Positions 1 through 63,881 are shown, numbered from the whole stretch's first letter. The stretch: DNA of 63,881 nt, filler included, from an uncultured Ignavibacteriales bacterium (GCA_964611355.1; 3 parts of 3 records of this genome joined end to end with filler, not necessarily neighbours in it), one strand, 5' to 3'. A program made the numbers and translations. Notes: a model not told the origin generated them from the sequence alone.

Positions 1-29
1 TCTTGCCTTGACACGCCGCGTTAATAAAA

Positions 30-58
30 TTGACATAGGCAGTTACAAAAGATATATT
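30..58 (+). promoter_or_regulatory. Putative sigma70 promoter of the PMM/PGM operon
   Basis: TTGACA(30-35), 17-nt spacer, TATATT(53-58); GGAGG RBS precedes ATG at 81. Confidence 0.6.
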
Positions 59-80
59 CGGCCCACATAAGGGAGGCAAC

Positions 81-1421
81 ATGGATTTTGATCGGTCGAT
101 TTTCAAGGCTTACGACATTCGGGGAATCGTTCCCGATCAGTTGACGAGCGATATAGCCTATCGCATCGGAAATTCACTGGCCGGGTACTTGAAACCGAAA
201 TCGATCGCAGTCGGCCGGGATATGCGTATCTCATCGGATCAGTTGTTTGACGGCCTGACGACCGGTATTATCGATCGCGGCGTCGATGTCGTCGATCTTG
301 GGATGATCTCAACCGATGCGCTTTATTTTGCCGTCGGCAGGTTCGAATATGATGGCGGGGTAATGATTACCGCCTCCCATAACCCATCCCAATATAACGG
401 TTTCAAGATCTGCCGCGAACAGGCGGCGCCGTTATCCGGTTCGGAAGGATTTGATGTCATCGCCGACGATATTGCAAATGATCGAATAGAAAAATCCCCC
501 AGCCGGGGTTCCATCGCCAGAAAAGATATCAGTCATGATTTCGGCGAGCACGCCCTATCGTTTATAGATACTACTATCATAAAGCCGTTTTCGATTGCCA
601 TTGACGCCGGCAACGGCATGGCGGGGCTGACTCTGCCGCCGGTTTTCGAAAAACTCCCCTGCCGGGTAACGCCTTTATATTACGAACCGGACGGGACTTT
701 TCCCAATCATCCGGCCAACCCGATCGAGCCGAAAAACCTGGCCGATCTACAAAAAGTAATGGCGGAAAAGGAAGTTGATTTGGGTGTTGCCTTTGACGGC
801 GACGCCGACCGGATGTTTTTGCTGCAAAAAGACGGCGTTCCACTCGGCGGCGATATGGTCGTCGCACTGGTGGCCGATAATATTCTCTCGCAAAGCCCCG
901 GCGAGACTATTCTTTACAATCTTATTTGCAGCCGGGCGGTGCCGGAACTTATCAGGCGCAAAGGCGGCACGCCGATCCGCACCCGGGTCGGCCACGCGAT
1001 TATCAAACCGCTGATGAAAAAATATAACGCCGTTTTCGGCGGCGAGCATTCCGGGCATTTCTATTTCCGCGACAACTGGTTCGCCGACTCCGGACTCATC
1101 GCGCTTCTGGTTTGCCTTGAACTTCTGTCCGAATCGGAGCGCGACCTGCACGAAATAATCGGTGATGTTGATCCATATGTGCGCTCCGGCGAAATCAACA
1201 GCCGCGTAGAAAATATCGACCGGAAAATTGAAGACGTAAGCGACGCTTTTTCGGACGGCGAAACCGATCGTCTCGATGGTTTAACCATTCAGTACGGCGA
1301 CTGGTGGTTCAACCTGCGGCCATCCAACACCGAGCCGTTATTGCGGCTTAATATCGAGGCGAACGACAAAGAACTGCTGGACGAAAAGATTAACCGGCTT
1401 CTGGAGATTATCAGGTCGTAA
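81..1421 (+). CDS. Phosphomannomutase/phosphoglucomutase
   Basis: FKAYDIRG N-terminus, TASHNP phosphoserine motif, FDGDADR metal loop, GEHSGH sugar loop, RPSNTEP. Confidence 0.95.
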   Translation: MDFDRSIFKAYDIRGIVPDQLTSDIAYRIGNSLAGYLKPKSIAVGRDMRISSDQLFDGLTTGIIDRGVDVVDLGMISTDALYFAVGRFEYDGGVMITASHNPSQYNGFKICREQAAPLSGSEGFDVIADDIANDRIEKSPSRGSIARKDISHDFGEHALSFIDTTIIKPFSIAIDAGNGMAGLTLPPVFEKLPCRVTPLYYEPDGTFPNHPANPIEPKNLADLQKVMAEKEVDLGVAFDGDADRMFLLQKDGVPLGGDMVVALVADNILSQSPGETILYNLICSRAVPELIRRKGGTPIRTRVGHAIIKPLMKKYNAVFGGEHSGHFYFRDNWFADSGLIALLVCLELLSESERDLHEIIGDVDPYVRSGEINSRVENIDRKIEDVSDAFSDGETDRLDGLTIQYGDWWFNLRPSNTEPLLRLNIEANDKELLDEKINRLLEIIRS

Positions 1422-1424
1422 ATA

Positions 1425-2177
1425 ATGCCGAACCGGATTAAAATCCTTGTTGTTGACGATGATCCCCGTCTTCTGGACCTGTTGATCGAGACGCTGACAA
1501 CTATCGGGTACGACGCCGTCGGCGCGGCCGATGGCCGACAAGCGCTTAAGATTCTGACCGAGACCAAGGTCAGCCTGATTATCACCGATATTAAAATGCC
1601 CGACATGGACGGCTTCGAACTGGCCGACATCGTTCGGAAAAAACACCCGGGCTTGCCGGTTGTATTTATCACCGGCGTCTTCACCTCAAGCATAGTGCAT
1701 AGAAAAGACGATGAAACGATTTTAACCAAGCCGTTCCGCATCAGTCGGCTGGAGGATATGATCAAGCGGGCCGTCACTCCCCCGCCCGACGTCGAGCCGC
1801 GGGAAAAAGAGCGTATCCTTGTTGTCGACGATGACGACAGCTTCAGGGTAATGCTGATGGAAACCCTTAAACTGTCGAATTACAGCGTCACAGGCGCATC
1901 GGACGCTGACGAAGCCATGAATATTTTGCAGCAGGGAAATATAAGCGCGGTCATAACCGATATTAAAATGCCGGGAATGGATGGGATATCGCTTGCCGGA
2001 AATATTAAAAAAAGCCGGCCCGGTATTCCGGTTATTTTAGTTACCGCATACCTCTCCGCTGAACAGGAGAATGCGGCCTCTATTGCGGATGGTTTTTTAA
2101 TGAAACCGTTTAGTATTGAAAGCGTCACCAATCTTCTGGAATCTCTCAAGGATCGGATTACCCGCTCCATGGTTTAG
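1425..2177 (+). CDS. Response regulator with two tandem receiver domains and no output domain
   Basis: Two copies of ILVVDDD...ITDIKMP.MDG...KPF. Confidence 0.9.
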   Translation: MPNRIKILVVDDDPRLLDLLIETLTTIGYDAVGAADGRQALKILTETKVSLIITDIKMPDMDGFELADIVRKKHPGLPVVFITGVFTSSIVHRKDDETILTKPFRISRLEDMIKRAVTPPPDVEPREKERILVVDDDDSFRVMLMETLKLSNYSVTGASDADEAMNILQQGNISAVITDIKMPGMDGISLAGNIKKSRPGIPVILVTAYLSAEQENAASIADGFLMKPFSIESVTNLLESLKDRITRSMV

Positions 2178-2357
2178 CTTCAGGGAATCGTATTTTCCCA
2201 AAACTGCGCCGACCGTTCAACTATCAATCATTACATAGTGCAATTAGATTGGGAATTCAAAGCTGACAATAGTTTTCCGAGAGTGATATTGGGGCCGTTT
2301 TTATTTTCCTCAATCAAAATTGATTGCTATATTTTCTCGATAGATCACGGAGAAGTT

Positions 2358-2744
2358 ATGAGTAAAAAGATTATCGCGACAGACAAAGCGCCCAAAGCCA
2401 TCGGCGCTTACAATCAGGCGGTTATGGTCGAAGGAGCGAGGTTACTTTTTATCTCCGGACAACTCGGCTTTAGCCCGGAGACAATGGAGATGGTCTCCGG
2501 AGGAGTAAAAGCCGAAGCCGAACAAGTGATGAAAAACCTTGGTTCCATTCTGACCGAGGCGGGAGGAGATTTCTCGTCAATAGTCAAGGCGACCATCTAC
2601 TTAAGTGATATTAACGACTTTGCCGCCGTTAATGAAATCTATGCCTCCTGTTTCAAATCCGATGCTCCGGCGCGGGCGGCCTTTGCCGTGGCGGCTCTGC
2701 CCAAGGGAGCCGGAGTGGAAATTGAGGCGATCGCGGCACTCTGA
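2358..2744 (+). CDS. ridA: RidA/YjgF family enamine/imine deaminase
   Basis: APKAIGAYNQA, SGQ, PARAAFAVAALP, VEIE motifs; start moved to ATG 2358, which follows a GGAG RBS. Confidence 0.9.
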   Translation: MSKKIIATDKAPKAIGAYNQAVMVEGARLLFISGQLGFSPETMEMVSGGVKAEAEQVMKNLGSILTEAGGDFSSIVKATIYLSDINDFAAVNEIYASCFKSDAPARAAFAVAALPKGAGVEIEAIAAL

Positions 2745-2749
2745 CAACG

Positions 2750-3913
2750 ATGACGCGAAACATCAGGGTTTTTCTTTTAACCGAGGCGATACTGGCCGCC
2801 TGCGGCGGATTTATTCTGCCGATATATGTCCTCTATTTTCGCTGTTTTTATATAACCCTGTTTGAGGTGGCGCTTCTGGCGGCGGTATTCGAAGCCTCGA
2901 TTCTGATATGTGAAATCCCGACCGGGCTTTTTGCCGACCGGTATGGTCGAAAACTGTCGGTTAGTATCGGCTTTGCCTTTTTTGCCGTTAGCGGCACGAT
3001 ATTTATTCTTTTTCGCAATCTGACCGGATTTATCATCGCCGAAATCATCTTCGGCCTGGCCGAGGCTTTTATCTCCGGGGCCGGCGAAGCGCTGGCGGTT
3101 GATTCTATCCTGGAACCGAATAAAGAACCGATTCTGAAAAAAATATATGTTCTGCGCAGCCGCGTGCGAATTGTCATGACTTCGCTTTTTATGGTGTCGG
3201 CGGGGTATCTTTTTGCCCGAAACGTATCGATTACTTTTTATCCCGTTCTGATCGGGGGACTGGTCGGTTTCGCCGTATCCTTGTTTTTCATCGCCGACCG
3301 GCCGATTCCCGAAGCCAAAGATCGTCGGCATTTTATTAAGCCGCTAAAAACCATGTTTCGTCATCTCCGCCTTTCAAATGTTCTTAAGATCGTTTTTGTA
3401 ATATCCCTGGTGGCCAATTTTTCGTTCGAAGGAGCTGATCAGTACTGGCAGGTTTTGGGTTTGGAGCTGTTTAACCTTAATGTCAACTACTTCGGTCTTA
3501 TCACCGCCGCCGGGGCGGTCTTGGCCTTCTTTTTGGTCGGGAGAATCGTCCGCCGTTTTTCGGGAAATTTGTCATTGCCCCTGTTGTTTCTACTTCTGGC
3601 GGGGGTGGTCATATCGTCTCTGCCCAACTCGCCGGAGTTTCTTCTGCCCGGTCTGCTGATTATCTACTTTTTCAGCAAAGAGATGATTACCCCCCTGTTC
3701 TCCGTTACGATAAACAGCCTGATCGATTCTCACGGCCGGGCGACTTTTCTTTCCGGCTACAACCTGACCTGTTCAATTGGCGAGGTGATTTCCGGCGTAA
3801 TAGTGGGCCTGATTGCTTCACATCTTGGCCTTCCGGTGGTATTTGTCGTCTGCGGCGGGGTTCTGGTTTTATTTGTTATTATTGCGCTTTTCCGTGGCCG
3901 GCAACCGATTTGA
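2750..3913 (+). CDS. MFS transporter
   Basis: About 12 hydrophobic segments; EIPTGLFADRYGRK matches MFS motif A. Confidence 0.9.
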   Translation: MTRNIRVFLLTEAILAACGGFILPIYVLYFRCFYITLFEVALLAAVFEASILICEIPTGLFADRYGRKLSVSIGFAFFAVSGTIFILFRNLTGFIIAEIIFGLAEAFISGAGEALAVDSILEPNKEPILKKIYVLRSRVRIVMTSLFMVSAGYLFARNVSITFYPVLIGGLVGFAVSLFFIADRPIPEAKDRRHFIKPLKTMFRHLRLSNVLKIVFVISLVANFSFEGADQYWQVLGLELFNLNVNYFGLITAAGAVLAFFLVGRIVRRFSGNLSLPLLFLLLAGVVISSLPNSPEFLLPGLLIIYFFSKEMITPLFSVTINSLIDSHGRATFLSGYNLTCSIGEVISGVIVGLIASHLGLPVVFVVCGGVLVLFVIIALFRGRQPI

Positions 3914-3920
3914 TCTTCGT

Positions 3921-4973
3921 TCAGGCTACGGTTATGTCCTTGCAGAGATAAACATCCTGGATCGCATTCAGGAGCTTTATTCCTTCTTTCATCGGTTTCT
4001 GGAATGATTTTCTGCCGCTGATAAGACCCATACCGCCCGCTCTCTTATTGATGACGGCGGTTCTTACGGCCTGGGCCAGATCGTCTTTACCGGATGCGCC
4101 GCCGGAATTGATCAGTCCGGCCCGGCCCATGTAACAGTTGACCACCTGATAACGGGTAAGATCGACGGGATGATCGGAGGTCAATTCCGAATAGACCCGA
4201 TCGTCGGTTTTGGAGAACTTCAGGGCTTTGAAACCGCCGTTGTTTTCCGGCTGTTTCTGCTTGACGATATCGGCCTCAATGGTAACGGCCAGATAATTGG
4301 CCTGACCTGTCATGTCGGCGGACACGTGATAATCGGCCTGGTCGGTCTTGAAGGCAGAATTTCTCAAGTAAGCCCACAGGACAGTGGCCAAACCATTGCT
4401 GTGAGCATAAGCGAACGCTTCGGAGATCTCCTGGATCTGGCGGTTGCTTTCCTTCGAGCCGTAATAAACGGTCGCCCCGACGGCAATCGCTCCCATGTCG
4501 ATCGCCTGATCCACGCCGGCAAATAAAACCTGGTCGTATTTGGTCGGATAGGTGAGCAATTCGTTATGATTTATTTTGACGATAAACGGTATTCTCCAGG
4601 CGTATTTTCGGGCCACGGCGCCAAGCACACCCAAGGTTGACACGACAGCATTGCAGCCGCCGTCGATAGCCAGCCTGACGATGTTTTCCGGATCGAAATA
4701 GATCGGGTTGGGAGCAAAACTGGCTCCGCCGGTATGTTCGATACCCTGATCGACCGGAAGTATCGAGAGATAGCCGGTACCGGCCAGACGGCCGTGACCA
4801 AACAGCATCTGCAGGCTCCTCAATGACGACACCGGGCGATCAGAGTTGATTAACACCCGTTCAACGAAGTCGGGACCGGGAAGATGCAGTTGTTCTTTGA
4901 CGACCGTCGTCGATTTGTGATTTAACAGGTATTCTGCCTCTTTTCCCAAATATTTTTCAATGGCGCTCAACAT
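3921..4973 (-). CDS. fbaB: Class I fructose-bisphosphate aldolase (FbaB/DhnA type)
   Basis: [16 protein letters not shown] Schiff-base Lys, GLISGRK; start at ATG 4973 preceded by AGGAGG. Confidence 0.93.
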
Positions 4974-5276
4974 AGAAATCCTCCTTCTCTTTTTTGACAA
5001 CTATGCAGGTTTATAAACGGCAAGTCAATTTTAAATGGCATGTAAAACGCAGTTGGTATTGATTGGAAAATCGCCAAGACCGGAAAACGCAGGATTTTGG
5101 AAAAGAAGTCGCCATCATTGGTCTATTTAACCGAGATAACAATTTAATCGTTTTCCAGTAGTACCGACTTGACAAACGTTTGTTTTTGGTTTTCTTATCG
5201 TCTTAATTTGCGCCGCTCCTGTGGAGAAAAGTTGGATGGACTATTATAAATCATCGCGCGGCGGGAAAGGGTAGAT

Positions 5277-5633
5277 ATGCCGGTTGACTATAATGCCGTC
5301 CTGGTTTTCATCCTTCTCGGCATTGGCCTGGTTCTTTTTACTTTTTTCTTTGCGCGCCTTATTCGACCCCACCACCCTTATCAAGTAAAAAACGAAACCT
5401 ATGAATGCGGCATCCCGATCCTCGGGAAAAGCTGGGTGCAGTTCAACAACCGTTTCTATATCTTTGCGCTCATTTTTGTAATTTTCGACGTGGAAGCCAT
5501 TTTTCTGTTTCCCTGGGCGGTGGCGTACAATTCACTGGGCTTTTTTGCCCTGATTGAAATGGTAATCTTTATTGCCATCCTCCTGGTCGGACTGGTCTAT
5601 GCCTGGAAGAAGGGAGCCCTGAAATGGGTGTGA
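5277..5633 (+). CDS. nuoA: Complex I subunit A
   Basis: [19 protein letters not shown]; 3 TM segments. Confidence 0.95.
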
Positions 5634-6130
5634 TCAAAAAACTCCCGGTGTTTGCCAGGAATATTCCCGGCGGCGGCCTTGTTACGACATCTCTAAACAA
5701 TGTGTTGACGACGTGTCAGGCTAAGTCCCTCTGGTATTTGCTTTTCGGTACCGCATGCTGCGCCATTGAGCTGATGGCTACGGGGGCATCGCGCTACGAT
5801 TTCGACCGCCTGGGGATGATGTTTCGCGCCTCGCCGCGGCAGTCGGACTTGATGATCGTGGCCGGCACCATTACGCTGAAAATGGCCCCGGTGGTTAAAA
5901 GGCTTTACGATCAGATGGCCGAACCGAGGTACGTGCTCGCAATGGGCGGATGTACCATCGGCGGCGGACCGTTCTATTACGACAGCTATGCGGTTTTGAA
6001 AGGCATTGATAAAATCATTCCGGTCGATGTTTATGTTCCCGGCTGTCCCCCCCGGCCGGAGGCGCTTCTTAATGGCTGCCTGGAAGTCGGCAAAAAGATC
6101 AGGCAACAGAAACTGGAAGACTGGAGCTAA
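5624..6130 (+). CDS. nuoB: Complex I subunit B
   Basis: [27 protein letters not shown]. Confidence 0.96.
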
Positions 6131-6139
6131 AGCCGCCCA

Positions 6140-6610
6140 ATGACCAAGGAACAGCTGACCAGGCATATAAAGGAAAATTTTTCCGCAGAGCTTGACGTAA
6201 TCGAAAACGAGCAGCCGGAGCCATATTTTATCATCAAAGCGGATAATCTGGTTAAATTCTGCCGGTTTATCCATGATGATCCCGGCCTGGTAATGGATTT
6301 TTTGATGAACCTGTCGGGCGTCGATACCGGCGAACGGTTCGAGGTCGTTTACAACGTTTGTTCCTACCGCCTGAAGCATCGGATTTATTTCAAGATCCTG
6401 CTTGATCGCCAAAACGCGGAATTCGACACGGTGCGGTCGGTATGGCCCGCGGCCGACTGGTATGAACGCGAGGTGTGGGAACTTTTTGGAATGAACGTGC
6501 GTGGCCATCCCAACCTGACCCGATTTCTTTTGCCGGACGATTGGGATGAAGGTCACCCGCTTAGAAAAGACTGGGTGGGCAAAGATGTTATTCCTTTCCC
6601 GGAGAGGTAG
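6140..6610 (+). CDS. nuoC: Complex I subunit C
   Basis: WYEREVWELFG, GHPLRKD. Confidence 0.95.
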   Translation: MTKEQLTRHIKENFSAELDVIENEQPEPYFIIKADNLVKFCRFIHDDPGLVMDFLMNLSGVDTGERFEVVYNVCSYRLKHRIYFKILLDRQNAEFDTVRSVWPAADWYEREVWELFGMNVRGHPNLTRFLLPDDWDEGHPLRKDWVGKDVIPFPER

Positions 6611-6616
6611 CAAGTA

Positions 6617-7723
6617 ATGGCCGAGCAGCTTCGCACCGAGGAAATGATGGTCAACATGGGGCCGCAACACCCTTCGACGCACGGGGTTTGCCGCCTGATA
6701 TTGACCATCGACGGCGAGGTAATTAACGACTGCGTTCCTGTTATCGGCTATCTTCATCGCGCCATCGAAAAGATTTGCGAGAACCGTACCTATGCCCAGT
6801 GTATTCCCCTTATGGATCGCTTCGAATATGTCACCGCCATGTCTTGCAATTGGGTTTTTGCCCTGGCTGCCGAAAAGCTGTCCGATATTGAAATCCCCGA
6901 ACGGGCTGAGTATTTGCGCGTCATCATGGCCGAGCTCAACCGGATGGCCAGCCACCTGCTTTGTATCGGCGTGACATCCATGGACATTGGCGCGCTGACG
7001 CCTTTCCTGTACACCTTCCGCGAACGCGAGATGATTCTTGATCTGTTTGAAATGACCTGCGGCCAGAGATTGACTTATAACTATATCCGCGTCGGGGGCG
7101 TATCCAGAGATATTCCGCCGGAGTTTGTTCCGATGTGCCGCCAATTCCTTGATATCATAGACGCCAAGGTTGACGACTATGAAAGGGTTCTGACCGAAAA
7201 CCCGATCTGGATCGCCCGCAATAAGGGAATCGGTATTATACCGGAACAGATGGTTTACGACTATGCCATCTCCGGGCCGTCGGCCCGCGCCTCCGGCGTT
7301 AATTTCGATATCCGCAAGCACGACACCTATTCGATCTATGACCGCTTTGATTTCGAAGTTCCCGTTTTTTACGGCTGTGACAGCTATGATCGTTATCGGG
7401 CGAGGATAGCGGAAGTCCGCCAGTCGGCCCGCATCGTCCGCCAGGCGTTGGACGGGTTACCGGACGGCCCGGTTCGAGCGAAAGTGAGCATGAATTTCAA
7501 AACCAAACCGGGCGAGGTTTACACCCGCATTGAAAATTCCCGGGGAGAAATGGGTATCAATTTAATTTCTGACGGTTCCAGGAAACCGTTCCGGGTGCGC
7601 GCCCGGGGAGGAAGTTATAATCACCTTATGGCGTTACCCGATATCGTCCGGGGAACCAAGATCGCCGATTTGGTAGCGATTTTCGCTTCGCTTGATATTA
7701 TTATGCCGGAGATAGACAGGTAA
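6617..7723 (+). CDS. nuoD: Complex I subunit D
   Basis: NMGPQHPSTHG, GYLHR, C-terminal EIDR; no NiFe CxxC motifs. Confidence 0.96.
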   Translation: MAEQLRTEEMMVNMGPQHPSTHGVCRLILTIDGEVINDCVPVIGYLHRAIEKICENRTYAQCIPLMDRFEYVTAMSCNWVFALAAEKLSDIEIPERAEYLRVIMAELNRMASHLLCIGVTSMDIGALTPFLYTFREREMILDLFEMTCGQRLTYNYIRVGGVSRDIPPEFVPMCRQFLDIIDAKVDDYERVLTENPIWIARNKGIGIIPEQMVYDYAISGPSARASGVNFDIRKHDTYSIYDRFDFEVPVFYGCDSYDRYRARIAEVRQSARIVRQALDGLPDGPVRAKVSMNFKTKPGEVYTRIENSRGEMGINLISDGSRKPFRVRARGGSYNHLMALPDIVRGTKIADLVAIFASLDIIMPEIDR

Positions 7724-8757
7724 TGGAACTGGCGCCCGTTTTTGACTGGCTGTATAACCAATTATCGGCGCTCGGACTGGGCGATACGCTGAATAATTTG
7801 ATCTCGCTGATTGTAGTTAGCGTGATTGTCTTTGGTTTTTTATGCCTGGTGGCGCTGTTTCTGGTCTGGTGGGAACGCAAGATTTCGGCTCACGTTCAGC
7901 AGCGCTTCGGCCCCATGATGACCGGCTGGCACGGCGCTCTGCAAACCGTCGCCGACGCGGTAAAATTGCTTCAAAAAGAAGATATTACCCCCGCTATAGC
8001 TGACCGCAATGTTTTCTTTTGGGCGCCGGTTGTATGTTTTACCTGCGCTTTTGCGGCTTACGTGGTGATACCGTTCGGCGACGGCCTTATCGTTTCCGAT
8101 TTGAATATCGGTATCCTTTATATCATCGCCATTACGACCTTTACCATTATTTCGCTGCTTATGGCCGGCTGGGGTTCCAATAACAAATATGCTCTTCTGG
8201 GCGGTATGCGCTCGGCGGCTCAGGGAGTCAGCTACGAGGTCCCGCTGGTGCTTTCCATCCTCGGCGTGGTCATGGTCACCGGTTCGATGTCAATGAATGA
8301 TATCGTCCGCGCCCAGTCCGGCTGGGGAGGTTTCCACTGGAACGTCTTTTTCCAGCCGCTGGGATTTCTAATATACGTTACCGCCGCTACTGCTGAAACC
8401 AACCGGACGCCGTTTGATATTCCGGAAGCGGAGCAGGAATTGGTGGCGGGCTACAACGTCGAGTATTCCGGGATGAAATTCGCCATGTTTTTTCTGGCCG
8501 AGTTTATCAACATGTTTACCGTTTCGGCCATCACGGTTACCGTTTTTCTGGGCGGCTGGAACGGGCCGTTTCTACCATCGTGGGTATGGTTTCTGGGCAA
8601 GACGCTCTTTATGGTCTTTATCATGATGCTGTTCCGCTGGACTTATCCGCGCTTGCGCGTTGATCAATTGATGGAGTTTTCCTGGAAGGTTCTTTTGCCG
8701 CTGGCCTTTCTTAACATTGTTTATGTCGGGGTATTCGCCAAATGGCTGAATTGGTGA
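7723..8757 (+). CDS. nuoH: Complex I subunit H
   Basis: ERK...QQRFGP, NRTPFDIPEAEQELVAG, PRLRVDQ. Confidence 0.96.
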   Translation: MELAPVFDWLYNQLSALGLGDTLNNLISLIVVSVIVFGFLCLVALFLVWWERKISAHVQQRFGPMMTGWHGALQTVADAVKLLQKEDITPAIADRNVFFWAPVVCFTCAFAAYVVIPFGDGLIVSDLNIGILYIIAITTFTIISLLMAGWGSNNKYALLGGMRSAAQGVSYEVPLVLSILGVVMVTGSMSMNDIVRAQSGWGGFHWNVFFQPLGFLIYVTAATAETNRTPFDIPEAEQELVAGYNVEYSGMKFAMFFLAEFINMFTVSAITVTVFLGGWNGPFLPSWVWFLGKTLFMVFIMMLFRWTYPRLRVDQLMEFSWKVLLPLAFLNIVYVGVFAKWLNW

Positions 8758-9293
8758 AACAATTCGCATCGGGGATTTACAACCTGCTTCTGGGGATGTT
8801 TACCACCGGCAAACATCTGGGCCGGCATGCGGTTACCATTCAATATCCAAAGGAACGCTGGACTATGCCGGAACGTTCGCGCGGTATGGTCGTGCTTCTG
8901 ACCGACCACGAGACCGGCAAGCTGAACTGCACCGCCTGCCTGCTTTGCATGCGAGCCTGCCCTACCGGAGCCATAGATATCGAATTTGAAAAGGACGAAA
9001 AAGGCAGAAGGCATCTGAAGGAATTCAGGGTAAATTACCATATATGTTGCTTATGCGGTCTTTGCGAGGAAGCCTGCAATTTTGCCGCTATCAAGCTGGC
9101 CCCCAAATACGAATTCGCGGAATACGATAAAAAGAATCTCCTCTGGGATATGAAAAAATTGCAAGCCATGGGTCTCGATGTGCCTTATGAAAAACCGAAA
9201 CGGAAAAAGCCGATGGCCGAAAAGCCGGAAGCCGAAAAACCCGACGCTGATACCGCCAAACCGGCAGGCGAAAACATGGACGAGGATAAATAG
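8742..9293 (+). CDS. nuoI: Complex I subunit I (2x[4Fe-4S])
   Basis: CTACLLCMRACP and CCLCGLCEEAC ferredoxin motifs, TIQYP. Confidence 0.94.
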   Translation: MAELVKQFASGIYNLLLGMFTTGKHLGRHAVTIQYPKERWTMPERSRGMVVLLTDHETGKLNCTACLLCMRACPTGAIDIEFEKDEKGRRHLKEFRVNYHICCLCGLCEEACNFAAIKLAPKYEFAEYDKKNLLWDMKKLQAMGLDVPYEKPKRKKPMAEKPEAEKPDADTAKPAGENMDEDK

Positions 9294-9785
9294 ATGGAGC
9301 AAGTTGTCTTCTACCTGTTCGCCTTTCTGATTATCAGTTCAGCCCTGGCGGTGGTGTCGCTTAAGAATATTTTTCATTGCGCCCTGTTTCTTGTCCTATG
9401 CCTGTTTTCGGTGGCCGGAATTTTCGTTATGCTGCATGCCGAATTCCTGGCGGCGGTACAGATTCTTATTTACGTCGGTGCGGTGGCGATCCTTATCATA
9501 TTTGCCATCATGCTGACTTCGAAGCTGGCCGGGCGGGACCCGATCATGACCAACGAGATGACTTTTATTGGAGCATTTCTGGCTCTTATTCTGGTCTTCA
9601 GCCTGGTTTATTCTCTGTCGAATACTTTCTTCCGGCTGGCCGACACCGAACCGGCTCCGCAATCGACGCTTGAGCTCGGCAAACTGCTGATGACGGAATT
9701 CGTTCTGCCGTTTGAGCTGGTATCGGTCCTGCTTTTGGCGGCCCTGATCGGAGCTATTATTATCGCTCGCCGGGAGGGAAACTGA
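9294..9785 (+). CDS. nuoJ: Complex I subunit J
   Basis: [14 protein letters not shown]. Confidence 0.94.
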
Positions 9786-9786
9786 C

Positions 9787-10092
9787 ATGGAACTGATGCA
9801 TTACCTGACCCTGGCGGCGATTTTGTTTTCGATCGGCTTTTACGGTATCCTGACCCGCCGCAATGCGATTGCCATTTTGATGTCGCTGGAATTGATGTTC
9901 AACGCAGCCAATATCAACCTGGTGGCTTTCAATCGTTTTACTACGCCGGACGGGTTTACGGGACAGATTTTCGCCATTTTTGTAGTCGTCGTGGCCGCCG
10001 CTGAAGCCACCGTCGGGCTGGCGATCGTGATCTTAATTTACCGGAACTGGCGCCATATCGACGCCGACCGGGTCAACCTGTTGAAGTGGTAA
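9787..10092 (+). CDS. nuoK: Complex I subunit K
   Basis: [17 protein letters not shown]. Confidence 0.95.
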
Positions 10093-10093
10093 C

Positions 10094-12094
10094 ATGCTGG
10101 AGAAGGCTTTCATAATACCGCTTTTGCCGCTTTTCGCCTTTGTGGCAATTGTCTTTTTCACCCACCCCAGGGAGAAACTCTCATCCTGGCTGGCGATAAT
10201 CTCGATAGCCGCCGCCTGGGTGATGTCGATCGTAGTTTTGGTCGAAATGCTGGCTTACGATGGCGCGCAACCTTACCGGCTGGAACAGGCTTTTGATGTT
10301 ATCAATTTTGCATCCTTCCGGCTGGAGTTCGGTATATGGCTTGACCCCTGGGCGGCGATAATGCTGATTGTCGTTACCACCGTTTCGCTGGCGGTGTACG
10401 TATATTCGCTGGGCTACATGCACGGCGATCCCCGCTTCTCCCGGTTTTTCGCTTACCTGGCGCTTTTTTCATTCTCCATGCTGGGACTTGTGCTGGCAAA
10501 CAACTTCTTCTTCATCTTCATCTTCTGGGAACTGGTCGGATTGACTTCGTATCTTTTGATCGGTTTCTGGTATGAAAAGAAGTCGGCCTCCGACGCCGGC
10601 AAGAAAGCGTTCATCACAACCAGGATCGGCGATCTTGGTTTTCTGGTGGCCTTAATGATGATGGCCATGTTCGTGGGAACCTTCAATTTTCAGGAAATCT
10701 TCGCCAAGGTCGCCGCCGGACATATAAGCGGCGGACTTTTGACCGCTATTGCGATATTGATCTTCTGCGGCGCGGTCGGGAAATCGGCCCAGTTCCCGCT
10801 GCATGTCTGGCTGCCGGATGCCATGGAAGGTCCTACGCCGGTGTCGGCTTTGATTCACGCCGCCACTATGGTGGCCGCCGGTGTTTACCTGGTGGCGCGG
10901 ACATTAACTCTCTTTCTGCCGGACTGGCATACTTTCGTCGAAACCGGCGCGTTGACCACGAGCGCCTGGACGGTTGCATGGATTGGCCTGGTTACCTCCC
11001 TCATGGCTGCGTCAATCGCGCTGGTACACAATGACATTAAAAGAATTCTGGCCTATTCCACCGTGTCCCAGTTGGGATATATGATGATGGCTCTGGGGAT
11101 GGGCGGTTTTACCGCCGGTACTTTCCATTTGTTTACGCATGCCTTTTTCAAATCCCTGCTGTTCCTTGGCGCCGGTTCGGTCATCCACGCCGTCCATACC
11201 AATGACATTCGGGAAATGGGCGGGCTGTCGGGCAAGATGAAAATAACTACCATGACCTTTATTATCGCGGCGCTGTCGATCTCCGGTATCTTTCCGTTAT
11301 CGGGTTTCTGGTCCAAGGATGAAATAATTGGGTCGGCTTATCGTCATCCGTTCTTCATGGTTGTCGCCCTGATCGTGGCTTTTATGACCGCTTTCTATAT
11401 GTTCCGCCTCTGCTTTTTGACCTTCTTCGGAATACCGCGCGACAGGGGAAAATACGACCGCGCCCTCGAATCACCCCGGTCGATGACCTTGCCGCTTATC
11501 TTTCTGGCCGTTCTGTCAGTGGTGGCCGGGTGGGTCGGTATTCCGTGGCTCAAACACGGCTACGCATCTTTTGTTTATCACGGGTATCCTCACCATGTTG
11601 AACCGAATATTCTGCTGATGGCGGTTTCGACCGCGGTGGCTCTTTCGGGCATCGGGCTGGCCTATTTAATGTATTATAAGAAGTCGATTTCAGCCGAGGC
11701 GATGGGTGAGCGCTTCAAGCCGATCTACACGCTGCTTTACAATAAATATTACATCGATGAGTTTTACGACCATGTTATTATCAAACCGACTCACGCCCTG
11801 GCGCGTTTCCTGTGGAGTTTCGACGACCGGATTATCGACGGACTGGTAAACCTGCACGCCAAGGTTACGCTCTTGTTATCGACCGTCAAATACTGGATCG
11901 ACGTCTATATCATCGACGGCATCGTCAATGGTCTCGGTATCGTCACCGACGCCGCGTCCGGAGTTATGCGTCTTTTGCAAACCGGGCGGCTGGCGCACTA
12001 CCTTCTGGTGGTGCTTTTCGGTTTGATTCTTATCGTTCTTTTGTCAACTTCGAACCTTTTGAACTGGGCTTTTTTGGAGGCCGGTATAAAATAG
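10094..12094 (+). CDS. nuoL: Complex I subunit L (antiporter-like)
   Basis: GKSAQFPLHVWLPDAMEGPTPVSALIHAATMV, AYSTVSQLGYM. Confidence 0.96.
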   Translation: MLEKAFIIPLLPLFAFVAIVFFTHPREKLSSWLAIISIAAAWVMSIVVLVEMLAYDGAQPYRLEQAFDVINFASFRLEFGIWLDPWAAIMLIVVTTVSLAVYVYSLGYMHGDPRFSRFFAYLALFSFSMLGLVLANNFFFIFIFWELVGLTSYLLIGFWYEKKSASDAGKKAFITTRIGDLGFLVALMMMAMFVGTFNFQEIFAKVAAGHISGGLLTAIAILIFCGAVGKSAQFPLHVWLPDAMEGPTPVSALIHAATMVAAGVYLVARTLTLFLPDWHTFVETGALTTSAWTVAWIGLVTSLMAASIALVHNDIKRILAYSTVSQLGYMMMALGMGGFTAGTFHLFTHAFFKSLLFLGAGSVIHAVHTNDIREMGGLSGKMKITTMTFIIAALSISGIFPLSGFWSKDEIIGSAYRHPFFMVVALIVAFMTAFYMFRLCFLTFFGIPRDRGKYDRALESPRSMTLPLIFLAVLSVVAGWVGIPWLKHGYASFVYHGYPHHVEPNILLMAVSTAVALSGIGLAYLMYYKKSISAEAMGERFKPIYTLLYNKYYIDEFYDHVIIKPTHALARFLWSFDDRIIDGLVNLHAKVTLLLSTVKYWIDVYIIDGIVNGLGIVTDAASGVMRLLQTGRLAHYLLVVLFGLILIVLLSTSNLLNWAFLEAGIK

Positions 12095-12124
12095 AGAGAC
12101 AGGCCGGGAGGATAAATAAACAAG

Positions 12125-13606
12125 ATGAATTACAGTTTTCCGATATTATCCTGTGTTGTTTTTGCGCCGCTGGCGGGGATGATTGTGGTTCTTTTGCTTG
12201 ATCGGGAAAAACACAACGCCATCAGGTGGGTTTCGACCTTTTTTGCCTTTATCACTTTGATCCTGACCATAATCGTCCTTAAAGATTATAATTGTGCGAC
12301 GGCTGAGATGCAGTTTGTCGAGATGCATCGGTGGATCCCCGCGATCAGCGCTCAATACTTCCTCGGCGTTGACGGCATCTCGGTGCCGATGCTGGCGCTG
12401 ACCAGTCTTCTTTCGCTGATTGCCATCGTCATAAGTTTTAACATCACCAAGCGGGTCAAAGAATATTTTGCCTTTTTCCTCCTGCTGGAATGCGGTATGC
12501 TTGGCGTTTTTGCCGCGCTGGATTTCTTCCTTTTCTATGTCTTCTGGGAAGTCATGCTGGTGCCGATGTATTTTTTGATCGGTGTCTGGGGCGGGCCGCG
12601 CCGCGAATACGCCGCCATCAAGTTTTTTCTCTATACACTGTTCGGTTCCATTTTTATGCTGGTGGCGATTCTGATTCTTTATTTCTCCTCCGAACCGCAC
12701 ACGCTCAACATGCTGGAGATGATGCGGCTTGGCCCGACCTTCTCGCACGGTATCCAGCTTCTCACCTTTGCCTTTTTCTTTATTGCTTTCGCCATCAAGG
12801 TCCCCGTCTGGCCGTTCCATACCTGGCTGCCTGACGCTCACGTCGAAGCACCCACCGCGATTTCAATCGTCCTGGCGGGCGTCCTGCTGAAGATGGGAAC
12901 TTACGGCATGCTCCGGGTTTCCTGGCCGATGCTGCCGGAAGGTATCCGGTACTTCGCATTTCCGATAGCGATACTCGGAGTAATCGCCATTATATACGGC
13001 GCGCTGGTCTGCATGGCTCAGAAAGACCTCAAAAAACTGGTCGCTTATTCTTCGGTGTCGCATATGGGTTATTGTATGCTGGCCCTGGCGGCCTTCACTT
13101 CGGTAAAAGCTCTGGCGGGATGTATGTTCCAGATGGTGTCGCACGGTTTGCTCACCGGGGCGATGTTTCTTTTGGTCGGGGTTTTATATGATCGGGCGCA
13201 CACCCGCGAAATCGCCGCCTTTGGCGGGCTGTCCAACAAGATGCGCGTCTATACCGGCCTGATGATGCTCTTTACCATGGGTTCGCTCGGCCTGCCGGGA
13301 ATGTCGGGATTTATATCCGAGTTTCTCGTCTTTATCGGTTCTTTTTCCTCCTATCCGGTTATGGTCTGTATCGCCGTTCTGGGCGTGGTGCTGACGGCGG
13401 CTTATTTCCTGCGTATGATCCAGCATATCTTTTTGGGCGAATTCGACAGTGCCAAATGGGGCGGCCTTACCGACATTAACATTCGGGAAACCCTGGCGGT
13501 GGCTCCCCTGGGGATTCTGACTTTGTTTATTGGAATCTATCCCAAGCCGCTGTCCGATCTGATACGGGCGACACTGGAAAACATTGTAACCCTGATGGCT
13601 CGTTAA
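12125..13606 (+). CDS. nuoM: Complex I subunit M
   Basis: FYVFWE, PFHTWLPDAHVEAP, AYSSVSHMG. Confidence 0.96.
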   Translation: MNYSFPILSCVVFAPLAGMIVVLLLDREKHNAIRWVSTFFAFITLILTIIVLKDYNCATAEMQFVEMHRWIPAISAQYFLGVDGISVPMLALTSLLSLIAIVISFNITKRVKEYFAFFLLLECGMLGVFAALDFFLFYVFWEVMLVPMYFLIGVWGGPRREYAAIKFFLYTLFGSIFMLVAILILYFSSEPHTLNMLEMMRLGPTFSHGIQLLTFAFFFIAFAIKVPVWPFHTWLPDAHVEAPTAISIVLAGVLLKMGTYGMLRVSWPMLPEGIRYFAFPIAILGVIAIIYGALVCMAQKDLKKLVAYSSVSHMGYCMLALAAFTSVKALAGCMFQMVSHGLLTGAMFLLVGVLYDRAHTREIAAFGGLSNKMRVYTGLMMLFTMGSLGLPGMSGFISEFLVFIGSFSSYPVMVCIAVLGVVLTAAYFLRMIQHIFLGEFDSAKWGGLTDINIRETLAVAPLGILTLFIGIYPKPLSDLIRATLENIVTLMAR

Positions 13607-13607
13607 A

Positions 13608-15062
13608 ATGATTGACCTGAGGCCTCTTATACCTGAGTTGTTTCTCTTTTGCGTTTCACTGGTTGTTCTGGGGGTCGATCTTTTCTCAAAAAGGCGGTCG
13701 GTGTCGCTGCCGGCATACCTCAGTATGGCTGGCCTGGTGGTTACCGGGTTTCTCCTGTATAAATTTCAGGGCGGCCGGCTCTGGGAAGGAATGTTTGTCT
13801 CCGATTCCTTCGCTTATTTCTTCAAGATAATCATTCTGGGTGCCGCCTTTTGCGCCATCGGCTCGTCATTCGGTACGGTCGGACGGATGACTCACCACCG
13901 GGGAGAGTACTTTTCGCTGATTCTTTTTTCCACGGTGGGGATGATGTTTCTGGTGTCGGCCAGGGAGCTAATCACGCTTTATATCGGGCTGGAGCTGACC
14001 ACTATCCCGCTTTTCGTTCTTGCCGCCTATATAAAATCAAGCCGGGCTTCCAGCGAAGCGGGCTTAAAATATATGATTATCGGGGCCGCTTCGTCGGCAA
14101 TTTTGCTTTACGGGTTCTCTATCATCTATGGCCTGACCGGTACCACCTATATACCTGAGGTTACCATCAACCTGTCGATTTACTGGTTGTCGTTTGGCGA
14201 AATCGGTCCGGCCTTTTCCGTGGCCCTGATGATGATTATCGCCGGGTTGACCTTCAAACTGGCTATTGTCCCGTTCCATATGTGGGCGCCGGACGTATAT
14301 GAGGGCGCTCCGACTCCTATCACCGCCTTTCTGTCGGTCGGTTCCAAGGCCGCCGCCCTGGCCGCTTTTGCCCGAATTTTCTGCGGCATGTTTGTCGCCT
14401 TTGCCGACGATGTGATGCAGCCGCGTGACTGGGGCAATATGGTCGCCTTCCTGGCGGCGGTATCCATGATCCTCGGCAACGTTGTCGCGATCCGTCAGAC
14501 CAACATCAAGCGGATGCTGGCTTATTCGTCAATCGCACAGGCCGGATATATAATGGTTGGCGTTGTGGCCACGTCAACGCTGGGCATCGCCTCGATCAGT
14601 TATTACGCCTTCGCCTACCTGCTGGCCAACATGGGCGCTTTTGCCGTGGTTACTGTTTTCGCCGATCGGAGCGGCTCGGAAAAGATTGCCGATTACGCCG
14701 GCCTGGCCCGTTCATCCCCGGTACTGGCATTTCTGCTGGCGATATTCCTGTTGTCGCTGGCCGGGATTCCGCCTTTGGCCGGGTTTTTGGCCAAGTATTA
14801 CGTGTTTGCGGCGGCTATTGAGGCCGGTTATACCTGGCTGGTTATCCTGGCCCTGTTGACGGCGGTGATTTCGCTTTATTATTATGCCAACGTTATCCGG
14901 CTGATGTATATGGTGCATGAGCCCAATCCGCATCATATAGTTCCGGGTTTTCCGGCCGGGCTGGTGCTGGCCCTGACCGGCGTCGGGGTGGTATTGGTCG
15001 GTATCCTGCCGCAGTCAATTCTGGAGCTGGCGCTTCGAGCGGCATCGAGTTTTGCTTTTTAG
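13608..15062 (+). CDS. nuoN: Complex I subunit N
   Basis: PFHMWAPDVYEGAP, KRMLAYSSI, AGIPPLAGF. Confidence 0.95.
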   Translation: MIDLRPLIPELFLFCVSLVVLGVDLFSKRRSVSLPAYLSMAGLVVTGFLLYKFQGGRLWEGMFVSDSFAYFFKIIILGAAFCAIGSSFGTVGRMTHHRGEYFSLILFSTVGMMFLVSARELITLYIGLELTTIPLFVLAAYIKSSRASSEAGLKYMIIGAASSAILLYGFSIIYGLTGTTYIPEVTINLSIYWLSFGEIGPAFSVALMMIIAGLTFKLAIVPFHMWAPDVYEGAPTPITAFLSVGSKAAALAAFARIFCGMFVAFADDVMQPRDWGNMVAFLAAVSMILGNVVAIRQTNIKRMLAYSSIAQAGYIMVGVVATSTLGIASISYYAFAYLLANMGAFAVVTVFADRSGSEKIADYAGLARSSPVLAFLLAIFLLSLAGIPPLAGFLAKYYVFAAAIEAGYTWLVILALLTAVISLYYYANVIRLMYMVHEPNPHHIVPGFPAGLVLALTGVGVVLVGILPQSILELALRAASSFAF

Positions 15063-15153
15063 TCTTTTGGATAACGCAACGATTGACATTCAGGCCGCTT
15101 TTTCCGTATATAGATTCGAAGTGCGGTGCCGATCTATCGAAGCAGGGATAGCT

Positions 15154-15813
15154 ATGTCGATATTGTCAGGGATTAAGACCGTCATAAAAAGGAATTTCAT
15201 CTCCGGCCTGCTGGTTACGGTTCCGCTGATTACTACCTATTTTGTTCTGCGGGTTCTGTTCAATGTCCTCGACGGTATATTCAATCCGATTGTCCACAAC
15301 CTGCTGGGATACGATATTCCCGGCCTGGGTGCTGTGGTTACCGTACTTCTTATTTTGCTGGCCGGTATTGTCACCACCAATTTTATCGGCGCCCGTATTT
15401 ACGAATGGGGCGACCGCTCCCTTGGCCGCACGCCGCTGGTCAGAATCATCTATACCGCCGCCAAGCAGCTTGTTCAATCGCTGGTTACGCCTTCGGCAAA
15501 GGCTTTCTCCGAAGTGGCCCTGGTTGAATATCCTCGCAAGGGAGTGTACATCATCGGATTCCTGTCCGGAAAAAGCCGTTTGCGGGACGAGGAAAATAAA
15601 TATGCGAAATCCGTGCGTATGGTTTTTATCCCCTCGACGCCGACCCCGTTCACCGGGCTGGTGATTTTTGTACCTGAAAAGGATATTTACCCGATAGATA
15701 TGGGCCTGGAAGAAGCGGTTAAGATCATGGTTTCCGGCGGCATCGCGACGCCTCCGGTCATAAATATGATTAAAGGACGCAACTGCCGGGAGACTACTCA
15801 TGCGACTGGCTAA
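15154..15813 (+). CDS. DUF502 family membrane protein
   Basis: FISGLL..VPL, PLVR.IY..KQ, VEYPR.G, VFIPSTP.PFTG, SGG motifs; start moved to ATG 15154. Confidence 0.85.
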   Translation: MSILSGIKTVIKRNFISGLLVTVPLITTYFVLRVLFNVLDGIFNPIVHNLLGYDIPGLGAVVTVLLILLAGIVTTNFIGARIYEWGDRSLGRTPLVRIIYTAAKQLVQSLVTPSAKAFSEVALVEYPRKGVYIIGFLSGKSRLRDEENKYAKSVRMVFIPSTPTPFTGLVIFVPEKDIYPIDMGLEEAVKIMVSGGIATPPVINMIKGRNCRETTHATG

Positions 15814-16705
15814 CCTGCTGGATGAGAGCCTGGTCACCTGCGACCTGAAGGCAAAAACCAAAACCGAAGCGATCGCCGAGCTACTCAACCTGGTGCAAAA
15901 GAATTATCCCCGGTATGACTATGACGCTATTCTCGAATCGATTCTGGACAGAGAAGAAATCGAGGATACTTCCTACGGTCGGGCGATTGCGTTTCCCCAC
16001 GCGCGCACCAACGCCGTTGACGAAATGTACGTGGCGATCGGGATATCGCGTTCGGGTTTGTCGGACAAGACTCCCGATAACAAGCCGCTGCAGATGATCT
16101 GCCTTATGTTGACGCCGTCAGCTATCGCCAAGTTGTACCTGCAAACGCTTTCAGCTTTTGCTGCCTTTGCTCGAAACCCGGAGAATATTGAAAGAGCCGT
16201 CAGGGCAAATTCACCGGGGACCATAATCGATGCCATATGGGAATCGGGCGTTACGGTTGAAAAGGAAATAACCGCTAAGGACCTTATGCGCCACGATGTG
16301 GTTAGCGTCTCGCCCGACGACAGCCTGAAAAAGGTAGCTAACCTGATGTTCCGTAACCGGTTGTCGGCGCTGGCGGTGGTAGACAAGGACAATAACCTGC
16401 TCGGCCAGATTACCGATAAGGAACTGATCAAAGCCGCCCTGCCCGATTTCAAAACGCTTATTTCCAACCTTAATTATTCGATGGACATTGAGCCTTTTGA
16501 AGAACTTCTCAAGCGTGAAGATAAAATCAAGGTCAAACAGCTTTTTACCCGGGACCACGAGGTAGTCAGTTGCGATACGAAGATTGTCGAGGTGGCGGCG
16601 ATGATGCTGTTTAAGGATCTGCGTCGAGTCTTTGTCGCGGAAAATAACAAGCTGATCGGTATTCTGCTTCGCAAGGATATCGTCCATATGATTATTCGCG
16701 GATAG
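15800..16705 (+). CDS. PTS EIIA(Ntr/Fru)-like domain fused to a CBS domain pair
   Basis: N-terminal REEIEDTSYGRAIAFPHAR (phospho-His); two C-terminal CBS repeats (AKDLM..DVVSV, LLGQIT, LIGIL). Confidence 0.85.
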   Translation: MRLANLLDESLVTCDLKAKTKTEAIAELLNLVQKNYPRYDYDAILESILDREEIEDTSYGRAIAFPHARTNAVDEMYVAIGISRSGLSDKTPDNKPLQMICLMLTPSAIAKLYLQTLSAFAAFARNPENIERAVRANSPGTIIDAIWESGVTVEKEITAKDLMRHDVVSVSPDDSLKKVANLMFRNRLSALAVVDKDNNLLGQITDKELIKAALPDFKTLISNLNYSMDIEPFEELLKREDKIKVKQLFTRDHEVVSCDTKIVEVAAMMLFKDLRRVFVAENNKLIGILLRKDIVHMIIRG

Positions 16706-16775
16706 CGGAGCGTCCTTTTTTTTATCCTTTCATTGACCATAAATCCTGCAGCTTTTAACAGACAGCGAATTGTCT

Positions 16776-16804
16776 TTGACAGGGGAACTATACTGTTGTA
16801 GATT
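16776..16804 (+). promoter_or_regulatory. Putative sigma70 promoter of the CaCA antiporter gene
   Basis: TTGACA, 17-nt spacer, TAGATT. Confidence 0.55.
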
Positions 16805-16854
16805 GCCGCATTAAATTATACGACCCAAGAGGCGGCGAGTCAGGGAAATACGGC

Positions 16855-18042
16855 ATGCCATCAAAATCCTCAACTTTTCTTTTCAGAATCATAATTATTG
16901 CGGCTGCGATTTCTTTGACCGTACTCAGCCTGCTTGCAAGATTCGGTCTTATCCGCGCCGGGTATGGCGCCGAGGCGTTTATTTTCGGCATCGGACTTTT
17001 GGGCGCCGCCTTTATGATTTCCTGGGCGGCCGAGGTCGCCCAGATGGATATCTCGCAGGGGCTTGCGGTTGCGATTCTGGCCTTAATCGCCGTGCTTCCC
17101 GAGTATGCGGTCGATATGGTTTTCGCCTGGAAGGCAGGGAAGGACATCGCTTTTGCGCCGCTGGCTCTTGCTAATATGACCGGCGCCAACCGTCTGCTCA
17201 TCGGCCTGGGTTGGCCGATGGTCCTTCTTATCTTTTTCCTGCGGACGCGTAAGAAATCGCTTCAGATGGTCAAGGAGCATTCGACGGAAATATTCTATCT
17301 GACCTGCGCTACCGTGTATGCCTTCACCATCCCGTTTAAGGGTAGTCTTAACCTTTTTGATATGCTAATCCTCGTGGCTATTTTTACCATGTATATTATA
17401 CGCACTATCCGCACGAAAGTGGAAGAGCCGGAACTGGTCGGGCCGGCGGCGATGTTCGGCGCCTTTACACCGTCCTGGCGGCGATTGACAACGGTAGCGC
17501 TTTTTCTGTATTCGGGTGTAATCATATTTCTCTTGGCCAAGCCGTTCGCCGAATCGCTGGTCGCCTTCGGGAGGGAATCCGGGATTGACGAATTCCTTTT
17601 GGTTCAATGGCTCGCGCCTTTGGCATCGGAAGCGCCGGAATTTATGGTGGCCGGCATCTGGGCCTCTCGCGGCCACGTACAGCAGGCTTTGGGCGCTTTG
17701 ATATCATCTAAAGTCAATCAATGGACCCTGCTGGTCGGTACGCTGCCGATTGTCTTTTCCATATCGCTGGGAAAGCTTGGTTCCCTGCCACTGGATATGC
17801 GGCAGGATCACGAAATCTGGCTGACAGCCGGACAGTCGATATTCGCGGTAGCTATTCTATCCAACCTGAGAATCTCGTGGTATGGCGCAATCCTTCTGGC
17901 GATTCTGTTTATTGCGCAGTTGATAATCGCTGATATTCGGATGGAGGTATTTGCGATTTATCTGGTGTTTGCCGTTTTGATCCTGATTCGCGACCGCAGG
18001 CATCTGCCGTCACTGGCCCGGATCGGTTTGAAATTCAAATAA
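16855..18042 (+). CDS. Sodium:calcium (cation/Ca2+ exchanger, CaCA) antiporter
   Basis: Alpha repeats AVLPEYAVD...ANMTGAN and PLASEAPE...SSKVNQ; about 11 TM segments. Confidence 0.85.
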   Translation: MPSKSSTFLFRIIIIAAAISLTVLSLLARFGLIRAGYGAEAFIFGIGLLGAAFMISWAAEVAQMDISQGLAVAILALIAVLPEYAVDMVFAWKAGKDIAFAPLALANMTGANRLLIGLGWPMVLLIFFLRTRKKSLQMVKEHSTEIFYLTCATVYAFTIPFKGSLNLFDMLILVAIFTMYIIRTIRTKVEEPELVGPAAMFGAFTPSWRRLTTVALFLYSGVIIFLLAKPFAESLVAFGRESGIDEFLLVQWLAPLASEAPEFMVAGIWASRGHVQQALGALISSKVNQWTLLVGTLPIVFSISLGKLGSLPLDMRQDHEIWLTAGQSIFAVAILSNLRISWYGAILLAILFIAQLIIADIRMEVFAIYLVFAVLILIRDRRHLPSLARIGLKFK

Positions 18043-18043
18043 C

Positions 18044-18727
18044 CTATTTATTGTTCTTCGTCTTGTACCGGTACCCGATTCTGGGAAACGGGTTGACTAC
18101 CGACGAGACAATATTGGTCAAATGAGACGATATTCTTTTAAGAAATCTTATGTACATGGTCAGAACAACCGCATGGCCCACCAAAATGTCATCGGGGGGG
18201 CAAGTAATCAATTCCGTAACAACTGAATCGCACCAGTTGGCTATCTCTTTGTGCTCTTTCATTAATTTCGAAGCGAGCTTTTTGTCCGATTTCGAATATG
18301 CTTCGGTGACGCTTTTGAACTTCTCGTCAATGGCCGCTTCCACCTCACACAGCTTTTGCTCGTATTTGAATCCATGAAGCGGCATGGGATGATCCCGGGC
18401 CAATTCGGCGATATTTTTGGAGTAATCCCCGATTCGCTCAACATCAATAACCACCGATATCAGGACCAGGCATAGACTGACGTCTCCGGGCTGAGTCAGG
18501 GCCAGGTGAGTGAGTACCTTGCGGCGCACCTCGCGTTCATATTTGTTTATCCTTTTATCGGCGGCGAAAATATCGATTTGCAGTTCTGCGGTGTCGGAAT
18601 ACCGCAGCGTGTGAACCGATTCCTTGAACATCCGGTAATCTTCGCGAAGCATTTCAGCCATAGCCTCAAAAGCCTGCTGAAGAAGATTATCGGAAGTGAA
18701 AAGTTCTTTCAAAAAACGAAACATCAT
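18044..18727 (-). CDS. PhoU domain-containing protein
   Basis: DKRINKYERE..., DVERIGDYSKNIAE, RFLKRISSHLTNI repeats. Confidence 0.85.
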   Translation of the reverse strand: MMFRFLKELFTSDNLLQQAFEAMAEMLREDYRMFKESVHTLRYSDTAELQIDIFAADKRINKYEREVRRKVLTHLALTQPGDVSLCLVLISVVIDVERIGDYSKNIAELARDHPMPLHGFKYEQKLCEVEAAIDEKFKSVTEAYSKSDKKLASKLMKEHKEIANWCDSVVTELITCPPDDILVGHAVVLTMYIRFLKRISSHLTNIVSSVVNPFPRIGYRYKTKNNK

Positions 18728-19813
18728 TTACCTCCAGAAATATATCAGCGCCAAAGGTATTATAAAAAATATAGCACCAATAAATACCAACGGGACAGCC
18801 TTATTTTTCACGGAATAATCGGCCAGTTTGCGCGCCAGGTATAACGGGATTTTCTTGAGCGGCAAGAAGACGACTATCCCGCAGAAATTGAATAACATGT
18901 GGGCAAAAGCAATGGTTACGGCGGCTATATTGCCTGTGGCCAGCGAGGCCAGGATTGCCGTGGCGGTAGTGCCGAGATTGGCCCCGAGGGTGTACGGGAA
19001 AATCTGAACCAAGGATAAAATCCCGGAACCGGCCAGCGGAATTATCAACGACGTGGTAATGGAAGAAGACTGGACCATAACCGTCAGGACCAAGCCTAAA
19101 AGGAACGACCTGGCCGTCGTTTTGAAAATATAGCGCTGGAAAAATCCGGTCAGGGGCGAGATCACCATCGACCTGAGAGTCTTAACGAGAAAATTAAGAG
19201 AAAGAAACAGCAGCAGGACGGCAAGAACGCTGGAAACGACAGCATTCTGATTGAGAATATCAAGGAGGGCTTTGATAACCGGCTTGGTAATTGCAGCCAA
19301 CGGATTAAACAGGGTCACCCCGCCCAGTTTGGAAAACAAGCCGGTCAGTTGAGAACTGGCCGCACCAAGAAAATTGGTCTTTATCTGAATCGGTAGAAAT
19401 ATCGCCACCGCCAGCAGGTTAAATATATCATGAACAGTTGAAGCGGCAAAAGCTCGCCTGAACTCAACGGACCGCTTGATATGGACCAGTGAGACCAGTA
19501 AATTTGTAATGGTTGTTCCAATATTAGCTCCCATTACGACCGGAATAGCGTTATCAACCGTCATCAGCCCCCCGCCCACCATGCCGACGACCAGGGAAGT
19601 TGTCATTGAGGATGATTGAACGACACTTGTAGCCAGAACACCAATGAAAAGGCCAACGATTGGGTTGGACGTTGTTGATATCATTGTTTCGGCAAAACCT
19701 TTTCCGAACAGCCTCAAAGAGCTTCCAAAAAGTCCGACGGATAAAAGGAACAGATACAAAAAGCCAAAAAGCAGGATCAATCTTATGTAGATGGATGTTT
19801 TCGAGGCAGCCAA
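18728..19813 (-). CDS. Na+/Pi cotransporter (NptA/SLC34 family)
   Basis: Two QSSS repeats, each followed by GAN(I/L)GTT; TTG start. Confidence 0.92.
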   Translation of the reverse strand: MAASKTSIYIRLILLFGFLYLFLLSVGLFGSSLRLFGKGFAETMISTTSNPIVGLFIGVLATSVVQSSSMTTSLVVGMVGGGLMTVDNAIPVVMGANIGTTITNLLVSLVHIKRSVEFRRAFAASTVHDIFNLLAVAIFLPIQIKTNFLGAASSQLTGLFSKLGGVTLFNPLAAITKPVIKALLDILNQNAVVSSVLAVLLLFLSLNFLVKTLRSMVISPLTGFFQRYIFKTTARSFLLGLVLTVMVQSSSITTSLIIPLAGSGILSLVQIFPYTLGANLGTTATAILASLATGNIAAVTIAFAHMLFNFCGIVVFLPLKKIPLYLARKLADYSVKNKAVPLVFIGAIFFIIPLALIYFWR

Positions 19814-20060
19814 ATTACGCTATTTCTCCGACAGCGGTCTTTTCCGCCGCCATAATTAGCTGATTCTCATGAAATTCGAGCGGCAATATAGCCGCCTTGA
19901 TATCAGTGTCAAGTAAAATGCGCCGTCATTTTCACGGCCTTTATCGGATATCCGCACCGGCGCGATTTAACGCGGTTTGGAACTTGACAGTCTCCCGAAT
20001 TGTATTAAATTGCGGACAGTTTGAGAGGGGATGAATTTGCTTTAGGAAGGTAACAAGTAT

Positions 20061-20801
20061 ATGCGTTTACTTATGGCTCTGGCGCCCTTTTTTCTCCTTT
20101 CGCTTATGGCCATCTCCTGCGGCGATAAAGGAGTCCCCCCTCTGCCCGTACCCGCCACCAGATTAGAGATCATCTCCGGCAACGGCCAGATACCAAGGGC
20201 CGGCGCATTTCTGCCGGACTCCCTGATGGTCAGAGTTACCACCGACATGGGAGAACCGATTCCGGATATCCAGATTGTCTATGAACAGATCACTCCGATT
20301 GATGGCCAAGGGCTTCGTTGGGGTGTACAGACGACCAACGGCGACGGTTACGCAAGGAACAAATACTATGCGGATACCGTGGTCGGCATCGATACGATTA
20401 TGGTTACCGCTTCCGACATTGAAGATTCAGTAGTCCATTTTGTTGTGACGGTCGTTCCCGATAGCGCCAATACGATTATTATAGAAAGCGGCGATGGGCA
20501 GGAGGGAAATTCCGGCGACATGTTGTCTGAGCCTTGCGTGGTAAAAGTTACGGACAAATACAACAATCCCGTACCCGATCTCAGGACAAAATTTGTCGTA
20601 TTTGGCGAGTGTCTGGTTTTTACCGACTCGACAGCGGCAACCGATACGGCCTATACGAGAACCGCCGAAGACGGCATGGCGCAGGCCCAATGGATAATGG
20701 CTTCTGTTGGTTCTCCGTCTTGGACCTGGATGTGGGTGTATATGATGGTTGGTGATCAACCGGTTGATTCGGTCAGATTCTCGGCTCATATCAATCCTTG
20801 A
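20061..20801 (+). CDS. Putative lipoprotein with two Ig-like (Big_1-type) domains
   Basis: Lipobox-like AISC; two repeats of I.SG.GQ.G..G..L....V.V.D...P; TNGDG/TAEDG motifs. Confidence 0.7.
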   Translation: MRLLMALAPFFLLSLMAISCGDKGVPPLPVPATRLEIISGNGQIPRAGAFLPDSLMVRVTTDMGEPIPDIQIVYEQITPIDGQGLRWGVQTTNGDGYARNKYYADTVVGIDTIMVTASDIEDSVVHFVVTVVPDSANTIIIESGDGQEGNSGDMLSEPCVVKVTDKYNNPVPDLRTKFVVFGECLVFTDSTAATDTAYTRTAEDGMAQAQWIMASVGSPSWTWMWVYMMVGDQPVDSVRFSAHINP

Positions 20802-20922
20802 TTGGGTGCGCGGAAATATTATTACAATATAAAAAGCATATTTGAAGAACTCTGCATTCTGCGTCACCACTGATTATACTTTCCGCTTGTCTTCGGCTGT
20901 ATAAGCCCCGATATTCGTTGCG

Positions 20923-22662
20923 ATGAGATATAAAGGGCCTGGCGACGAAGAAGAAAACCGGCCTGCCGAGCTATGGTGGCTGCCGTATTTGTTATTCTTG
21001 GCGGTTACGGCTATTCTGGCAATTCCGATTTTAAGGAATCTCGGTAACTGGGGCATCCGCGACTGGGATCTTTTTACCACCCTGCACGCCGCCGCCGTGC
21101 GGTCGATTCTCGAATACGGTCAGTTCCCTTTCTGGAATCCGTATATCGGCGGGGGTAACATTCTGTTTACCCACCCCGAAGTGCCGGTACTGAACCCTCT
21201 TTTTGGATTGCTTTTGATCTTCGGGCCGCTGATCGGGCTTAAACTTCAGGTTCTGGTGGTCTATTTCATCGGCATGGCGGGATTTTACAAGCTGGCCCGG
21301 CAATTGGGAATCAGCTTTTGGGGATCCCTTTTACCGCCGCCGGTATTTATGCTCAGTTCTTATTTGACCCTTCATTTTGTCGCAGGCCACGTCCCGTTCC
21401 ATTATTTTTGCGCCCTGCCGTGGCTTTTGTACTTCTACAAGAAATCGCTCGGTTGTCCCCTGCATATTCTATCCGCCGGAGGCGTGGCGGCCTTTATGAT
21501 TCTCGGTTCCGGCGCGGCCGTGCCTTTGCTGTTTTCCCTTTTTTTCCTTTTCCTGTTCAGCATTTTTGACATCGGGCAAAAACACAAATTCCGCCCGCCG
21601 TTTTTTGCTGTTCTGGCCGGGCTTTGCGGCATCCTGTTTGCCGCAGTCAAGTTTTTCCCGATGTTCGATTATCTTGCCCGCCACCCGTGGATTCCCGAAA
21701 CGACCGTTCAGACTACTCCACTGTGGATTTTACCGGATATGTTTTTCAATTTCAACCAGTCGGTTTTTGCCGATCATATCCAGGGATATTTCTGGGGCTG
21801 GCACGAATACGGCGCTTTCATCGGCCCGGTGGTTGCCTTACTGGCTGTAATTGGATTGATTGTCAGGTTCAAGAAAGACTGGCCGTATCTTGTACTGATA
21901 ATTTTTTCACTCCTTCTGGTTTTGGGATCGTTTTCCACGTCGCTGTCGCCGTGGGATCTTCTGCATCATCTGCCCGGCTTTAAATCGATGCGGGTGCCGT
22001 CGAGATTTTCGCTTCTTGCTATAATTTGCGTAGCAATCCTAGCCGGACGGGGGGCGGATGCTATCCTGTCGTTATTTAAACATCGTAAATGGGCTATGGC
22101 ATTGGTCATGCTGGCCACCGTTCTGGGAACTCATCTTTTTGTCTGCCTGCCTGTTTTGGGACAGGCTTTTCGCCGACCGCCCGAACATCCTCAGCCGCGT
22201 AAGGAATTCAAACAAATAGAGGGCGATCCCAACCGAATGTACACCGCTTTCTTGTCCAATATGGGAACGATCAAAGCCGCCTGGCTGTCGGCCTATCGGC
22301 CCGGCCGCTGCATATTGGGGTTTGTCGGCCAGACCCTGGAATGGTATTCCGACGACGATGCCGTCCGGGTAATAAAGCGGGAATTCAGTCCCAACCGGAT
22401 CGCATTCGAAATAGAAACCGAAAAAGGGGGCAACCTGGTAATATCCCAGGGATACGATCCCGGCTGGCGCCGGGAGGACGGCGGCGAGATAAAGCCGCGC
22501 TCTGATCTGCTTTCATTCGACGTCGTTCGCGGTGAGAGTCATATTGAAATATACTACTTTCCCGATTATTTCACGTTTGGCCTTGTTGTCTCAATAATCT
22601 CTATTCTTATGGCGATCGCAGGCCCGATTATATATCGCCTTAAGACAAAAACCGATACTTAA
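20923..22662 (+). CDS. Polytopic membrane protein, YfhO-like / GT-C glycosyltransferase
   Basis: FPFWNPYIGGG, RVPSRF, YDPGW motifs; many TM segments plus a periplasmic domain. Confidence 0.7.
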   Translation: MRYKGPGDEEENRPAELWWLPYLLFLAVTAILAIPILRNLGNWGIRDWDLFTTLHAAAVRSILEYGQFPFWNPYIGGGNILFTHPEVPVLNPLFGLLLIFGPLIGLKLQVLVVYFIGMAGFYKLARQLGISFWGSLLPPPVFMLSSYLTLHFVAGHVPFHYFCALPWLLYFYKKSLGCPLHILSAGGVAAFMILGSGAAVPLLFSLFFLFLFSIFDIGQKHKFRPPFFAVLAGLCGILFAAVKFFPMFDYLARHPWIPETTVQTTPLWILPDMFFNFNQSVFADHIQGYFWGWHEYGAFIGPVVALLAVIGLIVRFKKDWPYLVLIIFSLLLVLGSFSTSLSPWDLLHHLPGFKSMRVPSRFSLLAIICVAILAGRGADAILSLFKHRKWAMALVMLATVLGTHLFVCLPVLGQAFRRPPEHPQPRKEFKQIEGDPNRMYTAFLSNMGTIKAAWLSAYRPGRCILGFVGQTLEWYSDDDAVRVIKREFSPNRIAFEIETEKGGNLVISQGYDPGWRREDGGEIKPRSDLLSFDVVRGESHIEIYYFPDYFTFGLVVSIISILMAIAGPIIYRLKTKTDT

Positions 22663-23329
22663 CTAAAGTCCAGATAGCAACCGCCCCGTCGTACCATCTG
22701 ATTTTTTTGCCTTCTTTGATCTTGCGCGGGTAATAATTGATCGGTATTTCAAATATTTTAATTTTTCTCTTCCTCAGCCGGGCAATCACCTCAGGACAGA
22801 ATTCAAAGCGACGGCAGACAAGATTCAAAGATTTAAGAAGTTCCGTCTTGACCATCTTGTAGCAGGTTGATTCATCGGTGATACCGGCCCAATACAAAAG
22901 GTTGGCCAGAAAGGTCAGGAAACGGCCACCCCAGTAATATCGATGATAAGACCTGCCTGAGTCCGGATTGGCGACACGCGACCCGAATACTGCTTCGGCA
23001 TTATTCTGTCTGGCCGTTGCCAGCATCTTGACGATATCGTTCGGGTCGTACTCCAGGTCGGCGTCCTGGATTATGGTGTACTCGCCTTCCGCCCTGCCGA
23101 GTCCTGTCAATATCGCCGCCCCTTTGCCATGATTACTCTTGTGAGGCAGGAAAGTGATTTTACCCTCGTCAGCGTATTTTTTCAATATTTCTGCCGAACT
23201 GTCGGTCGAAGCGTCATCGACGGCGATAATCTGTTTGTCAATCGGAAGAGTCAGCAGTTTTTCCATTATGAGGGGGAGAGTTTTTTCTTCGTTGAAGACC
23301 GGCATAATAATGGAAAGCTGCATTTGCAT
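22640..23329 (-). CDS. GT2 glycosyltransferase (polyprenol-phosphate/DPM1-like)
   Basis: IIMPVFNE, VDDASTD, N.GKG.A, QDADLEYDP, FEFCPE. Confidence 0.92.
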   Translation of the reverse strand: MQMQLSIIMPVFNEEKTLPLIMEKLLTLPIDKQIIAVDDASTDSSAEILKKYADEGKITFLPHKSNHGKGAAILTGLGRAEGEYTIIQDADLEYDPNDIVKMLATARQNNAEAVFGSRVANPDSGRSYHRYYWGGRFLTFLANLLYWAGITDESTCYKMVKTELLKSLNLVCRRFEFCPEVIARLRKRKIKIFEIPINYYPRKIKEGKKIRWYDGAVAIWTLVKYRFLS

Positions 23330-23373
23330 AATATAAATGTGACCCGATGATTTGTCAATCAGGCCCCTTACAA

Positions 23374-23425
23374 TGTCAAGGCAAGATAGAAATGTCCTAT
23401 TCTTGGCAAGATAGAAATGTCCTAT
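23374..23425 (+). mobile_element. Probable insertion-sequence terminus at the scaffold end
   Basis: TGTCAA followed by two exact 21-bp copies of GGCAAGATAGAAATGTCCTAT (23380-23400, 23405-23425), running straight into the assembly break. Confidence 0.55.
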
Positions 23426-23525
23426 NNNNNNNNNNNNNNNNNNNNNNNNNNNNNNNNNNNNNNNNNNNNTTAATTAATTAANNNNNNNNNNNNNNNNNNN
23501 NNNNNNNNNNNNNNNNNNNNNNNNN
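23426..23525. other. Artificial contig-joining spacer
   Basis: 44 N + TTAATTAATTAA + 44 N. Confidence 0.97.
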
Positions 23526-23575
23526 TACTTGACCCAATCGATGCTCTTCGGCATGAATAGGCGTCGTAAGATCTA

Positions 23576-23617
23576 ACCGGTGGCCAATCCCAGCTTGGCC
23601 GGTGTGGGTTCCCGCTT
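23576..23617. repeat. 42-bp dispersed repeat, copy 1 (partner at 26032-26073)
   Basis: 35/42 identical by manual ungapped alignment. Confidence 0.85.
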
Positions 23618-23657
23618 GCCGGGCGCAAAAAAATATAATCCTCAGGCACAAATATTA

Positions 23658-23683
23658 AACTCACCAGTTGGGTGAGGTACGGT
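23658..23683. repeat. Hairpin-forming dispersed repeat, copy 1 (partner at 44177-44202)
   Basis: AACTCACCAGTTGGGTGAGGTACGGT; 23/26 identical to the partner; CTCACC/GGTGAG stem. Confidence 0.75.
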
Positions 23684-23714
23684 GTGACTTGTGGGCACAG
23701 GTTAAGCACAAAAG

Positions 23715-23754
23715 AAAAACCCGGCAGGGAAAACATAATCTCCGCCGGGCTTTT
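23715..23754 (-). terminator. Intrinsic terminator after the FG-GAP gene
   Basis: CCCGGC...GCCGGG stem flanked by A/T tracts. Confidence 0.65.
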
Positions 23755-23797
23755 GCAATCAGTCAATGCCGCATTCATTTGGCGGCCGCCTCCAAGA

Positions 23798-26005
23798 TTA
23801 TTTCAGAAGCACCATTTTTCTCGTTGCAGAATAATCACTGGTGTCAAGACGATAGAAATAAACACCGCTGGCCGCCTGGCTACCATCCCACTGGAACTTG
23901 TACTCTCCAGCTTCAAGATGATCATCAATCAGTGCCGCTACCTTTTGGCCCATGATGTTGAAGACTTCAAGTCTGACTTCTGATTCTTCCGGCAGACTGA
24001 AACTGATTTCTGTGATCGGGTTGAATGGGTTGGGGCAGTTCTGGTGTAGAGTAAAATCCGTTGGCAATAGCTCTTCACCGGCCTGTTTGTAAGTTATGTC
24101 TGGCGTAGCCAGGTCAATCCAGCCTGCGGGCACCGTCTGGCCCTCGTTGATCATTTCAGCAATATCCTTAGCTCTTTCGTCATTTTCGGGATTGCTGTCA
24201 GCTATCAAATCGTTGCAATATGTGATCGCCTGTGAAACCGTCGCTGCATCCTCACTGATCTCATTCCACTGAGCTATCTTACCCGACGCCATATTGAGTA
24301 GCAGGGCCGTTAGATGAGCCCTGGCTTTGTCATTCATACTGGATTTTGCCCGGGGGGAAATGGTTGTGCGAAGAGCTTCGAGCCGCTGATTACAGTCGGA
24401 ATTGAGATTAACCTCAAATACATTGACAGGGTTCAGGCCATGTTCGTTGAAATGAGTACGGATCAACTCCATGTAATTGCACATGTCCTCATATGTTTCA
24501 TGCGATTTGCCTTTACCCGAAAGAAGAGCGCTTACCTGGTGCATCCAGTAACCGCGACCTCGCTGTTGGGGTATTATGTCAAGCTGACTTAGTTCGAAAT
24601 CAACCGTTTTATGTATACAGTCTATTACTACTTCTTTGGTTTCTTCGTCTGCTTGATAGCCAAGGGGAGTTGATATAGACACCGAGTATACCCCGTAATC
24701 AAGATCAGCAAATTGATACCATCCCGAATCGTCAGTGACAGCCGAAAACAGGAGAATGCCTTCTGAGTCATACAGATCGACTGGGATACCCAGCAGACCT
24801 GATGAACCAGCTGTGACAAAGCCAGAGATTGACCCGGTGCCAGATGGCATCATATTCTTCAGTATCGAGAGAGTGCTGTCAGTTCCCCCGTGATAATTTG
24901 CCACGGCCAAGTCGTAGTCACCGTCTCCGTCGAGGTCTACTGAGCAAATGGACCAGGGAGTATCCCCAACCGCGTAATTGTCTGCCGAAGCAAACCTACC
25001 GTCCCCGTTGTTAATCAAGATGGAGACACTGTCAACCGGCCCTCCCGTCGCTCCGTCCCCCCAATTTGCGACAGCCAAATCAAGATATCCGTCCCCGTCA
25101 ATGTCCGGACAGGAAACATCCTTCGGGTTAACGCCAACCGCGTAGTTACCGCCTGGCGTAAAGGTGCCGTCTCCAAGGTTAAAGAGAATAGACAGGTTGT
25201 CACTGCTGCCGAAGTTACATACGGCGAGATCAAAATCCCCGTCCTGGTCAAGGTCGGCAATGCAAATACCTTGCGGACCATCCTCCACAGAGTAAGTACT
25301 GTCGGGCTCAAAGCTTCCATCTCCGTTGTTAATCAGGATCGTAACATTATCTGAACCCGAGTTTGTGACGGCCAGGTCAGTATCACCGTCCAAGTCAAGG
25401 TCTCCCGAACAGATGTAATGGGGATTGTCCCCGACAGCGTATTTGACGACCGGTGCAAAGCCGCCCTGTGCATCATTCATCAAGACCGCAACAGTGTCTT
25501 TTAATCGAAGTGTTACCGCCAGATCAGGATATCCGTCACCGTTCAGATCGGCTGCGCAAACACCATATGGACAACCCTCGAGACCCCAGTCGCCTGCGTA
25601 CGTAAAACTCCCGTCCCCGTTATTGTCGAGGATGGTGATCTTGCCGGAGCCGTTGGACCAACAGACATATTCATCCGTGACAGCCAGATCAACATCTCCA
25701 TCCTTATCAAAGTCGGCTACGCACGCTTGATGAGGGCAATTCATGGGATACTTGTCCGCAAATGCGAAACTCCCGTCGCCATCATTAAACAAGATCGCCA
25801 CTGATTGGTCGTTCAGGCTGACAACATTGTTAACCACAGCGACGTCGGAATCGCCGTCTCCGTCAAAGTCAGCACAGATAACGTCAACCGGGCCGCGCCC
25901 TGCGTCGTAGTCACTCCTCTCGAACAGCGGTTCCGAAGAGAAAACAGTCCGAGCAACTAAGCAAAGGTAAAACGCCGCCATGGAAATTAGAAGTACCTTT
26001 TTCAT
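23798..26005 (-). CDS. Secreted FG-GAP/VCBS-repeat beta-propeller protein with Ig-like domain and Por/T9SS-type C-terminal sorting domain
   Basis: Signal peptide; seven D(F/L/I)DxDGxxD(L/V)AV repeats; C-terminal PNPFNP...SGVYFYRL...KMVLLK; start at ATG 26005 with AAGGAG RBS. Confidence 0.88.
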   Translation of the reverse strand: MKKVLLISMAAFYLCLVARTVFSSEPLFERSDYDAGRGPVDVICADFDGDGDSDVAVVNNVVSLNDQSVAILFNDGDGSFAFADKYPMNCPHQACVADFDKDGDVDLAVTDEYVCWSNGSGKITILDNNGDGSFTYAGDWGLEGCPYGVCAADLNGDGYPDLAVTLRLKDTVAVLMNDAQGGFAPVVKYAVGDNPHYICSGDLDLDGDTDLAVTNSGSDNVTILINNGDGSFEPDSTYSVEDGPQGICIADLDQDGDFDLAVCNFGSSDNLSILFNLGDGTFTPGGNYAVGVNPKDVSCPDIDGDGYLDLAVANWGDGATGGPVDSVSILINNGDGRFASADNYAVGDTPWSICSVDLDGDGDYDLAVANYHGGTDSTLSILKNMMPSGTGSISGFVTAGSSGLLGIPVDLYDSEGILLFSAVTDDSGWYQFADLDYGVYSVSISTPLGYQADEETKEVVIDCIHKTVDFELSQLDIIPQQRGRGYWMHQVSALLSGKGKSHETYEDMCNYMELIRTHFNEHGLNPVNVFEVNLNSDCNQRLEALRTTISPRAKSSMNDKARAHLTALLLNMASGKIAQWNEISEDAATVSQAITYCNDLIADSNPENDERAKDIAEMINEGQTVPAGWIDLATPDITYKQAGEELLPTDFTLHQNCPNPFNPITEISFSLPEESEVRLEVFNIMGQKVAALIDDHLEAGEYKFQWDGSQAASGVYFYRLDTSDYSATRKMVLLK

Positions 26006-26031
26006 CTTATATCTCCTTCTATTGTTATCGG

Positions 26032-26073
26032 ACCGGTGGCCCATCCCGCCCTCGGCGGCGTGGGTTCCCGCTT
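26032..26073. repeat. 42-bp dispersed repeat, copy 2, in the 5' leader of the FG-GAP gene
   Basis: 35/42 identical to 23576-23617; ends 27 nt upstream of the ATG. Confidence 0.85.
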
Positions 26074-26486
26074 AACAACGAATATTCTCAAAATGCGCCA
26101 ATCGAACGAGCACTGGCCGAATATACCAAATCCAAACAACGAGGTCAAATTAATCGTCATAAACAATCCCTAAAACTACTCAATATTAACACCGATTCAC
26201 CAACAACAATACATTCTTTCTGCTGTTTCATAATCTGTCCCGGTTAATGGATACGTTTTCCAAGGGAGGACTTTTGGCTGTTCAAAAAACAGTTTCCAGA
26301 TCATTGTCAGGCCAGCCGCCTTTCGTAATCACCACAAGATATGTAGCGCATATTTTAAAATATGACGGAACAAACCCATTTTCGTCTAACTAACAGGACG
26401 ACATTATGTTAAAAGAAATCCATTGTTCCGTCGGGTCTTGCGCCGAAGATGTGCCCGCCCCTGACATGAAAGACGATATTTACAGA

Positions 26487-27503
26487 TTATGTTTTCCGGC
26501 CGCCCGGCCTGATGCCGGTGTCGGTGATATAAGCCGTCACCAACTTGTGCGGGGTGATGTCAAAAGCGGGATTTATAACTTTGACGCCTTCGGGAGAAAT
26601 TCGTTTGCCGAAACCGTCGGTTACTTCTTCGGGCGAACGCTGCTCGACGATTATATCTTTGCCCGATTCGAGATTTTTGTCAAAAGTCGATTCCGGCGCG
26701 GCGATATAAAACGGAATCTTATGTTCCCTTGCCAGAACGGCAAGCGTATAAGTACCGATTTTGTTGGCCACGTCGCCGTTTTTCGTGATCCTGTCTGCGC
26801 CCGTAATGACGGCATTGACTTTCCCTAAAGACATCAGATAACCGGCCATGTTGTCAGTTAAAAGCGTTACATCAATGCCATTATGCATTAATTCCCAGCA
26901 GGTTAGGCGCGCCCCTTGAAGTAATGGTCGAGTTTCGTCGGCATAGACTTTTATATTTTTGCCCGCCTCGACCGCCTTATAAATCACCGCCAGGGCCGTC
27001 CCGATACCGCCTGTCGCCAGCGCCCCGGCGTTACAGTGAGTCAGAACCGTCGAGTTATCTTTTAGAAGTTCGGCCCCGTGACGACCGATAGCATCACACA
27101 TCCGCCGGTCTTCTTCATGGATAGTAATCGCTTCGTCCCGGAGAATCTGTCGATATTCATCAATGGAATTTCCATTGTATTTCTCGGCAGCCTCAAGAAC
27201 GCGGTCAACCGCCCAGGAAAGATTAACCGCCGTCGGGCGAGCGTTTTTGATTTCGCGGCCAATGTCAGGCATCAATCTGCGCAATTGCTCAAGGGAGACG
27301 TCGGCTTTGGCCTCGATAGCAAGGCACAACGCATAAGCGGCGGCAATGCCGATAGCCGGTGCGCCGCGCACTTCAAGACGCTTGATGGCTTCGATAACGT
27401 CGCGATAATCGGTATAAGTATTATAGACCAGTTTCTCCGGAAGCGCGGTCTGATCCAGAAGAATAAGTTTCTTATCTTCAGTCCGTATCGTCGTAAAACG
27501 CAT
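26487..27503 (-). CDS. mtnA: S-methyl-5-thioribose-1-phosphate isomerase
   Basis: LDQT.LP, VRGAPAIG, ARPTAVNL, THCNAGALAT, ETRPLLQGARLT, NPAFDITP. Confidence 0.95.
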   Translation of the reverse strand: MRFTTIRTEDKKLILLDQTALPEKLVYNTYTDYRDVIEAIKRLEVRGAPAIGIAAAYALCLAIEAKADVSLEQLRRLMPDIGREIKNARPTAVNLSWAVDRVLEAAEKYNGNSIDEYRQILRDEAITIHEEDRRMCDAIGRHGAELLKDNSTVLTHCNAGALATGGIGTALAVIYKAVEAGKNIKVYADETRPLLQGARLTCWELMHNGIDVTLLTDNMAGYLMSLGKVNAVITGADRITKNGDVANKIGTYTLAVLAREHKIPFYIAAPESTFDKNLESGKDIIVEQRSPEEVTDGFGKRISPEGVKVINPAFDITPHKLVTAYITDTGIRPGGRKT

Positions 27504-27505
27504 TA

Positions 27506-27922
27506 TTATTCCCCCATAATCTGAACCACCAGTTCCCGGCGACGACTGCGGTTGTCGAATTCGAGAAAAACAACCTGCTGCCAGGTGCCCAGAACAAGCT
27601 TCCCCGCCGAAAAAGGAACGGTGATATCCGGCCCGATCATCGCCGCCCGCAGGTGCGAAAACCCGTTGCCGTCATGCCAGGTCTGGTCATGCTTATAGGG
27701 TTTACTGCACGGAATCAGTTTTTCCATCAACTCCGGCAGATCGGAAAGCAGTCCCGGCTCATATTCGATAGTAGTAATGCCACCCGTTGAGCCGGGGACG
27801 AAAACAGTCACCGTACCGGAATTCAATCCGCTTGACTTGACCATATCGCCAACATAGCCGGTTATATCGATAATATCACCGGCTCCTTTGGTTGAGAATT
27901 TAATCGATTTCGTAACTACCAT
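27506..27922 (-). CDS. yjbQ: YjbQ/UPF0047 family protein
   Basis: IDIT, YKH...DGNGFSHLRA, LGTWQQVVFLEFD. Confidence 0.9.
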   Translation of the reverse strand: MVVTKSIKFSTKGAGDIIDITGYVGDMVKSSGLNSGTVTVFVPGSTGGITTIEYEPGLLSDLPELMEKLIPCSKPYKHDQTWHDGNGFSHLRAAMIGPDITVPFSAGKLVLGTWQQVVFLEFDNRSRRRELVVQIMGE

Positions 27923-29583
27923 CAGATATACAGATGCCTTTTGATTTTTCGGGTTGTCGTCTTTTCAAACTCCTGCCGGATATAGCTGATATTTTTAATT
28001 CTCTTATAGTCGGCCATACCCCGGCAGATTGTCTTTATTTCGAGATCAAGAACCGATTTTATTTCCTCGGCGGTGAAATTGTCCGGATTTACTTCTTCCG
28101 AGTCCTTATTAAGTCGTATTGCCAGTTGCTCGAAATCCGGATAGATAATTGCCGTAACCTCTTCCCTGCCGGTTGCGCCTTTCCTGCCGTATACCAACGT
28201 TTCGAGGATATAAGACGAGCGGAGCAGTTCGGCTTCAATCTCTTCGGGATATATATTCTTTCCGGCCGCCGAGACTATCAGGTTTTTCTTCCGTCCGGCG
28301 ATATAGAGGTAACCATCCTTGTCAAGACGGCCCAAATCGCCCGTATGAAGCCAGCCATCTTCCAGTAGCTTTGCGGTTTCTTCGGGGTTGTCCTCATATC
28401 CGGGAGTAATCATCGGCCCCCGGGCCAGGATTTCTCCAATTCCTTTTTCGTTTGGGTTATCGATTTTGATCTCAACATTTTCCAGCGGCGGTCCGACCGA
28501 GCCGAATTTGACCCGGTCAGTCGGATTAACGGTCAATACCGGCGAGGTTTCCGTCAGGCCGTAACCCTCCACAAAATTAAGCCCCATCAAGCTGAAACCC
28601 CTCGATATTTGTGGCGGAAGCGGCGCTCCGCCGGAAACCAAAAGTCGAATTGACTGCAGACTTGCTTTTTCACGAAACGAGGTAAACAACGTTCCGCCCG
28701 GATTGATTCCGGCCAGCGAATGAAGCGCTTTGGTCGCCGTCATTGTAATCTTAAACACGGCTCGTCTGGCCAGCGAAGTTTTCTTTACCGAATTCAGGAT
28801 TCCATGATATATCTTTTCGTATAAAAGCGGCACCGATATAAAGTGAGTAATCTTATGCTTTTCGATGCCGTTAAAAACTTCCCTGGAGTTTATCTCCTTT
28901 ACATAGTAAATAGTTGAACCTCTTATAAGCGGAGCGATAAAGCCACAAGTAGCCTCGAAAGTGTGATGAAGCGGCAGTACCGAAAGAAAACGATCCCCCG
29001 GCCCGAAGGTCAGCCTTTTCAGGAACCCGTCAATATCGGATAATATATTGCCGTGAGTAAGAATCACCTTCTTTGCTTTCCCTGTGGTTCCGGAAGTGAA
29101 AATCATTACCGCCGGGTTATCCGGTTCATCAGGAAACTCAAGTTCAGGAATTTCGTCTTCGCTTATAGGAATCGTTTCCAAGTTTATAATTTCAAGGCCG
29201 TTCTCAAGCGAAATCGCGGCAGCCTTGACGATTTCCAAATACCTTGGAGAAACAAATAGTTTCCTGATGCGCGATTCGGCGAAAAGCCGCGATAATTCCT
29301 GTTCCTTCAACTGCGGATCGATCGGTACTACCATTCCGCCGCAGGCCAGAACAGCGAGATAGACCTTGCACCATTCCGGGCGGTTTTCGGAAAGCATACC
29401 AACCGGCTGCCGTTTTTCCAAAGGCCCCAAAAAGGTGGCACACTCGCGGATTTTTCTCGCCATTTGATTATAAGTAAGATACGCGTCTTCACCGGCAATC
29501 CCGACCGCCGGGTTGTCACCATATTTTTCGGCCGCCTGGAAAAACCGCGCCGCGATATTGGTTATCTCATCTGTGGAGAACAT
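27922..29583 (-). CDS. Long-chain fatty acid--CoA ligase (AMP-binding enzyme)
   Basis: FTSGTTG..K, LPLHHTFE, EGYGLTETSP, WLHTGDLG, GRKKNLIV..GKNIYPEEIE. Confidence 0.9.
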   Translation of the reverse strand: MFSTDEITNIAARFFQAAEKYGDNPAVGIAGEDAYLTYNQMARKIRECATFLGPLEKRQPVGMLSENRPEWCKVYLAVLACGGMVVPIDPQLKEQELSRLFAESRIRKLFVSPRYLEIVKAAAISLENGLEIINLETIPISEDEIPELEFPDEPDNPAVMIFTSGTTGKAKKVILTHGNILSDIDGFLKRLTFGPGDRFLSVLPLHHTFEATCGFIAPLIRGSTIYYVKEINSREVFNGIEKHKITHFISVPLLYEKIYHGILNSVKKTSLARRAVFKITMTATKALHSLAGINPGGTLFTSFREKASLQSIRLLVSGGAPLPPQISRGFSLMGLNFVEGYGLTETSPVLTVNPTDRVKFGSVGPPLENVEIKIDNPNEKGIGEILARGPMITPGYEDNPEETAKLLEDGWLHTGDLGRLDKDGYLYIAGRKKNLIVSAAGKNIYPEEIEAELLRSSYILETLVYGRKGATGREEVTAIIYPDFEQLAIRLNKDSEEVNPDNFTAEEIKSVLDLEIKTICRGMADYKRIKNISYIRQEFEKTTTRKIKRHLYI

Positions 29584-29676
29584 CGTATTCAGCCGATTTT
29601 AGATATTCATCACGAGGCCTGATTCCTGTCTGAATATACGGTAATCGGTTTTGATGTAAAAGCAAATTATATAGAT

Positions 29677-29706
29677 AAAAAAACCGCCGAAGGTTATCTC
29701 CGGCGG
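29677..29706 (-). terminator. Intrinsic terminator at the end of the pilus locus
   Basis: CCGCCG...CGGCGG stem followed by T7 on the minus strand. Confidence 0.7.
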
Positions 29707-29738
29707 CTATAGGACAATCGAAGTTTGCGCTTTGCCGA

Positions 29739-31865
29739 TTATTCGGGAGCGGTGAAGGTTACATTGGCCGTCATTACCAAACCGCCGCTGTAGGTGGGAT
29801 CATTGTCTACGACTGTAATGATAGCTTTGGTGTCTGGAACCTCGCCATCCTCGGGTGGCGGCGCAGCGGGGGCATCCAGACGAAGGCCAAACGCTTCGCC
29901 GTATGTATTGGTCGATGCGGTCGCGACGGACATTGTGCCGACGCTGACAGTCGCGGATACCGAATGGTCGCCCAGTGGGTTTCCGTATCGATCTTTGATC
30001 ACCACGCGCACGGGAACATTGGCGGTGCTGTAAGGAATGATAGCTTCAGTTGTGACCGTAGAGTTACTATAATAAGACGAAGACGTGGATAGTGTACAGA
30101 CAATCGACGACTGGACGAATCCCGATTTTGCCGTAATTACATCAATAGCGCCGATTCCATTATCGGTGCCGCCGGTCATGGAATAATCCAGGTCCAGAAC
30201 CGGGGCAGTATATTTGCCGTCAAAAAACGAGGCATGACATCCGTCGGCGGTGGTCCCTTCGGTAGCTGATCCAAACAAGGTTGCCATTTTTACAATAGTG
30301 CCGTTGACGACAAAGTGGCTATTAATATCAAGCACTTCGACGTAGAAGAAGGCTTGGGATTTACCGTTGGCCGTGAGATTCTTCGGCGACATGATCATAT
30401 TAACTATGGCCGGCATACCGCTGTTCCAGAAAAAGGTGGAATCGATGAGGGTTCCGCCCGAAGTTTCGGCCCATACCCAGACTTCACCATTGCCCATTGG
30501 ATCGCCGGTTCGGAACGGGACAGATGTAACGCCGCTGGAATCGCCGGTTATGTTGTAGGAGTTCACGCTCCCTTCATCACAGGTGAAATAAACGACCACC
30601 GAATCCTGAACCGGGTTTTTGTAGAAATCAGAAACAACGGCGACAATCTCGTTTTCCACGTTGACCTTGTTCCAGCCCGGGATGTTGCAGTCCACGGCGC
30701 CTACGGCGATATAATAGGGCGGCCCAGCATAGACGGCCAGGAAGGTGGCGTTGGAAAGAACAGTACCGGAGCTGGCATAAAGACGCATGGTTCCGGAAAT
30801 GGTTCCAGACCAGATCGGCACTGTGGCGACGCCGTTGGAATTTGTCCGGGCGATTACCGGCCCCAGACCCTGTTCGGCAATATTCTCGCCGCCGCCGGGC
30901 CCGTCGGTTATGATAAAGTTCACATCCAGTCCTTCGGGGACGGTATTGCCGTTGACGTCGTAGCAAATTGCGTACAGGTTGGTGGTCTCGATGCCGCCGG
31001 TATGGCGCACCTGGATACCCTGAATTTCGGTTGAAAGCGCAATAGAATTTACGGAGGCGTTGGGCGTCAACTGCACCGATGCCTCGACGGAACCGTCAAA
31101 ATCGCCGCCTTCGGTCACGGTAGCCTTGATATACGCTGTCGTAGCTTCAACGCCGGCAGTATAGGAAACCACCGTGGAACCGGCCTCGGTGTAGGCAATT
31201 GCCGGAATAAAACCAATCGGGTCCCAGATGTCATTGGCGTTGTAATCGAATACCAGTGAATCAACCCCACTGGAGAAGTAGCCGTTGCCGTCAACATCGA
31301 CAAACTTTTCACCGGCGGTCATCTTTACTATGGTTGAATCGGGAGCCGGATTTTCGTTGGTATCCTGTACCCTGACGATCACCGTGGCGCTGGATGTGTC
31401 GTCGGCCGTAAGAAGCGTCGGCGTAACCGAGATACTCAGATTGCCGGTGGACTGCTGGCCGCCGGTCGAGACGCTGACATTGACATATTTCGTTTCCGCT
31501 CCCGTGGCCGAAGCGCCAAGCGATAGATTTCCCGTTTGCGTGGCGGTAAAGATCGTGCCGGCGATACCATTGCTGTCGGTGGTTGTCGTGGCGGGCGTAA
31601 AGTTGCCTCCAGATCCGACAAAAGTAATCTGCAAGCCCTCGATCGGATCTGACTGCGCATCGGTGGCTATCACCTCGATTACAGTGGTTCCGCCTTCCGT
31701 AAGCGATGAAGGCGAGGCCGTCGGCTGGCTCAAATATACGTCGTATTCATCACCGCCGCCGGAGGGCGTCCGCTTACTCTCGCATCCAACCAGTAGAATT
31801 AATCCCAGCAGCAACCCCCCCAGGCAGACCATAGGTACTCGACGAGTTTTGGAATGAAGAGACAT
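29739..31865 (-). CDS. Large lipoprotein with multiple invasin/intimin-type Ig-like (Big_1) domains
   Basis: Lipobox LVGC; repeated V.D...NP...V.F and T..NG.A motifs; Thr/Ser/Gly/Val-rich beta composition. Confidence 0.75.
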   Translation of the reverse strand: MSLHSKTRRVPMVCLGGLLLGLILLVGCESKRTPSGGGDEYDVYLSQPTASPSSLTEGGTTVIEVIATDAQSDPIEGLQITFVGSGGNFTPATTTTDSNGIAGTIFTATQTGNLSLGASATGAETKYVNVSVSTGGQQSTGNLSISVTPTLLTADDTSSATVIVRVQDTNENPAPDSTIVKMTAGEKFVDVDGNGYFSSGVDSLVFDYNANDIWDPIGFIPAIAYTEAGSTVVSYTAGVEATTAYIKATVTEGGDFDGSVEASVQLTPNASVNSIALSTEIQGIQVRHTGGIETTNLYAICYDVNGNTVPEGLDVNFIITDGPGGGENIAEQGLGPVIARTNSNGVATVPIWSGTISGTMRLYASSGTVLSNATFLAVYAGPPYYIAVGAVDCNIPGWNKVNVENEIVAVVSDFYKNPVQDSVVVYFTCDEGSVNSYNITGDSSGVTSVPFRTGDPMGNGEVWVWAETSGGTLIDSTFFWNSGMPAIVNMIMSPKNLTANGKSQAFFYVEVLDINSHFVVNGTIVKMATLFGSATEGTTADGCHASFFDGKYTAPVLDLDYSMTGGTDNGIGAIDVITAKSGFVQSSIVCTLSTSSSYYSNSTVTTEAIIPYSTANVPVRVVIKDRYGNPLGDHSVSATVSVGTMSVATASTNTYGEAFGLRLDAPAAPPPEDGEVPDTKAIITVVDNDPTYSGGLVMTANVTFTAPE

Positions 31866-31998
31866 ATTCTCTCCTTGTATATTTTGGTTTTAAATTCTCA
31901 CTAATTGCGGTGAGTTGCCGCTTACTGCTTATTCCTTCCAAATCCGGAAAACCCCTGCCGGGGCTGGGGGTTCATAACCTCTCTTGCAGTCTCGGCGT

Positions 31999-33315
31999 CT
32001 ACGGAGTCTCCGGTTCGACTGACGCGTAATCGTCCACTATCGTCGGCGTAACAAAAATCACCAGGTCACGGTTTTCGATACGTTTGTTAGTGTAACTGAA
32101 AAAGTGACCGATTATGGGGATATCCATCAGGATCGGCACTCCGACCTTGGATTCCACCTCATCCTGGGTCGTTAATCCGCCGATGACGGCGGTCTGCCCG
32201 TTTTCAACGACTACGTTAGTTTCGGCGTTATTGGTGTTTATAATGACGCCATTAGGGTCAAATTCAAAGGTTGATCGCTCCGGCACCAGATGCATCAGTA
32301 CCCTGTTCTCCGAGGTAATGTGCGGTGTTACTCTCAGAAGGGTCCCGACCTCTTCGAAAGTAACAACGGTATTCCCCGATTCGTCGAACTGCTTGATCGG
32401 AATCTTCTGCCCCATTTGTATGGTCGCCTCGGAATTATCTATCGTCGTAATTTCCGGATGCGCTATAATCTTGCCGTTGCCTTCATCGACCAGAGCGGAT
32501 ATTCTGGCCGCCAGATCCCAGCCGGACTGAATGGTGGTAATCCTGAAATCCAATGGAGCCGGTTGAACGAGCAGATCAAGGTTCTGCTCCGTGGTATGTC
32601 TGGTCTCCCGCACCGTCGCCGCGGTGACTGGATCGACAACGTCGCCACCGCTGGCTCCGTTAAACGTCCAGTCGATACCCAGCTCGGTTAATGAACTGGA
32701 GCTGACCTCGAGTAACTGCGCCGAAATCCTGATCTGTCTTGGAGGTTGGTCAAGTTCTTCAATGTATTTGATCACCTTGTCGATATTATCCGGTATCTCC
32801 TGTAACACTATCGAGTTGGTCCGCGTATCTGCTGATACCTGCCCCCGGGACGAAAGGAGTGACTTTACTGCACCCACCACACTGCCGGCGGTTGAATTGC
32901 TTATTCTAATAATTCTGGTTTCCAGCCCGACCAGTGTCGTCTGTTCTTTCTGGTACTTTTTCTGATCGGTCGTCTCGGCACGGTAATCGGAAGCCGGCAG
33001 AATCCGGATGTATCCTTCTTCCTCAAAGACAATGGCCAGATCATAAGTTCGACCGATTATTTCCATTGCCTGCTGCCAGGTAACATTGCTAAGCGAAATA
33101 GTGACATTCCCTTCGACAGACGGAGCTACCACCACGTTCACGTTACCGTAGTCGGCCAGAAATCGAATCACCGACCTGATTTCAGCGGCTTGGAAATTCA
33201 GGTTTTTGATCGGCTCCGAGGGATCGCCAGTCTCACCATAAGAAACACCCGCCGATATCAGCAAAACCAGCATCGCGCCGATGCCTATCAGTCTATTTTT
33301 CCCGGTCTTTGCCAT
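31999..33315 (-). CDS. pilQ: Type IV pilus secretin PilQ (short form without AMIN domains)
   Basis: N0/STN-like domain, D.RTNS, secretin motifs L.VTPHIT, GQTAVIGG, GVP.L.DIP.IG.FF, LVIFVTP.IV. Confidence 0.9.
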   Translation of the reverse strand: MAKTGKNRLIGIGAMLVLLISAGVSYGETGDPSEPIKNLNFQAAEIRSVIRFLADYGNVNVVVAPSVEGNVTISLSNVTWQQAMEIIGRTYDLAIVFEEEGYIRILPASDYRAETTDQKKYQKEQTTLVGLETRIIRISNSTAGSVVGAVKSLLSSRGQVSADTRTNSIVLQEIPDNIDKVIKYIEELDQPPRQIRISAQLLEVSSSSLTELGIDWTFNGASGGDVVDPVTAATVRETRHTTEQNLDLLVQPAPLDFRITTIQSGWDLAARISALVDEGNGKIIAHPEITTIDNSEATIQMGQKIPIKQFDESGNTVVTFEEVGTLLRVTPHITSENRVLMHLVPERSTFEFDPNGVIINTNNAETNVVVENGQTAVIGGLTTQDEVESKVGVPILMDIPIIGHFFSYTNKRIENRDLVIFVTPTIVDDYASVEPETP

Positions 33316-33342
33316 CTGATTTATCCTCGCTCTCTATAGTCT

Positions 33343-35093
33343 CTATTCTTCTTCAAGGGTCTTGGCCAGGGTGCGGGTCCAACCGTACTCATTGATTTGG
33401 AAATAAATGCCATCATCCGTGATTTGAGCCACGTAGCCGTTTTTGACCTTGTCACCCGGTTTCAGAATATATCCAATACCGTCAATATCTTCCAAAAGAG
33501 CCGCGCTTTTCCCCGCCGCTGACTTAAGAACGCCAACCAGAGACAAGGTCTCGACATTTGGTATCTTGTCGATGCTGATACTTCCTTTGCCCGATGCGCC
33601 CTTACCAAAAAGAGTTTTGAACGGATCCCGGGAAACGCCGTTATACTTGATTACAATGCGCTGCGGGAACCGGACGACCTGAGTCTGTTTCATCCGCTGC
33701 GACTTGGCGGCGCTGCGGCGATAGCGTGAGGTTTTTTTATCGGCCGGCAGTCGATCAGTTTTAGCCGCCTTCTGATCAACCTGTGCCAGCGTCGCTATCG
33801 GCCCCTTACCCGAGTCGCTGCCTTTCAGGCGCGCTTTGTCTTTATCGCTTCCATCCGGAGCAGCATCCGGTTTGGGACCGATCTCCACCGAAACCGACTT
33901 CTCTTCATTCGATGATTTACTTGATGCCTTCTTATGGACATCCCTGATTTCGACGCCTAGAATCCTGCCGGGAATTGGGGGTTTGTTGTGATCTTCATCG
34001 ACAACGGCCAATTCCTTCGCCTTTTGATCCGACTGATCGGCAACACCCTTATTGGAATTCGAAGATTTCTTCTTTACGGCAGCTACCCCGGTTTGCGCAG
34101 GCCGGTTTTCCTGAGGCTTGAAGTCTTTGGGCAGAATGGGGCCATAAACCTGATCGCTCGGTTGCGGGGCGGAAGCAACGACAGGCGACGGTTTTTCCAT
34201 CTTTTNNNNNNNNNNNNNNNNNNNNNNNNNNNNNNNNNNNNNNNNNNNNNNNNNNNNNNNNNNNNNNNNNNNNNNNNNNNNNNNNNNNNNNNNNNNNNNN
34301 NNNNNTTCTGCCTTAATTTAGGCTGAGGCTTCGCCTTTTCGGGTAAACGAGGCCCATATGACTCGCTGTTTCCAGAAACAGGTATTTTAACAAACTCGGT
34401 CGATGCCGGGGCGGCGCTCGTTTCAGATGTCTTCTTCTTTGTTTCCTGTCCTTTTATAATAGATGGCTTCTTTACAATCGTTTTATTCTCGGCAGGCGGG
34501 GTTTTGTATTTGTACTGAATAGGTATCGGTTTTCCGCCGATAGAGGCCGCTACCGATTGATTATCAGGCTCCTGCGGTATCTGACCGGCGGCTTTTACAT
34601 TGACTTCCAAACCGGTTGTCTTTGTCAGGCTCTGCGGCTTTTCATCAGGGCGCTCGCTTGTCCATTGCATCAATGACAACGTTTCGGGATCAGAAATTAA
34701 GACCCTGACGACATTTCCTTCGGTTTCAACCCGATAGACCGACTCTTTGGTCAGGTCAAGTACCACGCGAACGACTTCCTCCGGCTTGACGGAGTATTGT
34801 GAGGTCCGAACAGAGCTAATAATCGACTTCGGCAGATTGGTGAATTCCTTTTGAGACAGTTTGTGTTGGGCGGCCAGACAATCGACGACAATCCGGAAAG
34901 GTTTACCTTCCACGGCTTCTACCGACTGATGGGCGACACGGGCCGGCCCGTCGCCATAAATGGATAAAACCGTATGGGTTCCCTCGTGCGTCAGGCCCAG
35001 CCGGGAAATATGACTGGCCCCCGCCAAAGACGCCGCGGCCGCAAAAAGGATCAATATCGCCAGCAGTGGAGATGTCTTGTATCTATATAACAT
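33343..35093 (-). CDS. AMIN-domain / PilP-like protein interrupted by a sequencing gap
   Basis: 5' part: signal peptide and AMIN domain (PFRIVVD, VR.SQY...VVRVVLDL). 3' part: PilP-like RDPF, L.LVGV, G.GYI.K.GD. Pro/Lys/Ser-rich linker on both sides of the gap; sits between pilO and pilQ. Confidence 0.65.
34206..34305. other. Scaffold gap (100 N, no linker)
   Basis: N run inside the low-complexity linker; true length unknown. Confidence 0.97.
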
Positions 35094-35107
35094 CAGATCT
35101 TCTCCGC

Positions 35108-35713
35108 TTATATTTCAAGCTCCTGGAGCCGCTCTTCCGCTTTGACATAATAGGTTGACAACGTAAACGTGGCCTTAATCGTCGGTTCTTCCATACCCAG
35201 CTTGGGACCGACTTTTACTATTCTGGAATCTTCCGGCGTCTCGATATTCATGTTGTTGATATTTACGATAAACGGAAAGTTGGCCATATAACCTACGAAT
35301 TTGCCGAAGTCATTGTAGGTACCTACCAGATTAACCTCGAAATCGACAACATTATAGAAAGACTCCGACCGGGGCGGCATCGGTCTGATAGAGATAATCT
35401 TGGTTCCGGTCAGCGATGAAGCGGTATGAAGCTGTACCAGAAACGAAGGAACCATTTTGACTTCCGGCAATAATTGCTCGATTTCGCGATACTTGACCAG
35501 AAGATTTTCATATTCGGCCCGCAGCGCCTCCAGTGATTTGGACTTCATCTCAACATTTCGGAGATTGACAATCATTGACTGATATTCGCCCCGCCTGGCT
35601 TCGATCTGATTAGCCTGGCCGGAGTAAACCCGCGAATACCAGAAATAGACCAGGATGAAAAAGACCACGCATGCGATCGCTATTTTTTGAACCTTAGGAT
35701 CTCTGAAATCCAT
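35108..35713 (-). CDS. pilO: Type IV pilus alignment protein PilO
   Basis: N-terminal TM, coiled coil, LLP...VP, G.Y.DFGKF; follows pilN. Confidence 0.88.
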   Translation of the reverse strand: MDFRDPKVQKIAIACVVFFILVYFWYSRVYSGQANQIEARRGEYQSMIVNLRNVEMKSKSLEALRAEYENLLVKYREIEQLLPEVKMVPSFLVQLHTASSLTGTKIISIRPMPPRSESFYNVVDFEVNLVGTYNDFGKFVGYMANFPFIVNINNMNIETPEDSRIVKVGPKLGMEEPTIKATFTLSTYYVKAEERLQELEI

Positions 35714-35737
35714 ATTGCCTGATCTCCCTTAAAATCC

Positions 35738-36415
35738 CTAAAAGCTGGCCAGTAAATCGGCGCCAGATTGCTTTTCCAAAATCTTTTTTAACTCCTCGTC
35801 GGACAGATAGTGCAAAGTAGCCGACAATTCATAACGGTACGCTCTCTGTTCCTGGAACTCCTCTTCTTCAACTCTGGTCATTTCGATATCGCTGAAAAAA
35901 TTGGAACGCATCAGCTTTATCATGAAATTGGCCAGCGAATTCAGCGTGAAAGAGTACCCGCGGATTTCAACCGACCTGGTCAATCCGTCATCGGTACCCG
36001 GCGCAACAGCGGAATCGGCCTTTTTGGCGGGCTTATTTTCGACCTCGTTAAGTTGGCTTAACCATGCAAATTCCGGGACACGCCGAGTTACATCCTCAAG
36101 AATTCTTACCCAAACGGTACGGTGGCGATCGAGCCTATCGACCGCCTCCATTCGCTGCATAATCTTTCCCTTGACTTCGATAAGGGCATCCACAACCGCG
36201 ATATCTTTCTGCAATTGCTGTGTCCGATAACGAGCAACCGCGATCTTATTGTCCAGTTCTTTGATTTGATATATCTGGTATATCGTAATCAGGGCAATCA
36301 TACAGATTACGCCGACGGTGACAACAATAGCATAATAACCGGTTTTACCAAACTGCAACCCGCCCGTTTTCCTGCGAAACTCCCTGGGCAGAAGATTTAT
36401 TTGTATCATATCCAT
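35738..36415 (-). CDS. pilN: Type IV pilus alignment protein PilN
   Basis: IQINLLP PilM-binding motif, TM, coiled coil. Confidence 0.9.
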   Translation of the reverse strand: MDMIQINLLPREFRRKTGGLQFGKTGYYAIVVTVGVICMIALITIYQIYQIKELDNKIAVARYRTQQLQKDIAVVDALIEVKGKIMQRMEAVDRLDRHRTVWVRILEDVTRRVPEFAWLSQLNEVENKPAKKADSAVAPGTDDGLTRSVEIRGYSFTLNSLANFMIKLMRSNFFSDIEMTRVEEEEFQEQRAYRYELSATLHYLSDEELKKILEKQSGADLLASF

Positions 36416-36418
36416 GAT

Positions 36419-37471
36419 CTATCCCTCTTTCCTCATCGCCATGCCGATCGGCACTGCCAGAAGAGGAGCGATCTTTTCCGGCTCCAAACCCTCCAGTCTT
36501 TCCGGATCATACTCGACGTTGCGGAGCGGATTAAAAATCTCCAGCGGAATCTGCAATTTCGATTGCATATATTCGGGCAGATACGGAATCAAAGCGCCGC
36601 CCCCGGAAAGCGCCATCCAGTCAATAGTATCCGTTTTAGCCTGCGACTTGAAATAGTTAAAAGCCATTTCCAGACCGTTTATCACTTCCTCGGCGGCTGA
36701 TATGATGGTTGACTTGAGCATATCCTGGTCAATAGACTCATCCATTTGTCCCTGGATCGCCTTGGTAGTCAATTCGTGATTGAGACGAAATTCATGCTGA
36801 ATAGAGTTGAATATTGATCGCGCTCCGACGGAAAGGTCGCGGGTGGAGTGATAGTACCCGTCGTGGATGTATAATACATTGGTCACGTCCTGTCCAAGAT
36901 CGACCAAAACCGTTGTGCGATTGGGATCGACCTCATAGTTGTTGACATAGGCGTTATACACGGCAAAAGCATCGGTATCGACAGCTATCGGATTGAACCC
37001 GCTGTCATTAATCATGGTCAGATAGCCTTCCAAAAACTCTTTCCGGGCCGCTACCAGCAAGACCTCCATCTTATTGGTCTCTTCATTCAAGCGGATGACA
37101 TGATGGTCAAGAGCTACGTCTTCGACGTCAAAGGGCGAACGCTGCTCAGCCTCAAACAGAATGGCCTGTTCGGCTTCGGCGCCGGTCTTTTTATCGATAA
37201 CCAGCTTATCGGTAATCAGAGCGTGCCCGGATAAGGAGACAATAACATCCTTGGACGTTGAGTCGCATTCATCCATAACCGATTGAATGTTAAACATCAC
37301 CGCTTCTCGGTCACGAATTTCGTCCGAGACTATCGCCTCAGGAGGTAACTCCCTGATCGCCATGGAATTCAGGATATAACCACCTTTGTTGTGGTTGAGC
37401 TTAACCATCTTGATTGAATTGGCGCCTACGTCGAGCCCAACGGCGCTTTTGTGGCCTCGTGAGAAAAACAT
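36419..37471 (-). CDS. pilM: Type IV pilus actin-like protein PilM
   Basis: VGLDVG..SIK, VLLVAA, LVDLG..T, LSGGGA, NPL. Confidence 0.92.
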   Translation of the reverse strand: MFFSRGHKSAVGLDVGANSIKMVKLNHNKGGYILNSMAIRELPPEAIVSDEIRDREAVMFNIQSVMDECDSTSKDVIVSLSGHALITDKLVIDKKTGAEAEQAILFEAEQRSPFDVEDVALDHHVIRLNEETNKMEVLLVAARKEFLEGYLTMINDSGFNPIAVDTDAFAVYNAYVNNYEVDPNRTTVLVDLGQDVTNVLYIHDGYYHSTRDLSVGARSIFNSIQHEFRLNHELTTKAIQGQMDESIDQDMLKSTIISAAEEVINGLEMAFNYFKSQAKTDTIDWMALSGGGALIPYLPEYMQSKLQIPLEIFNPLRNVEYDPERLEGLEPEKIAPLLAVPIGMAMRKEG

Positions 37472-37659
37472 AAGCTCTCTTCTTTTTAGGTCGTTTCTTA
37501 TCCTATTACTATATCGTCCGCTCCGGCGATTTATTTACCGGATTTGACATTCTTGCCATGGTACCTTTTTGCACGGCCGGTAACGTTGTCTATTTATTTC
37601 GGCACTATAGGACGATTTCTTTACTCTGACTGTATTCTATTCAAACACAATAAATTAAA

Positions 37660-37686
37660 GGGCTTCATCATAATAAGATGAAGCCC
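37660..37686 (-). terminator. Probable terminator after the prepilin gene
   Basis: Perfect 10-bp stem GGGCTTCATC/GATGAAGCCC followed by T-rich sequence on the minus strand. Confidence 0.65.
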
Positions 37687-37726
37687 CTGGAGGACGAGAA
37701 GGAGGGAGCAAAATTCGTTGGGGATT

Positions 37727-38257
37727 TTAAGAACTTTCTATACTTGCCAATCTGGTCCGCCCGGTCGCCGCCAGCACCTCTATCGTGCCCCAATCCACAT
37801 CATCTTTCTCACTATAGGCTAAGAAATATAAGTTAGTGGTTATGGAGGCAGTACCGTTTGGCATATAGACTATAGCGGAACCGTTGCTGGGGTTTTCCGG
37901 ATCGTAAATTTCAGTATAGACACTGGAAAAATTCCTGGGCAAAGTGTCAACCGAAATGACCGAATCACCGGGTTCGAAGCCATATGAGGTCGGGTTTTGG
38001 ATATTAACGAACATTGTCATGGTCGTACCCTCATCATCAAAATAAACCCCGACCTGTTTTTTCTGGGATATGGCGTTGGAACGGGCCAGCCTCATGAGTG
38101 ATACCATATGCCGAGCCGTATTACGCACCCGCAACCTGTGTATGGTCGTCTCGAATTTCGGGAAAGACATAGTGGCGACAACACCGATAATAACCACGAT
38201 GCACATCATCTCGATGAGCGTAAAACCATTCCTGTTTGATATATGTCTCATAACCAT
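37727..38257 (-). CDS. Prepilin-type N-methylation protein (FimT/GspH-like minor pilin)
   Basis: RNG|FTLIEM class III signal, hydrophobic helix, LARSNAI and Y.PNG motifs. Confidence 0.88.
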   Translation of the reverse strand: MVMRHISNRNGFTLIEMMCIVVIIGVVATMSFPKFETTIHRLRVRNTARHMVSLMRLARSNAISQKKQVGVYFDDEGTTMTMFVNIQNPTSYGFEPGDSVISVDTLPRNFSSVYTEIYDPENPSNGSAIVYMPNGTASITTNLYFLAYSEKDDVDWGTIEVLAATGRTRLASIESS

Positions 38258-38313
38258 ACCCGCCTTGATTAGGGTGTTCAGTTAGTCACGTGTCAATAAC
38301 TCACTCGTGGGAA

Positions 38314-38329
38314 TGCAAGCAAAATGCCG
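38314..38329 (-). promoter_or_regulatory. Putative sigma54 (-24/-12) promoter of the prepilin gene
   Basis: CGGCATTTTGCTTGCA on the minus strand, with exact GG-N10-GC spacing, 57 nt upstream of the start. Confidence 0.6.
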
Positions 38330-38584
38330 TCTGGAAAATATCTTGCTTAAAAAAAGCTCTCTTATCTTAACTCGCGAAAAGACAACATGATACATTATGT
38401 TGACAGCAACGATTCAGAAAGAAACCGACCGCCGAAAAAGCCGAATATATGGGATGATTCCAACAGGTATCGGCCATTATCAATTATTCAATTGACAAAA
38501 TCCATATTTTCCATAATTTTCGGAGCAGAGGACAGTTTTACCTGCCGATGATAACTTAATAACACATAAGATGAAAGGCCTGCC

Positions 38585-40924
38585 ATGATTTATCTTCGTG
38601 TTTTTGTATCATCTCTTTGCATTCTTGCTCTCACCTCTACCCTCACCGCCGCCAATAAAACCCTGGATTCGGGCCCAGTCATAATTGAAAAAGAAACCGA
38701 CAATAAAATAGAAGTAGTAAAGACTTACCTGCGACCGCGCGCCGAAGACGGACAGGTCAAAATCTGGGTATTTTTCACCGATAAGAACATCTTTGACGGC
38801 TATCAATTTGCCGTTTCGGCGGCGAAGGTTAATCTCACCGAGCGGGCCATAAAAAGACGGGAGAAAATGGGTCGGCAGGATATTACGTTCGGCGATCTGC
38901 CGGTAGCCAAGGATTATATTATTGGAATTATATCCCGTGGCGGCAAACTGCGCCGATCTTCCAGATGGCTTAATGCCGCCAGCTTCGAAGCCCCGTTCGA
39001 CAGGATTGATGAAATAAATAATCTCTCCTTCGTCGCCCGCGTCCGGCCGGTTGGGACATATAAGCGTAAAGAGCCGGCCCAGCAGCCCGATTACGGCGGC
39101 CCTGCTTACGATCTTAAGGGGACGTATTCGCTTGATTATGGGCCCTCTCTCGGCCAGTTGGACCAGGTCAACGTACCGGCCGTGCACGACCTGGGGTATA
39201 ACGGGTCCGGCGTCCTGGCAGCCATGTTCGATACCGGTTACCGCAAAGACCACGAAGCTTTTGCCGACGCCTTTGCCACAAGCCGGGTACTGGCGGAATA
39301 CGATTTCGTCTTCGGTGATTTCGAAACGCAGAACGAACCGGGCATTGATGCGTCCAGTCAGCATAATCACGGTACATATACATGGTCGACTCTGGGAGGC
39401 GCGACGTCAGGACAGCTTTACGGCCCGGCTTACGGGGCATCGTTCATCCTGGCCAAAACGGAAGACGTCCGATCCGAAACTCAGGTTGAGGAGGATAACT
39501 GGGTGGCCGCCGTTGAGTGGGCCGATTCCATTGGCGCGGACGTTATCTCGTCGTCTCTCGGTTATATCGACTGGTACCAGTATTCAGATCTTGACGGCGA
39601 GACGGCGGTAACCACGACCGCAGCCAATCTGGCGACTTCGTACGGCATTGTCGTCTGCAACGCCATGGGAAACGAAGGCTCCGGTTATGGGACTCTGATC
39701 GCTCCGGCCGACGCCTTTGAAATCCTTTCCTGTGGAGCGGTAAATTCCAGCGGAGATATCGCGGGCTTTTCCTCGCACGGGCCTACCTATGACGGACGCA
39801 TCAAACCGGAAGTGTGCGCCCGGGGCGTATCAACCTATTGCGCTTCAGCAGGCGGTACCATGAATTACAGCTATGTCAACGGCACGTCGCTGTCAACGCC
39901 GATTATCGGCGGATGCGCCGCCCTTTATCTCTCTATCTATCCGACGATGACCCCGCAGGCTGTTCGCCTGGCGCTGATGGAAACCGCCAGCAGGGCGGAC
40001 AATCCCGACAATACCTATGGTTGGGGAATTGTAAATATGCTGGCCGCTCTGGATTGGGGGGCAAAAATCGGCTCCAATGTTCGCTCCGGCCAGACGCCAT
40101 TGGAGGTTTCCTTCTTTGACAGCTCTTACGTACCGACCACGGATTGGAAATGGTTCTTCAGCGTCGACGACAGCGCCATGATACAAAACCCGATACGCAC
40201 TTATACCGAACCCGGCGCCTATGAAGTATCGCTGGCAGTAACAACGTCTATAGGACGCCAAATCTCGGTTACCGAACCGTACTATATTATCGCCCAGGCC
40301 GATACAATGACTTATGTCAGCGATTCAACTTACCCCGCCCATCAAGCGATAGTCGAGGTTGAACTGACTAATTCTCAAACGCTGACAAGCCTGCTTGTTC
40401 CGATCGATTTCTCCAACGGAGAAACGCTTACTCTCGACTCCTTTTCGGTAGCTGAAACCAGAACATCCGATTACACGGCCGAGCAGGCGGCGGCCGGAGG
40501 CGGAAACGATAAATATGTCATATCGCTTACCGGAGGAACACCTTTGCCCCCGGGAACCGGCACGGTACTGAAGTTCTATTTGACTGCCGATGCCGGCGCC
40601 ATCGGCGGAATGACAACCGCCATAGACTCGGTGACGATTGACGAGATGGGCCTTAACCTAGCCACCGGCCAATATGAATATGTGCCTTATGTCAACAGCG
40701 GCGAGGTAGTAATCTACGCCACTATTCGCGGCGATGCAAATACTGACGGCAATATAAATGTCGGCGATATTGTTTACCTGGTGAATTTTGTCTTTAATGA
40801 CGGACCCGCCCCAATTACCGAACGGGCAGGGGATGCCAACGCCGACGGTAACGTCAATATCGGCGACGCCGTTTATATTTGCCAATACATCTTTCATGAC
40901 GGCCCGGCGCCGCTTGAGAAGTAA
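38585..40924 (+). CDS. Secreted S8 subtilisin-like protease with PKD, cohesin-like and dockerin-like domains
   Basis: Catalytic FDTG, HGT and GTSLS motifs; PKD (Y.EPG.Y.VSL); duplicated GDAN.DG..N.GD.VY C-terminus. Confidence 0.9.
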   Translation: MIYLRVFVSSLCILALTSTLTAANKTLDSGPVIIEKETDNKIEVVKTYLRPRAEDGQVKIWVFFTDKNIFDGYQFAVSAAKVNLTERAIKRREKMGRQDITFGDLPVAKDYIIGIISRGGKLRRSSRWLNAASFEAPFDRIDEINNLSFVARVRPVGTYKRKEPAQQPDYGGPAYDLKGTYSLDYGPSLGQLDQVNVPAVHDLGYNGSGVLAAMFDTGYRKDHEAFADAFATSRVLAEYDFVFGDFETQNEPGIDASSQHNHGTYTWSTLGGATSGQLYGPAYGASFILAKTEDVRSETQVEEDNWVAAVEWADSIGADVISSSLGYIDWYQYSDLDGETAVTTTAANLATSYGIVVCNAMGNEGSGYGTLIAPADAFEILSCGAVNSSGDIAGFSSHGPTYDGRIKPEVCARGVSTYCASAGGTMNYSYVNGTSLSTPIIGGCAALYLSIYPTMTPQAVRLALMETASRADNPDNTYGWGIVNMLAALDWGAKIGSNVRSGQTPLEVSFFDSSYVPTTDWKWFFSVDDSAMIQNPIRTYTEPGAYEVSLAVTTSIGRQISVTEPYYIIAQADTMTYVSDSTYPAHQAIVEVELTNSQTLTSLLVPIDFSNGETLTLDSFSVAETRTSDYTAEQAAAGGGNDKYVISLTGGTPLPPGTGTVLKFYLTADAGAIGGMTTAIDSVTIDEMGLNLATGQYEYVPYVNSGEVVIYATIRGDANTDGNINVGDIVYLVNFVFNDGPAPITERAGDANADGNVNIGDAVYICQYIFHDGPAPLEK

Positions 40925-40935
40925 TTTTTTAGGGC

Positions 40936-40969
40936 AAAAAAAAAACCGGCCTCCAGGCCGGCTTTTTTT
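40936..40969. terminator. Bidirectional intrinsic terminator
   Basis: A10-CCGGCCT-CC-AGGCCGG-C-T7 between convergent genes. Confidence 0.8.
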
Positions 40970-41048
40970 ATTAATAGAACTTATATCGGGGTCATTGCTC
41001 GGAAGAGCCAAAGGTTCTAAGCTGGGCCCATGATATAATCCCGAATAT

Positions 41049-41621
41049 CTATTTGAGATAAACCCCTTCATGTTCCAAAAGTTTGGCTTTGATGTCCGGG
41101 CCGCCGCTGTAACCGCCCAGGCCGTTTGCGGCGACAACTCGGTGACATGGGATAATAATCGGGATTGGGTTTGAGCGGTTAGCTCCGCCGACGGCGCGAG
41201 CCGCGCCGGGATTGCCCAAAGCCGCAGCGATTTCGCCATAGGTTCGAGTCTTGCCGTAAGGTATCGCTCTTACTTTCTGAAGAACCTTTCCGTAAAAGCC
41301 CTTCACGTGCAAATCAAGTTTGACCGTAAATTTCCGAAGCCTGCCGTTGAAATAGGCCTTAATCTGTCGGGCAGCTTCTTTATTAACAGCGCCGCCATTT
41401 CTTATGATTGCATCGGGGAACCATTTTTTAATGAAATTTTCAATGCCGCCATCGGATTGCCGAGAAAGACCGATATAACACAAACCTTTTTCCGATGACA
41501 GAAGTCTCAGTTTCCCGACAGGCGAGTTTATCTCATAACTGAAGATTACTTTCTTAACATCTGGCCAAATGGCATCATGCATCATGGGTTCGATTATATT
41601 CACGACAGGGCTTGATGTCAA
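41049..41621 (-). CDS. ogt: Methylated-DNA--protein-cysteine S-methyltransferase
   Basis: IPYG..RTYG.IA, ARAVG.A...NP, PCHRV active site; exact start uncertain and may lie further downstream. Confidence 0.92.
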   Translation of the reverse strand: MTSSPVVNIIEPMMHDAIWPDVKKVIFSYEINSPVGKLRLLSSEKGLCYIGLSRQSDGGIENFIKKWFPDAIIRNGGAVNKEAARQIKAYFNGRLRKFTVKLDLHVKGFYGKVLQKVRAIPYGKTRTYGEIAAALGNPGAARAVGGANRSNPIPIIIPCHRVVAANGLGGYSGGPDIKAKLLEHEGVYLK

Positions 41622-41928
41622 TCATAAACATTAAGGCCATTTAAAAAAATGCATTAAGCTGCATATTGCGCAAAATATTTTGCTTATTTGCAACTATTTT
41701 ACCTCGTTTCATTGTCAATCAAGATTCAGGACCAAGACATTAATAATCAGCAAGTTATAAAACAACGGGCAATACTGTTCAAATTTTGAAACTTATCTAA
41801 CCCGTTAAACGTTAAATAAATAGAAAACCGACGCGATGGCGGGACATTTTTTTGCTTTACTACTCGTCGGACATTCATTTATTATGTCCATATAAATTAC
41901 GGCTTTGTCGATTTTTCAGGAGGTCTTA

Positions 41929-43788
41929 ATGACACCTTTGCGGAGATTCACGATACGGCTTGTTGCACTGGCGGTGTTCGCAATCGCCTTAATTTGGATT
42001 TCCGGTTCCGGCGTCGCCCTGCAGTCATCGGATGCCTCGGCGGATGAACTATATCAGACGCTCCATGCCAGAGTTGATAATCTCAAAAACAAGATGCTGG
42101 CCGATACGGTCAACATCGATGCCAAAGAACAGCCGGGATTGGAGACGCCGGGAGAAGAACCGGACACCCGCGAAACGATGTTCAAAAACATCAAGCTGTT
42201 CAACTCGATGGCCTACCAGATCAAGAACCGCTACATGGAGGATATTGAAGCCGAGGACCTGATTCGCGCAGGCATAAGAGGCATGCTTAAGAATCTCGAT
42301 CCGTTCTCCGTCCTCATGGAGGAAACGACCTACGACCGCCTGATGGAATCGACCCACGGCAAATACGAAGGCCTGGGAATGCAGATCGACAGTCGCGGCG
42401 ACCGCATCAGGATCATTTCTCCGATTGAAGGCACGCCCGCTTATCGCAAAGGCCTGCAGGCCGGGGATATCATCTGGGAAATCGACAGCCAGACAACCGA
42501 AGAAATGAACACGCAGGAAGCCGCCAATCTTATGCGCGGAACCGCCGGAACGTCGGTGCATCTCAAAATAAAACGGGAAGGCATACCTGATTTCCTCGAC
42601 TATGATATTGAACGGGCGGTCATTGAACTTAAATCGGTCAACTATTACGGGTTTTTCGAGGGGACTAACGTCGGTTATGTCCGCCTTTCCCGTTTCGCCG
42701 AAGAGACCGGCAACGAACTCAGAGAAGCTATTACCGATCTCAAGAATCAGAAGGAACTCGATGGGCTGGTTTTCGATCTCCGCTCCAACGGCGGCGGCCT
42801 GTTGCATCAGGCGGTCGAAACGGCCAACCTGTTTCTTGAAAAGGAAAGATTGATCGTCTATACGCGGGGCCGAACGCCTGATACGGAACGTCGCTTTTAT
42901 TCCGAAAACGAGCCGTTGCTCCCCAAAGGGAAACTGGTGGTTCTTGTTGACCCCGGTACGGCCTCGGCCTCTGAAATCGTTTCCGGAGCCATTCAGGATT
43001 GGGATCGCGGCATCATAATGGGCGAAGACACCTACGGCAAAGGGCTGGTGCAGCAGATTTTCCCGGCGGGCGGCGAACACGGCATCGCTCTGAAACTGAC
43101 CACCGCCAAGTACTATATTCCCTCTGGACGATGCATCCAGAAACCGGAACGGAATAAAAAGAGCAGCGTCCCCGAAGAAGAAGAGACATCCGAAGAAACC
43201 GCCGACACGCTGAATACCGAGGAAAAAGAAGTCTTTTTCACCAACGGCGGCCGGACGGTATATGGCGGCGGCGGTATTGTGCCGGACGTGGAAATCGAAC
43301 CGGAAAAATGGTACCCTATCGAGATGAACCTTGAACGGCAGTCGATGCTCTTTGACTTCGCCATCCGTTATACTTCCCAACATCCGGATATCGGCCGCGA
43401 TTTTGAAGTCACCGACGAGATCCTGGCCGAATTCAAGGAATTCACAAAGGAAAAGGAATTCGATTATAAAACCTCGCTGGAGGTTTCGCTCGACAAGATG
43501 AAAGAGGTCGTCGAGGAGGAAAATAAAGAGGAAATCTTTGATGCGTCGCTGGAGAGGCTGGCCGAGCTGGTGGTTCACGAAAAGGAAGCGGATTTTGAAA
43601 AGTCGAAAGATTATATCAAGCGGGCTATTCGGCGTGACGTTATCGGCAAACTTTTCGGTCAGACCGGTCTGTACGAAGAAATTATCACCAGTACCGACCC
43701 GGACGTTCATAAGGCGCTGCAATTGATACTTGACGACAAGGAATACACGCGGCTGATAAAAGGCGAGGAAGAAAAGGCCGAATTGTAA
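41929..43788 (+). CDS. S41A C-terminal processing protease (CtpA/Prc) with PDZ domain
   Basis: LDPFS, GLGM PDZ loop, DLRSNGGG, TASASEIV, GKGLVQ, GI.PD; ATG 41929 follows AGGAGG. Confidence 0.93.
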   Translation: MTPLRRFTIRLVALAVFAIALIWISGSGVALQSSDASADELYQTLHARVDNLKNKMLADTVNIDAKEQPGLETPGEEPDTRETMFKNIKLFNSMAYQIKNRYMEDIEAEDLIRAGIRGMLKNLDPFSVLMEETTYDRLMESTHGKYEGLGMQIDSRGDRIRIISPIEGTPAYRKGLQAGDIIWEIDSQTTEEMNTQEAANLMRGTAGTSVHLKIKREGIPDFLDYDIERAVIELKSVNYYGFFEGTNVGYVRLSRFAEETGNELREAITDLKNQKELDGLVFDLRSNGGGLLHQAVETANLFLEKERLIVYTRGRTPDTERRFYSENEPLLPKGKLVVLVDPGTASASEIVSGAIQDWDRGIIMGEDTYGKGLVQQIFPAGGEHGIALKLTTAKYYIPSGRCIQKPERNKKSSVPEEEETSEETADTLNTEEKEVFFTNGGRTVYGGGGIVPDVEIEPEKWYPIEMNLERQSMLFDFAIRYTSQHPDIGRDFEVTDEILAEFKEFTKEKEFDYKTSLEVSLDKMKEVVEEENKEEIFDASLERLAELVVHEKEADFEKSKDYIKRAIRRDVIGKLFGQTGLYEEIITSTDPDVHKALQLILDDKEYTRLIKGEEEKAEL

Positions 43789-43814
43789 AACTTTGATACC
43801 TCCCTGATGCTCTG

Positions 43815-43846
43815 AAAAAACCCGCCCGGATATGGCGGGTTTTTTT
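43815..43846 (+). terminator. Intrinsic terminator after the S41 protease gene
   Basis: CCCGCC...GGCGGG stem plus T7. Confidence 0.8.
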
Positions 43847-44176
43847 GTTAAGCAGACTGCCAAAAATCGCACGGCAAGCTGTTGATTACCGGCCATAATA
43901 GTTATCCACAATTCCAGATGTCGTAAATATCGTATATCCTGATAATGGTCATGCGGATACGGCGAAATGGGTTTGTTTTGTAATATTTATGTTTTGCAAC
44001 TACAGGTTTGGTGGTGATTGTTGGAGTGATTTATGTTTTGTCCATCTATATTTGAATAATCTGACATAGTTACCCATAGAAGGCGGGGATTTTTGAATTA
44101 GCGGTGAAGATGTTGTGAAACTGTTTTGTAGATGGTGATTTGGTAATTGTCAGTAGCGTCTCAGGATGGATATTTT

Positions 44177-44202
44177 AACTCACCCGTTGGGTGAGGCACA
44201 GT
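44177..44202. repeat. Hairpin-forming dispersed repeat, copy 2
   Basis: AACTCACCCGTTGGGTGAGGCACAGT; 7-bp stem CTCACCC/GGGTGAG. Confidence 0.75.
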
Positions 44203-44425
44203 CGGCAAGATGCCTGTGCGCAAAAACCTCAAGACCGAGGCTATGGAGCAGAAGACCCGTTTTAGGGCCGGTTGGCTGGTATGGTCCGAGCTGGGCCAAG
44301 GCATCACGCGTCTAGATATCATGGCAAAAATCAAGATTCTCGGCTGATGGAGATGCCTGATTATGTTCAAAGTGAAAAACGTCCGACCGGGAAATCCAGA
44401 TCGTTGCCAAGCTCTGTGTTTATTG

Positions 44426-45217
44426 TCATATTGCCGACGAAGACGCCTCGGACCTCTCTAAGTCATCTACCTCCGCCTCGAAAGCTCTGAGCCGATCATC
44501 ACGATAGATTCGCCAGGCGGCGATGACGATCTCAGATGTCACTATTGTCATGAACACAAGAATATACGCCGCGACGCGCCACTCCGCAGAATCGCGGACT
44601 CCTGCAAGATATGCTACAATAAAAGCAGCAAATGAAAACACGAGAATGACCACTTGGCGCAGTTGATGAGGTTGTTTAATGAAGTAATGCTCAAGCTCGT
44701 CTATGGCGCTACTATACAGAAGGAGGCACCGATCGTCCCGGTGTATTCTCAACTCATCGGCAAGCCTTTGCCTACTCTTTTCCACGGCTGATGAGACTTC
44801 CTTATCGAGATAGTGATTAACAAATAGGTTTACTATGCTGTAAATTGAGAACAACAGGGTGTAGAGAAGCACATCCCTAGATGCGAAGAACAGTGCACTC
44901 AGAAGGACACCCAGCAAAGTGATCATTGCGGTTTCTCGCAAATCGGATGGAGGTTTGTACCTCTTAGGATCAAGCCAGCGCCACAAAATAACCAGTTCAT
45001 GTCTCGTAGCCCACACCCAAAGCCAAACAAGCACTCCGGTCAAGGCAAATAGAGCAACGTAACAGATGATCATAATATCAGGCCAAGATTCTCTGATGCG
45101 GTCGACCTCAGACAGCAACATCCCTGCGCCGAGCAGTGTTGTGATGATCCCAATGCCCCAACGACGGGCAGTGATCAGACCTTCACTCTTTTCCTTGAGA
45201 CCGGGCCTGTAGTTCAC
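44426..45217 (-). CDS. Hypothetical membrane protein (about 6 TM)
   Basis: 263-aa ORF with hydrophobic helices; GTG start; no family recognised. Confidence 0.65.
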   Translation of the reverse strand: MNYRPGLKEKSEGLITARRWGIGIITTLLGAGMLLSEVDRIRESWPDIMIICYVALFALTGVLVWLWVWATRHELVILWRWLDPKRYKPPSDLRETAMITLLGVLLSALFFASRDVLLYTLLFSIYSIVNLFVNHYLDKEVSSAVEKSRQRLADELRIHRDDRCLLLYSSAIDELEHYFIKQPHQLRQVVILVFSFAAFIVAYLAGVRDSAEWRVAAYILVFMTIVTSEIVIAAWRIYRDDRLRAFEAEVDDLERSEASSSAI

Positions 45218-45270
45218 GACTTTCTCTTACAGATGATCCATCGATTATTGTACAATTTGTATAGTACGGC

Positions 45271-45387
45271 TTACTGTACCGCCATGACGGTGTTGCTGGG
45301 TTAGCCTTCGCCGGTCCGCCGCGGCGGATTGACTGCGATGACGCGGTATTCCCATTCCTTGCCGCGTTCCTGGTCGGAGAGCGTCAA
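45271..45387 (-). pseudogene. Remnant of a fibronectin type III domain gene (C-terminus only)
   Basis: Translates as LTLSDQERGKEWEYRVIAVN-PPRRT-GEG*PSNTVMAVQ*, matching the FN3 YxVxAxN..GxGxxS motif with an internal stop. Confidence 0.7.
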
Positions 45388-45388
45388 A

Positions 45389-45535
45389 TACGACATTTGA
45401 AGCTTCCTCCGTCACGTTTCACGCTTGATTTACGACATTTCAAGCCTGCTTTGCAGCTTTTGAAGCGTTGTCTGTCGTATTTCATGCTTCCTCTGTGATG
45501 TTTCAAACTTCATTTTCTGCATGTTTAGCTTCATT
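45389..45535. repeat. Degenerate 21-bp tandem repeat (7 units)
   Basis: A TTT(C/G)AAGC(T)-like core recurs every 21 nt, e.g. TACGACATTTGAAGCTTCCTC and TACGACATTTCAAGCCTGCTT. Confidence 0.75.
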
Positions 45536-45906
45536 TAAGGGATGTTTACGAAAAAGGGGCTACCTGGCCCTCCCCTACCTTTAATCCCAACGACCAGTGG
45601 TAAACGGCATAATACCATGAACAGGAACGTACAATTACAATCATGCCCGCCTTTTTTTGAATGGTAGATAGAGGGTGCATACGATCTCAAATCGTTTGAT
45701 GATACCTGTTGACCCTTACCCTTAAAATGGGAGTAGGCGTCGAATAGACCGCGAAAGGATACATTGATAGGGGAGTTACCACGTTTATAGGAGATTCGAT
45801 TATTGGAGTACGATACTATTATTGATGTTCCACCTCCTGGGTTATGTAGCACCGTGCCTACAGGGATGATACCTTTCACTATCAGCCGGAATGTATCGAA
45901 ATCCAT
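45535..45906 (-). CDS. Hypothetical protein (123 aa, GGHDCNC motif)
   Basis: ORF with strong AGGAGG RBS; AT-richer codon usage than flanking genes. Confidence 0.7.
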   Translation of the reverse strand: MDFDTFRLIVKGIIPVGTVLHNPGGGTSIIVSYSNNRISYKRGNSPINVSFRGLFDAYSHFKGKGQQVSSNDLRSYAPSIYHSKKGGHDCNCTFLFMVLCRLPLVVGIKGRGGPGSPFFVNIP

Positions 45907-46160
45907 GTCTCCTCCTAATGCTACCTAACTATTGAATATATGGCTTTCAGATAGACCTACCATTTTCAGATGTTTCGCCGTTTCCTGCAAAGTCAACCAA
46001 GTGGTCATCTGTCCAACCCTGTCATTATCACTTAGCGATTGAAAGTAAACTATAGCATTTCAAAGCATCAAGTCAATCACTTTTTTCAGCCGACACCAGG
46101 GCCGAACCCAGCGGATGGATTTTCTATTCTGAGCCTGAGAGATATCCTGTACACCGGATG

Positions 46161-46438
46161 CTATGTGCTGTCGTTCTCTATCTTCAAATCGTCATCGATG
46201 CGTGGTTCGATTTTTTTGATGAGCCAGATGTCGTCTTCTTTGCGGAGGGTAATCGTTACCGGACGGGTTGGGCCGTCGGGGCTATGGATAAAGCAGTCGC
46301 ACCGGGCGGCATCGCCTCGAAAAATGATCTGCTTCTGAGTGAAGCCGACGAATTCATCAAGACCATCGGAATAAATGAAATCAAAAACCGATTCGGGCGT
46401 CGTGCCGACTTTGGCCGCATCACCTGATATGATGGAAT
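46161..46438 (-). CDS. Partial CDS (3' end) of a hypothetical protein, truncated by the scaffold end
   Basis: Open frame from the gap: SIISGDAAKVG...VTITLRKEDDIWLIKKIEPR...ST*; absent from the ORF track because its start is missing. Confidence 0.6.
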
Positions 46439-46538
46439 NNNNNNNNNNNNNNNNNNNNNNNNNNNNNNNNNNNNNNNNNNNNTTAATTAATTAANNNNNN
46501 NNNNNNNNNNNNNNNNNNNNNNNNNNNNNNNNNNNNNN
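46439..46538. other. Artificial contig-joining spacer
   Basis: 44 N + TTAATTAATTAA + 44 N. Confidence 0.97.
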
Positions 46539-46759
46539 GCAAATTGCCGGCCTTTTCAATCCGCCGGGCGGGAGAAATGGCAAACGCCCCCTCAAACGTC
46601 AATCCCCAGCCCGGCGGAATTCGGTAACACACGCTCGTGAAGGGAGCTGTTTTTCTGCGGCCCCCCGTTCGGGGAAACGTGGGGTCGCAGAAAGCCAAAC
46701 TCTCGTTTGGCGCTCGCATCATATACAGGAGGTTGGGCAGCCTGTATGCCCTATCGTGA

Positions 46760-46775
46760 AACAACATCCGTGCCG
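46760..46775 (-). promoter_or_regulatory. Putative sigma54 promoter downstream of the TPR-bEBP gene
   Basis: CGGCACGGATGTTGTT versus consensus TGGCACG-N4-TTGCW (GT instead of GC at -12). Confidence 0.45.
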
Positions 46776-46872
46776 ATCGCATACGAGGATGAATAAAACT
46801 TATTAACTTAATGTGTGATAAGCAGATATACTGTGTGTGCCGAGGGGACGAGATAGCATTAATTAAGTATGT

Positions 46873-46987
46873 CCGTAATGGTTTTTACGCAGCAGGTTAC
46901 GCAGCGTTACGCACGGCGTTGTAACTGATTATATGATCTTGGGTTATGGCTGCGTAAAATTACGCGGGGAATGCGTAACGTTACGCA
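46873..46987. promoter_or_regulatory. Cluster of TTACGC/GCGTAA sites (candidate enhancer/UAS)
   Basis: Seven exact half-sites, including the perfect palindrome TGCGTAACGTTACGCA (46972-46987) and GCGTAAAATTACGC (46952-46965). Confidence 0.6.
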
Positions 46988-49127
46988 CGCGAGAGGGACT
47001 TGAGTTTATATTTATGCGGTGGCGAATGGCGCCTTCGCTCAATCCCAGGCGGCGGGCGACCTCGCGGCGATTCCAGTCGGTCTGGTTGAGCAAATCAAGG
47101 AGCTGTCTCTGCTCGGACGTGGCGTTGCGTGACGCGGCCTCCGCCATGCGGCCGATATTGCCTTTCGACAGCAGGGCCAGCCGCCGCACCTCGGCCTTGA
47201 ACTGGCGGATATTGCCCGGCCAGTCGCCTGCCGACAGAACCTTAATCAGGCGGTCGAAAGCGCCGGTGCAATCATTGCGGGCAGTATTCAGATCGGATAT
47301 GTTCAGGAAATATACAAGCAGGGCCGCAACATCATCGAGGCGGTCGCCAAGCGGCGGCAGCGTAATCGGAATCTCGCACAGGCGGTGATAAAGGTCGGCG
47401 CGAAACTTTGATTCATGAATACGCTTTTCAAGATCATGATTGGTGGCAGCGATCAGCCGGAAAGCGACTCGCCGTTCTTTTGTCTCACCCAGTCTGCGGA
47501 TTTTTCTTCGTTCCAGGACGTCAAGCAGCTTGGCCTGAAACTCCGGCGAAGCGTCAGCGACCTCGTTCAGATACAGCGTTCCGCCGTCAGCTTCTTCAAT
47601 AAGCCCGATTTTATCCCTGTCGGCGCCGGTGTATGCTCCTTTTCTATACCCGAACAGTTCGGCCTCGATCATGTTGTCAGGGATGGCGGCGGTGTTGACC
47701 AGGATAAATCCGCCAACGCGCCCGGAATGATAATGAATATAGCGTGCGAATAAATCCTTGCCGGTTCCGGTTGGCCCGGTGAGGAGTACCGACATTTCCG
47801 ATTCGGCTATATGCCCGGCCATATCGACGAGTTTTTTCATGGCCGGATTAGCGGTTATGATTTTCGGCTCTTCGCCGTGCGAATCAGCCGGACGGGAGGT
47901 TCCACGCCGCGTCATCTTCATTTCGGCGTCGATCTTTTTGAGAAACGGTAAAACGTCTTCGCTCTCAAAATATTCCCGCGCCAGGTATAAAAGAGCCTGC
48001 CGTTCGCCGTTCTGGTATAAACCTGATACGGCGGCAAGGTACCGGGTCGCCGCCAACTCGTATCGTGAGCCGATCATGGCGAAAATTTCAATCGCCTTTT
48101 TGAACCAATGACAAGATTTGTTATCGTTGCCGTTTATATTCTCAAGTTGAGCGTAAATGCGGTAGCAGGCCGCGATCTCGACCCGTTCGTTTATTTTTTC
48201 AGATACGGCCAGAGCTTCATCGGCGTACGTTTTTGCCCGGCCAAATTCGCCCTGTCCCAGGCAGGCGTCGCCAAGCCGCCTTTTTATTTGCGAAACCAAG
48301 GCCGATTCCGGAGCGATTTCAAGCGATAATTCCAAGCCTTTTATTAAGGCCTTTTCGGCGTTATTGTAGTCTTCTTTTAGCAGATGAATCCATCCGAGAT
48401 TTTCGTAGTAAATCGCCTGCTCGCGAGCGTACCCGTCAAGGTATAGTGTAGCCTTTTTGATTGTCTGAAGCGCGGTTTTGATGTCCCCTTTCAGGGCGTG
48501 GGAAATAGCCGACATAATAAGGAATATTGATGAGTCTTTGTCGCTTAAGCTTGCCATCTTGAATTCAATTTTTCTATATATAGCCAATGATTCGTTGAAA
48601 CTCCCCAGTGAATAGTATAATACCGCTAAGTTTATTGATACCATTAACTTGGCTTTTTCATCCCGGATATGGTCGTGTAGCCCGATACATTTTTGTAAAT
48701 ATGAGATTGCAGATTCAGCGTCGCCAATATGATGGGCTATAAAGCTGAGACGATTTAGTGCGCGTGCCTGTCCCGAGTAATTGTCGCATCTTTTATATCC
48801 GGTATATGATTCAAGAAGAACTTCTTTGGCTTCAAAAAGTTTTCCCAATGATACGAGCAACAAGCCATGTAAGAACTTGGCGCGGGCGAACTTATCATTT
48901 TCAAGGCTGTTTCTGTAATAATCAAGCGCGTAATTGAGGTTATCTTCTATGTGATAGTTGCCCAGATAAAGATTGGCTTCAGCCAGCAGAAGATTGGCAA
49001 ATGCCTTTTCTTCGGGAGAAATCGAGTTTGAATCGATTTCTCTCAATTTTACTATCGCGTCTTTGAACTTCTTATTTTGAAGAAGCTCCTCGGCGGCTTG
49101 TAGTCGATGTGAGGTAGTTGTTTTCAT
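46944..49127 (-). CDS. TPR-repeat sigma54-interacting transcriptional regulator (TPR-AAA+-HTH)
   Basis: About 400 aa of TPR-like helices; GPTGTGKD Walker A, ELFG..KGAYTGA, RLIAATN, FRADLYHRL, WPGNIRQ, Fis-type HTH. Confidence 0.92.
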   Translation of the reverse strand: MKTTTSHRLQAAEELLQNKKFKDAIVKLREIDSNSISPEEKAFANLLLAEANLYLGNYHIEDNLNYALDYYRNSLENDKFARAKFLHGLLLVSLGKLFEAKEVLLESYTGYKRCDNYSGQARALNRLSFIAHHIGDAESAISYLQKCIGLHDHIRDEKAKLMVSINLAVLYYSLGSFNESLAIYRKIEFKMASLSDKDSSIFLIMSAISHALKGDIKTALQTIKKATLYLDGYAREQAIYYENLGWIHLLKEDYNNAEKALIKGLELSLEIAPESALVSQIKRRLGDACLGQGEFGRAKTYADEALAVSEKINERVEIAACYRIYAQLENINGNDNKSCHWFKKAIEIFAMIGSRYELAATRYLAAVSGLYQNGERQALLYLAREYFESEDVLPFLKKIDAEMKMTRRGTSRPADSHGEEPKIITANPAMKKLVDMAGHIAESEMSVLLTGPTGTGKDLFARYIHYHSGRVGGFILVNTAAIPDNMIEAELFGYRKGAYTGADRDKIGLIEEADGGTLYLNEVADASPEFQAKLLDVLERRKIRRLGETKERRVAFRLIAATNHDLEKRIHESKFRADLYHRLCEIPITLPPLGDRLDDVAALLVYFLNISDLNTARNDCTGAFDRLIKVLSAGDWPGNIRQFKAEVRRLALLSKGNIGRMAEAASRNATSEQRQLLDLLNQTDWNRREVARRLGLSEGAIRHRININSSPSRVRNVTHSPRNFTQP

Positions 49128-49407
49128 TATCTGATACTTCTTTGTTTTCCTGAGGATTTACTATTATTGAAATAACGTATTCCCAGGCAAATCCGGCGAT
49201 TGGACTGATGCTTGATACGCTAAATAGCGCGAAATTCTTGCTGTTTCCATTATCGGGAATGGATGAATTGTATGTATCTACCCATCCGCTTTCATCGCCT
49301 TCGTAGATATCGTCCCTGTAACGGCCGGGATTGTCTGCGGATACCGGTAAGGCGAATAAGAAGCAACAGAATGCCGCCAGCAGTATCCCTGTTATTAACC
49401 GTTTCAT
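49072..49407 (-). CDS. Small secreted protein / candidate signalling pro-peptide (111 aa)
   Basis: GGAGGAG RBS; Sec signal peptide MKRLITGILLAAFCCFLFALPVSA; 3' end overlaps the start of the TPR-bEBP gene by 56 nt. Confidence 0.75.
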   Translation of the reverse strand: MKRLITGILLAAFCCFLFALPVSADNPGRYRDDIYEGDESGWVDTYNSSIPDNGNSKNFALFSVSSISPIAGFAWEYVISIIVNPQENKEVSDNENNYLTSTTSRRGASSK

Positions 49408-49475
49408 AATATTAACTCCTCCGATCCGACTAAATACCGAAGCCGGATCGTCAAACATTTTTATCGACTCTATTC

Positions 49476-49506
49476 AAAAGCGCCGCCCGAAATCAAACAG
49501 GCGGCG
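49476..49506 (-). terminator. Hairpin plus short U-tract in the leader of the small secreted protein gene
   Basis: CGCCGCC...GGCGGCG stem followed by CTTTT on the minus strand. Confidence 0.45.
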
Positions 49507-49618
49507 GTTTATATTTTCGCTCTAATATCCGGATAGAGATATATAAAAATTTTGTGTGATAACGTAACTGTTGCGCAAGAAAAATATTCATTATTTGCCC
49601 CTGCTACCGTACCCTATA

Positions 49619-49647
49619 AGTCTAATGATTAATGCCATATCTGTCAA
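49619..49647 (-). promoter_or_regulatory. Putative sigma70 promoter of the microprotein/TPR-bEBP operon
   Basis: TTGACA, 17-nt spacer, TAGACT on the minus strand. Confidence 0.55.
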
Positions 49648-49704
49648 ATGAAAAAACGGGATTATCGCGCTATTTCCCTTAATGAAGGATATTCGCCCGC
49701 ATGG

Positions 49705-49733
49705 TTGACCTTTGATGGGTATATGGTTATATT
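49705..49733 (+). promoter_or_regulatory. Putative sigma70 promoter of rsgA
   Basis: TTGACC, 17-nt spacer, TATATT. Confidence 0.5.
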
Positions 49734-49814
49734 TCGTTTTCATTTTGGCCGATAGTTGAAATATACAAAAATCTTTTGTCTGACAGGGAGGAACATGCTA
49801 AAAAGCCGGAGAGT

Positions 49815-50720
49815 ATGTCGCAGGCGACACGAGAGGGAATAGTCACCCGCGGGCACGGGAACCGTTTTATCGTTTATTCGGATGGAGAATATTTCGACTG
49901 CCAGTTGAGAGGTCGTGTCAAGTTTAAGACCGAACAGACAACGCCGGTGGCGGTGGGCGACGACGTGATCTTTGCCGTAACCGGAGATAAGGCAGGTGTA
50001 ATTGAATCGGTAAAAAACCGTCGCGCAGTTCTTTCTCGCCCGACGGTCGGGCGCGAGGACAGGGAGCATGTTCTGGCGGCCAACATCGATGTCCTTCTGA
50101 TTGTCGTTTCGGTCAAATCCCCTCCCCTGAGGCCCGGCCTGATTGACCGTTTTATGATTGCCTCCCGGATAGGCAAACTCCGACCCGTCATAGTCATAAA
50201 CAAGATAGATCTGAAACAGGATGATGATATTGATGGTATCGCGCAAATATATGGGTCTCTGGGCTACGATTTGTTTCTTACCTCGGCGCTTAACGGCACG
50301 GGCCTTGATGATTTGCGCCGGTTTTTGAAAGACCACCGCTCGATTATGGCCGGCCATTCGGGCGTGGGAAAATCATCGCTTCTTAACCGGTTTCTTCCCG
50401 GTATTGAGTTGCATACCGAGGAAATATCCCGGGTTACCGGCAAAGGCCGTCATGCGACCAGTTTTATGCAGCTTTTCCAATTACCCGGCGGCGGCTGGGT
50501 TATTGACAGTCCGGGGATAAAAGTACTCGGTTTATGGAAAGCCGAACGGGAGATGCTTGATGAATATTATCCCGAAATGCAGCCGTATCGCGACCTTTGC
50601 CGTTTTACGGGATGCAGTCACATTTATGAACCGGACTGCGCCGTCAAGCAGGCGGTCGCAGACGGCGAAATTTCCTCTTTGCGATATCAGAACTATTGCC
50701 GAATATATGAGTCGTTATGA
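49815..50720 (+). CDS. rsgA: Ribosome small subunit-dependent GTPase A
   Basis: OB fold VGD.V, NKID, GHSGVGKSS, GKGRH, DSPG, CRFTGCSH..EPDC zinc finger. Confidence 0.95.
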   Translation: MSQATREGIVTRGHGNRFIVYSDGEYFDCQLRGRVKFKTEQTTPVAVGDDVIFAVTGDKAGVIESVKNRRAVLSRPTVGREDREHVLAANIDVLLIVVSVKSPPLRPGLIDRFMIASRIGKLRPVIVINKIDLKQDDDIDGIAQIYGSLGYDLFLTSALNGTGLDDLRRFLKDHRSIMAGHSGVGKSSLLNRFLPGIELHTEEISRVTGKGRHATSFMQLFQLPGGGWVIDSPGIKVLGLWKAEREMLDEYYPEMQPYRDLCRFTGCSHIYEPDCAVKQAVADGEISSLRYQNYCRIYESL

Positions 50721-50786
50721 TTCGAATCCGGTACAATCCGGCAAAGAAATCCTGAGTCAGGGCCGACATAATAGATAAGGAAATCT

Positions 50787-51689
50787 ATGGCTTCCAGAAA
50801 TATTGAACTGAAAGTAGGGCTTTTGGTTATCGTCGGGGCGGTAATATTTATTTTTGCCGTTTATCTCGCCAAAGGTTATCGCTATGGCCAGGAGTTCTAC
50901 GATGTATCGGTTTTGTTTCCCGAGGTCGGTGCGCTGGCCCCGGGCGATCCGGCGGCCGTTTCGGGCGTCAACAAGGGAAAAGTTAAAAAAATCAGCCTTT
51001 ACGAAGGCGACGTCCTGGTGGAATTGGAGATCGCAAGTGATATAGTCCTTAAAGAAGACGCTGTCTTCGCGGTAAAGAATATCGGTCTTATGGGTGAAAG
51101 GTTCGTGGCGATAAAAACCGGAAAGTCGGAAGCCCCGCTGGACCTGGCGATGCCGGCGCGCGGTAGTTTTGATACGGGCATACCCGAGGTTATGGGTATG
51201 ATGGGCAAAATAATCGAGAACATAAACAATCTTATCAGCCTTTTGGAACAAACCGTTATTTCACCGACTACTTTGAATAAGTTTTCTGCGACGGTTACCA
51301 GCCTGCAAAAAACAACCGCGCGACTGGAATCATCAACCGGGAAAAACATTCCCAGGGTAGATAGCGCCATAAATGACTTTGCCATGCTGGCGCGCAACCT
51401 GAAAAACGGCGTGGACCGCAACCGGCCTTATGTCGATACGGCCATCAGGAACTTCGATGCCGCTTCACACCGGTTGACTGCGATTCTGGCTAACATGGAG
51501 GGGGCCTCGGACAAACTCAACAATTTCGCCGATGATATAGAGCAGTCGGAGGGTTCGTTACGCATGTTTCTTGAAGATCGACGGTTGTACGATGATCTTC
51601 GCACGGCGGCCAAAAACCTTGACAGCCTGGTAGGCGATATCAGGGCCAATCCGAAAAAGTACATAACCTTTACCGTGGAGATTTTCTAA
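50787..51689 (+). CDS. MCE/MlaD family protein
   Basis: ELKVGL TM anchor, G.L..G.P..VSGV..GKV, GLMGERFV, helical tail ending NPKKY. Confidence 0.9.
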   Translation: MASRNIELKVGLLVIVGAVIFIFAVYLAKGYRYGQEFYDVSVLFPEVGALAPGDPAAVSGVNKGKVKKISLYEGDVLVELEIASDIVLKEDAVFAVKNIGLMGERFVAIKTGKSEAPLDLAMPARGSFDTGIPEVMGMMGKIIENINNLISLLEQTVISPTTLNKFSATVTSLQKTTARLESSTGKNIPRVDSAINDFAMLARNLKNGVDRNRPYVDTAIRNFDAASHRLTAILANMEGASDKLNNFADDIEQSEGSLRMFLEDRRLYDDLRTAAKNLDSLVGDIRANPKKYITFTVEIF

Positions 51690-51691
51690 CG

Positions 51692-53878
51692 ATGAAGTTC
51701 AAGCTGGCTTTTGGGTTGCACAATCATCAGCCTGTGGGGAATTTCGCCGCCATCTTCGAGGAAGCCCACACCAAATGCTATCTCCCCTTCCTGGAGCTGG
51801 TCAAAAAGCATCCGGCAATCAGGTTCTCGCTGCATCAGTCGGGTATCCTTTGGGATTGGCAGAAGGAGCATCATTCCGACTTTTTCGAACTGGTGGGCGG
51901 GATGGTTGACGGCGGCCGGGTTGAGCTTTTATCAGGCGCTTTTTATGAACCGATTCTTCCGGCGATTCCCGATCGGGATAAGATCGGCCAGATAAATCTG
52001 CTCAGTGCCTATCTGAAGAAACATTTTGAAGCCGATATCCGTGGAATGTGGCTGGCCGAGCGCGTCTGGGAGCCGCACCTGCCCCGGATTATTAACGAAT
52101 GCGGCCTTCATTTTCTGCCCGTGGACGATACTCACTTTAAATATGCAGGTTTGGACGGCGAACAGCTTTTTGGAACCTATATAACAGAGGAGGCGGGCAG
52201 AGCCGTTACGTTGCTGCCGATTATTAAAAAACTTCGTTACATGATACCGTTCGCCGACCCGGAAGAGGTTATTGATTTTTTGAAACAGGCGCATGGCCGA
52301 CATCCCGGCGGTCTGGCGATATACGCCGACGACGGGGAGAAATTCGGTGTCTGGCCCAACACGTATAAACATTGTTATGGTGACGGATGGCTGGAGCGGT
52401 TCTTTACCCTGCTCGAAGAAAACACTGACTGGCTCGAAGTGATACCGCTCGGCGAGGCCGTCGAAAAATCGAAATCGCTGGGCAGGGTTTATCTTCCGTC
52501 GGCGTCTTATCGCGAAATGTCGCACTGGGCGCTTCCCCCCGACAGTTATATCGCGCTGGAGGATTTCGAAGAGGAGCTGAAGTCTCATGATCTCATCAAG
52601 AAATACGGCCATTTTGTCCGCGGGGGGCATTGGCGGGGATTTCTGACCAAGTATCCCGAGGCCAACCTGATGCACAAAAAGATGCTGGCCGTTTCCGATC
52701 TTTATGAACAGGTGTTAAAACTGCCGAACGTTGATCGCTCGAAACTTGAGAAAGCTCGTAACCTGTTATATGCCGGGCAGTGCAATTGCGCTTATTGGCA
52801 TGGTGTTTTCGGAGGATTGTATTTGCCTCATCTCCGCTGGGCGATTTATCGGAAACTGATCGAGGCGGAGGCGATTCTAAGGCGGCTTTCCGGACAGGAA
52901 ATCTATGCCGCCTTTGAGGATCGCGACAGGGATGGGTATACCGACATTATCCTGGGCGGCCGGGATTTATCAATGGTCATTTGTCCCCGGCGGGGGGGAC
53001 AGATTGTAGAACTGGCCAGCATCGAGAAAAATATCAATCTGGCCGATTGTCTGACTCGTTACCGGGAAGGATATCATCGCAAGCTGATTAACCTTCATGG
53101 TAAGCCCGATAGAGATTCCGCCAAATCGATTCATGATATTGTAGCCGTCAAGGAAGAAGGGCTGGATAAGATCCTGACTGAGGATTGGTACCTCAGGCGG
53201 CCATTAACGGACCATTTTCTGACGGAAGGAACCACCGTCAAAGATTTCATGACGGGCAAGTATCACGAACTGGGCGATTTCGTCCTTGAACCGTTTGCCA
53301 CCGGTTTCACCGAAGATGATGAAAGTTACGAAGTTGCGCTAACCCGTCGGGGCAATGTCTGGCATGGTGACTTTCACTGTCCCCTGACGATGGAAAAGAA
53401 GATCGTTTTTCCCAAAAAGGGAAATCTGATTGTTATTCAGTACAGGCTTGTTCAAAACGACCTTGAGATTATGCCGATCACTTTCGGCGTCGAGTTTGAT
53501 TTCAACCTGCTGGCGCCGGAGGCGATGGATCGATATGCCTTAATCGACGGCGCCCGCCCCACCAAATACCCGCACCTTGCCGCGATTGACGAAACTCAAC
53601 ACGCTTCACAAATTACCTACGTTGATGAGTATCAGCAACTGGCAATCCGGATTGAGGCGGATCAGCGGGGCAATATCTGGCGGATGCCGATCTATACCGT
53701 ATCGCTTTCCGAAGGCGGCTTTGAGAAGATGTTCCAGGGTAATTGCACTATGTTGGTTTTTGAAAAAGCGCTTCCTTCCGGCAACGAACTCACTATTAAA
53801 TTTAACCTGTTTGCCGGGCCGCTTGATAAACTGCCGCAAAACGATCCCATTAGTCGAGTAACAGCGAATAAAACCTAA
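51692..53878 (+). CDS. GH57 alpha-amylase/4-alpha-glucanotransferase
   Basis: HNHQP, YEPILP, WLAERVWEP (nucleophile Glu), DDGEKFG (acid/base Asp), YWHGVFGG. Confidence 0.93.
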   Translation: MKFKLAFGLHNHQPVGNFAAIFEEAHTKCYLPFLELVKKHPAIRFSLHQSGILWDWQKEHHSDFFELVGGMVDGGRVELLSGAFYEPILPAIPDRDKIGQINLLSAYLKKHFEADIRGMWLAERVWEPHLPRIINECGLHFLPVDDTHFKYAGLDGEQLFGTYITEEAGRAVTLLPIIKKLRYMIPFADPEEVIDFLKQAHGRHPGGLAIYADDGEKFGVWPNTYKHCYGDGWLERFFTLLEENTDWLEVIPLGEAVEKSKSLGRVYLPSASYREMSHWALPPDSYIALEDFEEELKSHDLIKKYGHFVRGGHWRGFLTKYPEANLMHKKMLAVSDLYEQVLKLPNVDRSKLEKARNLLYAGQCNCAYWHGVFGGLYLPHLRWAIYRKLIEAEAILRRLSGQEIYAAFEDRDRDGYTDIILGGRDLSMVICPRRGGQIVELASIEKNINLADCLTRYREGYHRKLINLHGKPDRDSAKSIHDIVAVKEEGLDKILTEDWYLRRPLTDHFLTEGTTVKDFMTGKYHELGDFVLEPFATGFTEDDESYEVALTRRGNVWHGDFHCPLTMEKKIVFPKKGNLIVIQYRLVQNDLEIMPITFGVEFDFNLLAPEAMDRYALIDGARPTKYPHLAAIDETQHASQITYVDEYQQLAIRIEADQRGNIWRMPIYTVSLSEGGFEKMFQGNCTMLVFEKALPSGNELTIKFNLFAGPLDKLPQNDPISRVTANKT

Positions 53879-54085
53879 ACCCTTCTGAAATTTGTCAACC
53901 AGTCAAAGGGAGCAATATGTTCCCTTGAGAATCTCAACAAACGGCAGGGTGGTCATGGCTGCTTGTTCCGAGGCCGATAATCTTCGGGCCTGCTGGCGGC
54001 CATTGATTAAAACCTGTTGCCTTCGTGTGATCTGACGGTTATTTATATATTTGAAATTTCAAGCGTGTGGTAAGGAGAAAAGACA

Positions 54086-55282
54086 ATGGTTAATTTCATA
54101 TTTTATCTGCCGACGAAAATCATTTTTGGGCCCGGGACTATTAATCAAATCGGCGTCGAGGCCGCCCAACTTGGCAAGCGGGCGATGATTGTTACCGGCA
54201 AAAAATCAGCGGCCAGGTTCGGTATTACCGACAAGGTGATCAATTTACTGAAAAGGGAAGACGTTGAAGCAATCGTTTTCGATAAGATCGAACCAAATCC
54301 GCGGACCACTACCATAGATGAAGCCGGTGGGCTGGCCCGAAAAAATAACTGCGATTTTGTCATCGGACTGGGAGGCGGTTCGCCAATGGATGCGGCCAAG
54401 GCAATTGCAATCGCTGCTCTGGAAGCCAAACCGATCTGGGATTTCATTCCCCACGGAAAGGCTCCGTTCCGGCCGGTCAAACACGCTCTGCCGATATTGG
54501 AAATTCCCACGCTGGCGGCGACCGGTTCCGAGGCCGACGCCGGAGGCGTTTTTACCAACTGGGAAACGCGCGAAAAGGCGATGCTCTCCTCACCGCATAT
54601 GTTTCCACGAATATCAATAGTTGATCCTGAACTGACCGTTACCGTGCCGGCCGATTATACCGCTGATGGCGGCGTCGATATAATCTGCCACGTAATCGAA
54701 GAGCTTTTCACCGGCGCCGATAATTCCCCGATCCAGGATCGATTCGCTGTGGCGGTCATAAAAACGGTCATGGAAAACCTGCCGCCGGTTCTTGAGAATC
54801 CGAAAAATATCGAGGCTCGCGCCAACCTGTCATGGGCGTCGGCGGTGGCCCTTTCGGGAATGGTCAATTCCGGCCGGGGAGGTTCATACCCGATCCACGC
54901 CCTCGAACATACGCTTTCCGGACATTACGATATTTCCCACGGGCGTGGGCTGGCCCTGCTTTTGCCGGCCATAATGGAATACAGCTATAAAGCCCGCCCC
55001 GACAAATACGCCATGCTGGCCGAGGAGCTTTTTGATATCCATCGTAACGGACAGAGCGACGAAGATCTGGCTGAAAAAGGTATTGTCGAGATGAAAAATT
55101 TCCTGACTTCAATAGAACGTCTGTTGGCATTTAACGACGTTGGCATTACCGACGACTCCCGATTCGAGAAAATGGCCGACGACACGCTGCGAATCTATGG
55201 CGTTGACGGTCAATACCTGGAGAATCCAAAAAGGCTTTATAGAGACGATATCCTGACTATTTTCAGAAAATTATCCGGTTAG
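54086..55282 (+). CDS. Iron-containing alcohol dehydrogenase (BdhA/YqhD-like)
   Basis: EPNP, GGGSPMD, TLAATGSE, D...H, H.LEH, HG.GL. Confidence 0.93.
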   Translation: MVNFIFYLPTKIIFGPGTINQIGVEAAQLGKRAMIVTGKKSAARFGITDKVINLLKREDVEAIVFDKIEPNPRTTTIDEAGGLARKNNCDFVIGLGGGSPMDAAKAIAIAALEAKPIWDFIPHGKAPFRPVKHALPILEIPTLAATGSEADAGGVFTNWETREKAMLSSPHMFPRISIVDPELTVTVPADYTADGGVDIICHVIEELFTGADNSPIQDRFAVAVIKTVMENLPPVLENPKNIEARANLSWASAVALSGMVNSGRGGSYPIHALEHTLSGHYDISHGRGLALLLPAIMEYSYKARPDKYAMLAEELFDIHRNGQSDEDLAEKGIVEMKNFLTSIERLLAFNDVGITDDSRFEKMADDTLRIYGVDGQYLENPKRLYRDDILTIFRKLSG

Positions 55283-55468
55283 ACGGGTTCCGACCGCGAG
55301 CAGACATTAGTAGTTGGTTGTGTGAAAAGGAGATAAGAGCTTTTCGCATTTGCGGAAAAACGGTGGAAAGCGATTGCCTTTTGAAAACATTTGGCGTATT
55401 TTGGCGTTAAATAAAAACAGGCGGAGTGTGATTGAAGCGCGTCGCCTGTCGATATAAAGGAGTAGAGT

Positions 55469-55786
55469 TTGGACCATATCATTTTGATGTCGGCTCAACC
55501 GTCCGGAGGAAGTGGTGGAGCCGGCTCGATGCTGGTTTCGCTGGTACCGATTTTACTGATTCTTGTAATCTTCTGGCTGCTTTTGATTCGGCCCCAGCAG
55601 AAAAAACAAAAACAGCACCAAAAATTATTGTCGGAACTCAGAAAAGGTGACAGGGTTGTCACCAACAGCGGCATGTTCGGGGTTATCTCCTCGCTGAACG
55701 ATGAGAAAAATATCGTTGTCTTAAAAGTCGCTGAAAACATCAAAGTCGAGTTCTTGAAATCTTCCATTGCCGGGAAGGTTGAGTAA
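55469..55786 (+). CDS. yajC: Preprotein translocase subunit YajC
   Basis: TM followed by IRPQQKKQK and L.KGD.VVT..G..G. Confidence 0.93.
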   Translation: MDHIILMSAQPSGGSGGAGSMLVSLVPILLILVIFWLLLIRPQQKKQKQHQKLLSELRKGDRVVTNSGMFGVISSLNDEKNIVVLKVAENIKVEFLKSSIAGKVE

Positions 55787-55806
55787 CAGCAAAGTATGGA
55801 GCGGCA

Positions 55807-56313
55807 ATGGCGAGAAGTCCGATAGTTAAGTACGGAAACCCGGTTTTGCGGGAAATTTCCAAACCGGTGGAAAAAATCACCACCGAAGTCAAAGATTTGG
55901 TGGCCGATATGATGGCCACGCTAAAGGAAGCCAATGGGCTTGGTTTTGCGGCGGTACAAATTGGCGTACCGCTGCGAGTTTTCGTTGTTGATCTGTCTGC
56001 AATAGATATTACCGCCAGTCCAAAAGTTTTTATCAACCCGGAAATTCTGGAAACCAACGGAACAATAGAGTATGAAGAGGGATGTTTATCGTTTCCGGGT
56101 ATTTACCAACGGCTGGTCCGGCCGGAGCGGCTCAAAGCCAAAGCTACCGATGAGGACGGCAAAGAGTTTGTTATTGAAGCCGACGGGCTGGCTGCGCGGG
56201 CTATATTGCATGAGCACGATCATCTTGACGGAATACTTTTTATAGATCATTTTTCCGCCATAAGTCGAGCCCTTGTCGAACGCAAGCTTAAGAAACTGGC
56301 CAAATCCGCTTAA
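55807..56313 (+). CDS. def: Peptide deformylase
   Basis: G.GFAA.QIG, EGCLS, HE.DHL.G. Confidence 0.96.
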   Translation: MARSPIVKYGNPVLREISKPVEKITTEVKDLVADMMATLKEANGLGFAAVQIGVPLRVFVVDLSAIDITASPKVFINPEILETNGTIEYEEGCLSFPGIYQRLVRPERLKAKATDEDGKEFVIEADGLAARAILHEHDHLDGILFIDHFSAISRALVERKLKKLAKSA

Positions 56314-56341
56314 CTTCGCTTCTTCGCACGCCGACAAACGC

Positions 56342-57298
56342 ATGGATGTCGTTTTTATGGGGACGCCGGAGTTTGCCTGTTCTCCCTTGGAGACTCTGGT
56401 CAGGTCCCGTCATAAAGTATTGGCGGTAGTAACCGGACCTGATAAACCGGCCGGTCGGGGGCGAAAACTAAAAGCCTGCCGGGCCAAACTGACAGCCGAA
56501 TTGCATTCGCTGCCAATTTATCAGCCGCAAAATCTACGGGATAATTCTTTTATTGAAAAGATGGCTGCTTTGAAGGCGGATGTCTTTGTCGTTATCGCGT
56601 TTAGAATTCTGCCTAAAGAGCTTTACTTGCTTCCGCGCAAGGGCGCCGTCAATATCCATGCTTCGCTTTTGCCGAAATATCGGGGCGCCGCACCGATTAA
56701 TCACGCCATCCTGAACGGGGAAACCGAAACCGGACTGACATCCTTTTTCCTGGCCAAAAAGATCGATCAGGGCAACATTATTCACCGGGTATCGACTCCA
56801 ATCGCCCCTGACGAAAACTTTACCTCTCTTTCGGTCCGTTTGTCGGAAATGGCGGGGCCGTTTCTTCTGGAAACTCTGGATTTGATCGACTGGCCCGATT
56901 TTACGCCAAAGCGGCAGGATGATTCCGCGGCGACTCCAGCGCCCAAGATTCGACCGGAAGATGGTCTGCTTGACTGGCGCATGGGAAAAGACCGGATACA
57001 TAACCATATCCGGGCTTTCTCGGAACGGCCGGGGGCGTATAGCTTTTTTAACGATCAGAAAATAAAGATTCTCGGTTCAAGTATGGGCCAATTGGCGGAT
57101 TTGTCGCCGCTCGAACCGGGGGAACTTTATGTTCATGGAAAACAGCTTTTCGTCGGCGCAGGCGACGGTCCCCTGAAGATCATCACCCTCCAGCCGGAAG
57201 GAAAAAGGGTGATGGATGCTCTTTCCTTTATCAACGGTTACCGGATTGCCAAGAATCAAAAGTTTAAAGATCGGCGAAAGGAGGTGATTACGGATTGA
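56342..57298 (+). CDS. fmt: Methionyl-tRNA formyltransferase
   Basis: FMGTPEFA, PDKPAGRG, NIHASLLPKYRGAAP; follows def. Confidence 0.95.
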   Translation: MDVVFMGTPEFACSPLETLVRSRHKVLAVVTGPDKPAGRGRKLKACRAKLTAELHSLPIYQPQNLRDNSFIEKMAALKADVFVVIAFRILPKELYLLPRKGAVNIHASLLPKYRGAAPINHAILNGETETGLTSFFLAKKIDQGNIIHRVSTPIAPDENFTSLSVRLSEMAGPFLLETLDLIDWPDFTPKRQDDSAATPAPKIRPEDGLLDWRMGKDRIHNHIRAFSERPGAYSFFNDQKIKILGSSMGQLADLSPLEPGELYVHGKQLFVGAGDGPLKIITLQPEGKRVMDALSFINGYRIAKNQKFKDRRKEVITD

Positions 57299-58830
57299 AG
57301 AAAGAGATACTAATAAATTCCAGCGAATACGAAACCCGCGCGGCGTTATTGGAGGACGGCCATCTTGTGGAGCTTCTGGTCAAAGCAGCCGATGAACGTC
57401 GGCTGGCCGGTAATATCTACAAGGGAAAAATTAAAACCGTGCTCCCGGGAATGGGAGCGGCGTTTGTTGACATCGGCATGGAAAAGGCGGCCTTTTTACA
57501 TTCATCCGATATCGGTAAGGAATCGGCCGACAGCCGATTTGAGGCCGATGAGGATGAAGAGGCACCGGCCGAGATCATCCGCAAAAAGCGGAGTGAAAAG
57601 ATTGAAAATGTGCTGAAAGACGACCAGGAGCTTTTGGTGCAAGTTATCAAGGAACCGATTTCGACCAAGGGGCCCAGGATATCAACCGAGGTATCTATCG
57701 CCGGCCGATACCTGGTTCTTGTGCCCGATGATCATCATATCCGGGTCTCGAAAAAGATAACCGACTGGGGCGAAAAGAAACGACTGCGAAATATCATCCG
57801 GGGGCTCAGGCCCGAAGGATTCGGGTTTATAATACGGACGGAAGGCGAAGGGCGCAACGAATCCGATTTCAAATCGGATGCCAGGAGGCTTCTTAAATAC
57901 TGGGACCAGATGAAAAAACGAGCCGACAGGCTTAAACCGCCGGCTTTGATTCATCAGGAGATGGGGATGGTTACCGGTTTGATCCGGGATATCTATTCCG
58001 ACGATGTCGAAAGCCTGGTTGTCGACAACCGCTCGGTTTATCGGGATGTGCTTTCCTTTGTACGTGAGATCGCTCCGGCCCTGAAAGGGCGAGTTAAGTA
58101 TTACCGCGAAGCAACCCCGATTTTTGACAATTACAACATCGAATCGGAAATTGAGAAAATGATGGATCGCCGCGTCTGGATAAAAAAGGGATCTTACCTG
58201 ATTATTGATCAGACCGAAGCGATGGTTACCATCGACGTCAATACCGGGCGTTATGTCGGCAAGAAAGACCAGGAATCGACTATTCTGAAAACCAATCTTG
58301 AAGCTGCCCGTGAAGTAGCGCGGCAGTTGCGCGTGCGTGATATCGGCGGCCTGATCATAATCGATTTCATCGATATGTATAGTCGAGTGAACCGGCGCCG
58401 TTTGTATGAGGAGTTCTGCCATTGGCTGGAGAATGATCGAGCCAAGAGGGCGGTCAGTCCCGTTTCCGATTTCGGCCTGATTGAAATGACTCGTGAACGT
58501 ATTCGACCGGCTCTTATGACGGCCCTTTCGGAGCCATGCCCGCATTGCAATGGACTGGGGCGGGTCTTGTCGAAACAGACTATGGCAACCAAGGTTGAAA
58601 GATGGTTTCAGCGCGCCAAAGCCCACGCAAAACATTCCAAATTCAACTTGATTGTCAACCCCGGCCTGGCCGAATTTATTACCAACGGGGAAGGAAATCG
58701 AGTGGCCAGGATGTCCAATATATACCGGTTTCATATAAACCTGGTGCGCGATACGACTATTTCGCTTCAGGAGTTTATGGTGACTGATATGGACACGAAC
58801 GAGGATCTGACCAAACAGCATGCCCGTTGA
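57295..58830 (+). CDS. Rne/Rng family ribonuclease (RNase G/E catalytic domain)
   Basis: GNIYKG..VLPGM.AAFVDIG, QVIKEPI..KG, IDVNTG, DIGGLIIIDFIDM, CPHC. Confidence 0.95.
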   Translation: MKKEILINSSEYETRAALLEDGHLVELLVKAADERRLAGNIYKGKIKTVLPGMGAAFVDIGMEKAAFLHSSDIGKESADSRFEADEDEEAPAEIIRKKRSEKIENVLKDDQELLVQVIKEPISTKGPRISTEVSIAGRYLVLVPDDHHIRVSKKITDWGEKKRLRNIIRGLRPEGFGFIIRTEGEGRNESDFKSDARRLLKYWDQMKKRADRLKPPALIHQEMGMVTGLIRDIYSDDVESLVVDNRSVYRDVLSFVREIAPALKGRVKYYREATPIFDNYNIESEIEKMMDRRVWIKKGSYLIIDQTEAMVTIDVNTGRYVGKKDQESTILKTNLEAAREVARQLRVRDIGGLIIIDFIDMYSRVNRRRLYEEFCHWLENDRAKRAVSPVSDFGLIEMTRERIRPALMTALSEPCPHCNGLGRVLSKQTMATKVERWFQRAKAHAKHSKFNLIVNPGLAEFITNGEGNRVARMSNIYRFHINLVRDTTISLQEFMVTDMDTNEDLTKQHAR

Positions 58831-58871
58831 AACCTTATTGCCGGACAAGTTATTCGGTCCGGGCAATAATT

Positions 58872-58899
58872 AAAGGGAAGTCGGATCGACTTCCCTTTT
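58872..58899. terminator. Intrinsic terminator between convergent genes
   Basis: AAAGGGAAGTCG/CGACTTCCCTTT 12-bp stem. Confidence 0.75.
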
Positions 58900-58943
58900 C
58901 TCGTTCGCATAATCGTTTAAGTTAGTTTTGTGGAGCTTGTCGC

Positions 58944-59861
58944 TTATCTCTCCATAACCAGCATTGTCCCGTCTCTGCCGCCCATGAAGATCTTTTTACT
59001 CGTAATAAATACCGTGTAGAGATCGATATTATAGCCGCAGTACTTGGCGTTTATGCGTTTACCGTCTTCGTAGAAAAAGATAACAACGCCGTCCTGACCG
59101 ACCGCCACGCCCGACGATTTGTCAAACATATCCACGGCAAAGAGGTCTTTGGTAATATCGAGTTCGATTTCTTCCCATATCTTGCCATGCGTGTTTGATT
59201 TTGCAAAATATCCTTTGCTGCCGACCATAAATCCCCAGTCTTCGATAAAGTCGAAATCAAACGCCAGCCGGTTGCCTTCATATTTTCCGTGAAAATAATT
59301 CATGCCTGCGTTAATCGAATGGCTGACTCTCTTTATGGCCAGAACATACGTCTTTTTCGGGCGGGTAACGGCGATATCGGCATAACCGTTGCCGTACCTG
59401 GGAGCTCTCTTCCACGATTTGCCGTAATTCCAACTGTGATACAGAACCCCTCGGGTTTTGGCCATGCTGTTCTGGTCGGTTCCGCAGACAAGCGCCGAAC
59501 TGTCATTCGCGATGCCTACGGCAGAAAACCTGTATTTTATATTCATCGAGATATCCTGCCAGGTAGCGCCCCTGTCGGTCGATTTCATTAAGAGACCGCG
59601 GTCGCCTGCCAGATACCCCCGCCTGCCCATAAATTCGATATCGTTTATTTTACGCGAGGTGACCTTTTTTATCTTCCAGGTCCTGCCGCCGTCCCAGGTC
59701 GATAACAGTTCGCCGTCCGAGGTTACCGCCCAGCCATAGGCGGGATTGTCGAAATAGATTTCGTTGATATCGGCTTTGGTGGGCAGATCGATTTTTTGGA
59801 ATTCGGAACCACAAGTAATAGAAGTTAAATATACCGTCAGGATTAAAAGCATGTATTTCAT
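58944..59861 (-). CDS. YCF48/BNR(Asp-box)-repeat beta-propeller protein, possibly a lipoprotein
   Basis: Repeated ST.D.G.TW motifs; hydrophobic N-terminus ending in ITC; start moved to ATG 59861. Confidence 0.75.
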   Translation of the reverse strand: MKYMLLILTVYLTSITCGSEFQKIDLPTKADINEIYFDNPAYGWAVTSDGELLSTWDGGRTWKIKKVTSRKINDIEFMGRRGYLAGDRGLLMKSTDRGATWQDISMNIKYRFSAVGIANDSSALVCGTDQNSMAKTRGVLYHSWNYGKSWKRAPRYGNGYADIAVTRPKKTYVLAIKRVSHSINAGMNYFHGKYEGNRLAFDFDFIEDWGFMVGSKGYFAKSNTHGKIWEEIELDITKDLFAVDMFDKSSGVAVGQDGVVIFFYEDGKRINAKYCGYNIDLYTVFITSKKIFMGGRDGTMLVMER

Positions 59862-60073
59862 CGTATCCCCATTTTCATCTTGAAATTCAACCGCGGCTCT
59901 ATTAACATCATCCTGTAATCTACAATCAGGAGCCTGAAGTGTCAATTATCTATTACATTCGATTCCGGCCTTCCGCCGCAAAACAGACCGGGAAATCGAA
60001 ACTTATACGGATAAGATCGACCTGTGACCCAAATCCGGTAGCAATAACCGTAAATTCAGGCGGGAGGGCGTAA

Positions 60074-60727
60074 TTGATTCGGTTTAAGGATGTCGGCTTC
60101 TCCTACGGCAACCAGAAGATATTTTCAAATCTGACTTTTCACCTTGAACGGTCAGGATATATGGTCATATCCGGTCCGGCCCGATCGGGCAAGACCACGC
60201 TGGTGCAAATGATTACCGGTATAGCGTTACCGGACGCAGGAGATATTATGATTGACGGTGAATACATTGAAGATATCGCCGGGTCGAATACAAAGCTACT
60301 TCACCTCCGCCGTAAAATCGGCGGCGTTGGCGGTGTTTATTCTCTTCTTGGCGACAGGACGGTTCTGGGAAATATCGCTCTCTCGGCGGAGATTGCCGGT
60401 TTTCCAGCCAGGGCGGCGCGAAAAAAAGCGCTCGAGGCCTGCGGTAAATACCGCCTTATTCATATCGCCGGACACTATTCTGGAATGATATCCGAGGTGG
60501 AGCGGCGGATGGCGCAGATTGCGCGGGCCGAAGCGGCTCGCAAAAACCTGATTGTGGCCGACTCGCCAACCGACGGCTTGGATCCCAAATCAGCCCGCTT
60601 TATCAATGAGCGTCTGGCCTCGCTGCATCTGGCCGGCGTGACAATACTTTATCTGACAACGGGATCGGGGCCGGAAACCGGGCCGGATGAATATCTCAGG
60701 TTTCAGGATGGGAGGCTGGTAAAATGA
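60074..60727 (+). CDS. ftsE: FtsE-like ABC ATPase subunit with degenerate motifs
   Basis: Walker A GPARSGKT; LRRKIG; directly upstream of ftsX and envC. Confidence 0.75.
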   Translation: MIRFKDVGFSYGNQKIFSNLTFHLERSGYMVISGPARSGKTTLVQMITGIALPDAGDIMIDGEYIEDIAGSNTKLLHLRRKIGGVGGVYSLLGDRTVLGNIALSAEIAGFPARAARKKALEACGKYRLIHIAGHYSGMISEVERRMAQIARAEAARKNLIVADSPTDGLDPKSARFINERLASLHLAGVTILYLTTGSGPETGPDEYLRFQDGRLVK

Positions 60728-61578
60728 TTCGTCCGGGGCGTTTTTTCAGGCAGATCGGTCGCCATATTATGCGCGAGAAAAGGGTTTCTCTTGGTTCATT
60801 CCTGGTGTTGGCAATAGTCTTGATTTTGATCGATATTTTCTGGATAGCGTCAATTAACATAACGCGCCAGTATGACGAGATTCTGAAAAAAGTAAAAATG
60901 GAATTGTTTCTATCCAAAGCGTTACCGGATAGTCTCGTGCCGGTTCTGAAAAGCAGCCTCCTTTCACTTGAAACAGTAGATTCGATAAGTTTTATTTCTA
61001 AAGAAATGGCGGCCCGCATACTGGAAAATGATCTTGGACCGGGGATTCTGGACGAACTCGAGGATAATCCTCTGCCCCGGTCATTTACTCTTCATTTCAA
61101 TCGTCCACTCAGTTTGAACGAGCTTGATACACTGCAGAGCCGACTTGTGAAAATGGAAGGGGTGGAGGCGGTTGAATTCGGCCGGCCATGGATGGAAAAA
61201 GTAGAAAACTTTGGCCGCACTCTGCGCATAATCGGCTATGCGGCCGGAGCGTTGATTCTGTTCGTTGTTCTTTTAACTATGGCCAACACCAACCGTCTGA
61301 CCGCCCGCAGTAAATCGCAGGATTTTTTCCAGTTGAAGCTTCTCGGGGCCGGCCCGTCGTACCTGGTTTATCCTTTCCTGGCAGAGGGGTTTCTTTCGGC
61401 TTTTATTGCCGCTGCTCTGGGCTGGGCGTTTGTCATTTATGTTGCCGACAAGGTGACGTTTGCGGATTTCGTATTGACATTACCGGGACTCGATAACATT
61501 CTCATATACGGTCTGCTGGCCGGCTTGACCGGAACGGCCGGAGCATACCTTGGTATTAGAAGATTTATAATCTCATGA
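60724..61578 (+). CDS. ftsX: Cell division permease FtsX
   Basis: 4 TM segments; FISKE.A, NPLP.SF, KLLGA, PFL.EG. Confidence 0.88.
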   Translation: MIRPGRFFRQIGRHIMREKRVSLGSFLVLAIVLILIDIFWIASINITRQYDEILKKVKMELFLSKALPDSLVPVLKSSLLSLETVDSISFISKEMAARILENDLGPGILDELEDNPLPRSFTLHFNRPLSLNELDTLQSRLVKMEGVEAVEFGRPWMEKVENFGRTLRIIGYAAGALILFVVLLTMANTNRLTARSKSQDFFQLKLLGAGPSYLVYPFLAEGFLSAFIAAALGWAFVIYVADKVTFADFVLTLPGLDNILIYGLLAGLTGTAGAYLGIRRFIIS

Positions 61579-62750
61579 TGCGCATATTTTCTGTCATAAC
61601 CTTTGTGACTGCGATTTTGTTTCTCAGCGGGATCGCTTCCGGCGACGATAGTCGAAAATTGCGGGAAAACAAACAGGAACTTCACAGCATAAAAACGCAA
61701 CTCGAAGAAGCACGGCAAAAGGTGGACAGCCTCAAACAACTGGAAAAGAATCTGCAAAAAGGAATCGCCAAATATGGTGAACGCGTAAGCCGTAATCGCA
61801 AGCTGGTCGGCAGAATGGAGAGCGAGCTTGAATCGGTGAGGGCCGAACTCTCAAATAACGGCCGGCTGCTCGACGATACCGCCGAACGCCTCCAAAGAAA
61901 ACGAGCTGCTTGTGCCGATCTTCTGCTTGATTATTACCGAAAACGAAATTCGCGTGAAGATATTAACCCCTGGAATTTTGACAGCCATCTGTCCCGGAGC
62001 AGAAGAGTTCATTACCTGTCTGCGATCTCCGGCCGGACTACGCACGAAATCGTTCAGGTCGGTAATTCAGTCAGTCTCCTGACGCAATCCATCGACAGCC
62101 TTGAGCGCGAAGGAAGCGACCTGAAACGTCTTCGCAAAGAGAAAAAGGCTCGGATCGACCTTGACCTGACACTCAGGGACAAAGAGGAGACCAGCCTCGG
62201 TACCGTTCGCCGCCAGACCAACCTTATGCGGGACCGGTTGGTTTCGTTGTCCGCGGTGGCCCGCCAGATGGAAGAGATTATCGCTGAACTGGAGAAAGCC
62301 CAGAGGCAAAGGCGCAAAACGGAAGGGCCGAGGCCGCGGTTTCATTCCGGCCCTTTTACTCAGTTTAAGGGGACGCTGACCCCGCCGATTCAGGGAAAAA
62401 TAGTCAAATCATTCGGGTGGAAAACCGACAGAATCACCGGTCTCAAGTCATTCTCGCCCGGTATCGATATAAATCCGCTCAAAGATCGACAATACATTGT
62501 CGCCTGCGCTCCCGGCCGGGTTGCCTACGTCGGTAGTCTGCGCGGGTATGAAAGCTTTGTTATTCTCGAACACGATGACGGATATTACACCACTTACGCC
62601 GGATTGTCGCACGGTATCGTCGAACAGGATGATTTGATTAATGCGGGAGAGCGGCTTGGCCTCAGGGGAAGCGGCAACATTCATTTTGAACTTCGCAGGG
62701 GAAGAGAGCATCTTGACCCGGTAATCTGGCTGGATATCGATGAATTTTAA
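61575..62750 (+). CDS. envC: EnvC-like murein hydrolase activator (coiled coil plus degenerate M23 domain)
   Basis: Signal peptide, long coiled coil, KG.L..P..G, GIDI, YAGL, HFELR. Confidence 0.82.
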   Translation: MMRIFSVITFVTAILFLSGIASGDDSRKLRENKQELHSIKTQLEEARQKVDSLKQLEKNLQKGIAKYGERVSRNRKLVGRMESELESVRAELSNNGRLLDDTAERLQRKRAACADLLLDYYRKRNSREDINPWNFDSHLSRSRRVHYLSAISGRTTHEIVQVGNSVSLLTQSIDSLEREGSDLKRLRKEKKARIDLDLTLRDKEETSLGTVRRQTNLMRDRLVSLSAVARQMEEIIAELEKAQRQRRKTEGPRPRFHSGPFTQFKGTLTPPIQGKIVKSFGWKTDRITGLKSFSPGIDINPLKDRQYIVACAPGRVAYVGSLRGYESFVILEHDDGYYTTYAGLSHGIVEQDDLINAGERLGLRGSGNIHFELRRGREHLDPVIWLDIDEF

Positions 62751-63834
62751 ATCACTGGTCGGACAGGAAAACGCCAAAAAAATACTGGTTCAGACGGTTG
62801 ATCGAGATCACCTGCCTAACAGCTTCCTGTTTTTCGGGCCTGAAGGGGTCGGCAAATGGGCTGCGGCGCTGGCCCTGACCGCTTATCTTAATTGCCGCGA
62901 CCGTACTAATGGAGATAGCTGCGGAAAATGCCCGCCCTGTCGTCAGATACAAAAGCTGCAATTTCCGAACCTGCATATCGCCGTTCCCACGCCGCCATCA
63001 AAATCGGAAAAGGAAGAAAGTGAAAATTACTGGGAAATCCTGAATGCCAAAATCGCCGAACCTTATTCGCTGATCGGCGGTAAACGGCAGATGTCCATAC
63101 CGGTAGCCGCTGTTCGCCACATGAAGCGAAGCCTCAGCCAGAAACCGCCAGTGGATGGAAAACGGGTGGTTATAATCGAACAGATGGATCGAATGTTGAC
63201 CGCCTCGGCCGACGCTTTGCTCAAGCTGATCGAGGAACCGCCGTCTCGCACCGTGATAATTATCACCAGTTCCAGGCCGGAAAAGATTTTACCGACAATT
63301 ATATCCCGTTGTCGCCGGATTCGTTTTTCCCATCTGAACGAAGCGTCAATCAGGAGCTATTTGACGGATCGAGCCGATATGGGCGAAAAAAAATCCGCAC
63401 TGCTGGCGCGGCTGTCCGGCGGTTCGCTCGGCAGGGCGCTTTACATGGCCGAAGACGAAAACCTGCAGGATCGTGAAATCGCCAAATTGGTTTTCAAGGG
63501 GATATTTCAGGCCGATGCCGCTGAGGTCATTGCCGAGGCGTCCGACCTTTTGCCGCTGAATGATCGGTTTCGCCTGAACCGTGTCATTTCTCAGTGGCAG
63601 ACACTCTTTCGCGATTTAATGCTTCTGCAATCCGGCGCCGACGCGGAAAAGGTGATTAATATCGATTTCGCTTCCGAGTTGGAAAGACTGGCCGGGCGAA
63701 ACATGAAACGGGAAGCCCTCGTCAAAATCCCCGCTCAACTTGGCGCGGTTATCGAAGATATCGACCTCAACGTCGAACCCAGCACTGCTATAGGCGCAGC
63801 GTTGATTGATATTCAAAAGAAGCTCGCGGTTTGA
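62740..63834 (+). CDS. holB: DNA polymerase III delta' subunit
   Basis: GPEGVGK, C...CG.C..C zinc module, LLKLIEEPP, LPTIISRC. Confidence 0.88.
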   Translation: MNFKSLVGQENAKKILVQTVDRDHLPNSFLFFGPEGVGKWAAALALTAYLNCRDRTNGDSCGKCPPCRQIQKLQFPNLHIAVPTPPSKSEKEESENYWEILNAKIAEPYSLIGGKRQMSIPVAAVRHMKRSLSQKPPVDGKRVVIIEQMDRMLTASADALLKLIEEPPSRTVIIITSSRPEKILPTIISRCRRIRFSHLNEASIRSYLTDRADMGEKKSALLARLSGGSLGRALYMAEDENLQDREIAKLVFKGIFQADAAEVIAEASDLLPLNDRFRLNRVISQWQTLFRDLMLLQSGADAEKVINIDFASELERLAGRNMKREALVKIPAQLGAVIEDIDLNVEPSTAIGAALIDIQKKLAV

Positions 63835-63881
63835 CTATCATTATCCTGCTTCGATTGACAGGCAATATCATTTATTGACAG

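Follow-up and report, generated by a model that had tools for sequence, protein, structure and literature searches.

A conserved cassette of a small signal-peptide gene and a TPR-sigma54 activator that looks like a peptide-signal/receptor pair

Cytoplasmic TPR receptors of re-imported peptides are so far known only from Firmicutes and the mobile elements that these carry. Other described systems share single traits with the locus reported here. LuxO of Vibrio is a response regulator that receives its phosphate through membrane kinases, and it has neither TPRs nor an adjacent secreted-peptide gene. MalT, a STAND NTPase, works together with sigma70 in response to maltotriose and has no secreted partner protein. 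In the leaders SecM, VemP, and MifM, the arrest motif lies at the C-terminal end, next to the start of the controlled gene. Partners of the PspA and HrpV type are cytoplasmic or inner-membrane-peripheral and act on the AAA+ domain. For the RRNPP systems, the accessible portion of one source gives a signature with a receptor of 250-500 aa and a propeptide of 10-100 aa, and illustrates the detector on Firmicutes and viruses (PMC10075063). Compared with this signature as given there, the present locus agrees in three of five features, namely a Sec signal as predicted from sequence, TPRs in the receptor, and adjoining genes, and departs in two, since the putative propeptide has 111 aa and the receptor 727 aa (PMC10075063). 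As the detector is limited in that description to receptors of 250-500 aa, it would not list the TPR-sigma54 activator (TPR-bEBP) family (PMC10075063).

The window (the whole stretch of DNA analysed, 63,881 nt) is made up of three contigs with runs of N between them: C36 (1-23425), C37 (23526-46438), and C49 (46539-63881). Thus, the sequence left of 46539 is no neighbour of the gene pair. Both genes lie on the minus strand of C49 (Table 1). As the initial annotation had claimed, a 111-aa signal-peptide ORF with a strong ribosome-binding site overlaps the bEBP gene by 56 nt (49072-49127). An alternative start codon (ATG 49458) would give a protein of 128 aa. In the related loci whose upstream sequence was inspected, the small ORF is also preceded by a GGAGG- or GAGGT-like Shine-Dalgarno sequence. 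The sigma70-like promoter candidate is weak, because matches in the region are not above those in shuffled sequences (7 vs a mean of 4.9). The GC-rich hairpin sits between this candidate and the small ORF, and it is possibly a leader or an attenuator. A metagenome contig (L128), which is 99% identical, extends the locus past the end of C49; a scan of metagenome contigs with the bEBP gave L127 and L128 from the same organism. By four DNA runs, salt-marsh assemblies contain the locus as well, with few differences in the small ORF; these data are unsuited to selection analysis.

Table 1. Features of the gene pair and its flanks (positions in the window)
Feature	Position	Strand	Basis or remark
Small exported protein (export predicted), 111 aa	49072..49407 (stop included)	-	ATG at 49407
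Signal peptide (predicted), residues 1-24, MKRLITGILLAAFCCFLFALPVSA then DNPG	49336..49407	-	sequence features and family consensus
Acidic tryptophan motif GDESGWVD, residues 37-44, W42	49276..49299	-	family alignments
Second hydrophobic, aromatic stretch, residues 59-83	49159..49233	-	Kyte-Doolittle 1.39, one Glu in window of the scale
TPR-sigma54 activator (bEBP), 727 aa	46944..49127	-	Pfam, AF2
TPR input domain, residues 1-410, 21 helices	47898..49127	-	AF2 pLDDT 93.8, pTM 0.88
Sigma54-interaction AAA+, residues 423-588	47364..47861	-	PF00158 Sigma54_activat 5e-60
Fis-type HTH, residues 672-705	47013..47114	-	HTH_8 20.9 bits, below cut-off 22
Sigma70-like promoter candidate TTGACA-17-TAGACT	49619..49647	-	10/12 positions; upstream of small ORF
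GC-rich hairpin, then T-run	49481..49506	-	9 pairs, 8 G-C, tail CTTTTGAATA
Shine-Dalgarno GGAGGA	49416..49421	-	9 nt 5′ of small-ORF ATG
TGCGTAA / TTACGCA repeat array	46873..46987	.	spans bEBP 3′ end and first 70 nt past stop
Sigma54-type promoter candidate CGGCACGGATGTTGTT	46760..46775	-	about 170 nt past bEBP stop
Leader start	46539..46759	-	cut by contig end; continues on L128

The small protein probably carries a Sec signal peptide, judging from K/R at residues 2-3, a best 19-residue Kyte-Doolittle window of 2.54, a putative cleavage site between VSA and D (the site given in the initial annotation), and conservation in the family. AF2 predicts a helix at residues 2-19 (pLDDT 88-90) and a 15-residue helix at residues 69-83 (pLDDT about 65-72), with the mature part largely without secondary structure. 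No Pfam or NCBIfam model exists for its family, and the best score in an ESM Atlas search was 0.76, which is below any useful level. A word-index search with this protein alone returned a single match, P0121, with 95% identity. A profile search with a limit of E<=1e-3 returned 269 protein clusters, and a limit of E<=1e-10 left 44; with few exceptions these proteins have 85-130 aa. The family is visible only by the latter kind of search.

The median length of 149 family representatives is 112 aa, and a few members have 68-90 aa. The signal-peptide consensus is MKRLIxLLxxxxFxxxLFxPPxxA (median hydropathy 2.35). Apart from P-x-G-D-(D/E)-x-(G/P)-W-x-(D/E)-P, the mature part is hypervariable; only about 18-25 residues lie between the signal peptide and this motif. 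Thus, the motif GD(E)xxW, a guess in the initial annotation, turned out to be the sole conserved element of the mature part, and 149 of the 150 listed representatives have it in some form. W42 is invariant in alignment A1, whose rows were chosen with a W filter, and nearly invariant in alignment A4, whose rows were not chosen by motif. In two of the small genes, a module DPxKPxPW...GDDxGW occurs twice. In most members, a second hydrophobic stretch leads into a polar tail with a basic end. The best 19-residue window of this stretch has a median hydropathy of 1.16 and contains 2 charged residues (median); values of at least 1.6 were found in only 21 of 149 members. In four short forms, the stop comes 3-4 codons past the motif, so that the second stretch and the tail are lacking, and 11-72 nt before the stop-bounded bEBP frame opens. 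The conservation of the tail may stem from the bEBP frame, since its codons overlap those of the conserved N-terminus of the bEBP. For L094/L095, the only close pair of loci of equal length, pN/pS is 0.62 overall, and the mature part has 8 nonsynonymous changes and 1 synonymous change, which are too few to interpret.

The second protein was initially described as a 727-aa protein with TPRs, a GAYTGA-type AAA+ domain, and an HTH, but without receiver, GAF, or PAS input. Pfam agrees with this architecture, with HTH_8 slightly under its cut-off, and finds no receiver, GAF, or PAS domain. It detects TPR_12 (4e-19) and six further TPR families at about residues 120-345 and also AAA_lid_14, while the partial AAA+ matches include NCBIfam NF041946 (LuxO). 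The Walker A sequence GPTGTGK is intact, the loop reads GAYTGA, and the Walker B sequence is LNE. Across the family, G497 and T500 of the loop never vary, whereas position 499 holds F in 47/70 members and Y in 23/70. The Walker B residue is Asn in 63/70 members and Asp in 7/70; all 14 pattern-matched other bEBPs of the genome have LDE. The best structure match of the predicted TPR model is the pheromone-bound Rap of phage phi3T (Z 29.1, rmsd 5.0, 339 residues), followed by RapF-PhrF (Z 27.8), NprR (27.5), and AimR (about 22). MalT domain III (PDB 1hz4) matches with Z 27.5 and rmsd 4.3 (TMq 0.67 in another fold search), and the Rap and NprR matches tie within about 1-2 Z with APC/C subunits, MalT domain III, and APPBP2. 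In a sequence-profile comparison, one Rap (6t3h) was found with E 5.4e-6, below the TPRs of kinesin light chain, LGN, and OGT. On these profiles, RRNPP receptors appear no closer in sequence to the bEBP TPRs than generic TPR proteins are. A co-fold of TPR residues 1-405 (70-row alignment) with residues 25-111 of the small protein scored 0.01, which has no bearing either way.

Is the small gene a regular companion of this type of activator? The genome encodes 18 bEBPs, and only three of them have a TPR N-terminus, all three with an upstream signal-peptide ORF. The motif in these ORFs reads GDESGW (C49), GDEHPW (C56), and AEHPW (C11). Among the 734 frames of at least 400 aa in this genome, an upstream ORF of up to 150 aa that is both signal-peptide-like and equipped with the acidic tryptophan element was found only at the three TPR-bEBPs. 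The initial annotation had named homologous regulators lacking a conserved upstream secreted ORF as the observation that would speak against it. Such an ORF, signal-peptide-like, was found in 31/34 related loci, and in the remaining three the sequence upstream breaks off after 0-165 nt; thus, it is present in 31/31 testable loci, 28 of them with the W motif. L003 and L004 have an upstream signal-peptide ORF without tryptophan, and L119 shows no such ORF.

A family HMM was run on 20 loci of 14-18 kb and gave 23 matches among 4546 ORF pieces. All 23 lie upstream of a bEBP on the same strand, and a directly adjacent match was found in 18/20 loci (9/11 among loci outside the training set). In this genome, only the ORF at 49072-49407 was matched, out of 48053 ORF pieces. 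The overlap between the small gene and the bEBP gene in relatives is mostly about 25-155 nt, and in 18/20 loci the W codon lies 121-184 nt ahead of the bEBP start codon, with 44-72 residues after W. Up to three tandem small genes lie 5′ of one bEBP, each with its own Shine-Dalgarno sequence. The TPR-bEBP subfamily is present in 183/285 genomes of the phylum, and TPR-domain matches number several per genome, with a maximum of 6 in one. When genome contigs were searched with the whole bEBP, 4/73 loci were full-length relatives and the rest were AAA+ domains of other bEBPs; metagenome contigs gave a similar picture. These results showed that the small gene and the TPR-bEBP gene form a conserved cassette.

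The region past the bEBP stop contains candidate elements for an output. The repeat array includes a perfect palindrome, TGCGTAACGTTACGCA (46972-46987). Here, 320 nt contain 8 copies of the CGTAA/TTACG core vs 0.47 expected, and over 21 loci the CGTAA core is 6-fold enriched around the bEBP stop, the motif having been chosen after viewing some of these loci. The array is a candidate enhancer (UAS) for the HTH. The sigma54-type candidate CGGCACGGATGTTGTT has an intact -24 element (GGCAC) and TTGT instead of TTGC at -12; it aligns with TCGGCACAGATGTTGCC (L120), CCGGCACGGAGGTTGCC (L121), TTGGCACACGACTTGTA (L118), and TTGGTACAGAAGTTGCT (L104). A sigma54-like site 100-400 nt past the stop on the same strand was found in 7/20 loci vs 1.0 expected, with both the motif and the distance window set after viewing some of the same loci. 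The genome has an rpoN gene (DNA-binding domain, 199 bits). An Rfam scan of 46539-49800 matched no family. A leader element, TTCGAGCG...CCGGG, had seemed conserved by eye among L120, L121, and the window; a five-sequence alignment gave no clear block beyond the promoter, and the element was rejected. A sigma54 promoter before the small ORFs was also rejected, since TGG-N9-TGC was found in just 2/30 loci and at inconsistent places. Without such a promoter 5′ of the small genes, no autoinduction loop is visible.

It was also claimed initially that no kinase lies nearby. Because only 405 nt separate the bEBP stop from the end of C49, the absence of a kinase on the downstream side cannot be judged from the window; on L128, the next gene after the bEBP gene and the leader (gene at L128:1370-2191) encodes an Rce1-like/CPBP membrane protease rather than a kinase. 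The output genes vary widely between loci.

The best reading of the cassette is a cognate exported signal that a TPR receptor in the cytoplasm reads and passes on through sigma54, and I hold it as plausible but tentative. The small protein would leave the cell through Sec and would be cleaved outside the cytoplasm. A fragment with the acidic tryptophan motif, here around GDESGWVD, may then re-enter the cell and bind the TPR groove, switching the AAA+ domain between an inactive and an active assembly. The TPR solenoid of about 410 residues would be the sole input domain of the cytoplasmic activator. The enhancer repeats and the sigma54 promoter right after the activator gene would drive the variable output gene, here the Rce1-like/CPBP membrane protease, so that sigma54 transcription might track the signal level.

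The genome encodes an OPT-family oligopeptide transporter (324.8 bits), which would make peptide import feasible. The best OppA-type binding protein reached 26.5 bits vs a cut-off of 32.4 in this 96%-complete genome, and no PTR2 transporter was found in it. The host is probably diderm, judging from the phylum names of its relatives; if so, a peptide would have to cross the outer membrane twice. Since the motif is internal in most members, two cuts would be required to free a peptide. The conserved signal peptide with a hypervariable mature part, the paralogous cassettes, the tandem genes, the repeated module, and the short forms are pheromone-like traits. The length of 111 aa, which exceeds that of known propeptides, was counted against a pheromone. 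The initial proposal of an RRNPP-like system is thus retained in part: the linkage, the motif, and the fold matches of the TPR model to Rap and NprR are consistent with it, whereas two of the five signature features as given in the accessible text differ and no specific sequence kinship was found. A wider version, in which an RRNPP-logic pheromone system operates through orthogonal cassettes in a diderm uncultured Zixibacteria-like phylum, each TPR-gated bEBP switching on its neighbouring output, is possible and rather uncertain. The outputs would then include the CPBP protease, radical-SAM/RiPP-like clusters, lipoproteins, and possibly small RNAs. At the present locus, the induced CPBP protease could in turn process the exported precursor, closing a positive loop.

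Does the linkage reflect signalling between the two proteins at all? The small protein might merely be a co-transcribed export, such as a surface, adhesion, or antagonism factor, while the TPR domain senses a metabolite or another protein; the linkage would then reflect co-expression. The hydrophobic, aromatic C-terminal half would be superfluous for a simple pheromone, and contact between the two proteins is a supposition. TPRs bind many kinds of partners, the sugar-responsive MalT domain III matches as well as Rap, and the wide differences in output genes would also fit. However, the HMM matches all lie upstream on the same strand and mostly overlap the bEBP start, the HMM finds no family copy apart from a TPR-bEBP in this genome, and the linkage survives repeated duplication into paralogous cassettes. 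In addition, what is conserved in the mature part is just a short linear motif rather than a domain. I consider this alternative unlikely.

By analogy with SecM, VemP, and MifM, the small ORF may be a cis-acting secretion-monitoring leader. Its nascent chain would halt the ribosome at W-x-(D/E)-P as long as the translocon exerts no pull, and this pause would set the translation of the overlapping activator gene. A signal peptide and one short W/D/P-rich motif in an otherwise hypervariable ORF directly 5′ of the regulated gene, mostly overlapping it, would suit such a leader, as would the spacing between the W codon and the start of the bEBP in 18/20 loci and the four short forms that end just past the motif and shortly before the bEBP frame. 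Nevertheless, tandem copies with their own Shine-Dalgarno sequences and internally repeated modules make no sense for a leader, nor do paralogous cassettes with unrelated outputs fit it; the regulated gene encodes a transcription factor, not a secretion component, and, to judge from the sequence, the signal peptide would still be in or just leaving the ribosome tunnel at the pause. Such a leader is quite unlikely. It was also suggested in the initial annotation that the small protein is a membrane-tethered anti-activator. In this case it would stay at the envelope as a partner whose C-terminal part reaches the TPR domain. The second stretch and the polar, basic-ended tail in most members and the AF2 helix at residues 69-83 are in line with this suggestion, and the Rce1-like output protease, being of an intramembrane type, could act on the stretch. 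Yet the stretch reaches a TM-like hydropathy in few members (21/149) and its best window usually contains charged residues, the predicted helix has just 15 residues, the four short forms lack both stretch and tail, and the tail may owe its conservation to the overlapping bEBP frame. Thus, the suggestion is weakened, and I regard it as quite unlikely as well.

The pair looks like the peptide-signal/receptor systems so far known only from Firmicutes. If the exported-signal reading is true, peptide communication of the RRNPP logic reaches a diderm candidate phylum, and sigma54 activators are gated in a new manner, with a TPR solenoid replacing the receiver, GAF, or PAS domain. The signal gene, receptor, enhancer, and promoter would then form a compact portable cassette that lends itself to reconstruction in E. 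coli. Should the peptide idea fail, the uncultured Zixibacteria still gain a testable regulatory unit. As far as literature searches tell, three things are apparently new, with no earlier description found: the small-protein family of 269 clusters, its strict linkage to a bEBP subfamily that 183/285 genomes of the phylum encode, and the arrangement of enhancer and promoter, both candidates, past the bEBP stop.

In comparison with PspF-PspA and HrpRS-HrpV, the activator is likewise a bEBP without receiver, GAF, or PAS domain that a partner encoded nearby would control; unlike in those systems, a signal peptide is predicted for the candidate partner, and a large TPR domain serves as the putative input of the bEBP. 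Like SecM, VemP, and MifM, the small ORF is an upstream signal-peptide ORF that is variable apart from a short W/P motif. In contrast to them, the motif lies mostly about 45-70 codons before the stop and is C-terminal in just four short forms, the controlled gene encodes no secretion factor, and tandem and internally repeated copies occur. The activator resembles MalT in having a long TPR-type solenoid as a putative sensor fused to an oligomerising ATPase transcription activator. In the proposed reading, it would also resemble the LuxO-sigma54-Qrr pathway of Vibrio, where a cell-cell signal leads to sigma54 transcription via a bEBP with the target adjoining the bEBP, although the present bEBP has a TPR input and an adjacent secreted-protein gene.

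The closest likeness in logic would be to RRNPP systems, but several traits differ: the output here is a sigma54 AAA+ domain, whereas RRNPP receptors act as a phosphatase or through an HTH repressor/activator alone; the host belongs to a Zixibacteria-like lineage within the FCB group instead of being one of the Firmicutes or a phage of theirs; the putative propeptide has about 110 aa with an internal motif, and its gene lies upstream of the receptor gene and overlaps it; no OppA-type protein above cut-off is found in the host, and no specific sequence kinship was found. On the other hand, as in Rap-Phr, NprR-NprX, PlcR-PapR, and AimR-AimP, a small Sec-type gene adjoins the gene of a cytoplasmic TPR receptor. 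Conservation is confined to the signal part and a short motif within an otherwise hypervariable mature part, and a genome has several paralogous pairs. The putative target adjoins the receptor, just as aimX adjoins aimR-aimP, and pheromone-bound Rap and NprR are among the best matches of the predicted TPR model.

It was found that the bEBP, a TPR-sigma54 activator of 727 aa starting at 49127, overlaps the small ORF upstream of it by 56 nt. A signal-peptide ORF overlapping a TPR-sigma54 activator had been claimed in the initial annotation; this was confirmed and is extended here. In the activator, the sigma54-contact loop reads GAYTGA. The bEBP has TPR repeats, a sigma54-interaction AAA+ domain (PF00158, 5e-60, residues 423-588) and an AAA lid, with a weak match to a Fis-type HTH (20.9 bits, cut-off 22). 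The Pfam scan also bore out the claimed absence of receiver, GAF and PAS domains. No NCBIfam equivalog cut-off was reached by the bEBP, and the small protein has no matching model in Pfam or NCBIfam. Judged by its domain and loop sequences, the protein is a genuine bEBP whose Walker B is unusual. LDE stands at this place in the 14 further bEBPs that the pattern matched in the genome, both TPR paralogues included; with LNE, as in the window protein, ATP hydrolysis may be slow or altered. Contig C49, which carries the pair, begins at 46539, merely 405 nt from the bEBP stop, and since the window joins contigs C36, C37 and C49, genes to the left of this position are not neighbours of the gene pair.

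Coordinates of features in the window and in other loci (L109 and L120; L122, from the same genome as the window)
Feature	Position	Strand	Remark
Small ORF, 111 aa	ATG at 49407, stop ending 49072	-	reading frame
Shine-Dalgarno-type GGAGGA	9 nt 5′ of small-ORF ATG	-	sequence
Sigma70-like promoter candidate TTGACA-17-TAGACT, then ~110 nt on a terminator-like hairpin	49481-49647	-	both before small ORF
Walker B LNE	47562-47570 (bEBP residues 520-522)	-	Asn in 63/70 family members
Perfect palindrome TGCGTAACGTTACGCA	46972-46987	.	part of repeat array
Sigma54-type promoter candidate CGGCACGGATGTTGTT	46775-46760	-	aligned column for column with sites of L120, L121, L118 and L104
N runs (contig joins)	23426-23525, 46439-46538	.	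sequence
Internal 100-N gap of C37	34206-34305	.	sequence
Two extra small genes	L109:5257-6168		2.4-2.9 kb upstream of TPR-bEBP; module DPNKPKPW...GDDxGWG twice per protein
Short ORF with Cys-rich tail ...FHFGDMCGLFCANCIIGFNAY	L120, about 6565-6772	-	after sigma54-like site
Sigma54-like site AGGCATACCGCTTGCT, then after ~60-100 nt a strong hairpin and T-run	L122:7831-7950		after C56 paralogue, before DUF6125 gene

The terminator-like hairpin 5′ of the small ORF has 9 pairs, 8 of them G-C, followed by a T-run. Together with the sigma70-like promoter it may represent a short transcript or an attenuator; in number, such matches in the region do not exceed those in its shuffles. In sequencing run X4, a low-depth contig skips 73 nt within the small ORF (window 49226-49300), a length not divisible by three; this contig may reflect a variant, stem from a relative or be an artefact of assembly.

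Is this pairing conserved? The 2.57-Mb genome encodes 18 bEBPs, only three of which have a TPR N-terminus, and a separate signal-peptide ORF likewise precedes each of the other two (on contigs C56 and C11). Directly past the predicted cleavage site, these ORFs have the motifs GDEHPWGGE and AEHPWAEDP, respectively, as compared with GDESGWVD in the window. Of 285 genomes from this phylum, 183 contain TPR-domain matches at E<=1e-20, up to 6 per genome; the nearest named homologues are from Zixibacteria or FCB-group MAGs, which was taken as the likely lineage of the window. An upstream signal-peptide microprotein, whose conservation had been raised initially as a check, is indeed present at most loci: 31 of the 34 examined have such an ORF on the same strand by a permissive heuristic (positive at 352 of the 734 large frames of this genome), and the remaining three have just 0-165 nt of upstream DNA. 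When the heuristic also requires the motif and at most 150 aa, only the three TPR-bEBPs remain among these frames. A family HMM trained on 30 small proteins was applied to 20 loci, each 14-18 kb long. Among 4546 ORF pieces there were 23 matches, every one upstream of a bEBP on the same strand, with an adjacent match in 18 of the 20 loci (9 of the 11 outside the training set). The two loci lacking an adjacent match are L119, in which no such small ORF was seen, and L123 (the C11 paralogue), the ORF of which diverges too far for the model. The single match in the whole genome is the window small ORF.

The profile search of 1.84 billion representatives retrieved 269 clusters at E<=1e-3 and 44 at E<=1e-10, nearly all of 85-130 aa. 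The family shares a conserved signal peptide (consensus MKRLIxLLxxxxFxxxLFxPPxxA), which is often followed by a DPxxP element. Just one element is strongly conserved, P-(S/E/N)-G-D-(D/E)-(G/S/T)-(G/P)-W-x-(D/E)-(P/V), present in some form in 149 of the 150 family proteins listed and as G[DE][DEGAS]x(1-2)W in 95, and the remaining mature part is hypervariable (mean column identity 13%). Exceptions among the 31 loci are the ORFs of L003 and L004, which keep PSGED without the tryptophan, and that of L103, truncated to 42 aa. Four short members (L001, L075, L076 and L078) end 3-4 residues past the motif. Two or three small genes stand in tandem in L087, L097/L105 and L102, and the doubled-module proteins of L109 resemble a multi-copy precursor. 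AF2 (108 sequences) predicted a signal helix, no secondary structure for residues 20-68, and a 15-residue helix at 69-83 (mean pLDDT 67). The polar tail is encoded where the small ORF overlaps the region for the conserved N-terminal bEBP helix; thus, its apparent conservation may stem from the bEBP reading frame.

On the output side, which the initial annotation did not mention, an array of TGCGTAA/TTACGCA repeats lies around and directly 3′ of the bEBP stop. Across 21 loci, 51 copies of the CGTAA/TTACG core were counted in the 6720 nt near the stop versus 462 copies in 366,872 nt elsewhere, a 6-fold enrichment whose nominal p-value is too optimistic because the core was chosen after some of these loci had been viewed. 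About half of the loci have no such core; L120, for example, has TCGTAC instead. A sigma54-type site on the same strand 100-400 nt past the bEBP stop, a distance window set post hoc, was found in 7 of 20 loci versus 1.0 expected. The window candidate, like that of L118, has GT instead of GC at -12. The genome has rpoN, and no sigma54 promoter was found 5′ of the small genes in the loci searched. Contig C49 ends 220 nt beyond the candidate, and the continuation was read from a metagenome contig, L128, that is 99% identical to the window bEBP across residues 459-727. There, a leader of ~375 nt precedes an Rce1-like/CPBP membrane protease of 273 aa (L128:1370-2191; PF02517, 46.3 bits), which is homologous to a gene of L106 three positions past another TPR-bEBP (28% identity, E 4e-17).

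The downstream genes of other loci are diverse. The first ones in L105 and L121 encode lipoproteins, the ORF in L121 opening ~690 nt past the bEBP stop. In L120, the Cys-rich short ORF is followed further downstream by genes for a radical SAM/SPASM enzyme and an ABC ATPase, which looks like a RiPP-type cluster controlled by the cassette; similar enzymes are found in L107 and L112. In L107, downstream of the TPR-bEBP and beside radical SAM and ABC genes, 13101-13838 weakly matches the TraB/PrgY/GumN family at 26.6 bits (cut-off 26.8); PrgY limits pheromone self-induction in Enterococcus. A pair of proteins without Pfam domains (~360-400 aa and ~170 aa) recurs in three genomes: at +2/+3 after the bEBP in L114, where it is duplicated, at +2/+3 in L118, and at +4/+6 in L121. 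The site and hairpin after the C56 paralogue possibly specify a sigma54-dependent small RNA.

In layout, the cassette resembles a gene for a signal, one for its receptor, and a dedicated enhancer-promoter serving the neighbouring output; a diffusible peptide from the small protein would be read by the TPR groove of the bEBP. This reading is tentative, falling somewhat short of an even chance. The tight and duplicated linkage, a mature part conserved solely in a short linear motif, the short forms ending at this motif, the tandem and internally repeated modules, and the mature chain predicted to be mostly unstructured are all in keeping with it. Against it count the long precursor with an internal motif in most members, the best OppA-type match in the genome (26.5 bits, below the cut-off of 32.4) and the absence of a PTR2 transporter from the genome, which has an OPT transporter.

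It is unlikely that the small protein is an unrelated exported product merely co-transcribed with the bEBP. A cis-acting monitoring leader resembling SecM is distinctly improbable. The distance of 121-184 nt between the W codon and the start of the bEBP, seen in 18 of 20 loci, speaks for it; tandem and repeated copies of the small gene, targets unrelated to secretion, and a signal peptide too near the motif speak against it. An envelope-bound partner of the bEBP, the membrane-tethered alternative offered initially, is very unlikely; it is weakened by the short forms and by the second hydrophobic stretch, which in most members does not resemble a TM segment. For its best 19-residue hydropathy, the median is 1.16 (signal region, 2.35), and 1.6 is attained in just 21 of 149 members; the window member has 1.39.

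For the TPR domain (residues 1-410), a fold of 21 helices was predicted at high confidence (pLDDT 93.8, pTM 0.88). The top Foldseek hits by E-value are LGN/Pins TPRs, while MalT domain III (TMq 0.67) and apo NprR (0.61) superpose best globally. After re-ranking with VIA-align, the first place went to a phage phi3T Rap with bound pheromone (Z 29.1, rmsd 5.0, 339 residues), followed by APC/C subunit chains (28.1), RapF-PhrF (27.8), MalT (27.5), NprR (27.5), APPBP2 (27.0) and AimR (~22). RRNPP receptors thus share the leading places with other long TPR solenoids, with which they tie. In sequence-profile comparison, generic TPR proteins are the closest of those with solved structures, and the first Rap comes only at E 5e-6.

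In the full-text literature searched, largely outside subscription journals, no account turned up of a secreted small protein paired with a TPR-gated bEBP, in Zixibacteria or elsewhere. The published RRNPP signature has five points, among them a receptor of 250-500 aa and a propeptide of 10-100 aa (PMC10075063). The pair shares with this signature the Sec signal (predicted), the TPRs and the adjacency; both of its proteins fall outside the size ranges. Since the two sizes differ and the sequence homology of the TPR domain to RRNPP receptors is not specific, the pair is not filed as an RRNPP member; the peptide-signalling interpretation given initially is partly supported. In its proposed working, the cassette is most like RRNPP systems.
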